Virus record (IMG/VR): IMGVR_UViG_3300017917_001940
Span: 65,830-129,829 of that record
Length of the DNA: 64,000 nucleotides
Source: a virus
Direction: 5' to 3' (one strand)
A program made the translations under genes and the position numbers. Positions 1-64,000 of the stretch are shown here, one piece after another. How positions within the stretch are numbered: position 1 is the stretch's first letter; the number at the start of each line of letters is the position of its first letter. The notes under the pieces are model-generated. The model was not told the DNA's origin. It did no database searches and saw nothing but the letters and a program-made list of their open reading frames with translations.

Positions 1-444
1 TTGGCACCGGAATATTTAGAATCGCTCTGGACAGCACTAGAAGCCACAGCACAAAGCCAAGGTCCTACGCCTAATGTAAGCATGGTTAAAGTTACCACTG
101 GAAAGTTGTTTAATGTAGGCGGAGGAACAGTAGGATTCAATGATCCTGGCAAAACTCAATTAATTGCCTATACTGCAACCAGCACTCAACCGGCGGTATT
201 GCTAACTATTAGTTCTTCAGATTCGCCTACAATTCAAACTTGCTATCGTTGGAGCGAATTAGATCAAATTGTTAACAGCCACTACCCACAGTGGTTTTTT
301 ATATCTGCAGGTCCAACTTATGCTAATATTGATGGCCGTTTGGTGCTAAATGCCTATATTGAACGATATGTACATAGCTCACAATTAGAGCATATTACCA
401 GTATTGATTTAGCTGTAATTCCGGGTAAGGAATGCCCAAATTAA
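1..444 (+). CDS. hypothetical protein, probably 5'-truncated by the window edge
   Basis: Frame is open from base 1 to TAA at 444; no motif recognised. Confidence 0.55.
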   Translation: MAPEYLESLWTALEATAQSQGPTPNVSMVKVTTGKLFNVGGGTVGFNDPGKTQLIAYTATSTQPAVLLTISSSDSPTIQTCYRWSELDQIVNSHYPQWFFISAGPTYANIDGRLVLNAYIERYVHSSQLEHITSIDLAVIPGKECPN

Positions 445-518
445 AATTGCCATAAGTATTAGAGTATGTCCGAAAAATGTGTTATAATTATAATATACGC
501 AGTTTAAGGACTATTTAA

Positions 519-1109
519 ATGCCAGAAAAAATGCCTGCACTAGAAGAATTAGAAACAGAAAAATCCCACAGCCAGCTACTACAAGATGCTGGCATGTATG
601 TGTTTATGGGTGACGTAGACACAGAATCTCTCAAGCCTGTTATTGAGTGGATTCTTGCTGAAAATCACGTGACCAAGAAACGCAAGAAAGAACTGCTATT
701 AATGATATGTAGTTCTGGCGGAGATATGGAGCCAACGTTTGCATTGATTGACGTGATGAAGGCCAGTTCAATACCTATTAAAACTGTAGGACTCGGGCAG
801 ATTGCCAGCTGTGGATTGTTGATTTTTATGGCTGGCACTCGAGGACAACGAATTCTTACACCTAACACAAGTATTTTAAGTCATCAATACTCATGGGGTA
901 GTGATGGCAAACATCACGAACTATTTTCAGTTGCTAAAGAATTTAATCTTACACATGCTCGTATGATTGCTCATTATAAGGAATGTACGGGCTTAAACGA
1001 CGAAGAAATTAAAGTAACTCTACTGCCACCAAGTGATGTGTGGCTAACCGCAGACGAGGCATTGGCTCTTGGCATCTGCGATTATATTTCTGACTTAAAA
1101 CGCGATTAA
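519..1109 (+). CDS. clpP: divergent ClpP-family protease subunit
   Basis: SSGG, GQIASCG (catalytic Ser), SHQ (His) and SDVWLTADEAL (Asp) align with the ClpP triad. Confidence 0.85.
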   Translation: MPEKMPALEELETEKSHSQLLQDAGMYVFMGDVDTESLKPVIEWILAENHVTKKRKKELLLMICSSGGDMEPTFALIDVMKASSIPIKTVGLGQIASCGLLIFMAGTRGQRILTPNTSILSHQYSWGSDGKHHELFSVAKEFNLTHARMIAHYKECTGLNDEEIKVTLLPPSDVWLTADEALALGICDYISDLKRD

Positions 1110-2671
1110 CGTTGACGTTTACGGCCTAGTGTACTAGGCGATCCTAGTTTTTCTTTTTCCACACCGCCAGCATGAGCAGTGACACTGCTACGTGGTGGAA
1201 TATAGTCGACTAACTCGCCTGCTTGGCTGTCGCCAGGGGCATCTGTAGTAGCAGTCTCTTCTTTGTTTGCCACTGCTTTAGGTTCTTTGTTGATGTTAAA
1301 CACTAACTTACCACCAGAACTGGCTGTGGAACTATAACTCTTTTGTGCTTCTAGTGTCACGTCAGTAAACAGTTTACTTGGCCACACTGTGGTAAAGCCT
1401 TGAATGATAAATTCACCTTTGCCTTTTTTAGCATCAGTGTACATTTGAACAAATGCTGAATTGTTAAGGATATCTGCGGCAGCTTCTGAGAAGTTGGTTT
1501 TAGTATTAATCTCATTACATACTTTGTAAGCAATACTTGACACTAAATGATTTAACGGAACAACCTTACTCGGATCTTCTGCTGTGCGGTCTTTATAAAT
1601 TTTCTTAAGATTAGCAGACAAATCAGTCTTGTTGATATCAAAATCTTTAACACCATCATATTTTTTCAAACTCATCACTTGAGCTATTTCGTCTTGTTTA
1701 ATCATACCGAGTTGAACAGCAAGATCTAACGGACCACTATCATGACTACCTTTATCAATTACTTCTAAAATATCAATAACATCTTTATACTGTTTACGGA
1801 ATTGTGTCATTCCTGCTGCCTCAAGTTCACGAACACTGTTTAATAAGTTCACACTAGATGCCATGGCACCTTTTGCGCCTTTAGAACTTAGTTTAATCTG
1901 TTTCCCAGCCGAATTAATCAATAATGAATCAAATAATTCTCCACTGGTCTTGGTATTAAAACTAACTACGCAATCTGAATATCCACCTTTGCCCATAAAC
2001 ACTTCTGCGGCACGTGCAGCGTTACCTTTAACTGGTGCACCATTGATAAGAACAATAGGCTGTAACATTTCGCAAAAGTAATCGCGGAATCCGGCAAAGT
2101 CCATGTTACCTGACGGTACCGATACTGGAAAACTTTCAGCTGAGGTAATAATCACAGCCGCTTGATACTCAGCTGATTCATTACCAAATTTAGCGGCAAT
2201 TTGTGCTAGTATGCTTTCTGGGGTTTGGCTTTTAAATTCAGTTAATACATCTGTTGGTTTATACCCAACTTTTTCTTTTGACCCACGAGCGTCAGTTTGG
2301 CTAAACTCTCCTGGGATATCCACGGTTTGGAAAAATGTATTTTTTTCTCTAACTGGTTTGATCTCTTTAGCAAATTTAGCTAGATATCTTGTGCCCACCG
2401 CAGTGTCAAATGCCGCAATACCAAACGCACGATTTGCTCCGGGTTGATTAACCATTTCAATTGGATGTTTTACTTGCTTTTGTACAGCATCAAACGCAGT
2501 CATCATCTCTTCTCTACTGGTAAAACTACCAACTTCTGGATAAAAGGTTAAACTTTGGAATGTAATTTGGTTATCACTGCCTTCGCCACGCGAATAAACT
2601 TCGCCAGGTTTACGGGCACTTAGTCCACGAGCTTCATCTAGGGTGTTTATTAGGTTAATCAAGTCTCTCAT
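1106..2671 (-). CDS. hypothetical late protein with a PD-(D/E)xK-like motif and a possible head-targeting leader
   Basis: 521 aa; LFDSLLINSAGKQIKLSSK motif; N-terminus MRDLINLINTLDE; TAAGTA upstream on the minus strand (2678-2683). Confidence 0.6.
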   Translation of the reverse strand: MRDLINLINTLDEARGLSARKPGEVYSRGEGSDNQITFQSLTFYPEVGSFTSREEMMTAFDAVQKQVKHPIEMVNQPGANRAFGIAAFDTAVGTRYLAKFAKEIKPVREKNTFFQTVDIPGEFSQTDARGSKEKVGYKPTDVLTEFKSQTPESILAQIAAKFGNESAEYQAAVIITSAESFPVSVPSGNMDFAGFRDYFCEMLQPIVLINGAPVKGNAARAAEVFMGKGGYSDCVVSFNTKTSGELFDSLLINSAGKQIKLSSKGAKGAMASSVNLLNSVRELEAAGMTQFRKQYKDVIDILEVIDKGSHDSGPLDLAVQLGMIKQDEIAQVMSLKKYDGVKDFDINKTDLSANLKKIYKDRTAEDPSKVVPLNHLVSSIAYKVCNEINTKTNFSEAAADILNNSAFVQMYTDAKKGKGEFIIQGFTTVWPSKLFTDVTLEAQKSYSSTASSGGKLVFNINKEPKAVANKEETATTDAPGDSQAGELVDYIPPRSSVTAHAGGVEKEKLGSPSTLGRKRQR

Positions 2672-2712
2672 AATATGTACTTATACTAGTTCTAATACAA
2701 TAAGTAAAAGGT

Positions 2713-3585
2713 ATGAACAAAATACAACTACAAATTTGTAGTGACCAATGGCAAAATCGAGAACAGATATTAGAACTACTGCCCAAAATAACAGCAAGTT
2801 GGGTGGTGTTTGATACTGGCGCAGAAGGTATCAGTTTAAAGCACAGTGGCATTTTAGACGTGATCAATCAATGGGTGTCGAGCACTGGTCGAGATCCAGC
2901 AACAGTATTCATAAACAATCCAAACACCTACGAGCAAACCCCATACAAAAATTTGTACAATCCAAATTATGGTAATCATTTCTTTTCAATGAGTCGTAGT
3001 TATCAAATGCCAGTGCCGGAAATTAATACACAATCTAAATTGTTTGGTTTGTTTATCGGAAGGCATACAGCAGAACGAGAACAGATACTTTTAGATGTTG
3101 TAAACACATGCCAGGATCATTTTGTGTTAAGTGTAATGAAAACTCATTATCCTTGTCCTTGGCCTAATGAACTCAAACACATTAAATCAATTGATGATAC
3201 TTACATTAGAGATCAATACACTGGAGAAACAAACACTAACTTAAATTTGCTAAAGTTTTACGATCAGTTTCAAATTGAGGTGGTAGCAGAAACTATGACC
3301 GCAGGAGAAACATTCTTTCCTACTGAAAAAACAATTAGACCCATCAGTGGACTAAGGCCTTGGTTAGTGTATGGCCCAAAAAACTTTTTGGCAAATTTAA
3401 GATCTATGGGTTTTTCCACCTATCAAACTTGTTGGTCTGAAGAATACGATTGTTACGACGGACTAGATCGTTGGCGTCGTATGTTAGACATAATTCAACA
3501 TATTATTAACAATGGATATGACACCGAATTGGCACGTGATATTGCCCAATACAATCTCAACGTGCTTAGAAAGTGGCATAGATGA
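2713..3585 (+). CDS. glycosyltransferase-like protein (GT10/fucosyltransferase-like motif)
   Basis: IEVVAETM...FFPTEKTIRPI...PWLVYG resembles the GT10 ENS...xTEK donor-binding motif. Confidence 0.55.
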   Translation: MNKIQLQICSDQWQNREQILELLPKITASWVVFDTGAEGISLKHSGILDVINQWVSSTGRDPATVFINNPNTYEQTPYKNLYNPNYGNHFFSMSRSYQMPVPEINTQSKLFGLFIGRHTAEREQILLDVVNTCQDHFVLSVMKTHYPCPWPNELKHIKSIDDTYIRDQYTGETNTNLNLLKFYDQFQIEVVAETMTAGETFFPTEKTIRPISGLRPWLVYGPKNFLANLRSMGFSTYQTCWSEEYDCYDGLDRWRRMLDIIQHIINNGYDTELARDIAQYNLNVLRKWHR

Positions 3586-4547
3586 TTGTAGCAGAATTCA
3601 ACAATGGTTGGGGAGTACACTGGCCAGTTAAACAACTTGAACATGACATTGTTCAACAACTGCTGGCAACTAGCACAGATAAAATCGTGATTATCAATAG
3701 CACATGGTACACAACTGAATATCATCTGAAAGTTATACAACAATTAAAAACCCTTGACTTCGATCATATTGTGTTAGTGGCCATGATTGATCCAGCAATA
3801 CCTAAACTTGAATGGTACGATGAGTTCGCTTGTTCTATAAGCGTTATTGGTTATTATCCTGGAGAATGTAATATAGATTTCTGGGCTCTGGTATTAAATA
3901 AATTTTATCAAGAACCTGCTGTTGATTTGTTAGATGCTACATTGATAGACACTGCCTATATGTGCCTTAATCGCAAACCACACTGGCACCGAAAGAAACT
4001 CTATAACGAACTTGACATACATGGTTTGTTAGACAATGGTATAGTTAGTTTAGGAGGTGTTAGAACCTTGCTAATGGATGTCGGATACCAAGACCTTACA
4101 CCAAATGCCGGACCTGGTGAATATGGCATTGGCAACGATATTGTAAGTCTTGGGCATTTATCCAATTGGACCAGATGTTTTATGAACATAGTAACCGAAA
4201 CCGCTTGGAGCATTAATCATACAGGATTCGTCAGTGAAAAAATTTACAAGCCTATACTCGGTTGTCGTCCATTTTTAGTATACGACACAGATGCTGGCGA
4301 ACAATGGTTAACTAATCGAGGGTTTAAAACATATACACAGGACTTTCAAGACATAACCAATTTAACATTAACCGATCCTAACAATTTGGTACCGTTTTTA
4401 AAAATACTTTGTGCTCAACCAAAAGATTATTGGCAATCAAAATTACTTGATCTAAAAGACAAATTATTGTATAATAAAAATCACTTTGCTGAGTATGTTC
4501 AGCAACAACAATTAACTATTAGACAAGGAATACAATGCCAAATTTAG
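3582..4547 (+). CDS. glycosyltransferase-like protein, paralog of 2713-3585
   Basis: FMNIVTET...[19 protein letters not shown]. Confidence 0.55.
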
Positions 4548-5128
4548 TGCCGATCGTAGTAGAACAAACATCAAAAGGCGAACGTAGTTACGATATCTAC
4601 AGTCGTTTGCTTAAAGAACGTATTGTAATGTTGGACACAGATGTAAATAATCATAGTGCTAGTTTGATTGTGGCACAGATGTTATTCCTTGAAGCAGAAG
4701 ATCCTGAACGTGATATTCTGTTTTACATTAACAGCCCGGGTGGTGTAGTCACAGCAGGCATGAGCATTTATGACACTATGCAATTTATCAAGTGTGACGT
4801 GAGCACTATTGTCATGGGTCAAGCGTGTTCTATGGGTAGTTTATTAGCCCAAGCCGGTGCCGCAGGTAAACGATTGATTTTGCCTAATGCACGACACATG
4901 ATTCATCAACCAAGTGGTGGTGCTCAAGGACAAGCAACAGACATTCAGATTCAAGCACAAGAAATTTTAAAGATGAAAAAGTATCTCACCGAAATTTACG
5001 CAAAGCATAACACAGCAGGCAAGACATATGATGACCTAGCAAAGGACATGGAACGTGACTATTTTATGAGTGCTGAAGAGGCAGTGGCATACGGTCTAGC
5101 AGACAAGGTCATTACTAAACGAGAATGA
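4535..5128 (+). CDS. clpP: ATP-dependent Clp protease proteolytic subunit ClpP (host-like)
   Basis: [49 protein letters not shown]. Confidence 0.97.
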
Positions 5129-6423
5129 GTTTCAAAAAAACTTTTTGTCCTAGCCCATGGTTTCACATTCGAATAAACAACGGTGGCAACTATGAGTTTT
5201 GTCGCTGGGGGAAACTTTCAGACGAATCACGAGTTAATTTTATTCACAATATTAAAAATCAATCACCCGTAGATTATTTTCAAAATACTCTAGCACCATT
5301 AAGACAACAAATGTTAAACGGGCAACCCATTGCCGAATGTGCAGATTGTCACACAATGGAGAAGCATGGCAAGGTCAGCGGTCGACAACGTCAACTGCTA
5401 AAAGTTGGTGTTATGGAGCCTTATTTTGAAAAATCATTAGCTAGTTCGCCGATGGTATCCGATTTCGCTTATAGCGACCTTAATGAAGGTAAGACTACAA
5501 GAAATGTAACCGATTGGCAAATCGACTTAGGAAATTATTGTAACGGTGCATGTGTTTTTTGTACTCCTCGAAATAGTAGTCGATTAGCACAAGATTATAA
5601 AGCACTAGGACTTATTGATGAACTTCCTCCTAGTAGTTGGTGTGACAATCCAGTTCTGTTGCAAAAATTTATCAATGATTTAATATCTAGTAAAAACTTA
5701 GCATACTTACACTTTATCGGAGGCGAAACTGTTATTACTCCTGGGTTTAAAACCATCCTCACAGCGTTAGTTAACAGTGGACAATCAAAAGATATTACAG
5801 TAGGATTTACAACAAATCTATTGGTGTGGTCAGAACCTATTATTAATTTACTTACTCAGTTTAAACAAGTTAATCTTGGATTAAGCATTGAAACCCTCAC
5901 ACCAGTTAATGATTATGTAAGATGGCCATGTGAGTACAATCAAACTCGAATAGTTCTTGACCGCTGGGTTAGCGAGGCTAAACAACGTAACTGGTTAACT
6001 CAATTACGTATTACTCCGACCTGTCTGACTATTAAAGATTTACACACAGTATATGATTATGCCTGGGAACATGGCACCGCTGTTGAGAGTTGTAACTTTT
6101 TACATCAACCAGAGTTTTTACGTATTAACGTACTGCCAAAAAATATACTCACCCAGGCCAAGCAAAATTTGTCTCATTGGATTGATCAACATCAAATTGA
6201 GATTAACGAACAAATTATTAACACAAGAGATCCTAATATGTATCAAGCACAACTATTGCAAGATGCACAAAGTTATCTAGCCTTCATTGACTCAACAGAG
6301 GACGAAAGTTTTAGATTACCTGAATTAATCAAATATCTAAAACTGCTCGAGAGTAAGAGAAATAATAGTGTATTGGATTATCTACCGGAATATGAAACGT
6401 TATTCAGATCTGCAGGTTACTGA
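5125..6423 (+). CDS. radical SAM protein with an N-terminal Cys-rich (twitch/SPASM-like) segment
   Basis: CNGACVFC (CX3CX2C), FIGGE motif, N-terminal CPSPW...C and CADC. Confidence 0.9.
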
Positions 6424-6781
6424 TTTAGTATTATCCATTGAGATAGAAACAATAGGTAATCCTGATTATCTATTAACTGTCAATGGGCAACATTATATCG
6501 ATAATATGCACCTACCATTATTAGATCCTATTAACATTGATATTGAGTTTAAAAATAAAGTATACACTACTGAATATGAAACAGCGATTATTGTCGATAT
6601 ATCAATTGATAATATCAATATAATCCCAACATATAATCATCTTGTACAGTATGTTAACGATCATAATCAAGTAGTAACATCAAACTACATCGGCTTCAAT
6701 GGTAAGTGGACACTAACCATAGATAGACCCTTTTATCAGTGGCTACATCAAGTACAAAATCAGGGCTGGTTACTAGACTAG
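6392..6781 (+). CDS. hypothetical protein, paralog of 59008-59430
   Basis: C-terminal GFNGKWTLTIDRPFYQWL matches GCNGTASLKFSTPIYLWL. Confidence 0.65.
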   Translation: MKRYSDLQVTDLVLSIEIETIGNPDYLLTVNGQHYIDNMHLPLLDPINIDIEFKNKVYTTEYETAIIVDISIDNINIIPTYNHLVQYVNDHNQVVTSNYIGFNGKWTLTIDRPFYQWLHQVQNQGWLLD

Positions 6782-6834
6782 CTAAGTCATTGATTCTTAA
6801 GGAAAAAAATTTCTATATAAATCAATGACTTAGC
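6781..6834. promoter_or_regulatory. inverted pair of IHF-consensus sites
   Basis: GCTAAGTCATTGATT (6781-6795) and AATCAATGACTTAGC (6820-6834) form a perfect 15 bp inverted repeat; each matches WATCAANNNNTTR. Confidence 0.7.
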
Positions 6835-6850
6835 GGCATACACCAAATAC

Positions 6851-6879
6851 TTGACCAGAATCTCACCTTTTGCTATACT
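6851..6879 (+). promoter_or_regulatory. sigma70-type early promoter
   Basis: TTGACC-N17-TATACT with TG extension. Confidence 0.85.
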
Positions 6880-6906
6880 AATAAAACTTAAACAAAAGGA
6901 GTAGCA

Positions 6907-7410
6907 ATGAGCAAAGTTCTAAATTTCGCAGGTGTTAGTCGTTTAAATGGTGAACTCAAGTTCCGTACTGCCACTGAAGACAGTCGTTTTGCACAGTTGT
7001 CTAAGTTGGGTGACACTGATGTTGAATTTGTTCGCATTGACCCAGTTGAGTCCAAACAAGCGGCCGCAGAACAGTTACTCGCTCGTAACTTTGCCAATGG
7101 TCGTGTTGAGATCGAAGCATTGTTAAACGAAGTTGCTCTTCGTGTGAAACCCAAACGTGAAGTTAAAGTAACTGTTCCAACTAAGTTTGCCCAAGAAATG
7201 TTGGGTGCTAAGGTTAAGGTTGAGCCAGTTCAGAAACGGGTGCGTAAGATTGATCAAGTGTTTGGCAAAGGCCCTACTTTATCAGTTGACGAAGCCAACG
7301 CTCGTGTTATGGCTACTGTTCGTGAGGTAACTCCAGAAGAAGCCATGCGATTGTTGGTTAACGCCATGCCTAAGAAACGCAAGTCACGTAAACAAGTGGA
7401 GACAGTATAA
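6907..7410 (+). CDS. hypothetical early protein
   Basis: 167 aa ORF with AGGAG RBS. Confidence 0.8.
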   Translation: MSKVLNFAGVSRLNGELKFRTATEDSRFAQLSKLGDTDVEFVRIDPVESKQAAAEQLLARNFANGRVEIEALLNEVALRVKPKREVKVTVPTKFAQEMLGAKVKVEPVQKRVRKIDQVFGKGPTLSVDEANARVMATVREVTPEEAMRLLVNAMPKKRKSRKQVETV

Positions 7411-7574
7411 TGAGCACAGTAGACACACTGCGTCAAGAGATTGAGCAATTGAGCAATCGCGAGTTAGAACAAAAGTACGAACTATATCGCGATCTTAAGA
7501 GCAAGGGTGTGAGAGATGAGATCATGCTCACACTGCTTGAGGAAGAATTATACAACCGTGTGGTATTGGTTTAA
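7410..7574 (+). CDS. small hypothetical protein (54 aa, absent from the ORF track)
   Basis: ATG overlaps the upstream TAA; MSTVDTLRQEIEQL... Confidence 0.7.
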   Translation: MSTVDTLRQEIEQLSNRELEQKYELYRDLKSKGVRDEIMLTLLEEELYNRVVLV

Positions 7575-7680
7575 CGAATAGGCGTTGTAGTAAGGTAGCA
7601 CTCCAAACCCGGCAGATGACCTGGGCAGACATAAGTCGTAAGTCCTAAGTCCGGGATAAAGGTCAGAAACCAACTAACAG
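7575..7680 (+). ncRNA. candidate structured RNA (pseudoknot) in an intergenic gap
   Basis: CCCGG(7608)/CCGGG(7651) interleaves with TGACCT(7617)/AGGTCA(7660); three TAAGTC repeats. Confidence 0.35.
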
Positions 7681-7686
7681 GAACAT

Positions 7687-7926
7687 ATGCCCTACGTAAC
7701 AGACAATTTGAAAACAGAAGCATTTGTCGCAGGTAAGATTGATTTATATAACCTAGTTTGCGACAATCCACAACTACGCATGGTCCCAATTGATCAAATT
7801 CGTATCCGTGATGATCTAAATGATTTAGGATATAAGTTTAGAATTCGTTATCGTGGCCCACATCGTCCACAGCACGACACTAAGAAAGTTGACGCTCGAG
7901 CATTTACGGTGTATATACTTGAATGA
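7687..7926 (+). CDS. hypothetical protein
   Basis: 79 aa ORF with CAGGA RBS. Confidence 0.7.
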   Translation: MPYVTDNLKTEAFVAGKIDLYNLVCDNPQLRMVPIDQIRIRDDLNDLGYKFRIRYRGPHRPQHDTKKVDARAFTVYILE

Positions 7927-8957
7927 GAATACGATTAATAGGTCAACGCAATCGCACAGGCATAGGCACACACTATGCCTATTTTGCTGATGCACTGCGT
8001 CGTTGTACCACAACAGAAATACAAGAGATTGATTATCAAAACGATGATCAAGTTCGTCGGGCCATTGATGACAGCGACGAACAAGACGTAAATATCAGTT
8101 TTGTGGGTGCAAACATTCACAAGTTTTTTGCTGGTCGTATTATACAGTGGATTGTATTTGAAAGCACACGCATAGCACCACACTTGCATGAGTGTCTACA
8201 TCAGTCCAATCAAATATGGGTACCAAGTGAATGGGGCCGTAACATACTACTCCAAAACGGCTATGGTTCAAAATACATTCGTGTGGTTCCTGAAGGTGTG
8301 GACGGTGCTTTTACATCTGGATTCCCGCAAGAAAAGAATGAAATCTTTACTTACTTGTTAGTGGGCAAGTACGAACAACGCAAAGGTATCAAGGAAACAG
8401 TTGAAGCATTTAAACTGGCCTGGGGCAACGACCAAGACAAACAGTTGTGGCTCAAGACTAATCGCTGTCAAGAGTTGGTAGACTTGATTGGTGATAGTAA
8501 GAATATCCATGTATTTGATGGTGATTTGGACATGGTTCAGTTGTACATGAAGTGCCATGTATTTGTTCTACCCACACGTGGCGAAGGTTGGGGTCTGCCC
8601 ATTATTGAAGCGGCCGCAAGTGGTCTGCCCATAATCACAACCTACTACAGTGCTCAAACCGAATACCTTAACCAAATACAGAATAGTTGTTACTTTGTTG
8701 ATTTCAATTTGGTTGATATCAACTGCCCGCTATACAAGGTCTGTTATCCAACACCAGATGGTAACTATGGTAAGTGGGCCCAACCCAGTGTAGACAGCAT
8801 AGCCCAAGCTATGTTGGACGTACACAAGAGCTATCAATTTGCTGATTATAAAGCAAAAGACAGCGAATTTATCATCAAAAGCCAATACACCTGGGTAAAA
8901 TCAGCAGAAAAAGCCCTAAAAATCCTTGAAAATCAACGACTTAGCGACATCATTTAA
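7923..8957 (+). CDS. glycosyltransferase, GT-B fold (GT4-like)
   Basis: WVPSEW, VGKYEQRKG, FVLPTRGEGWGLPIIEAAASGLPII. Confidence 0.9.
   Translation: MRIRLIGQRNRTGIGTHYAYFADALRRCTTTEIQEIDYQNDDQVRRAIDDSDEQDVNISFVGANIHKFFAGRIIQWIVFESTRIAPHLHECLHQSNQIWVPSEWGRNILLQNGYGSKYIRVVPEGVDGAFTSGFPQEKNEIFTYLLVGKYEQRKGIKETVEAFKLAWGNDQDKQLWLKTNRCQELVDLIGDSKNIHVFDGDLDMVQLYMKCHVFVLPTRGEGWGLPIIEAAASGLPIITTYYSAQTEYLNQIQNSCYFVDFNLVDINCPLYKVCYPTPDGNYGKWAQPSVDSIAQAMLDVHKSYQFADYKAKDSEFIIKSQYTWVKSAEKALKILENQRLSDII
8931..8945 (+). promoter_or_regulatory. IHF-consensus site upstream of a promoter
   Basis: AATCAACGACTTAGC. Confidence 0.6.
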
Positions 8958-8960
8958 CGG

Positions 8961-8989
8961 TTGACCAAAATCACCTAATATGGTATAAT
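8961..8989 (+). promoter_or_regulatory. sigma70-type early promoter
   Basis: TTGACC-N17-TATAAT. Confidence 0.85.
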
Positions 8990-9019
8990 ATTACTATAGT
9001 TAAGAAAAAGGAGCTACAA

Positions 9020-9250
9020 ATGACTACAGTAAATTATCAAGTTGGTGACCAAGTTAGTTATGGCATTGGTGGTGATCGTTATTATGACGGTAAGATTGTT
9101 CGTATCACCAAGCGTTTTATTTTTACAGATTCTGGTCGCAAATATACTCGCAAAGAGTACAAAGATGGTCATGTAAGTTATCGCGAAACTGGTTGTAAGT
9201 ACTGCTACCTGATTCCTGGTGTAGTTGAATACTTAGACCCACACTTTTAA
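9020..9250 (+). CDS. hypothetical early protein
   Basis: 76 aa ORF with AGGAG RBS. Confidence 0.8.
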   Translation: MTTVNYQVGDQVSYGIGGDRYYDGKIVRITKRFIFTDSGRKYTRKEYKDGHVSYRETGCKYCYLIPGVVEYLDPHF

Positions 9251-9257
9251 ACCCAGA

Positions 9258-9286
9258 TTGACCAGAAATGGTCAATTTGTTATAAT
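9258..9286 (+). promoter_or_regulatory. sigma70-type early promoter
   Basis: TTGACC-N17-TATAAT. Confidence 0.85.
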
Positions 9287-9305
9287 ATTACTATAAACTA
9301 AACAA

Positions 9306-9599
9306 ATGGAGCTCAAAATGGAATTCACAGTTATCAACAATGATGTTATTCGTGCGTATGACTTCAAGCCAATGGTAGGTCGTAGTGACTGTTTCGTAGA
9401 AGGCAAGGTCCTGGATGCACACGATAACAGCCGTGGTCATCAAGCATACAAGATTCGCGTCACTCGTGATGTATTTGATGGTAAGGAATTCACAGAAGCA
9501 GGTTACAAGTCGTTGGGTAACCGTGTGGGTGAGATTGTTTATGTTCCTTGGTTTACCACTCGTGATTACCAAGGTCGTGTAATTAACTTGTCGAGATAA
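9306..9599 (+). CDS. hypothetical early protein
   Basis: 97 aa ORF; the start may be the second ATG after GGAG. Confidence 0.75.
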   Translation: MELKMEFTVINNDVIRAYDFKPMVGRSDCFVEGKVLDAHDNSRGHQAYKIRVTRDVFDGKEFTEAGYKSLGNRVGEIVYVPWFTTRDYQGRVINLSR

Positions 9600-9603
9600 G
9601 ATT

Positions 9604-9948
9604 ATGGCAGTAACTAAACTACAAATGATCAAACAAGCTCATTCAATCTTAACCAAGGACTTTGAAACCTCGGTTAACCGCGACAGCGATTATACTCTGA
9701 AAAAACAATGCGATCGTTTGGCCAACTTTGCTTACATCGCTATGAAGCATCTTGAGGATAATAACATGCAGGACTTTGTGTTACTCAAGCATGATGATCT
9801 TCGTTCATGGTGGAATAAGCACAAGGAAGCCATGCGTCAAGAACAGCTGGCCAAAGAAGCCAAGGCTCGTCGAGCTGAACTTAAAGAACGAGCACTGGCA
9901 CGTTTGACTGATGAAGAAAAAGAAGCACTTGGACTTAAGAAAAAATAA
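9604..9948 (+). CDS. hypothetical protein with a C-terminal coiled coil
   Basis: 114 aa ORF. Confidence 0.75.
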   Translation: MAVTKLQMIKQAHSILTKDFETSVNRDSDYTLKKQCDRLANFAYIAMKHLEDNNMQDFVLLKHDDLRSWWNKHKEAMRQEQLAKEAKARRAELKERALARLTDEEKEALGLKKK

Positions 9949-9957
9949 GGAGTTATA

Positions 9958-10392
9958 ATGGCAACTCGTTCATGTATTGGTATTAAACACGGTGATGTTA
10001 TTCGCGGTATCTATGCCCACTGGGATGGTTATCCAGCGTGTAATGGTATGATTTTATATCAGCACTACAGTGATTCAATCAAAGTAAACAAGTTGATCAG
10101 CATGGGTGATGTTAGCTCACTGGGCGAGGAAATTGGCGAGTATCACAGCTTTGATCAGCCAGCAGTAGGCAAAGACTACTGTACCTTTTATGCTCGCGAT
10201 CGAGGTGAAGAAGGTGTGGAGTTTAGAACTTTTGCCACGGTAGATGAGTTTGTTGAAAGGTATGATGGTATGGGTGCTGAATACTACTACCTATATGACA
10301 ACGGTACTTGGTTCGTTAAATCATATCGCGGTGAGTTTGAACCTTTGCGTGATGTGTTAATCGTGGATGCTTTGACAAAGGAAGAGGCTTAA
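9958..10392 (+). CDS. conserved phage hypothetical protein (MATRSxIG...YxHWDGYP type)
   Basis: IYAHWDGYP and EYYYLYD motifs. Confidence 0.75.
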   Translation: MATRSCIGIKHGDVIRGIYAHWDGYPACNGMILYQHYSDSIKVNKLISMGDVSSLGEEIGEYHSFDQPAVGKDYCTFYARDRGEEGVEFRTFATVDEFVERYDGMGAEYYYLYDNGTWFVKSYRGEFEPLRDVLIVDALTKEEA

Positions 10393-10412
10393 ACAAGAAA
10401 GATTTGTGGCAG

Positions 10413-10441
10413 TTGACCAGTATCTCCAAAAGTAATACAAT
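10413..10441 (+). promoter_or_regulatory. sigma70-type early promoter
   Basis: TTGACC-N17-TACAAT. Confidence 0.75.
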
Positions 10442-10470
10442 GTAAGTTCAATATACTTTTAGGAGGTCGC

Positions 10471-10809
10471 ATGTCAGCATTCGCTTATGTAGCCAAATAT
10501 TCTCCCAGTACTGGAAAGTTCACTGGGCGTAGTAAGTATTGGGAAATTGACGCCACTGCAAAATGGGTGGAGTATAGTTTGGACATTGTAGACATGAACA
10601 AACTGTTAATGGTTTCTAACTTTAATGACAAGATGGATTTGCTTGCCGCATTAGACGTAGCAGAACAGCGTCGTAAGCGTATGTATGATCATCCAAACTT
10701 TGATTTGAAAGAAGCCACTGACTGGTTCCGTTTGGTTAAAGATCGTCCTAAGCTCTCAATTAGCAACAAGAAAAAACAAGACGTAGTTAAGAAAAAGAAA
10801 CGCAAGTAA
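10471..10809 (+). CDS. hypothetical protein with a basic C-terminus
   Basis: 112 aa ORF with AGGAGG RBS. Confidence 0.8.
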   Translation: MSAFAYVAKYSPSTGKFTGRSKYWEIDATAKWVEYSLDIVDMNKLLMVSNFNDKMDLLAALDVAEQRRKRMYDHPNFDLKEATDWFRLVKDRPKLSISNKKKQDVVKKKKRK

Positions 10810-10815
10810 TGTATA

Positions 10816-11040
10816 ATGTATAAGGTATACTGGACAGGCCCAACAGATGAACCCTGTGCTCAAAACTTTGAGGACATGAGTGAGGCTCTGCAACACGCAG
10901 AGTTTCTACGTTCATCTGGTCGTAGGTTTGTTACTATGGTCAGTGAGAACCCTGATTCGGTGGGCAAACCGGGTGTGGACAGTGTGAAACATGGCCTGCT
11001 ACCTGATGGTGAGCTATATACTTGGAAGAAACGTAGATAA
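10816..11040 (+). CDS. hypothetical protein
   Basis: 74 aa ORF, translationally coupled. Confidence 0.75.
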   Translation: MYKVYWTGPTDEPCAQNFEDMSEALQHAEFLRSSGRRFVTMVSENPDSVGKPGVDSVKHGLLPDGELYTWKKRR

Positions 11041-11243
11041 TGGGACTAGGTCCTCCGGTTTGTACCAAATGTATGGTCATAGGACAGCTCAGTGGAGGTA
11101 CTTGGGTTTGCCCTGTATGTTATAGCGTACGGTTAGGTAATCATTTGTGGGAGTTCACAGAAGAATATCAAAAGCGTTTTGAGGACAATACTAAATTTAT
11201 GAAATTCGTGCAAGGAAAAGATGAGACTGGCAATAGCGAGTGA
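11040..11243 (+). CDS. small zinc-ribbon protein
   Basis: CTKC...CPVC. Confidence 0.7.
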   Translation: MGLGPPVCTKCMVIGQLSGGTWVCPVCYSVRLGNHLWEFTEEYQKRFEDNTKFMKFVQGKDETGNSE

Positions 11244-12042
11244 TCTCCACATTGAGTTTGGAGATATTATTTTAGACAACATTGTCACCAAGGCTGATGT
11301 ATTGATTCTTGCTGGCGACATCTGCATGCTCAAGGACTTGGACAAGCAAAGTGAACGTGGCGATCGTACACGCAACTTCTTCCAGCGTGTGAGCCAAAAC
11401 TTTCCACGAGTGCTGTATGTCATGGGTAACCACGAACATTATGGCGGTGACTTTGCCAAGGGTCGTGAACGGTTTCAAACATTCTGCGACAAGCATCATA
11501 TTTTTAATATTACCTTGTTGGAAAAAGACACAGTGACTATCGATGGATATGAGTTTATTGGTGGTACGCTATGGACAGATTTCAACGACATGGATTCCAT
11601 GACCATGTTCAACGCAGAACAGATGATGAATGATTATAAGGGTGTGAAGAACAGCAACGACACAGTAAGTTGGAAATTCTTGCCCAAGCATGCCTTACGT
11701 GATCACTGCTCTATGCGTGGATACCTACAGACTTGTATGGACAACTACAAAGAGTCAGGTCGCACAGACAACAAGATTGTTGTGATAACTCATCACGCAC
11801 CAAGTGCCTTGAGTATTCATGAGAAGTATGCTCATGATACACTGATGAATGGTAACTTCCACAGCAAGATGGACGAGTTTATTCTAAACAATCCACAGAT
11901 CCAACTTTGGTGCCATGGTCATATGCACGACCCATTTGATTATGGCATTGGTGGTACTCGTGTGGTATGTAATCCACGTGGCTATATACAATACGAACAG
12001 CGGGCACAGGAGTTTGAACTACAAGTGGTGGAGTTGTTTTGA
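11221..12042 (+). CDS. calcineurin-like metallophosphoesterase
   Basis: SDLHIE, AGD, GNHE, HHAP, HGHMH. Confidence 0.92.
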   Translation: MRLAIASDLHIEFGDIILDNIVTKADVLILAGDICMLKDLDKQSERGDRTRNFFQRVSQNFPRVLYVMGNHEHYGGDFAKGRERFQTFCDKHHIFNITLLEKDTVTIDGYEFIGGTLWTDFNDMDSMTMFNAEQMMNDYKGVKNSNDTVSWKFLPKHALRDHCSMRGYLQTCMDNYKESGRTDNKIVVITHHAPSALSIHEKYAHDTLMNGNFHSKMDEFILNNPQIQLWCHGHMHDPFDYGIGGTRVVCNPRGYIQYEQRAQEFELQVVELF

Positions 12043-12230
12043 GTACTACTATCAAGTCACTTGGTATACAGTATACTGATTGGAAACCTTGGTTTGCTTG
12101 GAGACCAGTGCGAACTGATAGTGGACAATGGTTGTGGGGTCGACGTATATACCGTAGATATTGCTGGGCTTTTATCAAGCGGTATGGTATGTGGGAATAC
12201 GGCACTGAATTTGACACGTTAAAAGGTTGA
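12039..12230 (+). CDS. small Trp-rich hypothetical protein
   Basis: WKPWFAWRPV motif; TTG start overlapping the upstream stop. Confidence 0.65.
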   Translation: MSTTIKSLGIQYTDWKPWFAWRPVRTDSGQWLWGRRIYRRYCWAFIKRYGMWEYGTEFDTLKG

Positions 12231-12255
12231 CCAGAATTTACCGATTTGCTATAAT
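12227..12255 (+). promoter_or_regulatory. sigma70-type early promoter
   Basis: TTGACC-N17-TATAAT. Confidence 0.85.
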
Positions 12256-12261
12256 ACTATT

Positions 12262-12618
12262 ATGAAAATACTACAAGAAATCACACAATGGGATACCCCA
12301 AACCATATCTACTTTACCAACGACAGTAAAGACAAGATGTTTGCTTACATCCGGGCAAGTGGTAAGACTGTAGAAAAATTTAAAGTGCCCATGCCGTTCA
12401 AGGTATCGGGTCGCAAGTTCAAAGAAATTGAAAATACTTTTGGTTATTCAGTTGATGATAAACCAGACGTACAAGTAACCGGCAAACAATATCAAGTTCC
12501 GGGTAGTAAAGGTGCCATCTATACTGTTACAGACGATAATGGATCTTGGACTTGTACTTGCCCAGCATCAAAATGGCAGAAGGGCGAGTGTAAGCATATT
12601 ATTGCTTTAAAGAGTTAA
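12262..12618 (+). CDS. SWIM zinc-finger protein
   Basis: WTCTCPASKWQKGECKH (CxC...CxH). Confidence 0.8.
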   Translation: MKILQEITQWDTPNHIYFTNDSKDKMFAYIRASGKTVEKFKVPMPFKVSGRKFKEIENTFGYSVDDKPDVQVTGKQYQVPGSKGAIYTVTDDNGSWTCTCPASKWQKGECKHIIALKS

Positions 12619-13217
12619 CCAATATACCAGTTAGTACCGTTAGACCACACTGGCACAGTATTGCCAGAACCACCTACATATAGATTACCCCAAGTAATTA
12701 TATCAGCATCCGACACAAATGCTCTAGCACCTGGGCCAACTCCTGAAGCACTCGGAATATTTCCAGTTGCATAAACATGAGATACAGTCACACCGTTGGT
12801 TAATACGTTCCCGGCTGTGATGTTACCCGTAGGAGTGGTAATGTTGCCCATTTCGATAATGTCACCGGCGACTGTCAAATTGCCAGCAACTGTGATATCT
12901 TCATTAACAGTAAGATATCTTGTATAAACAGTATTCCACTGTTTAGTTGAAGATCCTAGACTCTGTATATTATTACCATTTGGTACAATATCAACATTGG
13001 CCACTACTTTACCTATGCCGTTTGGCGCCAAATATAAATTACCGTTGGTATTAACAGTTAAAATAGAATTGTTTGAGAAGTTAATGTTTGATGTTACAAC
13101 CCCAGTTGCCCAAACATTTGAAAAATTGTCGTTTACATAGTTAAACGCGGTGCGTAATGGATCACCAGTGCCATCGTTAGCAACTGCTCCAATATCGATA
13201 ATAATTTGATTTGCCAT
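12615..13217 (-). CDS. short virion fibre/baseplate protein with a T4 gp9/gp10-like N-terminus
   Basis: IDIGAVANDGTGDPLRTAF...NDNF; TAAATA late motif upstream (13241-13246, minus strand). Confidence 0.7.
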   Translation of the reverse strand: MANQIIIDIGAVANDGTGDPLRTAFNYVNDNFSNVWATGVVTSNINFSNNSILTVNTNGNLYLAPNGIGKVVANVDIVPNGNNIQSLGSSTKQWNTVYTRYLTVNEDITVAGNLTVAGDIIEMGNITTPTGNITAGNVLTNGVTVSHVYATGNIPSASGVGPGARAFVSDADIITWGNLYVGGSGNTVPVWSNGTNWYIG

Positions 13218-13344
13218 AGGTAGATTTTAGCCTTTTTTGTTATTTATGGTAAAGTTGCTAGGCAAACCCACTTGACCATGGCTGAAAAACATGTAATAAT
13301 AGCATCATGCTGTTTAAGACAGCTCTTGTTAAGAAAGGTAAATT

Positions 13345-13614
13345 ATGAAACATTTTAATCCAGAAACAAAGACGTTCAAGGTATTTCAAGCACTACAATC
13401 TGGTAAGGCTTTGACAGCTAGCCAGGCTTCTAAAATGGGTATCAAAAACTTGTCAGCAGAAGTTAGCCGTATCCGTTCAAACGGTTTCGCTGTGTACACA
13501 AACACACGCAAAGCTGGTAACGGTGTTCAGGTTACAGAATACGTTTTGGGCCGCCCATCACGTAAATTGGTAGCACTTGGCTACAAAGCTCAAGCATTGG
13601 GCATCACTCTTTAA
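13345..13614 (+). CDS. winged helix-turn-helix protein
   Basis: LQSGKALTASQA...NLSAEVSRIRSNGFAV. Confidence 0.7.
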   Translation: MKHFNPETKTFKVFQALQSGKALTASQASKMGIKNLSAEVSRIRSNGFAVYTNTRKAGNGVQVTEYVLGRPSRKLVALGYKAQALGITL

Positions 13615-13670
13615 TATTCTTTAAAGAGCCGGGATCGCTGTTCAAGTCAAACTGAACACCCCGTAAATAC

Positions 13671-13692
13671 AAGGGCCTTAGGGCCCTTTTTT
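13671..13692. terminator. intrinsic terminator, possibly bidirectional
   Basis: AAGGGCC-TTAG-GGCCCTT-TTTT; the stop codon of the convergent GIY-YIG gene lies in the loop. Confidence 0.8.
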
Positions 13693-14229
13693 CTTTGTAA
13701 GTCCTCGATACCATCCATGACCCGGACACTCAAATGACATAGTATTTTGTGCTCCGTTGGTCCAACGTTTTTTACCCTTTTGAGAGGGTGGGCAGGATCC
13801 ATTAGACAACGATGCTTGTCTAAGTTTTTCTCGTTTACTATCGGTCATTTGGGCGCGAGTTTTAAGGCTTTTGAGCCACTCTGGGTTGTTTAATCTTTCT
13901 TGGGCTTTTCTACTCATTTTGGCCCTTGTTATAGGACCTTGTCGGGCACCGTCTCCACCATCTGTTCGATTTCGTAAAATACCTGTTCCATTGTCTTTTC
14001 TGCCCCACCAACTGATTAAACGTCGTTCAATAGCAAGTGCTCCTATTTCAGTGAGATTAGATTCTAATATAATGATATTGATTGGATCTTTTGGGACAGG
14101 AATTCGATATCCGTGTTTTTCCCAAGCTCGTCTCCCGGACCCTTTCCCGATATAGTATGGTGTACCTATTGAGCCGGATTCAGAATCCTTATTTCGTATG
14201 TAGGCGTAGACGTAGTAAATATTATTCAT
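13678..14229 (-). mobile_element. GIY-YIG (Seg-like) homing endonuclease gene
   Basis: YYVYAY...PYYIGKG...R...E...[10 protein letters not shown]; basic C-terminal DNA-binding region; late motif upstream. Confidence 0.85.
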
Positions 14230-14303
14230 GCTGTAACTCCTATTCAGTTATAGAGCGGGTGGATGTTGGTAGCATCGCGATTCGCACCTTTATTTATGCC
14301 CGG

Positions 14304-14332
14304 TTGACCGGAATCTCCACTTTTGCTATAAT
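14304..14332 (+). promoter_or_regulatory. sigma70-type early promoter
   Basis: TTGACC-N17-TATAAT. Confidence 0.85.
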
Positions 14333-14362
14333 ATACATATATTAAGATTTTAGGAGAATATC

Positions 14363-14917
14363 ATCCCCAACTGGTGCTCTAACACATTAGTGCTTGAACA
14401 CGAAGATCCAACACAAATCGAAAGAGCTGTTGAAGGGTTTAAACGTGGAGAGCTATTACAAACCTTAGTCCCAAACCCAAGTGGTGAATGGGACTACAGT
14501 TGGTCCGTAGATAACTGGGGGTGTAAGTGGGACGTAGGTGGTGATACAGATCCTGTGATTACCAATCCAAATATGGTGACCTTTGTGTTTGATTCGGCTT
14601 GGGCACCACCAATCGCGGCATATGAAAAACTGTACGATCAAGGGTTTAAAATCTATGCCATGTATTATGAATCAGGCATGGCATTCGCTGGTATCTGGGA
14701 AGATGGGTATGATGATTACTATGAATTCTCAGACATGAACAGTGGCGAAGTTGCTGACATGCTACCGCAGGAATTGGACAATGAATTTGGTATCAGCGAA
14801 TGTATGGCTGAATACGAAGCCGAAGATGAAGAACCACTTACTGAGTGGTATGAGCAAGGTGTAGAGGACAAAGGTTTAGCACCACATACACTTGATAAGG
14901 AAGAACCAAATGATTGA
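14363..14917 (+). CDS. DUF1281/YubB ferredoxin-like family protein with an apparent ATC start
   Basis: In-frame ATC-CCC-AAC-TGG-TGC (IPNWC) 6 nt after AGGAG; family motifs NWGCKWDV and FDSAWAPP. Confidence 0.7.
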   Translation: MPNWCSNTLVLEHEDPTQIERAVEGFKRGELLQTLVPNPSGEWDYSWSVDNWGCKWDVGGDTDPVITNPNMVTFVFDSAWAPPIAAYEKLYDQGFKIYAMYYESGMAFAGIWEDGYDDYYEFSDMNSGEVADMLPQELDNEFGISECMAEYEAEDEEPLTEWYEQGVEDKGLAPHTLDKEEPND

Positions 14918-15083
14918 GTTTATTCTTTGGATGCTGGTTGGATTCGTTATACTGATATTTGCCGGGATTATCTTAGGGTTTGTTGGTGCCAGTGTTTACG
15001 ACGCCTGGTATCAACGAAAATATGCCGTATGGATAGCACTACAAGAGGATCACAATCAACCGCGAAGACCTGTGGCAAAATAA
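14910..15083 (+). CDS. small membrane protein
   Basis: Hydrophobic N-terminal helix. Confidence 0.65.
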   Translation: MIEFILWMLVGFVILIFAGIILGFVGASVYDAWYQRKYAVWIALQEDHNQPRRPVAK

Positions 15084-15092
15084 GGAGTTGAT

Positions 15093-15200
15093 ATGACCCA
15101 GAAAGACGTAGTTGAATGGCTTGAAATAATTGCAGGTTGTTTTAGAGCCGTTGTTTGGATTGTTGCCTTTATGGCCTTGTGTAAGTACGTATTTTACTAG
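15093..15200 (+). CDS. 35 aa membrane peptide (absent from the ORF track)
   Basis: AAGGAG RBS; MTQKDVVEWLEIIAGCFRAVVWIVAF... Confidence 0.6.
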   Translation: MTQKDVVEWLEIIAGCFRAVVWIVAFMALCKYVFY

Positions 15201-15208
15201 GAGAGAAA

Positions 15209-15577
15209 ATGACAGAATATCTTGAAGCATTTGGTACTACCCTTGTTGTTTTTGGTGTTGTTCTCTATGCGGTCATGTGGTTGATCGCACAGTGGCTCAA
15301 ACGAGTGAACACTCGATTAGAAGCACAACTTGAAGCAATCCAAGAGGCCATTGAATCTAAATTTATCCAGTTAGATGTTGAGATTGACAACGGCATCTAT
15401 TACTGCTATAATATAAAGGATCATGAATTTATATGCCAAGGTTCTACAGCCCGAGAGATCAAGGATGCGTTTGATGCTCGATTCCCAGGTAAAGTGGCTA
15501 TCTTGAACAATGCTGACCGTGAGGAATTGGCTGACTTAAAAGCACAAATATTGGAGATGAAAACAAGTGAAAGCTAA
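15209..15577 (+). CDS. hypothetical membrane-anchored protein
   Basis: N-terminal TM helix; GGAG RBS. Confidence 0.75.
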   Translation: MTEYLEAFGTTLVVFGVVLYAVMWLIAQWLKRVNTRLEAQLEAIQEAIESKFIQLDVEIDNGIYYCYNIKDHEFICQGSTAREIKDAFDARFPGKVAILNNADREELADLKAQILEMKTSES

Positions 15578-16208
15578 AATTGGACCTTATTTGAATTTTA
15601 TTGGAGCATATCAAATCGCTGATATGATCTTTTTCTGGCAGGAAAAATATCCTGATGATAACTCAGTGTTTGATCGTTGGGATTATAAACTACACGATCG
15701 TTTCGCTACATGGTTGGCCGGCACTTGGGTTCAAGATTTCTGCGAATGGATTTATAAAAAACGCAAACGCACAGTCAAAATAAAGATTGACTACTATGAT
15801 GTATGGAGTGCTGACCATACACTGGCATTGGTTATCAAACCTGTGTTAGAGCAACTTAAAGAAGTCAAACATGGGTATGGTTGGATTGATGATGTGGATG
15901 TTCCTGAAGAATTGCGTAGCACAGCACCAGGTGCTAGAGATGGGTTAGAATATGAACACGATTGGGATCACAATGCTGAAAAGCGTTATGACTATGTGCT
16001 AGATGAAATGATCTGGGCATTTACCCAACTAACTGACGATACTAGCGAAGACAAGTTCTACGATCACTCCGAGAGTGAAAAAGAAAAAGACTTCATGGAA
16101 TCTATTAAAAAGTTAAAAGTTGATCGCGAAGGATTAAAAGCACACCAAGAGCGTGTGACTAACGGCATTAGATTATTTGGCCGATACTATCAAACATTGT
16201 GGGACTAA
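15567..16208 (+). CDS. conserved phage hypothetical protein
   Basis: DVWSADHTLA...YVLDEMIWAF...LFGRYYQTLWD. Confidence 0.8.
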   Translation: MKAKIGPYLNFIGAYQIADMIFFWQEKYPDDNSVFDRWDYKLHDRFATWLAGTWVQDFCEWIYKKRKRTVKIKIDYYDVWSADHTLALVIKPVLEQLKEVKHGYGWIDDVDVPEELRSTAPGARDGLEYEHDWDHNAEKRYDYVLDEMIWAFTQLTDDTSEDKFYDHSESEKEKDFMESIKKLKVDREGLKAHQERVTNGIRLFGRYYQTLWD

Positions 16209-16209
16209 T

Positions 16210-16965
16210 ATGGACAAGACTACAGATAATGATTTAAAAAAACTCTTCGAAAGTATTCATCAAGCATACATGGAGGATGATGATGCTTGGCCAATTCCAG
16301 GCATGGGCGATAAAAACTCTAAAGGTCCCAAGGCCAGCTTTCCTGATGATCCACTGGCATTGAGTTGTGCTAGTTATCGCTTGTACAAGAACGAGCCACA
16401 ACGCAGATTTACCAACATTGAGCTGGTCAAAGCCACTCAAGAAGATCGTACACACGCACAGGCTATTCGTAGTTACTACACTCAACGCTATACAATGAAA
16501 GCGTTGAAGGGCACTCAACTTACTGACTATCAGAAGAAAACTGCTGAGTTCTTGAGTGGATTATATCATTTGACCACAGAAGAAATTGGTTTATTGTATA
16601 AGTTACCTTACTTCTACGAAGAAGATCAGTTGATTGAGCAAGTGGTTGAACAGACTACAAGTTATCAACCCAAGGTGACACCACTGGCGGCAGAGTTGAA
16701 AGATTTAACAGAATATGAACTTACACCATTGCTTAAGATTCTTGTAAGTCGCAAGGGTGCTGAGTTTAATCACTTTTATTTTAAAGATCAAAATAATCAT
16801 GCTGTGGTGATTCCTTGTCCTAACAATGATCGTTTTAGTTATACCTTGCATGGTTTGTTCAAACAGCCAAAACTACGAGTTAGAGCATATGCTAATATGA
16901 CCAAGATGGAAGGTGATACACCACACGTGGCTATTAAACTAACCGCATGGGAACTTGTATTCTGA
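16210..16965 (+). CDS. hypothetical protein
   Basis: ~251 aa ORF. Confidence 0.75.
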   Translation: MDKTTDNDLKKLFESIHQAYMEDDDAWPIPGMGDKNSKGPKASFPDDPLALSCASYRLYKNEPQRRFTNIELVKATQEDRTHAQAIRSYYTQRYTMKALKGTQLTDYQKKTAEFLSGLYHLTTEEIGLLYKLPYFYEEDQLIEQVVEQTTSYQPKVTPLAAELKDLTEYELTPLLKILVSRKGAEFNHFYFKDQNNHAVVIPCPNNDRFSYTLHGLFKQPKLRVRAYANMTKMEGDTPHVAIKLTAWELVF

Positions 16966-17456
16966 CCAAGAAGAAAAAGTCAAACTTAGCTGACGGACGT
17001 ACAAGTTTTGACGCAGAAGTTGGCAACACGTTAGTAGAGTTCATCAATAGGAACGTTACTCCGTATCCTGTTGAGGTTGGAGCACCAAAGTTTGATCTTA
17101 TACCTGTTGAGAAGCAAAAAGATATCATGGTCAATGTGGCCAGAATGCATGCTCAACAAGAATATGATCGTATCATGCAGTTGGTTGCGGTATTACAGCA
17201 ACAGGCCGCACAGTTAAAGCGTAGGTTAGATATTACTGACATGGTACATGCGGCACGATATGAGTTTCAAATATACCACGGTCAGTTTTATTGGTTGGTT
17301 AACGATCTCAAGCGTGGTGGAACAAGGTTAACGCATACTGGTCCAGAGGATTGGACCGTGGGTGCACCAGTAGAGTATGAATATATTTGTAGAGTAAAAT
17401 GGTTGGGTGATTATACCTGGGTTGAAGTTGATAGCGAAGGAAGGGATGTAGGGTGA
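16947..17456 (+). CDS. hypothetical protein (DUF2452-like)
   Basis: TPYPVEVGAPKF...GQFYWL...LGDYTW. Confidence 0.65.
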   Translation: MGTCILTKKKKSNLADGRTSFDAEVGNTLVEFINRNVTPYPVEVGAPKFDLIPVEKQKDIMVNVARMHAQQEYDRIMQLVAVLQQQAAQLKRRLDITDMVHAARYEFQIYHGQFYWLVNDLKRGGTRLTHTGPEDWTVGAPVEYEYICRVKWLGDYTWVEVDSEGRDVG

Positions 17457-17770
17457 GAAAATATATTAAACCTGGAAAGAAAAAAAGCACAGGAGGTATT
17501 TGGGATTATGCCAAATATCATCCACATCCATATACGCCTAAACAGCGTAAGAAGATCAAGGAAACCTTGACATTTATTGCTGAGTGGTCGGCTACAGCGG
17601 TCATGATCATCGCCGCGGTGGGCATTGTGCAAAAGTGGCCCGTGACCATATGGATTCTTAATACTGGTTGCGTACTTTGGTTATTAACCGCATGGCTCAA
17701 ACGTGAGTGGAGTTTGTTTACTGTGAACTTTGTTTTGTTGGCTGTTTACTTTTATGGATTGTTTGTATGA
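17453..17770 (+). CDS. membrane protein (three hydrophobic segments)
   Basis: Hydrophobic C-terminal half. Confidence 0.65.
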   Translation: MRKYIKPGKKKSTGGIWDYAKYHPHPYTPKQRKKIKETLTFIAEWSATAVMIIAAVGIVQKWPVTIWILNTGCVLWLLTAWLKREWSLFTVNFVLLAVYFYGLFV

Positions 17771-18006
17771 TCAATGGCCCGTGGCAGTTTGATGGAACTT
17801 CTTTTAATAAGTTAGATCAATATAAAACAGTGAGTCCCGAGGATTATGAAGATTGGAAAAAACAGTTTACAGTCGATGCTTTATTTGGTATCCGCTACGG
17901 ACAGAGCTTCTGCAATCGCTTCGGCATTACCGACAACCTACTATACTTTACAAAAGAACATGAATGGTGCGATAGATATATCAAAGACAAATATGTTACC
18001 CGATAA
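17767..18006 (+). CDS. hypothetical protein
   Basis: RYGQSFCNRFGI motif; ATGA overlap. Confidence 0.65.
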   Translation: MINGPWQFDGTSFNKLDQYKTVSPEDYEDWKKQFTVDALFGIRYGQSFCNRFGITDNLLYFTKEHEWCDRYIKDKYVTR

Positions 18007-18217
18007 TGAATTTAAGTATCCCGTGACCATACCTTGGAGTCCAAGATTAGATACTATGTCTGCTTGGAATGAAGTATGTGCCCAAGGTATGGAACTGTTT
18101 GGCCTACCTGGAAATCGTTACATGACCGAAGCCAATGTCAACGACATGACTTGGTGGTTTAAAGATGAGAAAGATGCATTATTAATGATGCTAAAATTTA
18201 GCGAGGCTGTGTGTTAG
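17993..18217 (+). CDS. small protein of the Fx[D/E]...LK[WFY] paralog family
   Basis: WNEVC...FG...WWFKDEKDALLMMLKF. Confidence 0.7.
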   Translation: MLPDNEFKYPVTIPWSPRLDTMSAWNEVCAQGMELFGLPGNRYMTEANVNDMTWWFKDEKDALLMMLKFSEAVC

Positions 18218-18831
18218 ACAAGATTGTTAAAGTTGAGCCCACAAGCCCTGCAATAGCACTCACCTGGATGATCGGATCCAGGTGTAATTATGCCTGTTCA
18301 TATTGCCCAGATGAATATCATGATATGACCAGTCCTCATCCAGATTTAGATAAACTTAAATCTGCGTGGGATTCATTTTACAGTAAAACTCAACATATTG
18401 GATTACCATATAAGTTAAGTTTCACCGGTGGAGAAGTTACAGCTAATAAAAGTTTTTTGCCTTTGGTAGAATATCTTAACCAAGAAAACTTCAATATCAA
18501 ACAATTGATGATTACAACCAATGGTAGTGCCAGTGAAAATTATTATCGAAAATTAGCCACTGTGGTTACAGATATTAGTTTTAGTACGCACAGTGAATTT
18601 TTTAATGAGGCAGAGTTTTTTACTAAAGTTCGGGCTATCAATGAGATTATGATTCGTCCAAAAAAAAGTGTTCATGTAAACATTATGGATGAGTGGTGGA
18701 ATCAAGATCGAATCAGTCTATATCAAGAATGGTTAGACAAGAATAATATTAGTTACACTGTGAATAAAATTGAATATATTCGTAATGTTGAACCGATAAA
18801 CAATGGAGTTAAGAACATTGAATCAATTTGA
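18211..18831 (+). CDS. radical SAM protein (short, core only)
   Basis: CNYACSYC, FTGGE, TTNG. Confidence 0.9.
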   Translation: MLDKIVKVEPTSPAIALTWMIGSRCNYACSYCPDEYHDMTSPHPDLDKLKSAWDSFYSKTQHIGLPYKLSFTGGEVTANKSFLPLVEYLNQENFNIKQLMITTNGSASENYYRKLATVVTDISFSTHSEFFNEAEFFTKVRAINEIMIRPKKSVHVNIMDEWWNQDRISLYQEWLDKNNISYTVNKIEYIRNVEPINNGVKNIESI

Positions 18832-19123
18832 GAATCAGTCTAATTACAACTGCAAGATAACACTAGATTCCGGTGATGAGTATCTTGTGTACGCTAATTG
18901 GATTCATAACCAAGGATTAGATCATTGGAATGGATGGTCTTGTGATGCTGGACATACTAGATTTTATATAGATAAAAATTTCGACATTTGGTCCGGTGAA
19001 TGCCGAAATGACAAGTTAGGTAATGTTCTAGGTGATTGGAACATTCAAACAGATACTATTTGTAAACAAGAAACCTGTACTGGATGTACTGATGATTTAA
19101 TTGCGAGAAAGCATGCTAGATAG
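18803..19123 (+). CDS. stand-alone SPASM/twitch-like Fe-S domain
   Basis: CDAG...GEC...ICKQETCTGC. Confidence 0.65.
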   Translation: MELRTLNQFENQSNYNCKITLDSGDEYLVYANWIHNQGLDHWNGWSCDAGHTRFYIDKNFDIWSGECRNDKLGNVLGDWNIQTDTICKQETCTGCTDDLIARKHAR

Positions 19124-19559
19124 TAGAAATTTATATTTTGCTTATGGAGCCAATATTTGTGCTGATGCTATGGCATGGCGTTGCCCATTGGCTGAACCCG
19201 TCGGTGCATTTGAACTACGTGATTGGCAATTAGAGTTTTACAGTCATGCAACTATTGTTCCTAAACGTGGATCAAGTGTACATGGTGTACTTTGGAACCT
19301 AACTGACTCATGTGAAAAGTCCCTAGATGCATTTGAGGGTTACCCAACGTACTATACCAAACGCACCTACTACCAAGATGGTCATTGGTTCTTCTTTTAT
19401 GAGATGAGTGATTATAAACAAGGAATGCCTAGCGAAGGCTATATACACGGAATAGCCAATGGTTATCATCAGTGGCAATTACCACAACGACGTTTACAAG
19501 AAGCACTAGACCGTACATATGAATTACACAGTAACCATAGACAATATCAGCGCAGTTGA
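19113..19559 (+). CDS. gamma-glutamylcyclotransferase (AIG2-like)
   Basis: LYFAYGAN...VHGVLW...LDAFEGYP. Confidence 0.88.
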   Translation: MLDSRNLYFAYGANICADAMAWRCPLAEPVGAFELRDWQLEFYSHATIVPKRGSSVHGVLWNLTDSCEKSLDAFEGYPTYYTKRTYYQDGHWFFFYEMSDYKQGMPSEGYIHGIANGYHQWQLPQRRLQEALDRTYELHSNHRQYQRS

Positions 19560-19746
19560 GGCCATAGCAATTAAGCACACGCTGACAGATGAATGGCAAC
19601 TGATAGATGGGCGAGACTTTGATTGGTATTGGTATCCTACCACCTTAGATGACACAGGATGGTTAGTTGCTAGACCACAACATGCAGAATTTAGATTTTG
19701 CGATGAAGCACGTGCAACATTTTTTCAATTAAAATACGTCAAGTGA
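19519..19746 (+). CDS. small protein of the Fx[D/E]...LK[WFY] family
   Basis: FRFCDEARATFFQLKY. Confidence 0.7.
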   Translation: MNYTVTIDNISAVEAIAIKHTLTDEWQLIDGRDFDWYWYPTTLDDTGWLVARPQHAEFRFCDEARATFFQLKYVK

Positions 19747-19979
19747 TATTAGATAAACCCTTAACATTTAGAGACAAACAGAGCTTCAAACACGCTCAAG
19801 AGATCGCCAAACCATTTGGCGTGATTGAGGAAGTGTTGGCTTGGTGTAAAAGTGAACTACGTGACGAGTTCAGGTGGCAGTTAGTTGAGATGTCAAGTGA
19901 TATTAAACCCGGCCGGTATATATTTTACTTTGATGATGAACGCGATTATTTGGCCTTTGTGCTAAAATGGGCTGGTTAG
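19743..19979 (+). CDS. small protein of the Fx[D/E]...LK[WFY] family
   Basis: WCKSE...RW...FYFDDERDYLAFVLKW. Confidence 0.72.
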   Translation: MILDKPLTFRDKQSFKHAQEIAKPFGVIEEVLAWCKSELRDEFRWQLVEMSSDIKPGRYIFYFDDERDYLAFVLKWAG

Positions 19980-19996
19980 TAAGCACTAACTTGTGG

Positions 19997-20025
19997 TTGA
20001 CAAAAAATACCCGTTTTGCTACAAT
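19997..20025 (+). promoter_or_regulatory. sigma70-type early promoter
   Basis: TTGACA-N17-TACAAT. Confidence 0.85.
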
Positions 20026-20053
20026 ATTAATATACAACTAAGAAAGGTGAGCT

Positions 20054-20434
20054 ATGTCTAAAAAAGAACCTATTGAAATTACAAGTAATTTACGAAGTTA
20101 TCGATTTGTTGGAGAACAGGCCGAAGCATTGGGCTTGAGATTAGATGCCGCTCGCCGTTCGCTTGAACAATCCAAGACACCTTGGGCAAAAAATCATTGG
20201 ACTAATGTAGTCAACCAATTGTTATTCCAGTGGAGGAATTTGCCAGCACTTCACGACAGTGATGCTACAATGTTAGACGTGCCACGTTGGACCGTTGATT
20301 ACGATTTTTACGAAATCGACGATGGTATTGGGTACGGTTTTGGTGAGAGATTAATGGAACGATTCAAAGAACAGGCTAACTTACAAGAATCCTGGGATCG
20401 TGTTAGAGAACAAAGACTAGCGAGGGCACAGTAA
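20054..20434 (+). CDS. hypothetical protein
   Basis: 126 aa ORF with RBS. Confidence 0.75.
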   Translation: MSKKEPIEITSNLRSYRFVGEQAEALGLRLDAARRSLEQSKTPWAKNHWTNVVNQLLFQWRNLPALHDSDATMLDVPRWTVDYDFYEIDDGIGYGFGERLMERFKEQANLQESWDRVREQRLARAQ

Positions 20435-20607
20435 TGATTGGATCGTTTTGGAGAGATGCCAACGGCAAAGAGTTTACAATTAAATTCGTTGACCACAACA
20501 TGAATGGATCATGGGTACATTATACTGATCAAGAAGGTCGAGAATACGATTGTTTAGTTGAAGCTTTTAAAACACGTTTTACTCCTGTGGAGAATATAAG
20601 AAGATGA
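20434..20607 (+). CDS. small hypothetical protein (57 aa, absent from the ORF track)
   Basis: TAATG coupling; MIGSFWRDANGKEF... Confidence 0.65.
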   Translation: MIGSFWRDANGKEFTIKFVDHNMNGSWVHYTDQEGREYDCLVEAFKTRFTPVENIRR

Positions 20608-20795
20608 TGAACGAAGAACGTCAATTAGTAGCACAAGCCGTCCTGGCTGGTGACTTGGATGCCGATCAGCTTACATGGGAAGAAGTTCAAGAAATTGAAT
20701 TACTAGTAGCTGATTTGGTTGCTGAAAAAACATTGATTGAGCAGGCCAAGTTAGGCAAGAATGTATTTGCCCACTATTCGGATATCATTCAATGA
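20604..20795 (+). CDS. small acidic hypothetical protein
   Basis: 63 aa, coupled. Confidence 0.7.
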   Translation: MMNEERQLVAQAVLAGDLDADQLTWEEVQEIELLVADLVAEKTLIEQAKLGKNVFAHYSDIIQ

Positions 20796-21127
20796 ATCAT
20801 CAGTTTATTGTCATGTGGGATTGTTACGGGCTGGAAGTATGCTGTGATGTAACCGAAGCACAACAACGGGCAGTTTGGGAAGAACTGCAAGGCAAAGGTG
20901 TCAGTGAAAGTGGCATACCAAGTTTAGGTCACCTAACACTTCGTGCTCGCTACAACCCACAGAGACATTATGAAATTTACATTATCGAAGCAGTTGAAGG
21001 CATTGGTGCTATCGACATTCGACAAATGTTTGAAGAAGATCCACAAGGTGCGGCTGATACAATTCGCCGCTTAGGTACTTGTGTTTACAGTGACAAGGTT
21101 GACAAGGAGAACCGTGTGATTGTATAA
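20792..21127 (+). CDS. conserved phage hypothetical protein
   Basis: MWDCYGLE...LRARYNPQRHYEIY. Confidence 0.75.
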   Translation: MNHQFIVMWDCYGLEVCCDVTEAQQRAVWEELQGKGVSESGIPSLGHLTLRARYNPQRHYEIYIIEAVEGIGAIDIRQMFEEDPQGAADTIRRLGTCVYSDKVDKENRVIV

Positions 21128-21128
21128 T
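21099..21128 (+). promoter_or_regulatory. sigma70 promoter embedded in the upstream gene end, firing into the RNA candidate
   Basis: GG-TTGACA-N18-TATAAT. Confidence 0.7.
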
Positions 21129-21384
21129 GGTTACTGGTTGCGGAGTAACGCCCGCTAGTCTGACCCGGACGAAAAGTGGAATGTTAACCACGGGTGGTTC
21201 CCGTTTAACCCTAACGGGCGTTGGCAGCACGACAGCGGCCCATGGTGAGGAGCGGATACCTCGTAAGCAGGCAGTTGGTCTATACTCGACTTTTAGGGCG
21301 ATAATCCTAGATTGAAGCGGTGAGCTAGACAGCTTGAAGGTGGAAAGATAAATGTAACCGCCGGTGGGTGCAGAGCACCTTTTT
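21129..21384 (+). ncRNA. candidate ~250 nt structured non-coding RNA
   Basis: GC-rich island; AACGCCCG/CGGGCGTT stem enclosing hairpins; further GAGG/CCTC, TAGG/CCTA and GGTGG/CCGCC stems; own promoter and terminator. Confidence 0.55.
21367..21384 (+). terminator. putative intrinsic terminator
   Basis: GGTGC-AGA-GCACC-TTTTT. Confidence 0.55.
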
Positions 21385-21390
21385 CTTATA

Positions 21391-21405
21391 AATCAATGAC
21401 TTAGC
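21391..21405 (+). promoter_or_regulatory. IHF-consensus site
   Basis: AATCAATGACTTAGC, 7 nt upstream of a -35 box. Confidence 0.65.
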
Positions 21406-21412
21406 TTATTGG

Positions 21413-21441
21413 TTGACCAAAATCACATAGTTTGCTATAAT
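21413..21441 (+). promoter_or_regulatory. sigma70-type early promoter of the RM-like operon
   Basis: TTGACC-N17-TATAAT. Confidence 0.85.
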
Positions 21442-21466
21442 AGCAGTATAGAATAAGGATAAATTA

Positions 21467-23698
21467 ATGGCAAGAATGATGATTTATACCTGGAATGACC
21501 AGGACAATGCACTTGATGAAACAAAGATGGGAGACCACTTTGTGCCGTTTGACTGCACTCTGCAACAGGCAGAGCAACACACTATTGATTATATTCGAAC
21601 TCAATTCCCTCGTCGTGCTCGACACTTTAATAGTGGTCGTGTGCTAATGAAAGTTTGGGACGTTAGTGATATTGCTCGCAAGTTTAATAAATTTCGCAAG
21701 GGCAGTCACATTGACGATTTAATTCGCGAGGCATGTTTGGGGCGGCCAGGTACACAAGGTCGAGAATTCCATGCACTGCCATTTGATGATACAAATGCCA
21801 AACTTGACAAGTATCTGTATAAAATGGGTACTCCACCACCAGTGGTTTGTTTGACTGCCTGGCAGGCTCGTAGTGCTGAACGTGTTATTGAAGATATTGC
21901 TAATGGTAAGAGAACTATCATGGCTGAGTTATGTGCTCGCTTTGGTAAAACTATTTGGGGTGGTGTATTAACTCGCGAAACTAACGCTAATCTTACAGTG
22001 GTTGTCAGTTATGTGCTAACCAGCTTTGCCAGTTTTGAAAAAGAATTTGTGGGGTTTAAGCAATTTGCTGACTTTGTTAGTGTGGACACCTCCGATCCAG
22101 ATTATCAACAAGTAATTGATCAAGCACTTGCCGAAAACAAACAGGTAGTAGCATTTTTATCAATGTGTGTAGGCAGTAAACGTCAACAAAAAATCGACTA
22201 TTTGTTTGGCTTAGACACAACTCGATTGGTGTTAATTGACGAAGCCGACTTTGGTGTACACAAAGCAGGACAAGCCAAACCTTTAGTAGAAGCAAGAGAT
22301 CCTAACGATGTTATTATTTTGATGACAGGAACTAACGCAGACAAAGCCTCTAGTTACTGGCCTGTGGATTCTGTTATCAGCGTGGTTTATCCTGAACTGT
22401 TAATTGAAAAAAGATTAACTGCCAACACCAAATATACCACTAGCCTCAAGCATTTTAAGATTGATCCTGCTCGACACAATTTAGTAGTTGATGTAGAATT
22501 CTATCAAATGGATTTAAAAAGTGCTGTGGAATTTGCACGAGCAACTGATCCAGAAGCATTTGTTGAAGATGGTATCTACTTACCCAGTTGGACCAAGTTT
22601 GCCGCTAATCCTATTAAAGCCAAGGGTTTCTGGACTCGTATGCTACAGTCGGTATTCCTGGGTCAGCATGGGTGGGACGAACTCAACGTAGAATACCAGT
22701 TTGGAGAAGTCGCCGATCATCGGGTAGCTATGATGTTCTTAAGTGGTAGCATGAGAAATACCAACTTAGATATTGCGGCCAAACTGGCTCAACAGGCATT
22801 GCCAGGATATGTTGTAGTACCTATCTACGGCGAAGAGATGACCAATCGTTCAGCAGAGAAAGATGTTAAAGATGCTATCGAATTGGCCCGTGAAAAAAAT
22901 CAAAGCGTATTGTTACTAAGTGCTGGTATGGCTCAGCGTAGTTTTAGCGTAGGGGCAATCACAGAACTTTATCTTGCGTATGATGAAGGCGATAACGGTG
23001 CCACAATACAAAAAATCAGTCGAGCGTTGACTCCAGAAGAACAAGGTAAAGTTGGTCGTATTGTTAGTTTAAGTTTTGATCCTAATCGTGATGACAAGTT
23101 TGATTCACTGTTGATTGAAACAGCATTAAACTATAAACGTAGCCGTTGTATTAAATCAGCTAAAGAAGCCATGCGTGATGTACTACACACAGTAGATATC
23201 TTCCGCTGTACAGCCGATGGTTCAATCAAACTAGACGGCGATGATTACTTAGAACAGGCAATTGAACGTAAAAGCGTCAGCCGAGTGGTAGGTAAAGTTG
23301 CAGACATTACTAAATTATCTGTAGCTGAACTAACAGCACTAGCCGACGGTAATGCCAACGCATTTAGAGCCGCTAAACAACAAGCCGCAGAGCGTGGTAA
23401 AACTCGAGCTCGTAGCGTTCCAGGAAGTAAAAATAAAAACAATTCAGAAGAGATGGCCACAGCCAAACTAATTGCTCAAGCCCGTGAAGTTATCACAACC
23501 ATTGTTGAGAATTTGGATATCATTGTGCAAGGAACTGGTAGTCACAACATCAATCGAGCATTTAAACTAATTGAAAACAACCCCGAACACCAACAGGCAG
23601 TCGCAGAAGAGTTTGGTGTTGAGTTTGAACTAATTAAAGAGCTATTTGATCACGGAGTTATTAACACCGATTTGGTCGAATTGCAAGTTGATCATTAA
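21467..23698 (+). CDS. SF2 helicase, restriction (Res)-like, with a putative N-terminal nuclease domain
   Basis: CARFGKT (Walker A variant), LIDEADFG, MTGT; N-terminal ~110 aa resembles T5orf172/GIY-YIG-like domains (weak). Confidence 0.75.
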   Translation: MARMMIYTWNDQDNALDETKMGDHFVPFDCTLQQAEQHTIDYIRTQFPRRARHFNSGRVLMKVWDVSDIARKFNKFRKGSHIDDLIREACLGRPGTQGREFHALPFDDTNAKLDKYLYKMGTPPPVVCLTAWQARSAERVIEDIANGKRTIMAELCARFGKTIWGGVLTRETNANLTVVVSYVLTSFASFEKEFVGFKQFADFVSVDTSDPDYQQVIDQALAENKQVVAFLSMCVGSKRQQKIDYLFGLDTTRLVLIDEADFGVHKAGQAKPLVEARDPNDVIILMTGTNADKASSYWPVDSVISVVYPELLIEKRLTANTKYTTSLKHFKIDPARHNLVVDVEFYQMDLKSAVEFARATDPEAFVEDGIYLPSWTKFAANPIKAKGFWTRMLQSVFLGQHGWDELNVEYQFGEVADHRVAMMFLSGSMRNTNLDIAAKLAQQALPGYVVVPIYGEEMTNRSAEKDVKDAIELAREKNQSVLLLSAGMAQRSFSVGAITELYLAYDEGDNGATIQKISRALTPEEQGKVGRIVSLSFDPNRDDKFDSLLIETALNYKRSRCIKSAKEAMRDVLHTVDIFRCTADGSIKLDGDDYLEQAIERKSVSRVVGKVADITKLSVAELTALADGNANAFRAAKQQAAERGKTRARSVPGSKNKNNSEEMATAKLIAQAREVITTIVENLDIIVQGTGSHNINRAFKLIENNPEHQQAVAEEFGVEFELIKELFDHGVINTDLVELQVDH

Positions 23699-23718
23699 CG
23701 GTTTATAAAGTAAAATAT

Positions 23719-24939
23719 ATGATTGGTCGTTTAAAATTTGAAATTGATCCGTTGGTTAAAAAAATGATTGACAGATTACCAAATGATGTTATTGTCAATG
23801 GAACCATATTTGATCCGGCTATCGGTGGAGGACAGTTTGTTCGAGAGATTGAACGACGCAAACGTGCCGCTGGTAAAACTGATGCCGAGATTGCCTCTAC
23901 TGTGTTTGGTTTTGAAGAAAATGTTCTGCGAAAAAACTATGCAGTAAATAAGAACAAGTTAGTAGGAACTTATAAAGTTGGAAACTTTTTAACCGAGGAA
24001 ATAAAAATGAAATTTGATGTGATTGTTGGGAATCCTCCATATCAAGATAGTCGTGCACCAACTTTAAAATTGTGGCATAAGTTTGTTGAAAAAAGTTTTG
24101 ATTTAATTAATGATGATGGATATCTGGCTTTTGTAACACCTCGTTCTTGGGTTGAGCGTCCTTCTAGTCAACTGAGCAATAAAATTGTCAAGGAAGTTTT
24201 TGCTAAACATCAGTTGTCATGGTTAGACATCACAGCTAAAGATTACTTTCCAGGCATTGGAGAGAATCCATGTTCTTATTGTGTAATCAAAACTAAAAAA
24301 ACTAGTTTAACAGAAGTAATACTAGCAGACAAAACGGAGATGATTGATTATCACGGTCAAAAAATTCCATTAGATGAACTAGATCATTATAAAGTATCAA
24401 TATTTCCTAAACTAACAGGTCAAGGTCATAGGACTCTATTAGATGTTGTGTACAGTGATACTGGTACCGCAACCAGCGTCGACGTAATGGTTAATGATGG
24501 TGTAATGTGCGATACTCCCCAACCTTCTATTACACATGCTAAGGTTTTTTGGACGGCGGCAAATACTGATACCTACTACATGGAACGCAGTAAGATTAAA
24601 TCTGGTATAAAAGTCATTATCAATAGAAGTGGATACTATTACCACCCAGACTTTCCAACCAAATACATTTTAATTGACAGCAAGAATGAATATGCTGTGG
24701 GTGCTGGTGCGTTTGGAATTTCTTGTAAAAACAAACAAGAAGCTAAAAATTTAGTTTCGTTACTAACTACAAAACTTTATAGGTGGTTTATTGACAACGA
24801 AAAAACCAGTGGATTTAATACCGGCATTACTAAATTGCCGCTACTAGATTTAAACAAGACCTGGACCGACAGAGAAGTTTTTGATTTGTTTAATATCTCA
24901 ACCGAAGAAGAAGCGTATATAAATGATTTCTATAGTTGA
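23719..24939 (+). CDS. N6-adenine DNA methyltransferase (gamma/Eco57I-like)
   Basis: FDPAIGGGQF (motif I), FDVIVGNPPY (motif IV), GYLAFVTPRSW, C-terminal TRD-like region. Confidence 0.88.
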   Translation: MIGRLKFEIDPLVKKMIDRLPNDVIVNGTIFDPAIGGGQFVREIERRKRAAGKTDAEIASTVFGFEENVLRKNYAVNKNKLVGTYKVGNFLTEEIKMKFDVIVGNPPYQDSRAPTLKLWHKFVEKSFDLINDDGYLAFVTPRSWVERPSSQLSNKIVKEVFAKHQLSWLDITAKDYFPGIGENPCSYCVIKTKKTSLTEVILADKTEMIDYHGQKIPLDELDHYKVSIFPKLTGQGHRTLLDVVYSDTGTATSVDVMVNDGVMCDTPQPSITHAKVFWTAANTDTYYMERSKIKSGIKVIINRSGYYYHPDFPTKYILIDSKNEYAVGAGAFGISCKNKQEAKNLVSLLTTKLYRWFIDNEKTSGFNTGITKLPLLDLNKTWTDREVFDLFNISTEEEAYINDFYS

Positions 24940-25432
24940 TATGATTTCTCATATAAGAGAACGATCATACATGAGTGGTGTTGATCGCGACGCGGTGCGG
25001 GTAAAAGCGACGGGTGAAGTATTCACGCCAACACCTCTAGTAATAAAAATGTTAGATCGGATGCCTAAAGAATTATTTAAAGACCCAACCAAAACATTTT
25101 GTGACCCAAGTTGTGGTGATGGCCAGTTCCTTGGTGAAGTACTAATCCGTAAAGTAGAAAACGGCATAGATTTTGAAACAGCACTCTCTACAATCTATGG
25201 TGTGGATCTCATGGAAGATAACATAAAACTCTGTCAAGACCGTTTGCTTTGTGGTAGAGAAGACCTGCGTCACATAGTTGAAAAAAACATTGTATGTGCC
25301 GATGCACTGAGATATCACTATAGATTTGATAATTCAGACCCGTACGAAACGGAATATGAATACAGACTAAAGCAGTTAGGTATTATACCTATGATATCCC
25401 AGTATAAAAGCAATACCAAAGTTCCTGCTTAA
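24923..25432 (+). CDS. short methyltransferase subunit (SAM-binding half only)
   Basis: GEVFTP (motif X), DPSCGDGQF (I), YGVDL (II), CADAL (III); no NPPY. Confidence 0.8.
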   Translation: MISIVDMISHIRERSYMSGVDRDAVRVKATGEVFTPTPLVIKMLDRMPKELFKDPTKTFCDPSCGDGQFLGEVLIRKVENGIDFETALSTIYGVDLMEDNIKLCQDRLLCGREDLRHIVEKNIVCADALRYHYRFDNSDPYETEYEYRLKQLGIIPMISQYKSNTKVPA

Positions 25433-25447
25433 TAAAAATCCCTTATA

Positions 25448-25462
25448 AATCAACAACTTAGT
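25448..25462 (+). promoter_or_regulatory. IHF-consensus site
   Basis: AATCAACAACTTAGT. Confidence 0.6.
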
Positions 25463-25467
25463 TCAGG

Positions 25468-25496
25468 TTGACCAAAATTGCCCAATTTGCTATACT
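25468..25496 (+). promoter_or_regulatory. sigma70-type early promoter
   Basis: TTGACC-N17-TATACT. Confidence 0.85.
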
Positions 25497-25525
25497 ATTA
25501 TTATAGTTAACACTTTGGAGCGATA

Positions 25526-25855
25526 ATGAAAGAAAAAGAATTAGAAACTAAATCAGCAGGTTACTTTGCTTATGCGGCGGCACGTGATGCTCGTATCAAA
25601 GCCGTGGCCATGTGGAGTCATTACAAGCCCGAACAGCAAGTTGAGGCTGAGCGTGTAAAGTTGGGTTTGGAGTTAGTGTATTTCTATAAAAATATCTACA
25701 TCAGCCCACGCAAGAAGTTTATCACTATCAAAGTGGAAAACGGGCGAGTCAAAGATCCCAAGGGTCTGCGTTTCCTTGAGGAAGAATGGGAAGCCAAAGG
25801 TTACACTAAATCTGTAAGTAATCAAGGCGTTATCTATCATATTCCAAAGGCTTAA
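25526..25855 (+). CDS. hypothetical protein
   Basis: 109 aa ORF with GGAG RBS. Confidence 0.75.
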   Translation: MKEKELETKSAGYFAYAAARDARIKAVAMWSHYKPEQQVEAERVKLGLELVYFYKNIYISPRKKFITIKVENGRVKDPKGLRFLEEEWEAKGYTKSVSNQGVIYHIPKA

Positions 25856-25856
25856 T

Positions 25857-26513
25857 ATGTCTAAAAGGAATTTACCAGCACCACTCGATCAAAGCACAGC
25901 ATGGGCCGCGGCCGCGATTGCGTTCCGTGCTAACGGTGATCAGTATGTCAAGGTAATTGATGCTACAGATGATCGTAGGACCAACATTGATCTTGTTTAC
26001 GAGATTATCAATAGCCCAAATCTGGATGCTACGATCTTGAAGCACGATCACGAGCTGGGTCAGCAGATCCGTAAGTACATTGGGCTCACAGCCACAGCGG
26101 CCGCACTTCGAGGTACACTAGACTCATGGGGTCAAGAAATGGCCCGTGTGAGTCAGTTGGATGAGATTGCCGCAACTTACGATCTTCATATCATTGCCAG
26201 TTTGCCCGCCACTTATCATCGTTACTTACAACGTGAAAAGGTGCATCAACGACTTAACGAGTGTGTGGTATTCGCACCCAGGATTGGGGACAAGGTTGAA
26301 ATCGATTGCGAAGTATTGGAAAGCAAATGGAGCCAGAAATGGTCTACCTACTATATCACAGTGGTAGACAGCCATAACCATGCGTTCTTCTTTGCTTATC
26401 GTAACCAGATCAAACCTGGCACTCGATTTACTGCTCGTGGTACAGTCAAGCGTATCTCTGGTAACCAAATTCAACTTAACCGTGTTAAAACCGACTTAAA
26501 CCAGGAGGAATAA
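25857..26513 (+). CDS. hypothetical protein with a C-terminal OB-fold-like domain
   Basis: IGDKVEIDCEVL...FTARGTVK...QLNRVK. Confidence 0.65.
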   Translation: MSKRNLPAPLDQSTAWAAAAIAFRANGDQYVKVIDATDDRRTNIDLVYEIINSPNLDATILKHDHELGQQIRKYIGLTATAAALRGTLDSWGQEMARVSQLDEIAATYDLHIIASLPATYHRYLQREKVHQRLNECVVFAPRIGDKVEIDCEVLESKWSQKWSTYYITVVDSHNHAFFFAYRNQIKPGTRFTARGTVKRISGNQIQLNRVKTDLNQEE

Positions 26514-26641
26514 TGAAAAACTTTATCGTAGGTACTGTTTTTGGTATTGTTATTTGTACTATTGGATTTGGTGGCGTGGCTCGTTTGGTTGACGCTGGAG
26601 TAATTAAGGTTCAGGAAGTGGCTAAAAAGGCCACAGAATAA
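26513..26641 (+). CDS. 42 aa membrane/secreted peptide (absent from the ORF track)
   Basis: AGGAGG RBS; MKNFIVGTVFGIVICTIGFGG. Confidence 0.65.
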   Translation: MKNFIVGTVFGIVICTIGFGGVARLVDAGVIKVQEVAKKATE

Positions 26642-26660
26642 CCAAAAGAACATATAATAG

Positions 26661-26689
26661 TTGACAGGAAATACCCGTTCAGCTATAAT
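26661..26689 (+). promoter_or_regulatory. sigma70-type early promoter
   Basis: TTGACA-N17-TATAAT. Confidence 0.85.
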
Positions 26690-26775
26690 ATATGTATATG
26701 CTAAGAAATTGGCATATTAGTAGTAAAATTAATTTTATTAAACTTGTAAGGCAACTTAAGAAAGGCAACACAAAA

Positions 26776-27090
26776 ATGGCAACAGAAAAACTCTTTACAG
26801 TAGCAGGCACAGCAAAAAACGCTGATGGTACAGTTAAAGCTCGCTTCGCAAATGACTTGGTAGCTCGTATCAAGATCTTGAACAAAGCAGGTTGTACTGA
26901 TATCGATCTCATTGAGCTACCAAAGGCAATGACTAAGTTGGAGGCTTTGCAACATCTTCAGACTCTAGGTAAGACTGGTGATGCGGCTTATGCAGTAGCC
27001 AACAAGTTGGCTGAGAAAACTAAGATCGCCAAGCGTGATCAGGTTAAGATCGCCAGCAAGTCAGAGACTCGTGTAGCTGACGAAGCCTAA
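26776..27090 (+). CDS. conserved basic hypothetical protein
   Basis: FTVAGTA...KARFAND...IELPKAMTK. Confidence 0.75.
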   Translation: MATEKLFTVAGTAKNADGTVKARFANDLVARIKILNKAGCTDIDLIELPKAMTKLEALQHLQTLGKTGDAAYAVANKLAEKTKIAKRDQVKIASKSETRVADEA

Positions 27091-27098
27091 TTAAGGCA

Positions 27099-27142
27099 GG
27101 GTGGCAGGACGCTGGGTGTAGGCCCAGACTGTAAGTCCACCC
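27099..27142 (+). ncRNA. GC-rich stem-loop in a 3' UTR
   Basis: GGGTGG/CCACCC enclosing CTGGG/CCCAG. Confidence 0.3.
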
Positions 27143-27156
27143 AACAGAATTCAACC

Positions 27157-27185
27157 AAAAGCGGTGTATTTGATGCACCGCTTTT
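27157..27185. terminator. strong intrinsic terminator (bidirectional-type)
   Basis: AAAAGCGGTGTA-TTTGA-TGCACCGCTTTT. Confidence 0.85.
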
Positions 27186-27207
27186 CCTTTTGGCATAAAT
27201 TAGTAGT

Positions 27208-27447
27208 ATGTTAGATGATTTGGAAATCGAATCAACCATTAAATTTGCCATTTATAGTTTAATGTTATGCTTATATGATTATGGTATGGAGGAAATTCAC
27301 CTCGGTGGTCTCATGCGACTACTTGGTGTGCCAAATTCCACTGCTGAAAAGTATGACGAAGATATAGTGGTACTCGATGATGAGTTTGCAGAATTTGTTT
27401 TAGAAATGACCCAAACGGCCAAGCAATCGGGCCAAACACTACATTAA
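27208..27447 (+). CDS. acidic hypothetical protein
   Basis: 79 aa ORF. Confidence 0.7.
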   Translation: MLDDLEIESTIKFAIYSLMLCLYDYGMEEIHLGGLMRLLGVPNSTAEKYDEDIVVLDDEFAEFVLEMTQTAKQSGQTLH

Positions 27448-27695
27448 TGACCATTAGTACTATTAAACACGGTGAACCTCTATTTGTGGTCATCGTTAGG
27501 GACCCTAAGGCTACACCCATGCTTAAAAGTTGGATAGCCGAAAACAAAATCTCTCACGCCCAGGTCAACGAAAACAAAATGCAGTTATACGATTACCACT
27601 CTATGTGTGTATTCAACTTAACTTGGGCTAACGGATGGGCAAATGTTGTTATCTGGGACGCTTGGAACAAGCGTCACATTCACCAAAATACTTGA
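27447..27695 (+). CDS. hypothetical protein
   Basis: 82 aa, coupled. Confidence 0.7.
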   Translation: MTISTIKHGEPLFVVIVRDPKATPMLKSWIAENKISHAQVNENKMQLYDYHSMCVFNLTWANGWANVVIWDAWNKRHIHQNT

Positions 27696-27720
27696 CATGA
27701 CAAAAATATTTGCCTACACT
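27692..27720 (+). promoter_or_regulatory. sigma70-type promoter, followed by a TAAATA late motif (27732-27737)
   Basis: TTGACA-N17-TACACT. Confidence 0.7.
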
Positions 27721-27764
27721 GTATAGTAGTCTAAATATAGACACTATTAGAAAAGGAAATAAAC

Positions 27765-27953
27765 ATGTCAACAAATCATGACGCAATCAAAACAGCATTC
27801 GAAACATACATCGCTGAGAACGACAAGTTCACAGGCAAGGGTGTAAAAGCATCAGCCGCACGTGCTCGCAAAGCATTACAAGAAATGTCCAAAGCGATCA
27901 AAGAGCGTCGTAAAGAAATCACAGCAGAGAAAGAGGCATTGGCAGCGAAGTAA
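27765..27953 (+). CDS. histone H1-like (Hc1-like) small basic protein
   Basis: KGVKASAARARKALQEMSKAIKERRKEI. Confidence 0.65.
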   Translation: MSTNHDAIKTAFETYIAENDKFTGKGVKASAARARKALQEMSKAIKERRKEITAEKEALAAK

Positions 27954-28393
27954 TGGCCACTCTTGACCCACGAGATATTAACCTAAATTTGGGTAGTGAC
28001 TACGAAACTGGTTCTACCCAAGATACCTTTACTTTTTCAGACGATACAATCACGTTGAGTAATGTAGCATATCCATATCTGTCTGGTACAGGGCTTCAAT
28101 ATGATAGTAATGCCCAAATTTGGGCTAGTTCAACTGATTGGGGCAAAGGATCTGGGCAAATACACCTAGATGGTGAAGGTGCGGATATCAAAGTTAACGG
28201 TAAAAGTCTAATGGAGTCTATCCAAAAGATAGAAGAACGGTTAAACATTCTTACCCCAAATGCCAATTTGGAACAAGAATGGGCTGAACTTAAGGCTTTA
28301 GGTGACAAGTATCGCGAGCTGGAAAAGCATATTTTGGCCAAGCAGGCTACCTGGGATAAACTCAAAGCCATGCCTCCGCCCGAAATAGATTGA
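27953..28393 (+). CDS. conserved phage hypothetical protein
   Basis: ADIKVNGKSL...IEERLNIL...WAELKALGDKYRELE. Confidence 0.75.
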   Translation: MATLDPRDINLNLGSDYETGSTQDTFTFSDDTITLSNVAYPYLSGTGLQYDSNAQIWASSTDWGKGSGQIHLDGEGADIKVNGKSLMESIQKIEERLNILTPNANLEQEWAELKALGDKYRELEKHILAKQATWDKLKAMPPPEID

Positions 28394-28418
28394 CCATTAT
28401 GAGCATATAGTATATAAT
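28390..28418 (+). promoter_or_regulatory. sigma70-type promoter
   Basis: TTGACC-N17-TATAAT. Confidence 0.75.
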
Positions 28419-28499
28419 GTATTATATGCTCAGTTAATGGCAAAAAGTACCAAAAATCAAGTTATTTTTCGTACTCACGTAGTAGAATCACTAAGTATT

Positions 28500-28720
28500 A
28501 TTATGCGATTGTGCAGTAACTGAGCAATCGTGTACAAAGAGGTCTTCGGAAAGCCTCTTCATTGACAAATGGTATTGACTGGGTTTAACAGTATATCGTT
28601 AGACAGAGTCCAGAGAGTATGGCAAGGAAGGCCCGAGGTCTGTCATTCTAAACTCCCCTTATGTCGATGTGCCCATTCCGGGATCCGGTGAAGAGCCCAC
28701 TATGGCTCAGGGAGAAGTAA
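28500..28720 (+). promoter_or_regulatory. long structured 5' leader of the cell-wall hydrolase gene
   Basis: TAAGTA at 28492; multiple hairpins; CTCCC(28653) can pair with the SD GGGAG(28710). Confidence 0.5.
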
Positions 28721-29341
28721 ATGAAAGTTAGAAGTTTATTAGTAGCTTTCTTGTTGCTAGGTAGTACAGCACAAGCCAGCGAACAGACAACAACTGACCG
28801 TGTAGTTGAACAAGCTCAATCCGTATTTGAGCGCACAATCAGTATTATTAGTAATCCATTTCCGTTCTTAACAGATCGTGAAATACAGTGTTTAGCTCGT
28901 AACATTTTCTATGAAAGTGCTAGTGAGCCAGAAGAAGGTAAAGTAGCCGTGGGTTTAGTAACTTTGAACCGTGCGGCGGACCCCCGATTTCCCAGCGATG
29001 TGTGCGGTGTTGTTAAGCAGAAAACACTTTTCACCCGAACCAAAACCGTGGTTAAAGAAACTACGGGATTCTTTGGACGCAAGGAAAAGATCAAAGAAAC
29101 AAAAACAGTAGAAACTCCAGTGTGCCAATTCAGCTGGAACTGTATCAGGGTTAAGAAGCCCAAGGAAGACGACGATCGTTGGATTGAAAGCCAGCGTATT
29201 GCACGTGAGTTGGCTGAAGGTGGATACGAGCATTATCGTGTCAAATATGCCGATGCCAAGCACTTCCATGCGGTGTATGTAAAACCCGGTTGGAACCTCA
29301 AACGTATTGCCAAGGTTGGCAACCACGTATTCTACGAATAA
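28721..29341 (+). CDS. cell wall hydrolase, SleB/Hydrolase_2 family
   Basis: Signal peptide; CLARNIFYES...VAVGLVTLNR...VCGVV...CQFSW...HVFY. Confidence 0.9.
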   Translation: MKVRSLLVAFLLLGSTAQASEQTTTDRVVEQAQSVFERTISIISNPFPFLTDREIQCLARNIFYESASEPEEGKVAVGLVTLNRAADPRFPSDVCGVVKQKTLFTRTKTVVKETTGFFGRKEKIKETKTVETPVCQFSWNCIRVKKPKEDDDRWIESQRIARELAEGGYEHYRVKYADAKHFHAVYVKPGWNLKRIAKVGNHVFYE

Positions 29342-29607
29342 TGTTAGTAGACGCTAGTCGATTAGATAGTTTAATTAAACAACTATCTGATTGGCTAGGT
29401 CCACCCACGGAAATAAATGTAGGACGTCCTGTGGGACTTTTGGGTTTGCCTAATAAAGCAAGATATCGTGGACCGGGATGGACCATCCACACGGATCAAC
29501 GCAGGTCCGGCGGTCAAATTTGGGTACAAGGTTATCTAACATTTGACAATCCAAAAATGGAAACCATGTATAGATTAAAATACACACCTGATCAAAACCG
29601 TACATAA
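29341..29607 (+). CDS. small protein, distant Fx[D/E]...LK[WFY] family member
   Basis: LTFDNPKMETMYRLKY. Confidence 0.6.
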   Translation: MLVDASRLDSLIKQLSDWLGPPTEINVGRPVGLLGLPNKARYRGPGWTIHTDQRRSGGQIWVQGYLTFDNPKMETMYRLKYTPDQNRT

Positions 29608-29615
29608 CTATAAAC

Positions 29616-30365
29616 ATGAATGTCGACAACTTTATAGTATTAGACTCCGTATACGGAAAATTTATTGTCCCCCGCAATAATCGATTTCAAGCCGAAGCGT
29701 TAGTCAAGACAGGACGCACACATATTGAAGGGGAGTTAAACAACCTCTTCGTTATTGCCAGTACATTATCTCATGATGCTATTATCATTGATGGTGGAAC
29801 TAACATTGGATTTGTAACTGTACCACTAGCACAAAAACTTCGACTTACAAATATTAAAATAATTGGCTTTGAACCACAACGTCAATTATTCAACGCACTA
29901 AGTGGAACACTAGCACTTAATGGTCTGACTAATTGTTATATTCATAACTGTGGTCTTGGAGAAAAGATAGGTAAAGCAACTTTACCTAATGTTGATTATT
30001 CTGTTGCCCAGGATTTTGGGATGGTACAAATTACGGAAAGTGATAGATCAGCTGAACATCTATACACAAGATATTTGGACATTGATGTCGTTACAATTGA
30101 TTCAATGAATTTACCAAGTCTTGATTTACTCAAATTAGATGTGGAGGGATTCGAATGTGCGGCTTTACGTGGGGCAAAGAAAACTATTAAAAAACATCGT
30201 CCGTGGGTTTGGGCAGAATATATCTTGTCCGGACCAGAAAATATCAAAGCGTGTTTTGATGGTATAAAAGATTATAAGTTTTTCAAAGTAGACGACCAAA
30301 ACATGCTCTGTGCTCCAACAGAACGTTTATCCCAAATACAAACAACAGAAATAGCCGAAGTTTAA
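29616..30365 (+). CDS. FkbM-family methyltransferase
   Basis: IIDGGTNIG, FEPQ, LLKLDVEGFE. Confidence 0.88.
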   Translation: MNVDNFIVLDSVYGKFIVPRNNRFQAEALVKTGRTHIEGELNNLFVIASTLSHDAIIIDGGTNIGFVTVPLAQKLRLTNIKIIGFEPQRQLFNALSGTLALNGLTNCYIHNCGLGEKIGKATLPNVDYSVAQDFGMVQITESDRSAEHLYTRYLDIDVVTIDSMNLPSLDLLKLDVEGFECAALRGAKKTIKKHRPWVWAEYILSGPENIKACFDGIKDYKFFKVDDQNMLCAPTERLSQIQTTEIAEV

Positions 30366-30369
30366 CCGG

Positions 30370-30398
30370 TTGACCAGAATCTCCTATTTTGCTATAAT
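30370..30398 (+). promoter_or_regulatory. sigma70-type early promoter
   Basis: TTGACC-N17-TATAAT. Confidence 0.85.
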
Positions 30399-30424
30399 TT
30401 TAGTATAGTGAATAGGAGATTTCT

Positions 30425-30652
30425 TTGACCATAACATATACCGCATCAGGTTTACGCAAGCTCACTCCAATGGACGAGGATTTTTGCATTGTCTCTGGCT
30501 ATGCTTATTACCCACGTGCTGTGATTACTTTTGGTCCTGGTTGTCCTGATGATGTTAAAAAAGCAGTACAATTAGCCATTATTAATGGTTGGATATCAAC
30601 TGAGGCATGGATGTCAGATAAAGAATATATGTGGGAGCAACTATCTAAATGA
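30425..30652 (+). CDS. hypothetical protein
   Basis: AGGAG RBS, TTG start. Confidence 0.7.
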   Translation: MTITYTASGLRKLTPMDEDFCIVSGYAYYPRAVITFGPGCPDDVKKAVQLAIINGWISTEAWMSDKEYMWEQLSK

Positions 30653-31035
30653 GCATGCACATGGAAGGACCGTGGTTAACTACCACTGGTAAGAAGAAGG
30701 GCAAAAAGCGTTGGGCTACTGCTGAACAAAAAGCCAAGGCTGAACGCTTGAATGAAAGCTGGACTGAGCTCAAGGCTAAATGGGGTGTTAGCGAACAGCC
30801 CAAGCGTCAGCAATGGCATACTAAAGAAACTCTTAAAGTGGGTCCTAAGTATCCGCCCGGGCGTGAGCCACAAGAAATTAAGAGCTTGGATACTGGATGG
30901 GGTGTTTGTGCCAAACCCGCTGATAAGTTTTACACTGGTACCAAGTGTAAAGGTGTAGGCACCATGCACAAGTCAAATGCTGTGCCTATTTTTTCAGATG
31001 AAGAGGCAGTAGACATTTCCAAGATGAGGCGATAA
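30649..31035 (+). CDS. conserved T4-like hypothetical protein
   Basis: YTGTKCKGVGTMHKSNAVPIFS...DISKMRR. Confidence 0.8.
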   Translation: MSMHMEGPWLTTTGKKKGKKRWATAEQKAKAERLNESWTELKAKWGVSEQPKRQQWHTKETLKVGPKYPPGREPQEIKSLDTGWGVCAKPADKFYTGTKCKGVGTMHKSNAVPIFSDEEAVDISKMRR

Positions 31036-31036
31036 A

Positions 31037-31456
31037 ATGTTTAATGCATTACCTCTATTCAATGAACTATTTGAATACAACGGAGAAAAGGAAACTACAG
31101 TGATAAGACCCACATGTATCAATCATGGATGTAATAAACCGGTCACAAGTAGTGGCAAACGATGGAGACCTGTTTGCGGTCATTGCCACTGTGCAGGATA
31201 CGGTGCTGGTAATTTTGCGTCTGGAGTAACTCCATTTAGAACTGGCAAGTGTTCTAACACAGATGGTCATCTGGGTTTTCCATGTTATATAGATTGGAAA
31301 CGGGTGAAAAAAGATGGTGCAAAAATTAAAACTCACATTGATCATAAGGATGGAAACTATCTTAACAATGTGCTAGAAAATGTTGAAGAATTATGTGAAA
31401 CCTGTCATTCAGAAAAAGGCAAAAGGAATGGCGATTATTCTGGGTTCAGATATTAA
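31037..31456 (+). CDS. HNH endonuclease with a zinc finger
   Basis: CGHC; HIDHKDGN...NVEELCETCH. Confidence 0.82.
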   Translation: MFNALPLFNELFEYNGEKETTVIRPTCINHGCNKPVTSSGKRWRPVCGHCHCAGYGAGNFASGVTPFRTGKCSNTDGHLGFPCYIDWKRVKKDGAKIKTHIDHKDGNYLNNVLENVEELCETCHSEKGKRNGDYSGFRY

Positions 31457-31458
31457 TC

Positions 31459-31466
31459 TATAAATA
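31459..31466 (+). promoter_or_regulatory. T4-type late promoter motif
   Basis: TATAAATA upstream of infA. TAAATA/TAAGTA also precedes ORFs at 2701, 32701, 34274, 39272, 41585, 42881, 49231, 52178, 58445, 59433, 61009 and 61998, and on the minus strand at 13241, 14291, 47724 and 49112. Confidence 0.7.
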
Positions 31467-31501
31467 ATCTACCTATATTACGAAAGGACTAAACGCAACA
31501 C

Positions 31502-31720
31502 GTGGCTAAAGAAGAAGGTTTTAAAATGGAAGGCGAGGTAATCGATGTGTTACCTAACGCTATGTTCCGCATCAAATTAGATGTATCCGACGTTCCTGTA
31601 ACAGGAGTTATTTCAGGAAAAATGCGCCAGCATAATATTAAAATTCTCTTAGGCGATCGTGTTGAAATTGAGTTTAGTCCGTACGACTTAACCCGTGGGC
31701 GTATTACACGTAGACGATGA
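31502..31720 (+). CDS. infA: translation initiation factor IF-1
   Basis: [13 protein letters not shown]...ISGKMR...ILLGDRV...[10 protein letters not shown]. Confidence 0.95.
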
Positions 31721-32700
31721 GCGTTGATTTTCCAGAATTTCTCAAAGACTCTTTAGTTACTCGGCACGGTAGCATTGTCTCTAATGTTGAATTTCCTTAC
31801 TTTAATAACAGTCTTGTTGATTTTATAAATCAATTTGGTAGTTTATATTATGGGACATTATATAAAAGAATATTCTTAGAAAAATTTAGTAGCGAAAAGA
31901 CATATTTTTTAAATATGTTAATCAATGCAACTGAAGTTAAAGAGTTATATCAACCTCTATGGTTTAAGCAACATCTGTTAAGACAAAGAATTACGGATGT
32001 ATGGAGATGGCCTTGTTTAATCAATGAAATCACTAACAATTTGTATTGGAATAACGGGCACGGAAGATTTTTTGCTGAAGGAATGACGCAACCTACACCT
32101 TGGGACAAATTAAATGTGTTGCTATTGCAAGATAAAGAGTCGGCACCTGACAAATTCTTAAGTTCATCGCAGACGATTGAAAGCGACGAAGATTTACATA
32201 ATATTATTAATATTGAGTATCCAGGTAATCAAGCCTTTCCGCCTAGCATTAATATTTCTTTAAAGCACAAAAATAATTGTTTACTTCTTGAAAGTTTGTA
32301 TGATGGTAATCGAAGTCATAATACAGATGCTGGAAAAAATTATCTTGAAGATTTTATAAATTGGAAATCTAAGTATGGTTCACACCCCCGCCTCTGGATT
32401 TACACTGATTGGCCCGAACAAGTACAAGATAGTTCAAATTATTGGGAAATCATACACGCTGGACCAGCGGCAGGAAACACATTAAAAGAAGCATTCATAT
32501 ACAATTATCACAATAGTCCTGCACACGGCAATGATCATGTACTATATGTGTACAATCCTCGATCCATTGATGTAAGTGACTTACTGTGTTGGGTAGGATT
32601 GGCATTTTCTAGCTATATTAGCACAAATTGGGATTTTGCATTAGTTCGACCAGACCACTCTTATAAAACCTCGCGATTTGAATTCGGTTACATTGAATAA
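31717..32700 (+). CDS. hypothetical protein
   Basis: 327 aa; NGHGRF segment is weakly ParB-like. Confidence 0.7.
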
Positions 32701-32710
32701 TAAATATCAT

Positions 32711-33271
32711 ATGTCCTCCACAGATTACATTAGACAGCAAATCGATTTAATCGAAGCAACCACTCGTCCAGCCAAACTGGAAACAACTCCATTGCCATAT
32801 GGTGAAAAGGATTTGGATCCTGTAATGAGCAAAGCAACTATCGATTATCACTATGAGCACTTGGCCAAGGGCTATGCCAAACGCTATAACGCAGGTGAGG
32901 GCAACGCTGATTTCAATCGTGCTGGAAGTTTCTTACATAATAAATTCTTCCCACAACTTCGTGCTCCTAAAGGTGCAAACAAGCCCAAGGGTGCGGTACT
33001 AGAACTTATTGAATCAAACTTCAAAACCTACGAAGATTTCAAAGAAGCTGTGAAGAAAGAATTTATGTCCATTCAGGGAAGCGGTTGGTGCTACCTATCA
33101 ACGGCAGGAACGATTAAAACTATTGCTAATCACGCTGTGAGAACAGACATAGCACTTTTAATTGACGCCTGGGAACATGCATGGGCGATCGACCACCAAT
33201 GGAACAAAGAGGCTTATTTTGATAACATCTGGAAAATTATCAATTGGGATGTCGTGAATGAGCGTCTATGA
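32711..33271 (+). CDS. sod: Fe/Mn superoxide dismutase with an N-terminal extension
   Basis: LPY...YHY, GSGW, DAWEHAW, INWDVV; extra leader MSSTDYIRQQIDLIEA. Confidence 0.92.
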   Translation: MSSTDYIRQQIDLIEATTRPAKLETTPLPYGEKDLDPVMSKATIDYHYEHLAKGYAKRYNAGEGNADFNRAGSFLHNKFFPQLRAPKGANKPKGAVLELIESNFKTYEDFKEAVKKEFMSIQGSGWCYLSTAGTIKTIANHAVRTDIALLIDAWEHAWAIDHQWNKEAYFDNIWKIINWDVVNERL

Positions 33272-33924
33272 GTATCTACTTACTTGTTAAAACTCATGCA
33301 AAAACAGGATTGAAATATCTTTGTAAAACCTCCCGGCGGGACTATTACAAATATAAAGGTTCTGGTCTTTACTGGAAAGATCACTTAAAAATACACGGAA
33401 CAGAACATCATACAGAATTATTAAAAGAATGTCATACTAACGAAGAATTAAGACAATGGGGTAGATATTATAGCACATTATGGAACGTAGTTGAAGCCAA
33501 AGATACCAATGGCAAAAAACTTTGGGCAAATCTTGTGCCTGAGGAAGGACAAGGAATACCTGGCGACATAGGAAGAATAATTCAAAATCGACCAGAGGTA
33601 AAATCCAAAAATATTGCTGGAGTTAAAAAGTTTTATGCCGATAATCCTCAAGCGAGAGAAGCACATAGAATTAGGGCACTCACAGACAATCCAATGAATA
33701 AACCCGGAGTGAGAGAAAAACACAAGAGTGTTGTTTCTGAATCTAACACCGGGATAAAAAATAATAGTTGTGATTTAAGATTACATACCTTCAAACACAT
33801 CACCGGTATTGTTGAAACTTGTACACAAAATGAGTTAAAAAAGAAATACAATTTGAAAAAATGTGGAATAAGCCAGTTGGTTAATGGACACAAAAATTTT
33901 GCATATGGATGGATTTTATTATGA
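33268..33924 (+). mobile_element. Seg-like GIY-YIG homing endonuclease gene
   Basis: IYLLVKTH..TGLKYLCKT...YKGSG.YW...NLVPEEGQG; overlaps both neighbours. Confidence 0.75.
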
Positions 33925-34244
33925 TACTAGAACCATCAGCAGTGACAAAATTAAAAGACATTTTGGCAGAAGAAAATAACCCTAATTTAAAACTGCGTGT
34001 ATTTGTTCAAGGTGGTGGATGCTCAGGATTCCAATATGGGTTTACACTAGACGAAGATCAAGCAGAAGATGACATGGACCTAGAATACAGTGGAGTCCAT
34101 GTGCTAATTGACTCAATGAGTTGGACTTATTTACAGGGTTCAACTATCAAATATGATGATAGTCCAATGGGTTCGAGCTTTACCATAGCCAATCCAAACG
34201 CACAGTCAACCTGCGGTTGCGGTAGCAGTTTTAGTCCTTACTGA
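33921..34244 (+). CDS. A-type Fe-S carrier (IscA/HesB/ErpA family)
   Basis: LRVFVQGGGCSGFQY...NPNAQSTCGCGSSF. Confidence 0.95.
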   Translation: MILEPSAVTKLKDILAEENNPNLKLRVFVQGGGCSGFQYGFTLDEDQAEDDMDLEYSGVHVLIDSMSWTYLQGSTIKYDDSPMGSSFTIANPNAQSTCGCGSSFSPY

Positions 34245-34299
34245 TCTACATTTAAATAGCCATAGAACTTTGGTAAATACTACCAGAGGATCTAATTTT

Positions 34300-36360
34300 A
34301 TGGCTCAAAAAAATATTACTACAGCACCTGTGAATTCAGGCCTAGGCACGCCCTTAAACACAGCATTTAATGATTGTAATGATAATTTCACTGAGCTATA
34401 TAATCGCGTACAAACAAATCCACCAGCAACTTTAATAGGAAGTGTTGGCGATACTGCTGGTATGTATGCTTTTGATTCAAATTATTTTTATTACTGTTTT
34501 GCTAACTACAATGGATCTAGTGTTATCTGGGCTCAGGTTAGTCAAATTGGTAATATTGCTGTGCCTGCTATTAATAATGGTAACAGTAATGTTGCTGTTA
34601 ACGGCGATGGCGGCGATGTTACAGTATCTATTGGTGGCACTCCAAACGTTGTTTTAGTTACATCATCTGGAATAAGCACCATAGGCGATGTTACAGGCGC
34701 CAATGTATACGGTATAATTTCCACTCCAACTCAATCATTAATTACTTCTCTTGGTACTTTAACTAATTTAAATGTTTCAGGAAATATTGTTACCGGTAAC
34801 ATTGAATCTCTTGGAAATGTCATAGGTGATGTTAATGTAATCGGTGGAAATATTTTAACGGCTGGCATTGTTAGTGCTACAGCCAATATTACCGGTAATT
34901 ATTTTATTGGAAATGGTAGTCAATTAACTGGATTACCGCAAAGTTATAGCAACGCCAATGTGGCTAGTTATTTGACCACTTATACAGGAAATATTGCCGG
35001 CGGCAATATTGCAATAACTTCGGCAATAACTAGTGCAACTGTTAGCACCACCGGTAATGTTACAGGCGGAAATATTCTAACTGGTGGAAAAGTAAGCGCC
35101 GCAGGTAATGTACTAACGGCAGGCAAAGTAAGTGCTGTTGGTAACATTGAAACCTCTGGATATTTTGTTGGAACATTCGTTGGTAACGTAACAGGTAACT
35201 TTGTTGTGCCAGGATCTAACACACAAGTTATTTTCAATACCAGTGGTAATGCTGACGCTGTTGCAGGATTTACATACAATAAAGATTCAAATACCATGAT
35301 CGTACTGGGCGTGGTTAGTGCCCAAGGTAATGTTGTTGCCGGAAATGTTTTAACTGGTGGTTTGATATCTGTTACAGGTAATATCACAGGCGGCAATTTA
35401 AAAACTAACGGAACTACAATTAGTACAAATATCACTACTGGTGGATTAGTTAGTGCCACCGGCAATGTCACCGGTGGAAATATTTTATCATCGAGTCTTA
35501 TAAGTGCCAGTGCTAATATTGTAGGTGGTAATTTCAATACTGCTGGATTAATCAGCGCCACAGGTAACATTGTATCCTCTGGAAATATTTCTGGTGGTAA
35601 CATAACCGGAACATTAACCACAGCAAGTCAACCTAATATTACATTAATAGGAACATTATCGACTTTATCCGTGACTGGTAATGTCACTAGCAATTACACA
35701 AGTTCACTTGGTCATATCGGAACACTTGTTAGCGTAACTGGCAACGTAACTGGAGGTAATTTATTAACAGGTGGCTATATTAGCGCCTCTGGAAGTATTT
35801 TAGGTAATGCTATAGTATCAGCAACCGGTAACATTACAGGTGGTAACATTATCGGTGGCGGAGTAAGTGCGGTAAGCAACGTAACAGGTGGAAACGTTTT
35901 AACTAGTGGTATTGTTAGCGGTGCTGGTAATATTATCGGCGGCAACTTTAGAACAGCTGGATTAGTTAGTGCCACCGGCAACATAACTGGTAATTATATC
36001 TTTGGTAATATTAGTCAGGCCACTGGATATAATACTACAAAAATTTATAATGGTACCAGCGAAGCTAATATTGGAACTAGCAATGGCAATGCCAATATCA
36101 GCATCAATGGAACAAGTAACGTAGTTGTGGTTGCTTCAACTGGCTTATATGTAACCGGTCTTGGCAGTGTAACTGGAAACATCACTGGTGGTAATATTAT
36201 TGCTACAGGTAATTTATATTATAACAGTACTACAAAAGTAACAAGAAGTTTAACAGTTGGTACACGAACATCACCAGTAACTATTGCGTTAACTGCTAGT
36301 GGAAGTTTTAACGTATTAACTAGAGGTAGTGGTAACGTGGCGGTAACAACGTCTACGTAA
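34300..36360 (+). CDS. tail fibre / virion structural protein with Gly-Asn-Thr-rich repeats
   Basis: N-terminal SGLGTPLNTAFNDCNDNFTELY; many GGxxSAxGNxTGGN repeats. Confidence 0.8.
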   Translation: MAQKNITTAPVNSGLGTPLNTAFNDCNDNFTELYNRVQTNPPATLIGSVGDTAGMYAFDSNYFYYCFANYNGSSVIWAQVSQIGNIAVPAINNGNSNVAVNGDGGDVTVSIGGTPNVVLVTSSGISTIGDVTGANVYGIISTPTQSLITSLGTLTNLNVSGNIVTGNIESLGNVIGDVNVIGGNILTAGIVSATANITGNYFIGNGSQLTGLPQSYSNANVASYLTTYTGNIAGGNIAITSAITSATVSTTGNVTGGNILTGGKVSAAGNVLTAGKVSAVGNIETSGYFVGTFVGNVTGNFVVPGSNTQVIFNTSGNADAVAGFTYNKDSNTMIVLGVVSAQGNVVAGNVLTGGLISVTGNITGGNLKTNGTTISTNITTGGLVSATGNVTGGNILSSSLISASANIVGGNFNTAGLISATGNIVSSGNISGGNITGTLTTASQPNITLIGTLSTLSVTGNVTSNYTSSLGHIGTLVSVTGNVTGGNLLTGGYISASGSILGNAIVSATGNITGGNIIGGGVSAVSNVTGGNVLTSGIVSGAGNIIGGNFRTAGLVSATGNITGNYIFGNISQATGYNTTKIYNGTSEANIGTSNGNANISINGTSNVVVVASTGLYVTGLGSVTGNITGGNIIATGNLYYNSTTKVTRSLTVGTRTSPVTIALTASGSFNVLTRGSGNVAVTTST
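34780..36230 (+). repeat. degenerate ~17 aa (51 nt) coding repeat
   Basis: TGGLVSATGNVTGGNIL-type units recurring through the fibre. Confidence 0.75.
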
Positions 36361-36384
36361 AATTTTTAGAATTGGAATAAAAAA

Positions 36385-37011
36385 ATGACAGCATGGTTTC
36401 CATTAATAATCAATACAGGTAGTAGTCAAATTCAAGAACTACCAAGTGGACAAGACCTGGATTTAACAGGTAGTAATATTTCGGCCGTTACAAATGTCAC
36501 AGCCAGTGGAACAATAACAGTTAACAGCGGCAATGCCACTGTTGCTATTTCTAACGGTGGAGCAAATGCTGTTGGGAACATTGGTAGTTCAACCAAATAC
36601 TTTAATACGGTGTTCGCCACAGCATCAACGGCACTTTATGCTGACTTAGCAGAGAAATATCTAGCTGATGCTGACTACGAACCCGGAACGGTATTGAGCT
36701 TTGGTGGATCTGCTGAAGTTACTGTTAGCACAACAGATGCTGATTCAATGGTTGCCGGAGTTGTGTCAACACAACCTGCGTATCAAATGAATTCTGGTCT
36801 TAGCGGAGATCATGTAGTATCATTGGCATTGGTTGGGCGTGTACCGTGTAAGGTACAAGGCGCAATCAGACGTGGCGCGATGTTAGTTTCTGCAGGCAAC
36901 GGACGTGCCCGCGAACAAGCAAAACCAGAAATTGGCACAGTAATTGGTAAGGCATTAGAGTCATTTGATGGCGACAAAGGAGTAATTGAAGTTGTTGTCG
37001 GAAGGTTGTAA
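36385..37011 (+). CDS. tail-associated protein with a C-terminal intramolecular-chaperone/peptidase-like domain
   Basis: YADLAEKY...YEPGTV...GVVST.PAY.MN...LVGRVPCKV...GKALE. Confidence 0.7.
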   Translation: MTAWFPLIINTGSSQIQELPSGQDLDLTGSNISAVTNVTASGTITVNSGNATVAISNGGANAVGNIGSSTKYFNTVFATASTALYADLAEKYLADADYEPGTVLSFGGSAEVTVSTTDADSMVAGVVSTQPAYQMNSGLSGDHVVSLALVGRVPCKVQGAIRRGAMLVSAGNGRAREQAKPEIGTVIGKALESFDGDKGVIEVVVGRL

Positions 37012-37013
37012 TC

Positions 37014-39311
37014 ATGGCCCAGCCAATATGGATTACTCCTGCCGGTAGTCTGGGCACTATACCAGAAGGTATCTTCTTTGAAGTTCCTTTATTGGCGTAT
37101 GATCCAGATGATCCAATTACCGGAGAAGTTTATTATCAACTGATATCTGGACATTTACCAGCCGGAATACAGTGCGCTGATAATGGATTACTTGGTGGAG
37201 TACCAAAAGCCATTGTTAATATTCAAGGTGTTCCATTGCCGGTTACAGAAGATGTAACGAGCAAATTTGCCATTAGAGTCTATACTCGAGACCCTATAAC
37301 CAATGTTATTAATCATGTTAACGATAGAACATTTACAATCACAGTTACTAGTCAAAATCTTCCAGAATTTATTACACCTCCTGGGCTTATTGGTACCTAC
37401 TTCGATGGAACACAGGTAACTAATTTACAAATTGCCTATACCGATTTAAACCCTATTGAGAAAGTTACGATCAAATTAAAATCAGGAAGTTTACCTCCAG
37501 GTTTGTCTATTAGTTCAACTGGATTAATTTCTGGTTTGATAGATCGTCTGCCACCTGCGGATCCAACTAATCCACTAAGCACTGACCGAACATATCAGTT
37601 TACCCTTGAAGCTACAAATGGTAACATAAGCGACTTAAGAACTTATAGTATTAAAGTTTATGCTAGAACAGCCATGGTCGGTACTAATAATTTTATCACA
37701 GCAGACAATAATTTTATTACCAGTGATACAGCATCAACATACAGTCCAGTAATCATTAGCCCACCGCCCGGTGTTCTTGCTACTGTGCGTAATGATAATT
37801 TTTATGCAATAAGATTTGTTGGTGTTGATTTGTCTGGAGATGCTATTCAGTATCAACTGGGATTTGACCCAGGAGATTCGACTATACTGCCTGGATTAAC
37901 ATTAGATCCTAATACTGGTTGGCTATATGGTTACATTCCAAATCTTGGTATAACGGAAAACACTTACAATTTTTATATTCGAGCATACAAAGCCAATGAT
38001 CCAACTTACATCAGTCCCGAATATCATTACACATTAAACATCGTTGGTCCTGTAGATACTGAAATTACTTGGCTAACTGATAGCAATCTTGGAACTATTA
38101 ATAATGGATCAACAAGTACCTTTTATGTTGAGGCTATAAATGCCAGTGGTATTCCTCTGCAGTATGAATTACAATCGGGTAGCGATAGTTTGCTACCTCA
38201 AGGGTTACAGTTGCTACCAAGCGGACATATCGCTGGGCGTGTTAGTTTTGATACATTTACATTAGATGGCGGTAAAACAACATTTGACCTATCTGAATCA
38301 TTAGGAATCCAATCAGATCTATTAGGTACCACGTTTGATCTTAAATTTACATTTACAGTAGTTGCCTACAGTGTAGATGGTCTGATTAGTGTAAACAAAC
38401 AATTCTCAATTACAGTTAAACGAGTATACAATGAACCGTACGATAATCTTTACATACAGGTCATGCCCCCGCAAGATGATAGAGATTTGATCAGTAGTTT
38501 GCTTCAGAACAATGATATTTTCCAATCGGATTTAATCTATCGAGCCGATGATCCAAATTTTGGCAAGGCAACTAATTTAATTTATCATCATGCTTTTGGA
38601 TTAACCGCGGCAACATATGATGATTATGTGTCTAGCCTATATAAAAATCACTATTGGAAACAATTAACACTAGGTGAAATTAAAGTTGCTCGAGCCACTG
38701 ATACCAACGGAAATGTAATTTACGAAGTTGTTTATAGTCGTGTTATTGACGACCTGCTTAACAATCAAGGGTTAAGTGTAAGCAAAGAAGTAACTCTACC
38801 TTATACAGTTACTCTTGACGACAATACCCAAGTTACTACAGTTTATCCAAACAGTTTAATTGATATGAGAGATCAAGTGATTGATACAGTAGGTCAAGTA
38901 AGCAATATTTTACCAACTTGGATGCTATCAAAACAAGCAGACGGAACTGTACTAGGATTTACACCTGCGGTTGTACTTGCCTATGCTAAACCAGGCAAAG
39001 GCAATCAATTAGCCTATTATATAAGAACCGAGTTTGGCGAGCGACTTAACTTAGTTGATTTTGAAGTTGATCGTTACGAACTTGATAGATTGTTAAGCAA
39101 AAATTGGGATCCAACAGCAACTAGCTTGTACCATCCAAACGGATCGTGGGTACCATCGCCACCAACAATTACTACATTTGACGTTGCTTCTGGCGATCCT
39201 ACTATTTTTGATGGCAATAGTATGCAGTTTATAGCGCCAGTAGATATGTACACCAATACGCAAGCATACGATAAATATCTCGTATTCCCCAAGAGGACAA
39301 TTTTAGGATAA
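37014..39311 (+). CDS. baseplate/tail protein with putative Ig (He_PIG/cadherin-like) domains
   Basis: Repeated SGxLPxGL...GxISG modules. Confidence 0.75.
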   Translation: MAQPIWITPAGSLGTIPEGIFFEVPLLAYDPDDPITGEVYYQLISGHLPAGIQCADNGLLGGVPKAIVNIQGVPLPVTEDVTSKFAIRVYTRDPITNVINHVNDRTFTITVTSQNLPEFITPPGLIGTYFDGTQVTNLQIAYTDLNPIEKVTIKLKSGSLPPGLSISSTGLISGLIDRLPPADPTNPLSTDRTYQFTLEATNGNISDLRTYSIKVYARTAMVGTNNFITADNNFITSDTASTYSPVIISPPPGVLATVRNDNFYAIRFVGVDLSGDAIQYQLGFDPGDSTILPGLTLDPNTGWLYGYIPNLGITENTYNFYIRAYKANDPTYISPEYHYTLNIVGPVDTEITWLTDSNLGTINNGSTSTFYVEAINASGIPLQYELQSGSDSLLPQGLQLLPSGHIAGRVSFDTFTLDGGKTTFDLSESLGIQSDLLGTTFDLKFTFTVVAYSVDGLISVNKQFSITVKRVYNEPYDNLYIQVMPPQDDRDLISSLLQNNDIFQSDLIYRADDPNFGKATNLIYHHAFGLTAATYDDYVSSLYKNHYWKQLTLGEIKVARATDTNGNVIYEVVYSRVIDDLLNNQGLSVSKEVTLPYTVTLDDNTQVTTVYPNSLIDMRDQVIDTVGQVSNILPTWMLSKQADGTVLGFTPAVVLAYAKPGKGNQLAYYIRTEFGERLNLVDFEVDRYELDRLLSKNWDPTATSLYHPNGSWVPSPPTITTFDVASGDPTIFDGNSMQFIAPVDMYTNTQAYDKYLVFPKRTILG

Positions 39312-39314
39312 ACT

Positions 39315-40202
39315 ATGACAAGTAATATCAACCCAAATAACATTGACGGCTTATACCCAGTAGCCGGACAAGATAACAATTCACAAGGTTTCCGTGATAA
39401 TTTTACCAACACGAAAACAAATTTCCAGTATGCGGCTGATGAAATTACCGACTTGCAAAACAAGGCAATTTTAAAAGCGGCGTTAACTGGTGGTACATTG
39501 AACAACGATATGCTGGGCAGTTTGGTATACAATGTCCAGGTATCTCAGGTGTCTGGGTATATAACTGAATTAGGAACCCCGGCAGCAAGTTCGATTACAA
39601 TTAATTTTGAAGCCGGTTCTTGGCAGTCATTTACAACCAATGGTTCAAAATCTCTAGCATTTACTAACTTTCCTGCCGCAGGATCGTATGGTGCAGTGAC
39701 TATTCAGATTACCGTGGCCAGCGCCGCTCATACTATTACATTCCCTGCCTCGGTTAGTGTTAATAATTCTGGTATCCAGGGTTTGAACATCAGTACAAAT
39801 TCTATTGTGTTTGCTGCCGCTGGTACTTATACATTTAAAGTATCATCTGTTGATGGCGGAACCACATATACATTAGACCAAGTTAATAATGGATTAGTAC
39901 CATTTAATAATTCCAGTGAGTCTTTGAGTACCGGTAGTGCCGCAAGTTTGTCTAAAACTGTTAGTTACTTCTCAACTAGTGGTGCTTCGACTGCGACATT
40001 GGCCGCTGGTACAGCTGGGCAAATAAAAACATTTGCCATGTATGCCGACAGTGGCGATATGGTTATCACTGTAACCAACGCAGGTTGGAAAACTTCTGGC
40101 ACAGGTACTATTACGTTTGATGCTATTGGTGATGCTTGTACATTACAGTATATTAATAACAAATGGTTTGCAATTGGCGCAAATGGTGTAGTATTTGCCT
40201 AA
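39315..40202 (+). CDS. virion structural protein
   Basis: YPVAGQDNNSQGFRDNF; beta-rich Thr/Gly/Ala C-terminus; late motif upstream. Confidence 0.7.
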   Translation: MTSNINPNNIDGLYPVAGQDNNSQGFRDNFTNTKTNFQYAADEITDLQNKAILKAALTGGTLNNDMLGSLVYNVQVSQVSGYITELGTPAASSITINFEAGSWQSFTTNGSKSLAFTNFPAAGSYGAVTIQITVASAAHTITFPASVSVNNSGIQGLNISTNSIVFAAAGTYTFKVSSVDGGTTYTLDQVNNGLVPFNNSSESLSTGSAASLSKTVSYFSTSGASTATLAAGTAGQIKTFAMYADSGDMVITVTNAGWKTSGTGTITFDAIGDACTLQYINNKWFAIGANGVVFA

Positions 40203-40211
40203 CCAAAACAT

Positions 40212-40240
40212 TTGACTTTGTTTTATTAGTGCTGTAAAAT
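40212..40240 (+). promoter_or_regulatory. sigma70-type promoter
   Basis: TTGACT-N17-TAAAAT. Confidence 0.65.
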
Positions 40241-40246
40241 AAGCAC

Positions 40247-40483
40247 ATGGAACATCCTCTAATCGGTGAACTCGACTCATTGACTATAGATGAGTTGAGT
40301 ACCAAAATAAACGAACTTACTAAAAAATTATCCATTGCTCATAGAACGGGCAATGGTTATCTTTGTGAACAAATTCGAATGGCATTAGAAAGCTATCAAA
40401 CCAAATACAGACAAAAAAGTCAAGAGCTATTCAAACAAAGTGGCAATGGTAAAGATCTCGACGATAAGATTGACATCACATGA
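40247..40483 (+). CDS. small coiled-coil protein
   Basis: 78 aa. Confidence 0.7.
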   Translation: MEHPLIGELDSLTIDELSTKINELTKKLSIAHRTGNGYLCEQIRMALESYQTKYRQKSQELFKQSGNGKDLDDKIDIT

Positions 40484-41088
40484 ATGTAAGATTACAGTAT
40501 AATACAAATCTAACCGCCGGAGTGTTTTTTGAAAATTCATTGAGAATGAACAATTACACTATTAAAGTGTCAATGATTACCAACACTACCGATCCTGAGT
40601 GTCACAACATAGCATATGAGCGTTTAAAATATTTTGTTTATAAAATTTTAGAAAGTTCGGTGTTTATCGATCAACGAGAATTAGAAGCGTGTAAACTATA
40701 CACTGCGGCCGGTATTAGATTGACTACACTGCCTGAAATACCAATTGATCAAATCATTGGAATTATGCTATACTGTAAATTCAATGCCATTATGGAAGAC
40801 CATATACAAGTTGTTGAAGTTGAGGTTAGCAGTGAGTTGGGGGATCGTATGATATACTTCCACTGTGAAGAAGAAAGTTTAGGCCCGTTTGCCGAAGATG
40901 GTTGGTGGAATGATTCATCTACTGTTAATTGTGATACAGGTATAGTATTTGGCGATGATGCACTGAAGTATCTCGCGGTACAATGGAAGGATTTAGATTT
41001 AGGTTGGCCCGTTGAGGATACAATAAATGGATCCTCAGATGATAATAAACTAGTGTTTGCAGATTTTAAAAAAGATGAAACAAAATAA
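40480..41088 (+). CDS. hypothetical protein (possibly a degenerate QueD-like T-fold)
   Basis: Pattern of strands and helices only; no Zn-binding His triad seen. Confidence 0.6.
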   Translation: MNVRLQYNTNLTAGVFFENSLRMNNYTIKVSMITNTTDPECHNIAYERLKYFVYKILESSVFIDQRELEACKLYTAAGIRLTTLPEIPIDQIIGIMLYCKFNAIMEDHIQVVEVEVSSELGDRMIYFHCEEESLGPFAEDGWWNDSSTVNCDTGIVFGDDALKYLAVQWKDLDLGWPVEDTINGSSDDNKLVFADFKKDETK

Positions 41089-41587
41089 CTACGGTGAAAT
41101 GATTTTTAGTGAAGATGATGTGTGCGATCAGCTTATGCAAGGGCGCACAGTTGAATCATTAAAAGGCATGATGGTAGATGCCAGCGTGGATTTAGAAAAA
41201 GCTGCCGTGATGATGGAGTATGCCCCACCATTTATTCAAGAGTACCTTCACACCGAACTTGTAGACATATTCCATAAAAATTTACAACAAACTTGGCACA
41301 TGCCCCAAGAGTACAAGAACATGGACATTGCCGCTTATGTGCTTGGTTTGTGTGAAAACGAATCGGAATTACAGCGTTGCGGACACGAACTGTTAATGTA
41401 TCAAGAACGAGATTTATTTGATTTATTAAAATTTTTAAAGTATCTTGTGGATGTTATGAATCAAAATCGTTTAATTTGGGGTGTAGGACGTGGGTCAAGT
41501 GTGGCTAGTTATGTACTGTATAAAATAGGTGTACATCGTATTGACAGCATGTTTTATGATTTAAACGTCGAGGAATTTTTGCGTTAA
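41075..41587 (+). CDS. stand-alone DNA polymerase III alpha (DnaE) palm fragment
   Basis: WGVGRGSSVASYVLYKIGVHRID...EEFLR. Confidence 0.82.
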   Translation: MKQNNYGEMIFSEDDVCDQLMQGRTVESLKGMMVDASVDLEKAAVMMEYAPPFIQEYLHTELVDIFHKNLQQTWHMPQEYKNMDIAAYVLGLCENESELQRCGHELLMYQERDLFDLLKFLKYLVDVMNQNRLIWGVGRGSSVASYVLYKIGVHRIDSMFYDLNVEEFLR

Positions 41588-41609
41588 ATACCCTTATAGG
41601 AGAACTATT

Positions 41610-42089
41610 ATGACCAACAAAATTTATCGTTCAGCTATGGGTAAAACCATTGATATGGGCGCACTGCTTTTACAAAACGAAGGAACTCGTGCAGTGGGTA
41701 ATATGAATGTTAATGCCCGAGGTGACACTGTTAACAGCCAGAATCAAGTGATTGAAACAAAAAATCGACAGGCACAACGTCAATACGCTAAACAAGTAGC
41801 ACCAGCGTCGGTGCAAAAGCCTGCGGCTGGTAATCGTGCAGTAAAACAAGCTAGAGAATCAGCAGAAATCGTTGAAACAGTTAACGTCGACAACTATGAG
41901 GATCTTCCGATTGATGTCTCGGACACATTTGCTGACATGCCAGAAGATGATGTTGTACAAGAATCACCCAAGGTTGAGGAGCCTCTCAAGGGTGGATTGG
42001 CCGGGGCAATCGCTAGAAGTCGTGTAGTACAGCAAGAAAAAGAAAAGCCCTTGCGTGAACAACAAAAATCAACTATTAAAAAAATCTAA
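41610..42089 (+). CDS. conserved hypothetical protein
   Basis: YRSAMGKTIDM...AVGNMNVNARGD. Confidence 0.75.
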   Translation: MTNKIYRSAMGKTIDMGALLLQNEGTRAVGNMNVNARGDTVNSQNQVIETKNRQAQRQYAKQVAPASVQKPAAGNRAVKQARESAEIVETVNVDNYEDLPIDVSDTFADMPEDDVVQESPKVEEPLKGGLAGAIARSRVVQQEKEKPLREQQKSTIKKI

Positions 42090-42096
42090 GGAAACT

Positions 42097-42465
42097 ATGA
42101 AATCTGCATTTGCACCACATCAAATTCAACGTGATAATTTTCAACCCATTCGTGATTGGGTGATTGCCACTGAAATGAACTTTGAAGGTCGTACACTTAG
42201 TAGTGGAGTTATTCTACTCAACGATAACGGACGGTCGGATGGCATTCGTCCACGTTGGGGCCGCGTGTATGCAGTAGGCCCAGATCAAACTGAAATCAAA
42301 GTAGGTGACTGGATCTGCGTAGCACATGGTCGCTGGACTCGAGGTTTGGACATCGAGGATGAACAGGGCAAGCGAACTGTTCGTCGAATTGATCCAAATG
42401 ACATAATGCTAGTATCAGATGAACTACCAAACGACGATACTATCAGCACCACAGTAAACGCCTAA
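42097..42465 (+). CDS. groES: GroES-like co-chaperonin
   Basis: PIRDWVI...TLSSGVILL...GRVYAVGP..EIKVGD...DIMLV. Confidence 0.8.
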   Translation: MKSAFAPHQIQRDNFQPIRDWVIATEMNFEGRTLSSGVILLNDNGRSDGIRPRWGRVYAVGPDQTEIKVGDWICVAHGRWTRGLDIEDEQGKRTVRRIDPNDIMLVSDELPNDDTISTTVNA

Positions 42466-42466
42466 A

Positions 42467-42694
42467 TTGTCACTACATAAATCTAACCTTGATGCTGTCA
42501 AGCATTGGGTACGGGAGAATGCCTTTGAAGCAAAGTATCCTGGCAACGACGGATGGACTGCGGCAGAACACAAAAAGCGTTTGTACGAATTGAAATGTAT
42601 GTTAGACGACGTATACCCTACACTACCTAATTTTGTTGGTGAGGAAGAGTGGGAAAAAGAAAGATTAGTAGACTTATTAAAGAGGAAATCATGA
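42467..42694 (+). CDS. hypothetical protein
   Basis: 75 aa, TTG start. Confidence 0.6.
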   Translation: MSLHKSNLDAVKHWVRENAFEAKYPGNDGWTAAEHKKRLYELKCMLDDVYPTLPNFVGEEEWEKERLVDLLKRKS

Positions 42695-42852
42695 AACATC
42701 CAGATCCACGATTACATCAACAGATTAGCTTTGTTAAAAGTGCCCTTAGGATTGCCGCGGGTATCTCTTTGATTTGGCCCGAAAGTTTAGTACTAGCAGG
42801 TATATTCTTAATTGTAGCAGAAGTGTTAGGTGTTGCTGAAGAACTAGTATGA
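42691..42852 (+). CDS. small membrane protein
   Basis: HQQISFVKSALRI...AEVLGVAEELV. Confidence 0.7.
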   Translation: MKHPDPRLHQQISFVKSALRIAAGISLIWPESLVLAGIFLIVAEVLGVAEELV

Positions 42853-42902
42853 TTATATAGGTTAAACTGACAGAAGGTGATAAATAAAGTAGGAGATCAT
42901 CT

Positions 42903-43589
42903 ATGTTTGGATATATCTATAAAACTACAAATTTAATAAACAACCGTTGCTATATTGGAAAGAAAGTTAGTTCTACTTTTGTTAACAACTACTTTGGTTC
43001 TGGTCTTATACTCCAAGAAGCTATAAAAAAATATGGCAAGGAAAATTTTAAGATTGAAATATTACAGTGGGCCAAAACCGAAACAGAGTTAAATCAACTT
43101 GAAATTTATGAAATAGCGAGAGCAAAAAAATCTAATAGATTATACAATATTGCTGAAGGCGGCACTGGTGGAAATACACTATTAGATCATCCAGATAAAA
43201 TAGAAATAGTAAAAAAGAGAAACAATGCTCTTACACAATGGCATGCCTCACTAAGTGAAGAAGAAAAAATTCTCAGAAGTAAGAAAATAAGTCAATCCAA
43301 GAAAGGTAAATCAAATGGGCATACTGGATTTAAGCATACTCCTGAAACCATCGAAAAAATAAGAGCTACTAATAAAGCATACACCAAAACCAAAGATTGG
43401 AAGGAAGCTCATGCGTTAGCGGCAGCTAAACGAAGAGGAAAGCCGTTTACACAAAAATATAAATCTGTTATAGTAAATGACATAGAATATATTTCAGTAA
43501 AACATGCCCTAGAGGCATTGAATATAAAACATAGAGCGACATTCTATGATAGAATTAAACGAGGACTACTTAAGGTAGAATATAAATGA
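42903..43589 (+). mobile_element. GIY-YIG homing endonuclease with NUMOD3-like repeats
   Basis: GYIYKTTNLIN..CYIGK...YFGSG...YNIAEGG; FKHTPETIEKI. Confidence 0.9.
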
Positions 43590-44086
43590 TATTTAATAAA
43601 ATACGAGAGTTAAAAGAGCAACAAAAGGTGATTGGGATAACATTCTCGGCGTTCGATCTTTTTCACGCAGGTCACGTGGCCATGTTAGCCGAAGCCAAAA
43701 ATCACTGTGATTATTTGATTTGTGGATTACAAACAGATCCTACTATAGATAGACCGGACAGCAAGAACAAACCTATTCAAAGTATCGTCGAACGCCAAAT
43801 CCAATTGGCCGCGTGTCGTTATGTAGACGAAGTTGTTGTTTACCAAACTGAACAAGATTTGGTAGACTTGCTGTTGATTTTACCCGTAGATGTGCGTATA
43901 CTAGGAATAGAATATGAAGATTCAGAATACTCCGGCAAGTACGAAGGCATGCGTCGAGGTATTCGACCAATCTTTAACGGTAGAGATCATTCGTTTAGTT
44001 CAAGCAGTTTGCGTAAGCGTGTGGTAGCCGCAGAAGTAGAAAAGAATTTAAGGGGAACAACAGATGATGGCAAAACCTTCAACTAA
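43586..44086 (+). CDS. glycerol-3-phosphate cytidylyltransferase-like (TagD-like)
   Basis: FSAFDLFHAGH, LICGLQTDP, ERQIQL..CRYVDEV, FSSSSLR. Confidence 0.88.
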   Translation: MIFNKIRELKEQQKVIGITFSAFDLFHAGHVAMLAEAKNHCDYLICGLQTDPTIDRPDSKNKPIQSIVERQIQLAACRYVDEVVVYQTEQDLVDLLLILPVDVRILGIEYEDSEYSGKYEGMRRGIRPIFNGRDHSFSSSSLRKRVVAAEVEKNLRGTTDDGKTFN

Positions 44087-44261
44087 TCCAAATGCTTGTG
44101 GTTGTGGACGCAGTCCAACTGGCAAGTGTATTGGCTGGCATGCGTTGAGCGAAGAAGACTATCGAGCTAAATCAGCTGAATATGAGTTAGCCAAGTATAG
44201 AGAAAGTGCCGAAGAACTTTGGTTCTCAGGCGGTAGTTGTACAGGTGGATCACCGGAGTAA
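44064..44261 (+). CDS. CDGSH-type iron-sulfur domain protein (variant)
   Basis: CGCGRSPTGKCIGWH. Confidence 0.7.
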   Translation: MMAKPSTNPNACGCGRSPTGKCIGWHALSEEDYRAKSAEYELAKYRESAEELWFSGGSCTGGSPE

Positions 44262-44263
44262 TC

Positions 44264-44506
44264 ATGGAACCAATCAGAGCACCTAAGACTATTAAGATTT
44301 ATTCTCTAGTACGACAGAATGGCATGACCTTCTCTCCAGTGTCTAGTTCTAGTTCTGGTTCAACTAACATTGGATCAGGATACTATACCACTTTACAAGA
44401 AGCCGAACATCATCGTACACTAGAAGTATTAAAAGTAAGCAGTGGTGGCCGGGAGCAGTTTCACATTTACGAATTAGAAGTACCAAACCCAGCATATACA
44501 GAATGA
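44264..44506 (+). CDS. hypothetical protein
   Basis: 80 aa. Confidence 0.7.
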   Translation: MEPIRAPKTIKIYSLVRQNGMTFSPVSSSSSGSTNIGSGYYTTLQEAEHHRTLEVLKVSSGGREQFHIYELEVPNPAYTE

Positions 44507-44724
44507 AAAAACTCATACAAGAAGTAAAAGAAGTATCAGGATCAAGTTATCAATTATGGGCAGAAATTACAACCTGCCCTAACCCTGCTGGATATAAGCA
44601 GTTGACATTTAGTAGCGTGTGGACTGGTGCCAAGAATCCCCAAGCACCACAACGTAAAGGTGAAATGTTGTTGAGCCCAGACGCAGTTAAAAATTTACAA
44701 GAACTATTAGCGAGTGAAGAATGA
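44503..44724 (+). CDS. hypothetical protein
   Basis: 73 aa, coupled. Confidence 0.7.
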   Translation: MKKLIQEVKEVSGSSYQLWAEITTCPNPAGYKQLTFSSVWTGAKNPQAPQRKGEMLLSPDAVKNLQELLASEE

Positions 44725-45638
44725 AAGAACTTTGGACAGAAAAATATAGACCCAAGGACTTGGATGGTTATGTGTTCCGCGATCAAGCACAAAAGGAACA
44801 AGTAGCAAGTTGGATCAAGGGCAAGGCAATTCCACATTTGTTGTTTAGTGGAGCACCAGGTGTAGGTAAAACTACACTGGCCAAGATCCTTATCCATCAA
44901 TTGGGCATAGATGAGTATGATGTACTAGAGATTAACGCAAGTCGTGAAAACTCTGTTGATACAATTCGTGACAAGATCACAGGCTTTGTGCAGACTGTGC
45001 CCTTTGGTGATTTCAAGGTAGTGTTATTAGACGAAGCGGACTATATAAGTCCAAACGGCCAAGCGGCGTTACGTGGCGTTATGGAGACTTATCATGCATC
45101 TGCTAGATTTATCCTTACTTGCAACTATCCTAATAGGATTATTCCTGCTTTACACTCTCGATGCCAAGGTTTTCATATTGAGCGTGTTGATGTTACTGAG
45201 TTTACTGCTCGCGTCGCTACAGTACTTGTTACTGAAAATATTAACTTTGACTTAGATGTACTAGACACTTATGTCAAAGCCACATACCCAGATCTTCGCA
45301 AGTGCTTGAACTTGCTACAAATGAACTCCACCGGTGGTACACTAGTTCCACCACATGGTGATGAGGGTGGGTCAGCAGATTGGAAATTGGGTGTAATTGA
45401 TTTGTTCAAAGCTGGCAAGATTAAAGAAGCTCGTACATTAATGTGTCAGAGTGTGCGCCCCGAAGAAATGGAAGATGTATTCCGTTGGATGTATGACAAC
45501 TTGGAACTATGGAGTCAAGATCCAGAGAAACAAGATCAAGCAATTATCATCATTCGCCAGGGTATTGTAAACATACCAATGGTAGCAGATCAAGAAATTA
45601 ACTTATCAGCAACGCTGTGTGAGTTAAGCCGACTTTAA
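44721..45638 (+). CDS. sliding clamp loader subunit (RFC-small / T4 gp44-like AAA+)
   Basis: WTEKYRP, GAPGVGKT, INAS, LLDEAD, SRC. Confidence 0.93.
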   Translation: MKELWTEKYRPKDLDGYVFRDQAQKEQVASWIKGKAIPHLLFSGAPGVGKTTLAKILIHQLGIDEYDVLEINASRENSVDTIRDKITGFVQTVPFGDFKVVLLDEADYISPNGQAALRGVMETYHASARFILTCNYPNRIIPALHSRCQGFHIERVDVTEFTARVATVLVTENINFDLDVLDTYVKATYPDLRKCLNLLQMNSTGGTLVPPHGDEGGSADWKLGVIDLFKAGKIKEARTLMCQSVRPEEMEDVFRWMYDNLELWSQDPEKQDQAIIIIRQGIVNIPMVADQEINLSATLCELSRL

Positions 45639-46774
45639 TGCCCAACTTTGATGTACTAGAGCCAGCGATAGATCCTAACAACAGAATTACATTTCTGTTA
45701 GATTGGGAACTTACAATGAAGTGTAACCTTGATTGTAGTTATTGCTACACTGACCTATATTACGGCGGACACAATAATTCAATACCACATCCTGATTGTA
45801 ATGAGTGTATACAAACTATTGATTTTATGTTTGCGTATGTTGATCAGTATATGATGTACAAACCCAACGGTATCAAATATGTAGTGTTAAATGTTTACGG
45901 TGGCGAAGCACTAGCACATCCAAACATTGTTGAAATCCTAGAAGCAGTGCATGAAAAGTATCAAGCATATAAAGATCGTTGGCACCTTACAGTAACCACG
46001 ACTACTAATGCAATTTTGTCTGGTAAAACACTTAACAAAATACTTCCATTAATTGATGAATTCACAGTAAGTTATCATACTGAAAACACTAACAAACAAA
46101 AACAAACTTTTAAAGATAATTTACTAGCAATTCAAAAAAATGGAACACGTTTGAAATGCGTGGTCTTAATGCACGAGGACCCTGACAAGTTTCAAGATGC
46201 CCAATTAATGATTGATTGGTTAAAGCTAAATCATATAAAAACATTACCAAGGCAACTCGACTCAGATTATTACATGCGTTCTAATTATAACACACATCAA
46301 GTTCAATGGTTCAACAAGTTAAATCAAGATCGCAGTAATATTAAAATAGAATCAATTGATCTTCCTGATACAAACGAAACAGTCAATTTAAGCGAAACTG
46401 GCCGTGCGTGTTGCGGCGGTAGACAAATGTGCGAGGACCTGGATTACAAAAGTAAAAAAGGTTTTATACTTGACAATCGTTTTACCGATTGGTATTGTAG
46501 CGTAAACTGGTTTTTCTTGTATGTCAAACAAGTTACCAGAGAAGTTTTTTCAAACAAAGATTGTAAAATGAATTTCAATGGCGGCGTAGGTCCAATTGGC
46601 CATCTAGATAATACAACACAAGTTTTACAAGAACTTGAACAACAGTTAAGTAACAAAAGTTTGCCCATAATACAGTGTAAGAAACCCAAATGTCATTGTG
46701 GACTATGTGCTCCAAAAGCCAAGACCTTAGACAAGTATCATGCTATAATTAAAAAATATCAAAGGAACTATTAA
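45638..46774 (+). CDS. radical SAM protein with a C-terminal Cys-rich domain
   Basis: CNLDCSYC, YGGE, TTTN, CCGG, CKKPKCHCGLC. Confidence 0.9.
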   Translation: MPNFDVLEPAIDPNNRITFLLDWELTMKCNLDCSYCYTDLYYGGHNNSIPHPDCNECIQTIDFMFAYVDQYMMYKPNGIKYVVLNVYGGEALAHPNIVEILEAVHEKYQAYKDRWHLTVTTTTNAILSGKTLNKILPLIDEFTVSYHTENTNKQKQTFKDNLLAIQKNGTRLKCVVLMHEDPDKFQDAQLMIDWLKLNHIKTLPRQLDSDYYMRSNYNTHQVQWFNKLNQDRSNIKIESIDLPDTNETVNLSETGRACCGGRQMCEDLDYKSKKGFILDNRFTDWYCSVNWFFLYVKQVTREVFSNKDCKMNFNGGVGPIGHLDNTTQVLQELEQQLSNKSLPIIQCKKPKCHCGLCAPKAKTLDKYHAIIKKYQRNY

Positions 46775-47074
46775 ATGAGATATCTAGTATTAACCTATGT
46801 GCGTAAACCTAACGGCCAAATTGATGAAGCCATGACCGTGGTAAAAAATCTAAAGAAGCGTGACTGGCAAATGGCCAATGTCATCTTAGACTTTAAAGAC
46901 CAAAAAGTCTTGCTAGGATCCATGGATGGCAAGCAAGTGCCCAAAGATTGGGACAGAGTGGTCAGCTATTACTATCCGTTTTATACTAACATCATTGAAC
47001 GCTTGTTTGAAGAAAACGGACACGCTTTAAACATTGTGGAACAAGCACCTAACACACCGGAAACTACTACTTAA
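46775..47074 (+). CDS. conserved hypothetical protein
   Basis: 99 aa. Confidence 0.75.
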   Translation: MRYLVLTYVRKPNGQIDEAMTVVKNLKKRDWQMANVILDFKDQKVLLGSMDGKQVPKDWDRVVSYYYPFYTNIIERLFEENGHALNIVEQAPNTPETTT

Positions 47075-47718
47075 CTTTCCACCCTTTATAAGATTTATAA
47101 AAACCTTTGGTTAGTTTGTATATCTCGCTAGTCCTAATGTTATATGCTCTAGCGAGATCACCTGTTGATCCATTAAAAACGCCAAAGTTCTCATGAACAA
47201 ATATGTGTTTAGTTGAATTGCGTTTTCTAGATTCAGATATTTTTTTCTTGTGGGCGTCTGACATAGGTGGAAGTTGAATACTAACACCTTTTTTTCTTTT
47301 CTGATATTTTTCGTTTAGTTTCCTCGGTATGTTTTTTACCAAAAAAAGTATTTTTTTCTCCTGCTCGATCCGCACCCCACATACCATTTCCTTTTCCTGA
47401 TCTTGCTAGGCTATTAACTATAGCATATTCTTTTCTATAGAAATCATATTTTCGAGACCCATATATTTTTCTTCCGGACATTATAGTGTAAGCATATAAC
47501 ATTTTGTGGTAGCTGTCTTTAGTTGTCATCTTTGGAAGTAATAAATGACAGATATAATGTTCTCGTGCTGTTAATCTAACTAGGTTATCTGGAGAATCGG
47601 TTCCTCCTAACGATCTAGGAATAATATGATGTATTTCGGCATATCCTTCTAAATCTCTTGACTTAGCACGATCAATTATGTTATAATAACACTGTGAATA
47701 TTTGTTTTCTTTGAACAT
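47067..47718 (-). pseudogene. HNH/NUMOD3 homing endonuclease split by a +1 frameshift
   Basis: HHIIPRSLGG...NLVRLTAREH..CH; removing one A from the A7 run (47289-47295) joins the two ORFs; TATAAATA upstream. Confidence 0.75.
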
Positions 47719-47755
47719 ATATTTATTTATAAAGGTTTTACTAGATTGGGATATT

Positions 47756-48343
47756 ATGAATAATCGATTAATTTTAACAGATGCAGATGGTTGTTTGACC
47801 GATTGGGAATGGGCATTCAGGGTTTGGATGACCGAACGAGGATTTACTCTTACCCAAGATAATAAAAAGAGTTATTATCTGCACCATCATTATAATGATC
47901 TCACACAAGATGAAGCCAAAAAAATGGTTAAAATATTTAACGAGTCAGCAGCAATTGGTTTCCTTCCGCCGATGCGAGACAGCGTGCATTATGTTAAAAA
48001 ACTTAATGAAGAACACGGATACCAATTCCGTGTAATTACTAGTTTAAGTTTAGACAAAAATGCTCAAAAACTAAGAGACATGAATCTTAGGAAATTATAT
48101 GGGAACGCAATCGAAGAAGTTATTTGTTTAGACACTGGTGCAGATAAAGATTCTGCACTAGAACAGTTTAAGGATAGTGGATTGTATTGGATCGAAGACA
48201 AACCTTCAAATGCCGATTGTGGGCACAGATTAGGTCTTAAGAGCATACTAATCGAACACGGACATAATATGCATCATGAATGCCCGTATCCGATAGTTAA
48301 AAACTGGCGTGAAATTTACGAGACTATTACTCAGTCAGCATAA
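47756..48343 (+). CDS. HAD-superfamily 5'-nucleotidase-like phosphatase
   Basis: LILTDADG, VITS, WIEDK. Confidence 0.85.
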   Translation: MNNRLILTDADGCLTDWEWAFRVWMTERGFTLTQDNKKSYYLHHHYNDLTQDEAKKMVKIFNESAAIGFLPPMRDSVHYVKKLNEEHGYQFRVITSLSLDKNAQKLRDMNLRKLYGNAIEEVICLDTGADKDSALEQFKDSGLYWIEDKPSNADCGHRLGLKSILIEHGHNMHHECPYPIVKNWREIYETITQSA

Positions 48344-49065
48344 AGTTTTAGCACCGGTCCAATAATGTGATGTCGTTGGACGTCTCGCTTGTCCAGTTCA
48401 CATACAGTTATACCAGGAACACCTCCTTTCTTTAACCTTTCACAGAGGTCCCACAGACCATTTTCGCCACGTTGGCGGTCTGCTTGTTCTATGTCTCCGG
48501 TTATAACTATTTTGCTATCCTGACCTATACGGGTCATTAACATCTTCACTTGTGCTGGTGTAGCGTTTTGCATCTCATCTGCTACAATCCAAGCACGTTT
48601 AAAGGTGCGACCTCTCATAAATGCCAATGGTGCTATTTCTACCGTCTGTTCTTCTATCATAGCTAGTATGTCCTGTGGTCGGTAATATTCACGCATTACG
48701 TCTAAGAGCGGTCGTGTCCAGGGCTCCATCTTGGCAACAAGGTTGCCAGGGAGAAATCCATGTTTTTCGTCCTCTACGCCTACAGCCGGGCGTGTCATTA
48801 TTATTCTATCGCACTCTCCTTCCCTAAGTGCTTTAACTGCGGCTAACATGGCAAGATATGTTTTGCCTGTGCCAGCAGGGCCTGCTGTAACTACAATATG
48901 TTGATTCTCATCTTGTAGAGCCAATACCAGTTTTTCCTGATTCCTAGTTCTAGGAACAAGATCAATCTTCCGAGGTTGGTGACGGGGTTTTTCTTGATTA
49001 AACTGGATGGTGTTCTCTACTTGTGTCATACGCTTTTGTGCCTTTGCGGCTCTGTTTCTGCTCAA
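48331..49065 (-). CDS. phoH: PhoH-family ATPase
   Basis: GPAGTGKT, TRPAV, FMRGRTF, DEMQN, TRIG, GDIEQ. Confidence 0.95.
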   Translation of the reverse strand: MSRNRAAKAQKRMTQVENTIQFNQEKPRHQPRKIDLVPRTRNQEKLVLALQDENQHIVVTAGPAGTGKTYLAMLAAVKALREGECDRIIMTRPAVGVEDEKHGFLPGNLVAKMEPWTRPLLDVMREYYRPQDILAMIEEQTVEIAPLAFMRGRTFKRAWIVADEMQNATPAQVKMLMTRIGQDSKIVITGDIEQADRQRGENGLWDLCERLKKGGVPGITVCELDKRDVQRHHIIGPVLKLYAD

Positions 49066-49241
49066 GTGTAACTCTCCATTTTGTTGACAACAGCGAAATT
49101 GCTGTTAAGAATACTTAACCACTTAGATGATCAACTTTTATGCCTATAGAACTTTGAATCTAATGGCATAAGTATTTGGCTTGACTTCACAGCTACACAG
49201 TTACAAAATACCACATCTTAATTTTCAACATAAATAACAAT

Positions 49242-49814
49242 ATGGATAAAGAGCTTTTTAAAGACGGCGCAGACTATTGGCAAGTAGCTGACAACATTCG
49301 CAACATTTACATGAGCGAGGGTAGTTTGCTTACTCTGCTAGATTTTGAACGTGTGTTAGATGAATTAGATTTGTATGCTTTTAAAAACTGGGCAATTGGA
49401 GAATTAGTTGCCGGCCCAGAAATTGGCAAATATAAAGTCAGTTGCACATTTTTGTGGCCAGAAAATTTAATGCCAGATCCACGTGGTGCTCGTAGATTAT
49501 TACCGTTTGATTGCAAAGTGTTTTATCGTAAAACACAGATGAAAATTCCTATCAAAATCAATAATCCTAGCGATTACATGCCCGGCACACACAAAGCAAA
49601 GATTGTAGAACGTCCTGTTTGGTTAGTTGAAATTCAAATGCCCAAAGCATTAATGAGCGATATCCGCACAGGATCAGTAGAATTAGAAGATCAAGATATT
49701 GATCTGCAAGACCTAGATGATGCTTACGAGCAGGATCTAGATAAAGAAGAATATCAAAGTGATAAACAGGCAGAAAATGCACAACAACAACTTGAACAAC
49801 CAACTGGTATTTGA
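49242..49814 (+). CDS. conserved late hypothetical protein
   Basis: LLDFERVLDELDLYAFKNW...MPDPRG; TAAATA upstream. Confidence 0.8.
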   Translation: MDKELFKDGADYWQVADNIRNIYMSEGSLLTLLDFERVLDELDLYAFKNWAIGELVAGPEIGKYKVSCTFLWPENLMPDPRGARRLLPFDCKVFYRKTQMKIPIKINNPSDYMPGTHKAKIVERPVWLVEIQMPKALMSDIRTGSVELEDQDIDLQDLDDAYEQDLDKEEYQSDKQAENAQQQLEQPTGI

Positions 49815-50337
49815 AAGTCTTGAATATAAAGACTTAGAGGGCATGATGAAGCCCACTATTCACATTGACGAATTTTCCAGTAAAATGGGAGACGACGATG
49901 ACATTATTACCTTGAGCTTTTTTGTGCGTAGTGAGCAAGCGGCTAAAGATCTAATGAATTGGTTTGAAAAAGGTTATGACTTTGTACTAGACGCAGATCG
50001 TTCTCCTGGTGAAATCAAGCCAAATCGTTACTTGGTTTATGTTGAGTTGCGCCGTCGTTCTAATGCAGGTGCCAACGTAGAAATGTTAATCGAAGATCTT
50101 GGCACACTTACAGAATTCAGTACCGACGATTGGACCATGCATTATCGAGATCAAGAAATTCCATTCTCTCGCGATGCATTCGACAGCACAGTTCCTTTGA
50201 GTCCAAAAGCCTATCGTGACAAGTACGAAACTGAACTAAACGAATGGCGTACACGTGCTGGATTAGATGCCAAATCAACATACGATCGAGAAGATCGCAG
50301 TTTACAAGCAATACAATCTGCCGCTGGCATTCTTTAA
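49759..50337 (+). CDS. conserved hypothetical protein
   Basis: IHIDEFSSKMG...LMNWFEKGYDFVLDAD; exact start uncertain. Confidence 0.78.
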   Translation: MINRQKMHNNNLNNQLVFESLEYKDLEGMMKPTIHIDEFSSKMGDDDDIITLSFFVRSEQAAKDLMNWFEKGYDFVLDADRSPGEIKPNRYLVYVELRRRSNAGANVEMLIEDLGTLTEFSTDDWTMHYRDQEIPFSRDAFDSTVPLSPKAYRDKYETELNEWRTRAGLDAKSTYDREDRSLQAIQSAAGIL

Positions 50338-50370
50338 TACACCACCAATAAACTAGGTATATAATAGCCT

Positions 50371-51069
50371 ATGAAGTTAAAATCCTTTGGCTGTAGTTTT
50401 ATCTACGGAACTGACTTAGCTGACGATGGCCGTGGATATCTAGTTGCTAATCCAAGCCAATTAACGTGGCCGGCACTGCTGGCTAAAGAATTAAATTACA
50501 CATACGAGTGCTATGCCCGTCCAGGTGCCGGAAATTTACGCACACTTGAAAAAGTATTAAATCAATCATCTGTTGATGATCCAGCTGTGTTTGTCATTGG
50601 ATGGACATGGATAGATCGTTTTGATTATACTACTGTGCCCTCAAAACCCACAGTACAGTCAGAGTACATTGCCAATGAAGTTTGGCAAACAGTAATGCCG
50701 ATTGATACAGACAATCGGGCACGTGCTTATTATCGTGATTTACATAGCCAATATCGGGATAAACTTACCAACTTAGTTTATATTAAAACCGCTATTGACA
50801 CACTCAAACAAAAAAATATTCCATTTATTATGACTTACATGGACGAATTATTGTTTGAAACTCAATGGCACTATACCAATGGTGTAAGAGATTTACAAGA
50901 CTATATTCATCCGTATATGACCAAATTTGATGGGCAAACATTCTTAAATTATAGTAAAGAAAAAGGGTTTCCAATATCAGAAACCCTTCATCCACTAGAA
51001 CAAGCTCACGAACAAGCTGTTAAAGTTTTGTATAAACAAAATACAATCGATCATTTGCGTCACGTTTAA
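50371..51069 (+). CDS. SGNH/GDSL-like hydrolase-fold protein
   Basis: FGCSFIYG, WPALLA, PGAGN, LHP. Confidence 0.65.
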   Translation: MKLKSFGCSFIYGTDLADDGRGYLVANPSQLTWPALLAKELNYTYECYARPGAGNLRTLEKVLNQSSVDDPAVFVIGWTWIDRFDYTTVPSKPTVQSEYIANEVWQTVMPIDTDNRARAYYRDLHSQYRDKLTNLVYIKTAIDTLKQKNIPFIMTYMDELLFETQWHYTNGVRDLQDYIHPYMTKFDGQTFLNYSKEKGFPISETLHPLEQAHEQAVKVLYKQNTIDHLRHV

Positions 51070-51250
51070 ACGTTTCTAGTCGAAGATTGTATCGGTCGGC
51101 AAACTCATTTACGACTTCAAAAGTCCAAGGAAAGATTTCCACATACGGACCATTCTTATGTGGAATACCTGGATTGGCACGTAGATAAAATTTACCGCCT
51201 GGCATCAACAAATTTACACAATGAGCAAAGCGAGTTTCGATTTCATCCTT
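51020..51250 (-). pseudogene. C-terminal remnant of a class I SAM methyltransferase-like gene
   Basis: KDEIETRFAHCVNLLMPGGKFYL resembles the late LxPGG strand; no motif I; in-frame TAG upstream at 51290-51292. Confidence 0.5.
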
Positions 51251-51555
51251 GGCATGCCGGACATCGTGCGCTGTTTGAACGTGCGATTGCTAAAACAGGA
51301 CAAGTGTGTATTATGGTTCGCGATTGTCAAGATTGGAATGATAGCAATCCTTTTGACATCGATACCGTGATTGCTAACATTCGCAAAGATTTAGACCCCG
51401 AGTACCGAGATCAATATATAATCATTGTTGTTCCTAACATTACCAACATAACCTATGGGCGTAATGTAGGGTACAAAATAGAAAACGAAGTGTTTGATGA
51501 AGACACTCACGCAATCTCCGCAACAGAAATACGCCGACAATTAGGACTCAAATGA
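51247..51555 (+). pseudogene. cytidyltransferase-like (HxGH) domain with an apparently truncated N-terminus
   Basis: PWHAGH...ISATEIR; the ORF start at 51160 runs antisense through the methyltransferase remnant. Confidence 0.55.
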
Positions 51556-52175
51556 CCAAAAGAATATTAGTAATGGGCTTGCCTGGGGCGGGCAAAACCA
51601 CCTTTACACAAGAGCTGGTTAAACATTTAATGTTAAACAAATCAGTTGCTTGGTTTAACGCTGACACAGTACGAGCAGAATATGACGACTGGGATTTTAG
51701 CGCAGATGGTCGCAAACGTCAAGTACACCGTATGCGTGAGCTTGCTGATCGTTCTGGAGCAGATTATGCCATATGTGACTTTGTTTGCCCAACAGAAGAA
51801 TTACGCAAAATATTTGACGCTGACATTATTGTGTGGTTAGACACAATCGAAGCAGGGCGGTATGAGGATACTAATCGAATATTTGAACCGCCTGTCGACG
51901 TTAACTATCACATAACCGATTGGGACTTGCGTTGGCGTTCAAGTTTAAAGTCCCTTGTACGTGAATTAACATTTGAAACAGAACGCAGTAGCCGTAGCGT
52001 GGCCAAAGCATTAACTTGGCGAGCTCTGGGCACACTAGACACCTTTTTATTAAGTTGGGTTATAACGGGCGAATGGCGTCTAGCGGCTGCCATAGGTGGC
52101 ACAGAAGTTATAACTAAAATGATATTGTACTACTTGCACGAACGTGCTTGGGCCAGGGTCAAGTGGCGTAGATAA
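51552..52175 (+). CDS. adenylylsulfate-kinase-like P-loop kinase fused to a DUF2061-like domain
   Basis: GLPGAGKT, FNADTVR, CDFVCP; SVAKALTWRALGTLDT...YYLHERAW. Confidence 0.82.
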   Translation: MTKRILVMGLPGAGKTTFTQELVKHLMLNKSVAWFNADTVRAEYDDWDFSADGRKRQVHRMRELADRSGADYAICDFVCPTEELRKIFDADIIVWLDTIEAGRYEDTNRIFEPPVDVNYHITDWDLRWRSSLKSLVRELTFETERSSRSVAKALTWRALGTLDTFLLSWVITGEWRLAAAIGGTEVITKMILYYLHERAWARVKWRR

Positions 52176-52208
52176 GCTAAATATGGATAGATTATAAAAG
52201 GTCTATCC

Positions 52209-52826
52209 ATGCAAATTACACGCGAACAGTTACAACAAATTCTGCCTAAGAATCCTTACTTGGATCATTGGTTAGATGCACTAAATCAAATACTGCCTGA
52301 GTATGAAATTAACACACCACTGCGTCTAGCACATTTCCTAGCGCAGACAGCACATGAATCGGGTGGTTACTTATTTTTACAAGAAAACTTAAACTACCGT
52401 TGGGAAAGCCTGCGTCGGGTATTTCCTAAATATTTCCCCACAGATGAACTAGCAAAACAATATGAGAAGAAACCAGAAAAAATCGCTAATAGGGTCTATG
52501 CCAATAGAATGGGCAATGGCCCAGAAGAATCGGGCGACGGCTATCGCTACTGCGGCCGAGGCCTTATCCAGCTTACCGGAAAAACAAACTATCAAAACTT
52601 CGCCGACAGTATTGAAACCCCGCTGGAAGAAGTAACAGAATACCTACAAACATTTGAAGGTGCACTGCAATCAGCTTGTTGGTTCTGGGAAGCCAACAAC
52701 TTAAATCGCTTCTGCGACGCAGATGATTGCAAAGGTTTGACCAAGGCAATCAACGGTGGATACATTGGTCTAGAAGATCGATTAAAGCACACTGAACACG
52801 CTAAACATTTGTTTGGAGCACACTAA
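52209..52826 (+). CDS. endolysin, glycoside hydrolase family 19
   Basis: HFLAQTAHESGG, YCGRGLIQLTGK.NY, AINGG..GLEDR. Confidence 0.92.
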   Translation: MQITREQLQQILPKNPYLDHWLDALNQILPEYEINTPLRLAHFLAQTAHESGGYLFLQENLNYRWESLRRVFPKYFPTDELAKQYEKKPEKIANRVYANRMGNGPEESGDGYRYCGRGLIQLTGKTNYQNFADSIETPLEEVTEYLQTFEGALQSACWFWEANNLNRFCDADDCKGLTKAINGGYIGLEDRLKHTEHAKHLFGAH

Positions 52827-52827
52827 C

Positions 52828-53274
52828 ATGTGGCAATTCCAAGCGATGTTACAGTTAATTCCAGCAGTGGTTGTCTACTGGGTTACAGTAATTTTATTCT
52901 TTGGTGGAATTGGTGCTTACTTAATTTCTAAGTTTATCAAGTTTATTCCTTTTATAAACAAATACAAATTGCCCGTTGAACTAGCCGCAGTTGTGGCCAT
53001 AGCACTGGGTGGTTACTTGTATGGTGGAGTTGAGTATCGCTTGAAGGCACAAGAAATGGCCGCAAAAGTAAAAGAAGCTGAAGAAAAGGGTCGCGAAGCC
53101 AATAAGAAGTTAGAAGGCGAATTAAAGAAAAAAGATCAACAAATTAAAGATCAAGCAAATCGACTACGCGATGCCGCACGTAACAATGCCACACGTATAG
53201 ATTCCACATGTAAGGTTGATAGCAAAGCAATAGAAATTATCAACGAAGCCGCAAAGGAGCCTAAAAAGCAATGA
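52828..53274 (+). CDS. i-spanin-like membrane protein with a coiled coil
   Basis: Two TM helices followed by a charged coiled coil; lies after the endolysin. Confidence 0.6.
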   Translation: MWQFQAMLQLIPAVVVYWVTVILFFGGIGAYLISKFIKFIPFINKYKLPVELAAVVAIALGGYLYGGVEYRLKAQEMAAKVKEAEEKGREANKKLEGELKKKDQQIKDQANRLRDAARNNATRIDSTCKVDSKAIEIINEAAKEPKKQ

Positions 53275-53537
53275 AACATTTAATCATTATTTTAAGCACC
53301 CTAATGCTAACCGGCTGTTATGACAACTTTGTCGAGCGTAAGTTCCCAGAAATATTTGAAGAATTAAAAAGCTCTTGTCCAAGTTTACAACAGTTAGATC
53401 CTGCTACTGATAAACTCAGCGTGGTAGTTGACAGTGTAGTTGTTAATTATTCTACTTACTATGAATGTAAGGTTAAAGTAGATGCCTGGATTGAGTGGTA
53501 CAATACACAACGTACTATTTTTGAAAGCGTAAAATGA
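53271..53537 (+). CDS. o-spanin-like lipoprotein
   Basis: Lipobox MLTGC; overlaps the i-spanin end. Confidence 0.65.
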   Translation: MKHLIIILSTLMLTGCYDNFVERKFPEIFEELKSSCPSLQQLDPATDKLSVVVDSVVVNYSTYYECKVKVDAWIEWYNTQRTIFESVK

Positions 53538-53875
53538 TTATTGATTTCCTGGACAAATTTTTAAACTTATTTGATAAAAGTAACACACTAGAAATATTGT
53601 TATTTTTATTAGTATCAATGATTATCTTTACCATGGTATCAATGTCGCGGAATAAAGATGACGAATTTGATCTTAAAGATTTAGTCAGCAGTGACGGCAA
53701 GTTAAATGAAAAGAAATTCACACGCTTTGGTGCGTGGGTTATTAGCACCTGGGGATTTGTTTATATATTAATAAACAATCCAGGTTCATTTCCCGAGTGG
53801 TATTTTGTAGGTTACATGGCTGTATGGGTAAGCAACGCTATTGTAGACAAATGGGTTGAAAGAAAAGAAAAATAA
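53534..53875 (+). CDS. holin-like membrane protein
   Basis: Three hydrophobic segments, basic C-terminus. Confidence 0.55.
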   Translation: MIIDFLDKFLNLFDKSNTLEILLFLLVSMIIFTMVSMSRNKDDEFDLKDLVSSDGKLNEKKFTRFGAWVISTWGFVYILINNPGSFPEWYFVGYMAVWVSNAIVDKWVERKEK

Positions 53876-53890
53876 TAAAAGGAGCAAGAA

Positions 53891-54385
53891 ATGGCACGAC
53901 CAACCAAGGCACAACAAGCCGAAACTAAAAAAGTAGAAGATTGGATGACTACCAAGTGGCGCCCAATGATGGCTGTAATGTACATGTGCGTGTGTACATT
54001 TGATTTTATCATAGCACCTATTCTATGGGCTGCGGTACAGTTTTGGGAAACACAAGCGGCCAATGATGCTTTTAGACAGTGGCAACCACTAACACTACAA
54101 GGCGCAGGACTATTCCACATGGCCATGGGTGCTGTACTAGGTATTACCGCTTGGAGTCGTGGACAAGAGAAATTAGCCGGTGTAGCAGATGGTGCAAAAA
54201 CATCGGGCTTTGGCATTGGCGTAGGATCTCCAGCACCCATGCCCAGTTACAGTGCGCCACAGAATCAACAACCTTTAGCCACACCCGCATTTACGCCAAC
54301 ACCTGCACCTAGCTTTGGTGCGGCACCTGCGTTTGCTAGTTCAGGCAAAGCCATGCCTGTTCAACCACAACAACCGGAGTTATAA
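53891..54385 (+). CDS. holin-like protein (3TM gene-transfer-agent holin type)
   Basis: KWRPMMAVMYM...PLTL...FHMAMGAVLG..AWSRGQEK. Confidence 0.65.
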   Translation: MARPTKAQQAETKKVEDWMTTKWRPMMAVMYMCVCTFDFIIAPILWAAVQFWETQAANDAFRQWQPLTLQGAGLFHMAMGAVLGITAWSRGQEKLAGVADGAKTSGFGIGVGSPAPMPSYSAPQNQQPLATPAFTPTPAPSFGAAPAFASSGKAMPVQPQQPEL

Positions 54386-54386
54386 A

Positions 54387-54599
54387 ATGAAAAAATTTTT
54401 AATTGCATTAAACATTGTAATTTGGGGTATTGTCAGCTTTGAACTAGCCCATGCCGCAGCAGAAACAAAAGAAGTATGTCGGGATAAAACTGACAGCAAA
54501 GGTGCCGTGGTTAAAGGCAAAGACGGTAAACCTATTCAATTGTGCAAAAAGATCAAAGTACACAAAAAGCACGAAGGAACAAAAGTTCCGACAAAATAA
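54387..54599 (+). CDS. small secreted basic peptide
   Basis: Signal peptide ending AHA; two Cys. Confidence 0.65.
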   Translation: MKKFLIALNIVIWGIVSFELAHAAAETKEVCRDKTDSKGAVVKGKDGKPIQLCKKIKVHKKHEGTKVPTK

Positions 54600-54602
54600 T
54601 AA

Positions 54603-54631
54603 TTGACCGCACCAAGAAAAGACAGTATAAT
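54603..54631 (+). promoter_or_regulatory. sigma70-type promoter
   Basis: TTGACC-N17-TATAAT. Confidence 0.8.
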
Positions 54632-54657
54632 TAAACAATACTGTCTTTTTTTATTCG

Positions 54658-55449
54658 ATGAAAAACTTTTACGATATTTTGGGTGTTAAATCATCCGCTA
54701 CACCTGATGAAATCAAGCGAGCTTATCGCAGGCTGGCCAGTCAACACCACCCGGATAAAGGTGGTGACGTCAAACAGTTCCAAGAAATAGAACAAGCATA
54801 TAGAGTATTGTCGGATCCACAAGCTCGAGCTCAATACGATAATCCACAGCCCCAATTCAGCCATTTTGGTTTTGGACCACAACCGGGTAACCAGGGTTTT
54901 GATTTTGACACTATATTTGACATATTTGGTGCTAGGTTTGGACAACAACCGCCTAGACAACAAATCATGCGTATGAGTTTGTGGATACAGTTAAGCGATG
55001 TAGCCACCGGGGGTAAACGCACAGTAAGCGTGAGCACTGGACACGGAGTAAATGCCGTTGAGCTTGAGATACCGCAAGGCATAGAAGACGGACAAAGTGT
55101 ACAATATTCCAATGTTGCACCCGGAGGTGGCGATTTAATTATTACTTTTAGAATTCATCCAAATCCCGAATTCCAAAGAAATGGCCTAAATTTAATCGCA
55201 GAAAAGACTGTGAGCATTTGGGATTTAATATTGGGTGCTCAAGTACCTGTGCGTGACATTCGCGGCAATCAATTAAGCCTGACTGTTCCGGCCAAAACAC
55301 AACCTGGAACCATGCTGAGATTAAAAGGACGTGGTCTGACACATAGACATCACGAGCCCGGTGATTTACTAGTTCGCATACAGGCTAAAATTCCGGAGAA
55401 TATTCCACCCGAATTACTGAGCCAAATTGAACAAACCCGCGGCCAATAA
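54658..55449 (+). CDS. DnaJ class II (CbpA-like) chaperone
   Basis: J-domain with HPD, G/F region, C-terminal domain, no zinc finger. Confidence 0.92.
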   Translation: MKNFYDILGVKSSATPDEIKRAYRRLASQHHPDKGGDVKQFQEIEQAYRVLSDPQARAQYDNPQPQFSHFGFGPQPGNQGFDFDTIFDIFGARFGQQPPRQQIMRMSLWIQLSDVATGGKRTVSVSTGHGVNAVELEIPQGIEDGQSVQYSNVAPGGGDLIITFRIHPNPEFQRNGLNLIAEKTVSIWDLILGAQVPVRDIRGNQLSLTVPAKTQPGTMLRLKGRGLTHRHHEPGDLLVRIQAKIPENIPPELLSQIEQTRGQ

Positions 55450-55450
55450 C

Positions 55451-55479
55451 TTGCGTTAAAATGGTTACTATAGTACAAT
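55451..55479 (+). promoter_or_regulatory. sigma70-type promoter
   Basis: TTGCGT-N17-TACAAT. Confidence 0.6.
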
Positions 55480-55507
55480 ATATACATAACAACTAACAAA
55501 GGAACGT

Positions 55508-57775
55508 ATGCAGAATAATCCTGAAATTGAACAAATTGTTGAAGAGTCCGTTAGAATAGCTCGAACCAAGCAACATGAATATGTGCTAACCGAACACTTG
55601 CTACTGGCACTTATTCGCTATCAGCCATTCCGTAAAGTGTTAGAAAAGTATGGCACAGATATCACGATGTTCGAAACTGAGCTCAACGCATACTTAGACA
55701 GTTTGACCAGCTTGGTTAAACCTGGAGACATTCAGCCTAAAAAGACCAACGCTCTAGAGCGCACATTTAATCGTGCCCTAACACAAGTATTATTCACTGG
55801 ACGCAGAACCATCACCACACTGGATTTATATCTAGCCATGATGAGTGAGAACAACAGCCACGCTCATTATTACTTGCTCAAGCATGGTGTTAAGAAACAA
55901 GAGTTTGCTGAATTTTATAATAAGAATTACAATCACAATGATGTTAAAATTACCAATCAACAAGCAGATGAAATTCTTTCCGAGCACTGTACTAATTTAA
56001 CATTATTAGCAAAAGAAAATCGTCTAGAGCCAATGATTGGCCGCTCAGCAGAATTAGACGAAATGATCACTGTGTTAGCACGTCGCTTTAAAGCCAACGT
56101 GTTAATGGTGGGCGACCCAGGTGTGGGTAAAACTGCTATTGTTGAAGGACTGGCTCAGGAAATTCAAGCAGGACGTGTGCCAGAATTCCTCAAAGGACAC
56201 GAAGTATGGTCGCTGGAAATTGGATCATTATTAGCTGGTAGCAAATATCGTGGTGAATTTGAAGAGAAATTCAAGCAGGTGATCAAAGCTCTTGAAGCTA
56301 AAAAGAATTGCGTGTTGTTTGTGGACGAAGCACATACTATGAAAGGTGCTGGTGCTAGTTCAAATAGTAGTTTAGACTTTGCTAATATGTTAAAGCCAGC
56401 TATTACCAAAGGACATTTAAAAGTAGTGGCGTCAACCACGTGGGAAGAATACTACGAATCATTTGAAAAAGATCGTGCGCTCATGCGTCGTTTCCATAGA
56501 GTAAGCGTAGATGAACCCAACGCAGAAACTACAGAACAAATCTTAATTGGACTTAGCCCACGTTTAGAGCAGTTCCATAATGTATTAATTGATACAGACG
56601 CTATCATTGCCGCTGTGGAATTATCCGGTAGATATATCCATGATCGTAAAAATCCTGATAAATCAATTGATTTAGTAGATGGTGCTTGTGCTAGAGAACG
56701 CACTAAAGATCAGGGTAATGTAACTGTAACTAAAGAAATGATCATGGCACAGTTAAGCAAGGTCACAAGTATTCCTTTAGATCGATTACAAAATGAACGT
56801 AGTGCCAAAATCATGGAATTGGAAAGTAATATTAAAGAGCGATTATACGGACAAGATGAAGCAGTCGATAGCGTACTTGAACGTGTGTATATCAATTTCT
56901 CGGGCATTGGCAATGAAAAGAAACCAATTGCGTCATTTTTATTCCTAGGCCCAACTGGCACGGGTAAAACAGAACTAGCACGATTACTAGCCACTAACTT
57001 GGACATGCAACTGCTCAAGTATGACATGAGTGAATATCAAGAAAAGCATACAGTGGCGTCACTAATTGGTGCGCCTCCTGGATATGTGGGCTTCGAGGAC
57101 GGTAACGTCGGTGGTGGTAAACTTATTAGCGATATCTCCAAGCATCCGTTTGCTGTTGTCCTTTTCGACGAAATTGAAAAGGCACACCCAGATGTTATTA
57201 ACATCATGCTACAAATGCTTGATGAAGGACGCTTGACCAGTGCTAACGGTAAAACTGTTAACCTAAAGAACACTATCATTATCATGACGTCAAACTTAGG
57301 CGCCAGAGATAATGAGAATAATGTTATTGGCTTTGGACAAACGCTAGAGCGCACTGGGTCGGAAGATCGAGCCATGAAGGAATTCTTCAAACCCGAGCTA
57401 CGCAATCGTATTGATCAAGTGTGCAAGTTTAAGAAATTGGACACCCTGGCCATTAAGAAGATTGTTGTTAAATTCGTTGCTGAATTGCAGGACAGTTTAT
57501 TAAACAAAAACATTAAACTTACACTAAGCGAACCTGTAATTGACTTATTGGCAGACAAGGGTTATGATAGTAAAATGGGTGCTAGACCATTAAGTAGAAA
57601 AATCGACGAATTAATTCGTGTGCCATTGAGTAAAAAGATATTATTCGAAGGATTGAGTAATTGTAGCATACAAGCCACTCTAAATGAAGACGCTGTGGAA
57701 TTTAACATTTTACCCGAGGACGCTGTGCCTACAGTAAATTCAGAAGGAATCATTGTTTTTGAGCCTAAAGTTTAA
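55508..57775 (+). CDS. clpA: ClpA-like AAA+ unfoldase
   Basis: Clp N-domain; two Walker A motifs (GDPGVGKT, GPTGTGKT); IGF loop (VIGFG); 755 aa with no ClpB middle domain. Confidence 0.9.
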   Translation: MQNNPEIEQIVEESVRIARTKQHEYVLTEHLLLALIRYQPFRKVLEKYGTDITMFETELNAYLDSLTSLVKPGDIQPKKTNALERTFNRALTQVLFTGRRTITTLDLYLAMMSENNSHAHYYLLKHGVKKQEFAEFYNKNYNHNDVKITNQQADEILSEHCTNLTLLAKENRLEPMIGRSAELDEMITVLARRFKANVLMVGDPGVGKTAIVEGLAQEIQAGRVPEFLKGHEVWSLEIGSLLAGSKYRGEFEEKFKQVIKALEAKKNCVLFVDEAHTMKGAGASSNSSLDFANMLKPAITKGHLKVVASTTWEEYYESFEKDRALMRRFHRVSVDEPNAETTEQILIGLSPRLEQFHNVLIDTDAIIAAVELSGRYIHDRKNPDKSIDLVDGACARERTKDQGNVTVTKEMIMAQLSKVTSIPLDRLQNERSAKIMELESNIKERLYGQDEAVDSVLERVYINFSGIGNEKKPIASFLFLGPTGTGKTELARLLATNLDMQLLKYDMSEYQEKHTVASLIGAPPGYVGFEDGNVGGGKLISDISKHPFAVVLFDEIEKAHPDVINIMLQMLDEGRLTSANGKTVNLKNTIIIMTSNLGARDNENNVIGFGQTLERTGSEDRAMKEFFKPELRNRIDQVCKFKKLDTLAIKKIVVKFVAELQDSLLNKNIKLTLSEPVIDLLADKGYDSKMGARPLSRKIDELIRVPLSKKILFEGLSNCSIQATLNEDAVEFNILPEDAVPTVNSEGIIVFEPKV

Positions 57776-58451
57776 GACTGTTAAATCCGACAGTTTATTC
57801 TACGATTGTTATCAATATTCTGTTAGCGTTAAGATCCAAGAAGCCTGGGTCTTTCGCTATACTAACGAGCGTGATGAAATTGACAGTCGTTTGACCCGAC
57901 AACAAGAGTGGCGTGATCGCATGCGAGCCCGTTGGCCTGGCGACGGTATGAATCGTTATCATTCACCCATTACTGACACAGTACGTTTGAACTCACAATT
58001 AATGGGCGGATTTATTCGTTCAATCAGCTCGGACTATAAAATGGTCATCGAGCCTAAAACTCTACGCTTTTACACAAATGATTTAAATTTGCTATACGAT
58101 ATTAATCGCCTGGGTTTTGTCACTGAAAAGAAATTCAGCGAAGCAGTGATCAACCGTCCTAAAAATACCATACTGTTAAAAAACCCCCGTCACAAGTATC
58201 GCAGTTATTTTAGAGAAACAAAGATAAGCGATCATGACAAACAGGTAATTGCACAATTCCTTAAAGGGCAACCGGGTATACGTATAGGCGCAGGCCTAAC
58301 TGAATGGTTAAAAGATGACTATATTAAATATTCATCACGTTATACACGTGAATATTTTTTTGTAGATCACGACTCCAATTCTTGGCTTACTATGTTTGCT
58401 TTAGTACGACCCGGATTAATTCGCAAGACCGTGGATATTATAGCTAAATAA
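57753..58451 (+). CDS. hypothetical protein
   Basis: 232 aa. Confidence 0.7.
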   Translation: MFLSLKFKTVKSDSLFYDCYQYSVSVKIQEAWVFRYTNERDEIDSRLTRQQEWRDRMRARWPGDGMNRYHSPITDTVRLNSQLMGGFIRSISSDYKMVIEPKTLRFYTNDLNLLYDINRLGFVTEKKFSEAVINRPKNTILLKNPRHKYRSYFRETKISDHDKQVIAQFLKGQPGIRIGAGLTEWLKDDYIKYSSRYTREYFFVDHDSNSWLTMFALVRPGLIRKTVDIIAK

Positions 58452-58458
58452 AAGCACT

Positions 58459-58635
58459 ATGGCAAAAATTAATTCAACTTCATTGGTTATTACCGTTAGC
58501 GAAATGGTACGTGACACAGACCCAAACCATGTGTTATTAACACCTGAAATGGTTGCCCAGTTAGAAGCTGTGGTACAGCAATTGGCCGCAGAATCCTCGG
58601 GCAACGCAGTTATTGTGGAAGTGCAACAAGCCTAA
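58459..58635 (+). CDS. small late protein (58 aa, absent from the ORF track)
   Basis: TAAATA upstream; MAKINSTSLVITVSEMVRD. Confidence 0.7.
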   Translation: MAKINSTSLVITVSEMVRDTDPNHVLLTPEMVAQLEAVVQQLAAESSGNAVIVEVQQA

Positions 58636-59003
58636 TGGCCATTACTAATCTTTTTCTAGTGGATAATATTACCCACGGAGTTCCTTCGGGCAACTACGAT
58701 GGGTCTAGCTTGGAATTTGACACCGACGGCGTCAAAGGTGTAGGCTATTATCCTGGACAAGGTAACTTACAAAACCTGGGTATTCGTACAACTGGGTTCA
58801 GTGGTACTGTTACTATCCAAGCCACACTAGATGACGATTGGACTGATGCTAATTGGGTCGACACCTTTGTTTACGATGCTGGTGCTATCACTCCAATTAG
58901 CGGCTATCGCCCAGAAAGTCTTGTGGGCAATTATACTTGGTTACGAGCACACATAACTGATTTTACCGCCGGAACTATTAATTTCATTCTAGTATCATAC
59001 TAA
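58635..59003 (+). CDS. putative virion structural protein
   Basis: Beta-rich; FSGTVTIQATL...WLRAHI. Confidence 0.7.
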   Translation: MAITNLFLVDNITHGVPSGNYDGSSLEFDTDGVKGVGYYPGQGNLQNLGIRTTGFSGTVTIQATLDDDWTDANWVDTFVYDAGAITPISGYRPESLVGNYTWLRAHITDFTAGTINFILVSY

Positions 59004-59007
59004 ATCA

Positions 59008-59430
59008 ATGATAAAATTTACGTTAGAAACTACTAATCCTTCTGCGCCTTTGGCATTTGAAGCCTGGTTAGACGATTGTTGTGTGTATAAAAACCCGCAC
59101 GTAACTCAAACAGAATCTATTAGTTTTGCCATACCCGACGATGAAGCTGAACACCAATTACGATTAATATTAAAAAATAAACAAATTGAACATACTGTGA
59201 TTGACGAACATAATAACATTATTAAAGATTCTTGTTTAAAAATTAGCAATCTGTTTTTTGATGACATTGAATTAACCTACGGGTTACAGCAATTAATTTG
59301 TTATTCACACAATAACAACGGAAATGGACCCGACATTGAAGACAAATTCTATGGTGCCATGGGCTGTAATGGCACTGCAAGTTTAAAATTTTCCACCCCT
59401 ATATACCTCTGGCTATTAGAGAACATGTAA
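59008..59430 (+). CDS. hypothetical protein, paralog of 6392-6781
   Basis: AMGCNG...FSTPIYLWLLENM. Confidence 0.75.
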   Translation: MIKFTLETTNPSAPLAFEAWLDDCCVYKNPHVTQTESISFAIPDDEAEHQLRLILKNKQIEHTVIDEHNNIIKDSCLKISNLFFDDIELTYGLQQLICYSHNNNGNGPDIEDKFYGAMGCNGTASLKFSTPIYLWLLENM

Positions 59431-59439
59431 AATAAATAC

Positions 59440-60987
59440 ATGATGAAAAAGATTGTCATCATGCCAGGCGGGTTTCACCCATTTCATGCCGGGCATTTAA
59501 GTTTGTACAACGCGGCCAAACAGGCATTTCCTGACGCTGAAGTATTTGTTGCCGCTACAGATGATACCAGCACACGTCCTTTTCCATTTCAAGTTAAAGA
59601 AAAATTAGCACAACTAGCCGGAGTAGATCCTGGGCATTTTGTCAAGGTTAAAAGTCCTTTTTCAGCTAAAGAAATCACCCAGCACTTTGATCCTGACACC
59701 ACTGAATTAATATTTGTACGCAGTGAAAAAGATCGTAACAAACCACCACAAGCAGGTGGCATTAAAAAGTCTGGTGAGCCAGCATACTTGCAACCATTAA
59801 CTCGAGACGTTCAACCCATGAGCAAGCATGCCTATATGACTTACTTGCCCACTGTGGAATTCGGCCCGGGTATTACATCAGCTACAGAAATTCGCACAGC
59901 CTGGCCAGGATTAAATGACAAAAGAAAACAAGCCATGGTCATGAGCTTGTATCCTAAAACTCAAGGTAATCCAGCATTAGTACAAAACGTCATTAAGATG
60001 TTGGACACAGCCATTGGCAATGGACCAGAACAAATAAATGAAGGCATGGGCAGTTGGTTAATCAGCAAACTGGCCAATCTAGCAGTTAAATCTGGTGCTG
60101 TAAGTCAAGAACAGTTTCAAGGTTGGCTAGCTGAAAATGTAGAAGAAGTACGCATGGAAATGATGGAGTACTTGCGTGACCATCCATATCGTTCAGTAAT
60201 TGCTCCTAAGATTAACATCATGATGGATCGTTTAAAAGAAGTTGAAACTCCTGAGCAATTTAGTCAAGGTGTGCGGATTGTTTCTGAATTCTTAAATCAC
60301 GCTGTACGCTTGGAAGAATCTGACCCAGACTACATTGAAGAAAAATGGAGTCAAAAGTATAAAAGATCTATTGACTGCTCACATCCTAAGGGCTTTAGCC
60401 AACGAGCCCACTGTGCTGGCCGTAAAAAAAAAGTAAATGAAAGCTCAGGCTATAGTTTGCAGGGTAGTTTTACCCCAGACTTAACTCTGAGCAAAGTTTG
60501 GCTGTTGGATGAGCTAGCCAAAATTGAGCCTACAGTAGGCACAGTTTATATTCTAGGTTCTTGGTATGGTAATCTAGCCTTGTACATGAACTTACAACCC
60601 ACAGTCAAATATACCAATATTATCAATGTAGAAACGGATCAATCAATGTTAGATCAAAGTCAACGTATGCTTGATCACATTGGTGCTGACAACATTGAAT
60701 ACATGAATAAAGATGCTAACGATCTAGATTATCGCCAATTGGGTAATGCCGGAGTAGTAATCAATTGTAGTCTAACTGACATGGATGGTACTGATTGGTT
60801 CCGCCATATTCCAGACGGCACACTGGTTGTAATGCAAGCACGTGATCACGACCCTGGATACCAGTTTAATTCGCCTGAAGATATTGTTAAAAAATTCCCG
60901 TTATCACAAGTGCTATATTCTGGCACCAAGCATTTACAAGATCCCGAAACACACTACAATCGTTTTATGGTCATAGGTAGAAAATAA
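59440..60987 (+). CDS. multidomain protein: cytidyltransferase + helical module + Cys module + methyltransferase-like domain
   Basis: GGFHPFHAGH...TSATEIR; KWSQKYKRSIDCSHPKGFSQRAHC; ILGSWYGNL. Confidence 0.8.
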   Translation: MMKKIVIMPGGFHPFHAGHLSLYNAAKQAFPDAEVFVAATDDTSTRPFPFQVKEKLAQLAGVDPGHFVKVKSPFSAKEITQHFDPDTTELIFVRSEKDRNKPPQAGGIKKSGEPAYLQPLTRDVQPMSKHAYMTYLPTVEFGPGITSATEIRTAWPGLNDKRKQAMVMSLYPKTQGNPALVQNVIKMLDTAIGNGPEQINEGMGSWLISKLANLAVKSGAVSQEQFQGWLAENVEEVRMEMMEYLRDHPYRSVIAPKINIMMDRLKEVETPEQFSQGVRIVSEFLNHAVRLEESDPDYIEEKWSQKYKRSIDCSHPKGFSQRAHCAGRKKKVNESSGYSLQGSFTPDLTLSKVWLLDELAKIEPTVGTVYILGSWYGNLALYMNLQPTVKYTNIINVETDQSMLDQSQRMLDHIGADNIEYMNKDANDLDYRQLGNAGVVINCSLTDMDGTDWFRHIPDGTLVVMQARDHDPGYQFNSPEDIVKKFPLSQVLYSGTKHLQDPETHYNRFMVIGRK

Positions 60988-61042
60988 CACCTCCACTTAA
61001 ACAGCCATTAAATATTCCTACATTATCTACAATGAGGACAAA

Positions 61043-61951
61043 ATGGCAGATCAAGAACAACAAACATCAGTAACAACACAAAATCCAGCACAGCCTGGTG
61101 GACAGCAAATTCAAGTTAATATTGATTATTTAAAAACTACCAAGGTTCATATTTGTATGCCTTGTTATGGTGGTATGCTTGCCGAGCAAACGTTTATGAG
61201 TTTTGTTAAATGGGGTAATACAGCACGTCAACTGGGCATTGACTGGACCATTGAAACCATGACCAATGAAAGTCTAATCACACGTGGTCGTAATACGCTG
61301 ACTGCTAAGTTCTTGCTTAATAAAGATTCAACTCACTTGATGTTTATTGACAGCGACATTGGTTGGGAACCATGGCACTTGTTGGTGTTGCTAAATGCTG
61401 ATAAAGATGTTATTGGTGGTTTATACCCAATGAAATCTTTACCAATTAAATGGTGCGTAAATGGATTCGAAGGTGCTAAAGTTGAAGGTGATTTGCAAGA
61501 AGTCTCAAAAACTGGCACAGGATTTTTGTTGATCAAACGTCATGTGTTTGAAAAAATGAACAGTCATCCAGCTGTTAAACCATTTAAAAATGACATTGGT
61601 TTGCCTGCAGAATTAGATCCATATATGAAAACCTATTTTGACACAGCGGTACGTGAAAATAGATATTATTCCGAAGACTGGATGTTCTGTGAAAACTGGC
61701 GAGATCTGGGTGGCGAAGTTTGGGTAGACAAGCGTGTGTTATTGCGTCATATGGGTTCATACATATTTGATAGTGCCGCACAGGATCGCTTGTACAATGA
61801 ATTCCTGGCCTTGGCACAACAAAATGGACATATTATTGCTCCACATTTACAACAGCCAAATCCTCCAACAGATGTTAATGCTGTGGCAGAGCCTCCGGCG
61901 CCGGTTACTAGTAAAAAATCTACAAGTAAACGCCGAGCCAATGCCAAATAA
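61043..61951 (+). CDS. GT-A fold glycosyltransferase-like protein
   Basis: ICMPCYGG, ESLITRGRN, MFIDSD, GTGFLLIKR, SEDW.FC. Confidence 0.8.
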   Translation: MADQEQQTSVTTQNPAQPGGQQIQVNIDYLKTTKVHICMPCYGGMLAEQTFMSFVKWGNTARQLGIDWTIETMTNESLITRGRNTLTAKFLLNKDSTHLMFIDSDIGWEPWHLLVLLNADKDVIGGLYPMKSLPIKWCVNGFEGAKVEGDLQEVSKTGTGFLLIKRHVFEKMNSHPAVKPFKNDIGLPAELDPYMKTYFDTAVRENRYYSEDWMFCENWRDLGGEVWVDKRVLLRHMGSYIFDSAAQDRLYNEFLALAQQNGHIIAPHLQQPNPPTDVNAVAEPPAPVTSKKSTSKRRANAK

Positions 61952-61955
61952 AACC

Positions 61956-61978
61956 AAACCCGCTGAGGCGGGTTTTTT
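61956..61978 (+). terminator. intrinsic terminator
   Basis: AAACCCGC-TGAG-GCGGGTTT-TTT. Confidence 0.88.
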
Positions 61979-62009
61979 AATGAATAAAAAATAAAAATAA
62001 ATATAAGAT

Positions 62010-64000
62010 ATGAATATACTCGAGCTTGATTCCTACGACCTTACCGATGCTGTTAAATTTAATGATCAATTAAATCCTGCTATTTGGTCCGGTGAACGTA
62101 TGCGCCCAGAAGTACGTGAACGTTTATTGGCCATTGCCGATGATTTCCGTGAGTTTTTAGGCTTGAGTAATATCAATGTAAAAGACATTACAGTGTCAGG
62201 TTCAAATGCGGGTTATACATACACTCCACATTCGGACATTGACTTGCACCTAGTAGTGGACATTCCACAGGCAGACAGCGATGAAGTTTATCGCGAATTA
62301 TTTGACGCTAAAAAATATCAATACAACGACCTACACGATTATAAGATAAAAAACTACGATGTAGAGCTTTATGTAGAAAACGCAAACAAGCCGCCTAAGT
62401 CGGCTGGCATATATTCAATTAAAAATGATGACTGGGTACACATTCCACGTCGATTAAAAGCCGATGTAAATGACGCCGCAGTGAAAAGTAAATTTGAAGA
62501 TATTGGGTATCGTATTGAATCAGCAGTTAAAAGCAACGACTATGAAAAGATCGATCAACTGGCCAAGAAAGTTAAGAACTTTCGCCAAGCAGGATTAGAT
62601 GCTCATGGTGAACTAGGCCCAGAAAATTTAGCATATAAAATATTACGCACACAAGGTTTAATTAAAAAATTATACGATGCCCGCAACTTAGCACTAGATA
62701 AAAAGTTAAGTTTAAAAGAAAAAGTTTGCCAGCCATTTAAGTATGGATTTAAAACTGAAGATTTGGACACAGATGGCATAATGATGACACGTCCAACTAA
62801 CTGTTCAAGCGAAGCCGCAGTACCAGATGCCAAACCCAGCGACGAAGATATTCTTAAAGATTTTATTAAGTTCTGTGTAGCTGAATTAAAAATTGAGCAC
62901 ATGCCCCGAGTTAAACTGCGTAAAGATCCGCAGTGGAGCAAGGTACATAAAACATTTGGTCGCTACAATGACGATATCAAAACATTAGAAGTAGCATGGG
63001 GCCAGCGTCACATCATGGACGTGTTGCGTACTGTAGCTCATGAGTTAACACACAAACATCAACACGAGCGTGATGGTGAACGCATGGGTCCAGATGCAGG
63101 TGAAACTGGTAGCCCTTGGGAAAACGAAGCCAATGCACGTGCTGGCGTACTCATGCGTGATTATGGTCGTTTGCACCCGGAATATTTTGAAGCAGGCCAA
63201 GCCGAACACTTACATGGTGACGAAGTAAAAGAATCAGCGAGTGGTTATATCCCCACTAAAAAGCAAGCCAAGGATCCAAGATTCAGCATGGCACTTACCA
63301 AGGATATCAAACCCGGTCAAGTGGGCAAGGAAGCCAACAAACTAGCATTAGACACAGACAGTCAAGGCCATCCACACTTGTTAATGACAGGTTTGCGTAA
63401 CGCTCTTAAAGAGTTTAAAGAAACTGGTAAGTTAGCCAAGCCCAAAACAAAACTTGGTTATAATACACAGCCGTTAACACAAGAGCCCGGTGGCATTGAA
63501 GATCCACTGGGAAATCAAGAAGCCACTGGTCCAGAGTTTCCACCAGAGTTTCCTCAAGGTACAACTAAGATTGATGTTAGTGATACAACTGATTGGTACC
63601 GTTTGGGCATGGATATTTCAGACATGGATGATGCTGAGCCAGATGATTACAATCAAGGTCCACCACAAACTATTGTAGTCTATCCAAGCAAGGATGCCGA
63701 AGATTACTATAATAAACAATTTAAACGTCTAGGTTTAAAAACTGGCAAATCCGCGGGTAGCACTAAACTAGACGAAGATGAGCAGTTGGATGAAGTTAAA
63801 ATGTCACCTGGTGCTCTTAAAAAGTTTGCCGCAAGTCCAGAAGCCAAAGGTATCATGGCTGGCTTTGAAGCAGAATTAATCTTCCGTGACACACAAGGTG
63901 ATGATGACAGTGACGATTATGAAGCAGACTACGATGCTGATGAGCGTTGCTACAATATTGACCAAGTTGTTGAATTCTTTGAAAATGATGACTATGGTTA
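62010..64000 (+). CDS. large multidomain protein, 3'-truncated (absent from the ORF track): pol-beta-type nucleotidyltransferase + zincin metallopeptidase + probable amidoligase start
   Basis: Hand translation: VSGSN...SDIDLH (62193-62249), AHELTH...ENEANA (from 63036), GFEAE (63861); TAAATA at 61998. Confidence 0.8.
   Translation, partial: MNILELDSYDLTDAVKFNDQLNPAIWSGERMRPEVRERLLAIADDFREFLGLSNINVKDITVSGSNAGYTYTPHSDIDLHLVVDIPQADSDEVYRELFDAKKYQYNDLHDYKIKNYDVELYVENANKPPKSAGIYSIKNDDWVHIPRRLKADVNDAAVKSKFEDIGYRIESAVKSNDYEKIDQLAKKVKNFRQAGLDAHGELGPENLAYKILRTQGLIKKLYDARNLALDKKLSLKEKVCQPFKYGFKTEDLDTDGIMMTRPTNCSSEAAVPDAKPSDEDILKDFIKFCVAELKIEHMPRVKLRKDPQWSKVHKTFGRYNDDIKTLEVAWGQRHIMDVLRTVAHELTHKHQHERDGERMGPDAGETGSPWENEANARAGVLMRDYGRLHPEYFEAGQAEHLHGDEVKESASGYIPTKKQAKDPRFSMALTKDIKPGQVGKEANKLALDTDSQGHPHLLMTGLRNALKEFKETGKLAKPKTKLGYNTQPLTQEPGGIEDPLGNQEATGPEFPPEFPQGTTKIDVSDTTDWYRLGMDISDMDDAEPDDYNQGPPQTIVVYPSKDAEDYYNKQFKRLGLKTGKSAGSTKLDEDEQLDEVKMSPGALKKFAASPEAKGIMAGFEAELIFRDTQGDDDSDDYEADYDADERCYNIDQVVEFFENDDYG

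Follow-up and report, generated by a model that had tools for sequence, protein, structure and literature searches.

A probable new family of structured phage RNAs, usually placed in tRNA arrays and here provided with a promoter and a terminator of its own

What is encoded by the short GC-rich stretch that lies between a 111-aa phage gene and a restriction-modification-like (RM-like) operon, and which begins at a consensus promoter and ends in a terminator-like hairpin? The question is raised by a window of 64,000 nt (the whole stretch of DNA that was analysed) from an IMG/VR viral contig of 129,829 bp, with a GC content of 39.7% and a completeness of 38% by CheckV, which implies a genome of ~340 kb. 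The locus occupies positions 21099-21385 of the window, on the + strand, and was described in an earlier note as a GC-rich island. The description is correct, given that the stretch between the promoter and the terminator has a GC content of 0.555 vs. 0.397 for the whole contig, which places it second among the 200-nt windows of that contig. The best explanation of this locus is that positions 21133-21385 specify a discrete, stable, and trans-acting structured RNA of ~250 nt, as predicted from sequence comparisons, which very probably represents a previously uncatalogued family, its gene being a single-copy part of the core genome in a phage clade whose genomes measure 320-355 kb.

The known classes of RNA do not account for the stretch, which in the earlier note could not be matched to several of them. 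The Rfam 15 covariance models returned nothing at their gathering scores, with no match to tRNA, tmRNA, RNase P, SRP, 6S, group I/II introns, ribozymes, or riboswitches, and ARAGORN made no call. When 700 nt were searched with E values of up to 10, a single weak match was obtained, to int-alpA (RF02996), at 15.3 bits and E = 2.2, while 15 homologue loci yielded only weak matches to tmRNA_permuted (20-24 bits), which start inside the preceding tRNA-Tyr. Blastn searches of the window region and of a typical family member against 50,697 records of cultured phages gave no match, and exact searches with a 35-mer and a 24-mer in IMG/VR and the JGI metagenomes found nothing. A full-text search of the literature with strings characteristic of the sequence also gave nothing, a comparison outside which stand the 8,495 candidates of a survey of structured RNAs in IMG/VR (PMC10690425).

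The unit is overlapped by an open reading frame (ORF) of 62 aa, which had been dismissed as spurious, and this judgement is borne out. The probability that the ORF specifies a real small protein, made by translational coupling to the gene upstream, is practically negligible, even though its TAATG stop-start overlap resembles the gene-to-gene overlaps found upstream. It has no protein homologue and is not itself called as a gene in a collection of 5.8 billion proteins, and its codon score of 0.04 lies in the range of spurious ORFs, whereas the real small genes of the phage mostly score 0.3-0.6. Its GC content peaks at codon position 2, with values of 0.61 and 0.48 at positions 2 and 3 vs. 0.38 and 0.32 in real genes. 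The homologous DNA of L133, the closest relative of the window copy among the copies listed, has 3-6 stops per frame in all frames, many of the indels that separate the two sequences are not multiples of three, and the substitutions at codon positions 1/2/3 number 21/26/15, with no third-position bias. The conservation of the region follows base pairs.

Thermodynamic folding of the single sequence was dropped as a source of evidence, given that its z-scores were not significant and that the minimum-free-energy fold of the window copy differs from the conserved fold of the family. In comparison with shuffled sequences, the fold energy of the whole unit gave z = +0.7 to +0.9, i.e., no extra stability, and that of the sub-domains z = -0.8 to +1.5. 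As the fold energy is no better than that of the shuffles, the list of stems drawn up in the earlier note does not, by itself, go beyond chance.

The reading of the locus as a predicted non-coding RNA depends on three lines that agree, namely the homologues, their covariation, and the lack of a conserved ORF, and it is on these grounds that the proposal of a new structured phage RNA can be upheld. Homologues of the 111-aa gene occur in 307 IMG/VR contigs, and in four of the best 80 of these 307 loci the RNA was detected by nhmmer directly 3' of the stop codon. The first five RNA sequences already carried compensatory changes, and a covariance model (R1), limited to the 5' half of the RNA, was built from five sequences, the window copy included. 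When R1 was run over the full-length records of 50 related contigs, it identified exactly one copy in 17. Of the ten records with a completeness of at least 90%, nine had one copy; the tenth, which lacks the RNA, had been fetched via the 743-aa gene of the RM-like operon, and its GC content is much lower. The R1 score of the window copy, which is among the building sequences of the model, is 125 bits, and copies from other genomes that were not used for building score 84-116 bits.

A scan with a motif of the invariant positions recovered at least 120 IMG/VR contigs, and at least 137 phage contigs of IMG/VR carry homologues of the RNA, with lengths of 190-270 nt across the family. The strict family motif was found in none of 185,579 prokaryote genomes (one genome per species), and in the searches of IMG/VR, cultured phages, and prokaryote genomes, the RNA is known so far only from uncultured large phages. 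The tmRNA of these phages is in two pieces and of the betaproteobacterial type, which hints at hosts among the Betaproteobacteria. What makes the family worthy of attention is its occurrence once per near-complete genome examined in a widespread clade of uncultured, lake-type giant phages of roughly 350 kb, its place in their tRNA arrays, and the lack of any match in Rfam 15 or, with the strict motif, in the prokaryote genomes.

The fold of the family was derived from an alignment (A4) in which 125 full-length copies, 100 of them distinct, were reduced to 86 diverse representatives and joined by the window copy, for a total of 87 sequences. Standard pairs make up 96.8% of the 4,042 cells of this alignment, vs. 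36-46% when the partners are slid by 1-3 columns, and compensatory changes are observed in 32 of the 47 pairs. Covariation scored 0.46, in contrast to at most 0.09 with the partners slid and 0.16 in the shuffles, and none of 500 shuffles reached 0.46. The window copy conforms to the core of this fold, with all 31 core pairs standard and every core helix from P1 to P7 in the conserved order (Table 1).

Table 1. Features of the RNA gene and its surroundings (positions in the window; A4 is the alignment of 87 sequences)
Feature	Position	Strand	Remarks
111-aa gene upstream of the RNA	20792..21127	+	RNA begins a few bases past the stop codon
Sigma70-type promoter TTGACA-N18-TATAAT	21099..21128	+	12/12 match; lies in the 3'-terminal codons of the 111-aa gene
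62-aa ORF, spurious	21127..21315	+	ATG inside the -10 box, 5' of the predicted transcription start
P1 hairpin GCGG / CCGC, 8-nt loop	21140..21155	+	Family helix 1; 5/5 pairs covary in A4
P2 hairpin GUCU / GGAC, loop GACCC 21162-21166	21158..21170	+	3/4 pairs covary; 99.4% of cells pair
P3 hairpin GUGG / CCAC	21176..21191	+	5/5 pairs covary; length varies in the family
Single strand GGGUGGU	21192..21198	+	Invariant in 87/87
P4 hairpin CCCGUU / AACGGG, loop UUAACCCU 21206-21212	21200..21218	+	4/5 pairs covary; 99.5% of cells pair
P5 hairpin CGU / ACG, 7-nt loop UGGCAGC	21219..21231	+	Family loop consensus UGGCAAU
P6 5' strand GCCCAUG	21238..21244	+	Pairs with 21362 and 21364-21369; 6/7 pairs covary
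P7 5' strand GCGG	21252..21255	+	Pairs with 21358-21361
Variable peripheral domain enclosed by P7	21256..21357	+	Includes hairpin UAGGG/UCCUA 21294-21309
3' strands: P7 CCGC 21358-21361; P6 C21362 + GUGGGU 21364-21369, G21363 bulged	21358..21369	+	
Conserved 3' tail GCAGAGCA	21370..21377	+	Each position at least 90% conserved
Intrinsic-terminator-like hairpin GGGUGC-AGA-GCACC, then UUUUU	21366..21385	+	6-bp hairpin at 21366-21380; built from the tail, overlaps the P6 3' strand

The conserved core is composed of five 5' hairpins (P1-P5), followed by the long-range helices P6 and P7, which close a variable arm, and then by the tail. In the 5' part, the order of the family is P1 and A/C-U-A, P2 with the loop GACCC and the segment GA...AGAAGU, then P3 and GGGUGGU; in the middle, P4 with the loop NNAACCNA, P5 with a 3-bp stem and the loop UGGCAAU, the 5' strand of P6, and UCGGGAA; and in the 3' part, the 5' strand of P7, the peripheral arm, AUAAUUA, the 3' strands of P7 and P6, and the tail GCAGAGCA. 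The pairs are maintained through evident exchanges. For example, at the third pair of P5, CG (75 sequences) gives way to UA in 11 and to GC in one, at the second pair of P7, CG (71 sequences) gives way to UA in eight and to AU in seven, and full strand swaps are found in P6, which reads CAGGGC/GCCCUG in L142 and CCAGAGAC/GUCUCUGG in L144. The loop of P2 is identical in all 87 sequences, and the window copy has every invariant motif of the family, i.e., GACCC, GGGUGGU, AACC in the loop of P4 (21207-21210), UGGCAR in the loop of P5 (21222-21227), and the tail GCAGAGCA, for which no pairing partner was found.

The strand GGGUGGU may have partners in two of the loops. Its GGGU would pair with ACCC in the loop of P2 (PK1) and its GGU with ACC in the loop of P4 (PK2), and the two together would form two stacked pseudoknots on one strand. 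This pairing is possible in all sequences, and neither side ever varies; this invariance was forced in part by the search motif, and the 17 copies that were found through the model only carry the same bases. Two further pairings were considered and set aside: that of the 5' leader with J5/6, which the counts over the 87 sequences do not support, and that of GGGUG with the 3' trailer, proposed by RNAalifold, which is unsupported by the same counts and by a trailer that is variable.

The peripheral domain takes more than one form. The majority form, which is shorter, consists of P8, a 3-nt bulge, the pairs G.A / A.G / U.U, and P9, i.e., a kink-turn arrangement, while the window copy and L133 have a longer and different domain without the kink-turn arm. 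Five complete relatives were searched for a kink-turn binder of the L7Ae type and for RtcB, and neither was found. Around 60 junction nucleotides are conserved in the family, and this large number of invariant junction positions points to a specific tertiary fold that would bind a partner. Large and strongly conserved RNAs with many invariant junction nucleotides are usually ribozymes, riboswitches, or the cores of ribonucleoproteins.

When set against the covariation-supported fold, about four of the ten stems listed in the earlier note hold. GTCT/GGAC and GTGG/CCAC are P2 and P3, GGGT/ACCC comes close to the likely pseudoknot PK1, and TAGG/CCTA is plausible, given that it is shared by L133. 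On the other hand, the 8-bp enclosing stem AACGCCCG/CGGGCGTT and the stems GGCCA/TGGTC, GAGG/CCTC, and GGTGG/CCGCC clash with P1, P4/P5, P6, and P7, and GAGCT/AGCTT falls in the variable domain.

The genomic position of the RNA gene follows a clear habit. A tRNA gene on the same strand ends no more than 15 nt before P1 in 80 of the 137 copies (58%), most often tRNA-Tyr (33), tRNA-Ser (12), or tRNA-Asn (7), and a tRNA is found within 300 nt at 111 of the 137 loci, with none at the other 26. The copies in arrays start 4-10 nt after the CCA of the preceding tRNA, and where another tRNA comes soon after, the gap between it and the tail is mostly 3-7 nt. Neither the window nor the whole 129.8-kb contig has any tRNA, so that the window copy represents a minority context, and shows that the family can leave the tRNA array. 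The position in the array is a habit of the family and not a structural requirement.

In this minority context, the ends of the unit are marked by transcription signals. The sigma70-type promoter is the sole perfect match with an 18-nt spacer in the window, where we estimate that ~0.1 perfect matches would be expected by chance on both strands, and it is very unlikely that such a match arose by chance just before the first conserved helix. Transcription is predicted to start at ~21133-21137, i.e., 3-7 nt 5' of P1. The promoter is atypical in comparison with the 13 early promoters of the phage in the window, which have a 17-nt spacer and TGC-TATAAT, given that its spacer is of 18 nt and that it has no TGn, and its -10 box overlaps the VIV-stop codons, which form the conserved C-terminus of the gene upstream. 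At the other end, the predicted 3' end lies ~6-8 nt after the conserved tail, and the U-run of the terminator ends 8 nt after it. The promoter and terminator ends of the window copy would thus reproduce the spacings of the copies in tRNA arrays, and this is our main argument that the discrete predicted RNA is the product.

The claim that the RNA has its own promoter and terminator is accurate for the window copy and fails for the family as a whole. Among the copies listed, the dedicated perfect sigma70 promoter is particular to the window copy, the match being 10/12 at the same place in L129 and at most 9/12 in all others. A tail hairpin of at least 4 bp with a U-run was found in five of 45 non-array copies, L133 included, and in none of 30 array copies, and the tail hairpin was rejected as a family-wide terminator because it is not conserved. 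The extended form that runs from the tail into the terminator is present in both the window copy and L133. The stem of the terminator shares bases with P6, which makes the two mutually exclusive.

Given the proximity of the RNA to the stop codon of the 111-aa gene, the RNA might work together with that gene, whose mRNA it could stabilise or regulate from the 3' UTR, or whose protein it could have as a partner, a relationship which we consider decidedly unlikely. The gene is followed by the RNA at eight other loci, with protein identities of 41-72% and a gap of ~7-30 nt after the stop codon, so that the RNA would be the 3' UTR of the gene in nine loci, the window included, most of which have no separate promoter. 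This context applies, however, to only nine of 138 copies, and 76 of the 80 loci with the gene (the best 80 of 307) have no adjoining RNA. In most of the complete genomes of the clade, such as G009, the gene and the RNA are more than 100 kb apart, and the RNA lies inside a tRNA array. The protein, for its part, has no recognisable RNA-binding fold, its AF2 model (pLDDT 81.5) having no PDB match at E values of up to 0.001.

The genes on the other side of the RNA vary between phages and may be tRNAs, a ParB-like gene, or, as here, the RM-like operon, which encodes N6-methyltransferase-like proteins of 406 aa and 169 aa and a 743-aa protein without a Pfam domain. Relatives of the neighbouring genes were seen at 88-90% identity. 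It is highly improbable that the RNA is a cis-regulatory leader or riboswitch of this operon, an idea that draws on an adjacency found in this window only and on the exclusive pairing of the terminator hairpin and P6, which is superficially like an expression platform. The operon owns a promoter, TTGACC-N17-TATAAT with TG, at 21413-21441, past the terminator of the RNA, and the genes downstream of the RNA change from phage to phage. No RNA was detected by nhmmer or the covariance model at 47 IMG/VR loci with homologues of the 743-aa protein (32-61% identity), and no copy was present at 80 metagenome loci, for an overall result of 0/127, and, conversely, a 743-aa homologue is found at none of the 137 RNA loci. 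In L267, where the homologue is 89% identical and the operon promoter is kept, the upstream gene is a different one with its own terminator, and the RNA is absent. The adjacency of the RNA to the RM-like operon is incidental, and the RNA does not regulate the operon, so that the suggested link with the helicase/nuclease-methylase module falls away.

Taken as a discrete, trans-acting RNA, the product could be made in two ways. In most phages, its gene occupies a "tRNA slot" of a tRNA array, from which the nucleases of tRNA maturation may cut the RNA out. In the phage studied here, the gene lies outside an array, behind the 111-aa gene, and the sigma70 promoter and the terminator built on the tail would set nearly identical ends by transcription alone. 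The RNA would then bind a partner through its specific tertiary fold, and, given the usual place of the family in tRNA arrays, the partner that we favour is a member of the tRNA or translation machinery.

Comparison with known RNAs helps to place the family. The only Rfam model that aligns with the window is int-alpA (RF02996), with which the RNA shares a sub-motif (CUAG, a 4-bp hairpin, CGAAAAG, and a second hairpin), although the score stands at 15.3 bits against a gathering threshold of 35.8, and the match covers 39 nt of the RNA, the int-alpA motif being 71 nt in length. A closer parallel in genomic position is provided by rnaC and rnaD of phage T4 (species 1 and 2), which are also small stable RNAs located directly after a tRNA in a phage cluster, with a spacing of a few bases. 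Homology to these RNAs was rejected, given that R1 scored at most 5.2 bits on the T4 tRNA cluster with its filters off, and rnaC ends in a tRNA-like T-arm, which the new RNA does not have.

The T-box leaders recognise tRNA through UGGN, which pairs with the NCCA end, and RNase P likewise pairs with ACCA; the sequence motif of the T-box is AAUUAGGGUGGUACCGCG, and T-boxes are, as far as is known, rare in the Betaproteobacteria, the probable hosts. The new RNA resembles the T-box leaders in the words GGGUGGU and AAUUA..CCGC and in the kink-turn-like element of the majority form of the family, and differs in that neither the window nor the homologues match RF00230, its words are broken up and come in another order, it lacks a specifier loop, and it is not followed by a gene for an aminoacyl-tRNA synthetase. 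The resemblance is limited to words, which at most suggests that UGGU could bind the ACCA end of a tRNA.

A more specific form of this idea is that the RNA acts on tRNAs, either as a binder or sensor of the 3'-ACCA through UGGU or as a ribozyme that matures or modifies the products of the array, and this we hold to be unlikely. It would fit the location of the family inside tRNA arrays, right after an encoded CCA, as well as the UGGU, complementary to ACCA, within the invariant GGGUGGU, the resemblance to the T-box motif of GGGUGGUA and AAUUACCGCC taken together, and the number of conserved junction nucleotides, which is usual for ribozymes and aptamers. Internal pairing explains GGGUGGU equally well, however, the T-box-like words occur in another order, the 5' leader that follows the CCA is not conserved in the non-array copies, and Rfam gave no match to the T-box, RNase P, or ribozymes at E values of up to 10. 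If it were true, the RNA would be a new functional class and part of the giant phages' own translation toolkit.

The favoured reading, of a trans-acting RNA with a partner, also has to be weighed against the ROOL and GOLLD RNAs, which are encoded by phages and prophages, often near tRNA islands, and are pseudoknotted and highly conserved, with no known function or protein partner (PMC12286853, a cryo-EM study). The new RNA is likewise encoded by phages near tRNA genes, but it is much smaller, has another fold, and was found, with the strict motif, only in uncultured large phages and not in bacterial genomes. That it forms a self-assembling RNA-only particle or scaffold, as a smaller counterpart of ROOL and GOLLD, is distinctly improbable; the genomic habit is the same (PMC12286853), and the conserved loops could give intermolecular contacts, but it has only ~200-250 nt, whereas many GOLLD RNAs exceed 800 nt (PMC12286853), and neither the window nor the 15 homologue loci matched the GOLLD and ROOL models of Rfam. 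Together with GOLLD, ROOL, and T4 rnaC/rnaD, this RNA forms a further unexplained RNA beside phage tRNAs, which is an old question, and its modest size (~200 nt) makes it accessible to direct biochemical and structural work, for which the window copy is especially useful, as its consensus promoter and its terminator delimit the functional unit without tRNA processing.

In the conserved core of the new RNA, the GGUGGU of the invariant strand GGGUGGU, which lies between helices P3 and P4, is also fully complementary to ACCGCC, the 3' strand of P7 (alignment of 87 sequences; family positions 77-82 and 193-198 of L131, a relative's locus), and the near-repeat GGGUGGA follows the P7 5' strand in the same alignment. 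It is possible that the RNA could adopt an alternative conformation in which GGUGGU pairs with ACCGCC of P7, a pairing that would be broken in the 7 sequences whose P7 3' strand has a U in its middle. In the peripheral domain enclosed by P7, the variable arm takes a third form in six loci (L162, L184, L188, L194, L201 and L238); this form replaces the kink-turn arm and has its own conserved words (CUGCUGAGGGAC, GCCGAUGGG and AACCAACCAGGAUG), and the family thus comprises at least three peripheral-domain types.

The early promoters of the phage form a tight class, TTGACC/A-N17-(TTTGC)TATAAT, with 13 sites at no more than one mismatch between window positions 8961 and 30398, versus 1.2 expected by chance, and the promoter of the RNA itself falls outside this class. 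The genes on either side of the RNA are listed in the table.

Genes flanking the RNA in the window
Feature	Position	Content
Upstream gene	20792-21127	111-aa protein
Restriction-modification-like operon	21391-25432	743-aa protein, 406-aa N6-methyltransferase, 169-aa methyltransferase-like protein

The upstream protein belongs to a family present in 307 IMG/VR contigs of the phage's clade, with an invariant CC-D motif, W9, D10 and QRxYEIY. Its fold is predicted with confidence (pLDDT 81.5), and neither a Pfam or PHROG family match nor, for the model, a PDB match by Foldseek (E up to 0.001) was obtained. Downstream, the operon behaves as a cassette carrying its own promoter: in an 89%-identical copy on a metagenome contig (L267:560-700), the promoter is kept (GTTGACCA...GCTATAATAGC), the DNA upstream is unrelated to that of the window, and an additional small ORF precedes the large gene.

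Weak matches to the Rfam model tmRNA_permuted recur over the RNA (20-24 bits, E 0.5-5; L132, L136, L138, L139 and L143, ~1469-1692), starting in the T-arm of the tRNA-Tyr that precedes it and extending across the entire RNA, and are probably an artefact of the T-arm and CCA of this tRNA. ARAGORN found no tRNA or tmRNA genes in the whole 129,829-bp contig, whereas the relatives have large arrays; the tRNA array of this phage may be located in the portion of the genome that the contig lacks, which is put at ~62%. Two relatives, L131 (217-636) and L144 (203-616), encode a circularly permuted, two-piece tmRNA adjoining arrays of at least 10 tRNAs, with tags ANDEQFALAA and ANDEVYALAA and Rfam beta_tmRNA scores of 112-124 bits, and, because this tmRNA is of the betaproteobacterial type, it suggests that the hosts of these phages are betaproteobacterial.

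Follow-up and report, generated by a model that had tools for sequence, protein, structure and literature searches.

Two open reading frames at the end of the window, the 64,000-nucleotide stretch of DNA analysed here, each encode several unrelated enzymes joined in a single chain. Their joints bear the motif of the T4-type head protease, which makes it probable that the chains enter the capsid and are cut by a gp21-type protease. The source is an uncultured T4-like giant phage represented by a contig of 129.8 kb that is 38% complete; complete relatives measure ~345 kb. Both ORF A (59440-60987) and ORF C (62010 onward) are present as first described. ORF C, which had been said to run off the window, remains open past both the window edge and the end of the contig, and its full-length relatives comprise 860-2082 residues. 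Domain searches, AlphaFold models and Foldseek bear out the original prediction that unrelated enzymes are strung together in the two ORFs. The domain identities it assigned (cytidyltransferase, helical, Cys and methyltransferase-like modules in the first; nucleotidyltransferase, HExxH and an amidoligase-like start in the second) were right. The content is of the polyvalent type, with at least two unrelated effector domains per polypeptide, including a Pol-beta nucleotidyltransferase (NTase) and a zincin MPTase. The features of ORF A are listed below.

59431-59438, plus strand: late-type promoter-like motif (AATAAATA), 2 nt ahead of the ORF A ATG
59440-60987, plus strand: ORF A, 515 aa; cytidylyltransferase, helical module, M3 and methyltransferase
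59440-60021, plus strand: M1, cytidylyltransferase-like HxGH nucleotidyltransferase, residues 1-194 (PF01467; pLDDT >90)
60034-60042, plus strand: junction I-N-E, residues 199-201, inside linker 195-201 (AF2; homologue tails)
60043-60315, plus strand: M2, variable helical module, residues 202-292 (AF2 helices from ~201, pLDDT 57-83)
60328-60342, plus strand: conserved joint D-Y-I-E-E, residues 297-301, directly 5' of M3 (homologues)
60343-60432, plus strand: M3, basic two-Cys connector module of ~30 residues (about 302-331), low-confidence in AF2
60433-60441, plus strand: junction V-N-E, residues 332-334, ahead of the methyltransferase
60442-60984, plus strand: M4, class I SAM-dependent methyltransferase fold, residues 335-515 (Foldseek)

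The AF2 model of ORF A has a mean pLDDT of 85. M1 matches PF01467 over residues 7-94 with 26.6 bits (cut-off 21), its HxGH motif is H-P-F-H-A-G-H (residues 13-19), and many relatives carry it as a separate gene of 219-265 aa. ORF A has no N-terminal leader; a strand starts at residue 3 (AF2, pLDDT >90), and its homologues likewise open with the Rossmann strand. Unrelated inserts occupy the position of M2 in homologues. Nearly every ORF A homologue has the sequence DY[ILVM]xE at its end or ahead of M3. M3, for which no Pfam family matched, occurs in at least 4315 protein clusters, joined to many different enzymes, and M3-bearing cyanophage proteins, which have the same flanks, are located in structural clusters. 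M4, also without a Pfam match, has a Rossmann-like class I SAM-methyltransferase fold with predicted SAM binding; Foldseek retrieved aKMT, TehB and NodS at a probability of 1.0 and a TM score of up to 0.71 on the target. Its homologues fill more than 1400 clusters and are mostly stand-alone proteins of 192 aa. The features downstream of ORF A are as follows.

61043-61951, plus strand: ORF B, 302 aa, conserved neighbour (phrog_1574)
61956-61975, plus strand: terminator-like hairpin 3' of ORF B, with a T run after the hairpin on the plus strand
61996-62003, plus strand: late-type promoter-like motif (AATAAATA), 6 nt ahead of the ORF C ATG
62010-64000, plus strand: ORF C, 663 N-terminal residues of a multidomain protein, the rest beyond the contig end
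62010-62024, plus strand: N-terminal M-N-I-L-E, low pLDDT, resembling the T4 Alt propeptide and the leader of a head-cluster protein in the gp67 position
62028-62717, plus strand: Pol-beta-type nucleotidyltransferase with helical C-domain, residues 7-236 (PF01909 weak; Foldseek)
62712-62720, plus strand: junction L-K-E, residues 235-237, where linker 237-272 starts
62826-63191, plus strand: mini-zincin metallopeptidase, residues 273-394, HExxH at 344-348 (Foldseek)
63225-63233, plus strand: junction V-K-E, residues 406-408, in linker 395-416 (pLDDT <50)
63234-63425, plus strand: mobile 'ASGYIP' module, residues 409-472, low-confidence fold
63549-63755, plus strand: small alpha/beta module, residues 514-582 (AF2 pLDDT 59-80)
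63768-63794, plus strand: two L-D-E motifs, residues 587-589 and 593-595, linker 583-595
63795-63998, plus strand: Amidoligase_2 start, leader helix and first GFEAE strand, cut by the contig end

At the N-terminus of ORF C, residues 1-6 have pLDDT <50; E5 is kept in 91% of homologues and L6 in all of them. Residues 7-236 match AAD(9)/AadA/ANT(4')/CdnE-type NTases in Foldseek, the catalytic GS...DxD is invariant among homologues, and stand-alone NTase genes of 234-243 aa are found in relatives and cyanophages. L235 and E237 of the following junction are invariant in 14 homologues while P2 varies. The zincin module matches jannalysin (4jix, probability 0.99), with H344, E345, H348 and E371/E373 invariant in homologues; one relative (L005) gives a weak Peptidase_M78 match. 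The V-K-E joint has Glu in 41 of 41 contexts and I, L, V or M at P3 in ~33 of the 41, regardless of the upstream module. Family searches returned nothing for the 'ASGYIP' module, which is conserved and joined to many different upstream modules, or for the alpha/beta module 514-582; linker 473-513 between them holds no conserved motif. The second L-D-E (593-595) is the conserved joint preceding the amidoligase, with L593 and E595 invariant and D, F, L or M at P2. Only the first strand of the Amidoligase_2 module lies within the window; full-length relatives match PF12224 downstream of a GFEAE-type strand (28-38 bits, cut-off 22), and RsoM2USA_26 has the same strand-plus-insert layout.

Both ORFs had been assigned to late promoters, which agrees with the conservation of a putative late-type motif, TAAATA, 5-14 nt 5' of the ATG in homologues of ORF A and ORF C. 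In a complete relative, G001, TAAATA also precedes portal and tail genes and is depleted elsewhere in the genome. The window contains 11 copies of ATAAATA where 24 would be expected, each of them just upstream of an ORF. The hairpin behind ORF B had been assigned to the minus strand by the scan. ORF B has neither leader nor joints and lies outside the proposed cargo set. The other neighbours are a ClpA-like ATPase and small unknown ORFs; none of the genes at this locus is fused or adjacent to a gene for portal, MuF, terminase or another virion protein.

The original prediction placed the domain boundaries at hydrophobic-X-Glu motifs. In the AlphaFold models every motif it named falls inside a low-confidence (pLDDT <50) linker or no more than 3 residues from one: INE199-201, LEE291-293, IEE299-301 and VNE332-334 in ORF A, and ILE3-5, LKE235-237, VKE406-408, LDE587-589 and LDE593-595 in ORF C. 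Taken singly, each ORF shows a modest enrichment, with 4 of 11 sites in ~6-11% of the residues of ORF A and 5 of 9 sites in linkers of ORF C (shuffle p ~0.07). The comparison of linkers with cores that had been proposed as a check gave a clearer result across 14 homologues. [ILVM]xE occurs 5.26 times per 100 aa in linkers versus 1.0 in cores, about five-fold (observed/expected 2.56 and 0.68, respectively). The summed count of 93 lies above every one of 2000 composition-matched shuffles (mean 36, maximum 59), although the homologues are related, so the counts are not independent events. A motif lies within 14 residues of the M1 end in 41 of 49 ORF A-family tails (shuffle mean 12.9). Thus, a cleavage motif at exposed sites is enriched over chance. 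Conservation is restricted to the junction copies, and every conserved joint keeps P3 and P1 constant while P2 varies.

Relatives carry the same modules as separate genes, with fusion or fission exactly at the joints. That the fusions arose from misassembly or frameshift errors in an incomplete, uncultured metagenomic contig is hardly credible, as dozens of independent contigs repeat the fused and split forms with frames intact. The stand-alone forms bear leaders of 8-15 residues that closely resemble the propeptides of T4 gp24 (M-A-K-I-N-E-L-L-R-E/S), Alt (M-E-L-I-T-E/L) and IPII/III (M-K-T-Y-Q-E-F-I-A-E/A), slashes marking the leader ends. T4 leader sequences have a capsid-targeting role (PMC9026906). 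The stand-alone methyltransferase leader is M-I-L-N-E-L-Y-x-L-x-E/SSG in 112 of 112 homologues, [LIVF]xE preceding SSGYSL in every one after 8-15 aa. The stand-alone amidoligase leader, M-R-F-R-E-F-I-R-E...L-D-E/V, is short and ends in LxE, and M3-led proteins begin M-K-A-Y-E-F-I-T-E/K. The candidate leader of ORF C, M-N-I-L-E/L, is Alt-like. The junction Glu is kept in fused NTases; three of the seven stand-alone NTases examined stop at the preceding Leu/Ile and the other four extend a few residues beyond it.

The premise of a T4-type head protease holds for complete relatives, since their genomes carry Peptidase_S77 as well as a gp23-type capsid protein that has L-K-E in the T4 cleavage position (Y-L-K-E/N aligned to the T4 L-T-E/A site). 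Peptidase_S77, the gp21 type, was found in four complete or nearly complete relatives (95-100%, CheckV) at 82-92 bits; the window's own contig (38% complete) gave no match. A small head-cluster ORF in the gp67 position of complete relatives begins M-I-L-N-E. Agrobacterium phage Atu_ph07 gp196 (AUZ94978.1) is a distant homologue, but its match to the amidoligase module is robust (E 8e-33). Mass spectrometry found it in virions, where 14 peptides covered 30% of the protein (PMC6102473 supplement), although these virions were only PEG-purified and the same 131-protein list includes a topoisomerase (PMC6102473). Comparative evidence favours capsid targeting and cutting. Given the split relatives with T4-like leaders, the gp21-type protease of complete relatives and the Atu_ph07 virion homologue, we propose as the best reading that the products of ORF A and ORF C are loaded into the capsid and cut by a gp21-type enzyme, and consider this somewhat likelier to be right than wrong.

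It is rather unlikely that the proteins are ordinary mosaic cytoplasmic enzymes of late infection that escape both packaging and the head protease, with joints that are helix caps or module edges moving with the modules at gene fusion and splitting. Such enzymes would leave unexplained the five-fold linker density beyond composition-matched shuffles, the T4-like leaders ending in the motif on stand-alone modules, and the three NTases that stop just before the junction Glu. The Atu_ph07 homologue in virions also speaks against them. Ordinary enzymes would fit the adjacent ClpA-like ATPase, a non-virion control with 25 sites, 9 of them conserved and with variable P2 there too, and an overall motif density that is ordinary (1.6 per 100 aa versus a proteome mean of 1.42). 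The leaderless ORF A, the ~150 kb between locus (52-67 kb) and head genes (199-207 kb) in G001, and the S-CRM01 stand-alone NTase gene, which sits among replication genes, point the same way. All of these count against capsid loading and cutting, as do the motif-free linker 473-513, the site 3' of M3, where P3 is usually K, H or Q and not hydrophobic, the only ~two-fold genome-wide enrichment of M-x-I-x-E-L N-termini, the PEG-only Atu_ph07 virions and the kinship of the homologues.

Large phage proteins combining a Pol-beta NTase, a zincin MPTase and other effectors have been described as polyvalent proteins (Iyer et al. 2017, PMC5512222), with fast domain shuffling and predicted delivery alongside DNA. 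They are typically fused to or adjoin MuF, portal or terminase genes. In the available text of that article a word search finds no 'amidoligase', and prohead-protease joints and T4-type leaders are not described. Autoprocessing by MPTase domains, for example in P1 DdrB, is proposed there (PMC5512222), and ORF C encodes an intact mini-zincin with invariant HExxH and downstream Glu. Cutting of the chains by this zincin, in cis or in trans and with the prohead protease uninvolved, is nevertheless doubtful. The joint motif fits T4 gp21 specificity and no known zincin rule; ORF A, stand-alone methyltransferases and cyanophage proteins, all lacking a peptidase domain, show the same joints and leaders; and the relatives' capsid protein has the same motif at the T4-equivalent site.

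Capsid loading with gp21-type cutting has a close parallel in T4 IPI, IPII, IPIII and Alt (PMC9026906), which have a short N-terminal leader ending in hydrophobic-x-Glu, a gp21-type protease and late expression; the counterparts here are the candidate leader of ORF C and the leaders of stand-alone forms, the protease of complete relatives and a putative late-type motif. Alt is an enzyme that is packaged and trimmed at both ends (PMC9026906), and the leaders of M3-led and stand-alone modules are near-copies of T4 leaders. However, T4 cargo consists of single end-trimmed modules, whereas here a single chain holds several unrelated enzymes and the motif lies at internal joints, relatives show the modules in reshuffled order, and ORF A has no N-terminal leader. 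In phiKZ-like giant phages (201phi2-1, SPN3US) many head-internal proteins are also cut, often multiply, after x-x-Glu by a gp21-related protease, but these ejection and inner-body proteins belong to another lineage, carry a small residue-x-Glu motif and include no chains of recognisable metabolic enzymes. Atu_ph07 gp196 and RsoM2USA_26, from cultured jumbo phages, are amidoligase-module homologues with short leaders ending in L-x-E; unlike ORF C, they are single-module proteins of ~500 aa.

In the proposed mechanism, ORF A and ORF C would encode mosaic cargo carried by a ~345-kb T4-like jumbo phage and would be transcribed from the late-type promoter motif common to its structural genes. The chains would enter the prohead core, and the gp21-type prohead protease would cut after the Glu of the hydrophobic-x-Glu joints in the disordered inter-module linkers. 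Cytidylyltransferase, methyltransferase, nucleotidyltransferase, zincin peptidase and amidoligase would each be freed, together with small basic peptides such as M3, and these products would exit the head along with the DNA. We infer, as did the original prediction of a ready-made host-takeover kit, that the products of ORF A and ORF C may be packaged, cleaved and injected in this way and may have a role in host takeover.

The original prediction was that two reading frames at the end of the window, ORF A and ORF C, encode chains of unrelated enzymes that are packaged in the head and cut by a prohead protease after hydrophobic-x-Glu motifs. Both frames are present as described, and the predicted domain list agrees with Pfam matches, AF2 models, Foldseek comparisons and full-length relatives. 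The features discussed are as follows.

55508–57775, ClpA/ClpB-like AAA+ protein, 755 aa, upstream of ORF A
59440–60987, ORF A, 515 aa: cytidylyltransferase (M1), helical module (M2), basic two-Cys module (M3), methyltransferase fold (M4)
60343–60432, the M3 copy of ORF A
61043–61951, ORF B, 302 aa
61956–61975, hairpin and T run 3' of ORF B
62010 to the contig end, ORF C, 663 aa so far: NTase, zincin, further modules, amidoligase start
63234–63425, ASGYIP module of ORF C

The AF2 model of ORF A (mean pLDDT 85) comprises M1 (residues 1–194), the helical M2 (~ 201–292), M3 (~ 302–331) and M4 (335–515). The N-terminus matches PF01467, M3 is a basic, low-confidence stretch containing two Cys, and in Foldseek M4 matches class I SAM methyltransferases (probability 1.0). 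In the ORF C model (pLDDT 69) the NTase domain, residues 7–236, is confidently predicted and most resembles aminoglycoside adenylyltransferases and CD-NTases in Foldseek; a mini-zincin at 273–394 matches jannalysin (Foldseek probability 0.99). A weakly folded module (409–472), a small α/β module (514–582) and a helix with the GFEAE strand follow. The catalytic residues of NTase and zincin are invariant among ORF C homologues. Full-length relatives comprise 860–2082 residues and carry Amidoligase_2 above cut-off 3' of the GFEAE strand, and one of them also contains a weak ParB_N match. The 514–582 module has no family in Pfam, PHROGs or ESM Atlas. The same is true of the ASGYIP module (A-S-G-Y-I-P...D-P-R-F...A-L-T-x-D-I-x-P-G...), which is conserved, mobile, joined to many different upstream modules and predicted with low confidence. 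Further short modules recur in the variable tails of ORF A homologues (L051, L052, L054, L067, L044 and others), for example D-E-N-Q-G-W-A-A-T and a ~ 90-residue module with A-T-L-V-N-D-P...G-G-L-G-T-W...G-R-R-P, which suggests a larger vocabulary of shuffled modules.

The contig of 129.8 kb (IMG/VR), of which the window is the final 64 kb, is 38% complete according to CheckV. Comparison was made with 77 related loci, several from complete genomes of 342–353 kb with terminal repeats. The complete relatives have genes for a prohead protease of the T4 gp21 type (Peptidase_S77, profile matches of 82–92 bits) and for a major capsid protein of the gp23 type, and their head genes follow the T4-like order portal, small ORF, acidic ORF, protease, scaffold, capsid. 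Judged from this gene content and order, the lineage is a T4-like jumbo phage. Among cultured phages, Ralstonia phage RsoM2USA and Agrobacterium phage Atu_ph07 are the nearest to this lineage in the ORF A and ORF C genes; none was found with a full-length ORF C homologue. ORF B, which matches phrog_1574 and faintly an Anp1-type protein, is strongly conserved, and almost every relative has it between ORF A and ORF C. The upstream AAA+ protein has a mean column identity of 73% across relatives. In some relatives a calcineurin-like metallophosphatase gene (PF00149; 8120–8971 of the related locus L005) directly follows the cytidylyltransferase gene and precedes ORF B.

The two genes had also been assigned late promoters. 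The window contains 11 copies of ATAAATA where 24 would be expected, and each copy lies directly 5' of an ORF and points the same way. The TAAATA core is kept 5–14 nt 5' of the ATG in ORF A and ORF C homologues and lies 25–30 nt 5' of the ORF B start, with a Shine-Dalgarno sequence between. In the complete relative genome G001, where TAAATA is depleted (204 vs 385 expected), it stands before genes of the portal, tail and baseplate region and also before the ORF A/ORF C locus. The label "late" appears reasonable, given the T4 late promoter TATAAATA as an analogue. A simple scan found no excess of sigma-70 promoters. The distance from TAAATA to the start is bimodal, 10–14 nt without a Shine-Dalgarno sequence or 20–32 nt with one between (window 59431–59438, 61996–62003, 49230–49236 and 42880–42886, and genome-wide in G001); the sequence of the former class implies leaderless or near-leaderless late mRNAs.

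The motifs do fall at domain boundaries: each one named in the original prediction lies within, or at most 3 residues from, a linker of pLDDT < 50. In ORF A, 4 of 11 sites fall in 6–11% of the residues, and in ORF C 5 of 9 are in linkers (shuffle p ~ 0.07), so that in these two models alone the placement is suggestive only. The proposed comparison of linkers with cores was run on 14 ORF C homologues and yielded 5.26 vs 1.0 [ILVM]xE per 100 residues, with observed/expected ratios from local composition of 2.56 and 0.68, respectively. Summed over linkers the count is 93, a value that none of 2000 within-linker shuffles reached (mean 36, maximum 59). In the ORF A family a motif occurs at most 14 residues past M1 in 41 of 49 distinct tails against 12.9 expected, in a stretch that is otherwise poorly conserved. 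Since homologues share ancestry, independent events are fewer than these counts suggest. A point against the proposed cutting is the ordinary overall density of the motif (1.6 vs a proteome mean of 1.42 per 100 aa). In conserved joints, that is, motifs at domain boundaries, the hydrophobic P3 and the Glu are fixed and P2 is variable; motif sites internal to cores are not conserved.

Conserved joints
NTase C-terminus: L-S-L-x-E
5' of the ASGYIP module: [VLIM]-x-E
Amidoligase: L-x-E, then V/I-K-M
Preceding M3: D-Y-[ILVM]-x-E
Methyltransferase: [LIVF]-x-E, then S-S-G-Y-S-L

Query-anchored BLAST overlooked most joints because its HSPs end at joints. Conservation alone was dropped as an argument, since by this measure the adjoining ClpA-like ATPase, used as control, also has conserved [ILVM]xE sites, nine in number.

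The most telling evidence is the fusion, fission and leader pattern seen in the sequences. In relatives the same modules occur as separate genes, split at the joints. The methyltransferase forms > 1400 homologue clusters, mostly stand-alone with 192 residues, and all 112 stand-alone proteins inspected carry an 8–15-residue leader, typically M-I-L-N-E-L-Y-x-L-x-E, followed by S-S-G-Y-S-L. The stand-alone amidoligase begins M-R-F-R-E-F-I-R-E...E-L-D-E|V-K-M, and in its cultured-phage homologues the first 9–13 residues end in L-S-E or L-T-E. M3-led proteins start with M-K-A-Y-E-F-I-T-E|K or close variants. The corresponding T4 records are M-A-K-I-N-E-L-L-R-E|S for gp24, M-E-L-I-T-E|L for Alt, M-K-T-Y-Q-E-F-I-A-E|A for IPII and IPIII, and cleavage at L-T-E|A in gp23. 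The ten-residue leader of the T4 IPs is an experimentally defined capsid targeting sequence, and gp21 trims both ends of Alt (PMC9026906). The relatives' capsid protein has Y-L-K-E|N where the gp23 cleavage site aligns, and their small ORF following the portal gene begins M-I-L-N-E. The stand-alone NTases of S-CRM01 and two relatives stop at ...L-S-L or ...L-S-I where fused forms continue with x-E; thus the Glu looks like an addition belonging to the joint. Separately, the M-x-I-x-E-L N-termini were counted genome-wide and set aside, as their ~ two-fold enrichment is too weak.

M3 is a module of ~ 30 residues (W-S-x-K-Y-K...G-F-S-Q-x-A-H-C) with no family in Pfam, PHROGs or ESM Atlas. At least 4315 clusters of longer proteins contain it; its fusion partners there include cytidylyltransferases, AAA_33 kinases, Pol-β NTases and a deaminase-GNAT protein, and a single protein carries it three times. 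Over 89 contexts, 33 from related loci and 56 from a large database, Glu stands two residues before the Trp in 88, and I/L/V/M/F four residues before it in ~ 97%. Downstream of M3 the protein either ends at ...R-K-K or continues K-x-N-E|S, a site whose usually non-hydrophobic P3 misfits the strict T4 rule. M3 proteins of cyanophages S-SM2 and P-TIM68 have the same flanks and are encoded between terminase genes or directly 3' of the capsid gene; one has a T4-like leader. A 245-aa M3-led protein with DUF6321 is encoded downstream of an ORF C homologue (L005 14717–15451; G001 60057–60794); its [ILVM]xE density, 4.5 per 100 aa, is the second highest in the G001 proteome, just below that of the scaffold protein.

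Atu_ph07 gp196 (AUZ94978.1), encoded next to the portal gene, aligns with the amidoligase module of an ORF C homologue (E 8e-33). In the published virion proteome 14 unique peptides cover 30% of this protein, although those virions were PEG-purified only and the list of 131 proteins includes a topoisomerase subunit (PMC6102473). The detection is supportive of packaging but not decisive. The RsoM2USA proteomics, covering the ten strongest gel bands only, is uninformative.

Packaging combined with gp21-type cutting thus gained comparative evidence from joints, leaders, fission and gp196, and we consider it somewhat the likelier account of the ORF A and ORF C chains. However, ORF A and its homologues start directly at the first Rossmann strand with no leader, in G001 some 150 kb separate the locus from the head module, and linker 473–513 of ORF C contains no motif. 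Our guess is that ORF A might be targeted through its C-terminal D-Y-I-E-E motif or M3. Processing could instead be the work of the zincin embedded in ORF C, a role put forward for such domains in polyvalent proteins (PMC5512222), but the same joints occur in proteins with no peptidase domain and match gp21 specificity, both of which argue for the head protease. Assembly artefacts were rejected as the source of the fusions, because fused and split forms recur across many contigs.

More tentatively, head-protease processing may serve a plug-in cargo system common to T4-superfamily phages, namely jumbo freshwater lineages and cyanomyoviruses. A short T4-type leader, or a place within a chain, could direct any enzyme to the prohead; modules would be linked by standard hydrophobic-x-Glu joints, often via M3. 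The head protease would cut the chain into free enzymes and basic peptides, to be delivered with the DNA, and M3 would be a dedicated connector or a DNA-associated internal peptide. Among the closest established systems, the T4 internal proteins and Alt combine a leader with gp21 trimming, whereas here several unrelated enzymes share a chain with internal joints and shuffled modules. Polyvalent proteins (Iyer et al. 2017, PMC5512222) differ in genomic context and proposed cutter, and the ejection proteins of phiKZ-like phages are multiply cut. The literature searched yielded no description of protease-jointed enzyme chains in T4-like phages.

If this reading is true, the role of head-protease processing in T4-like phages extends beyond shell maturation and the trimming of small internal proteins: it would serve as a general means of freeing exchangeable payloads of several enzymes that are injected as infection begins. 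This would explain metabolic-looking enzymes behind late promoters, and leader plus joints would provide a simple sequence rule predicting virion-delivered effectors in uncultured phages. Natural designs would also be suggested for loading multiple proteins into T4-based delivery particles.
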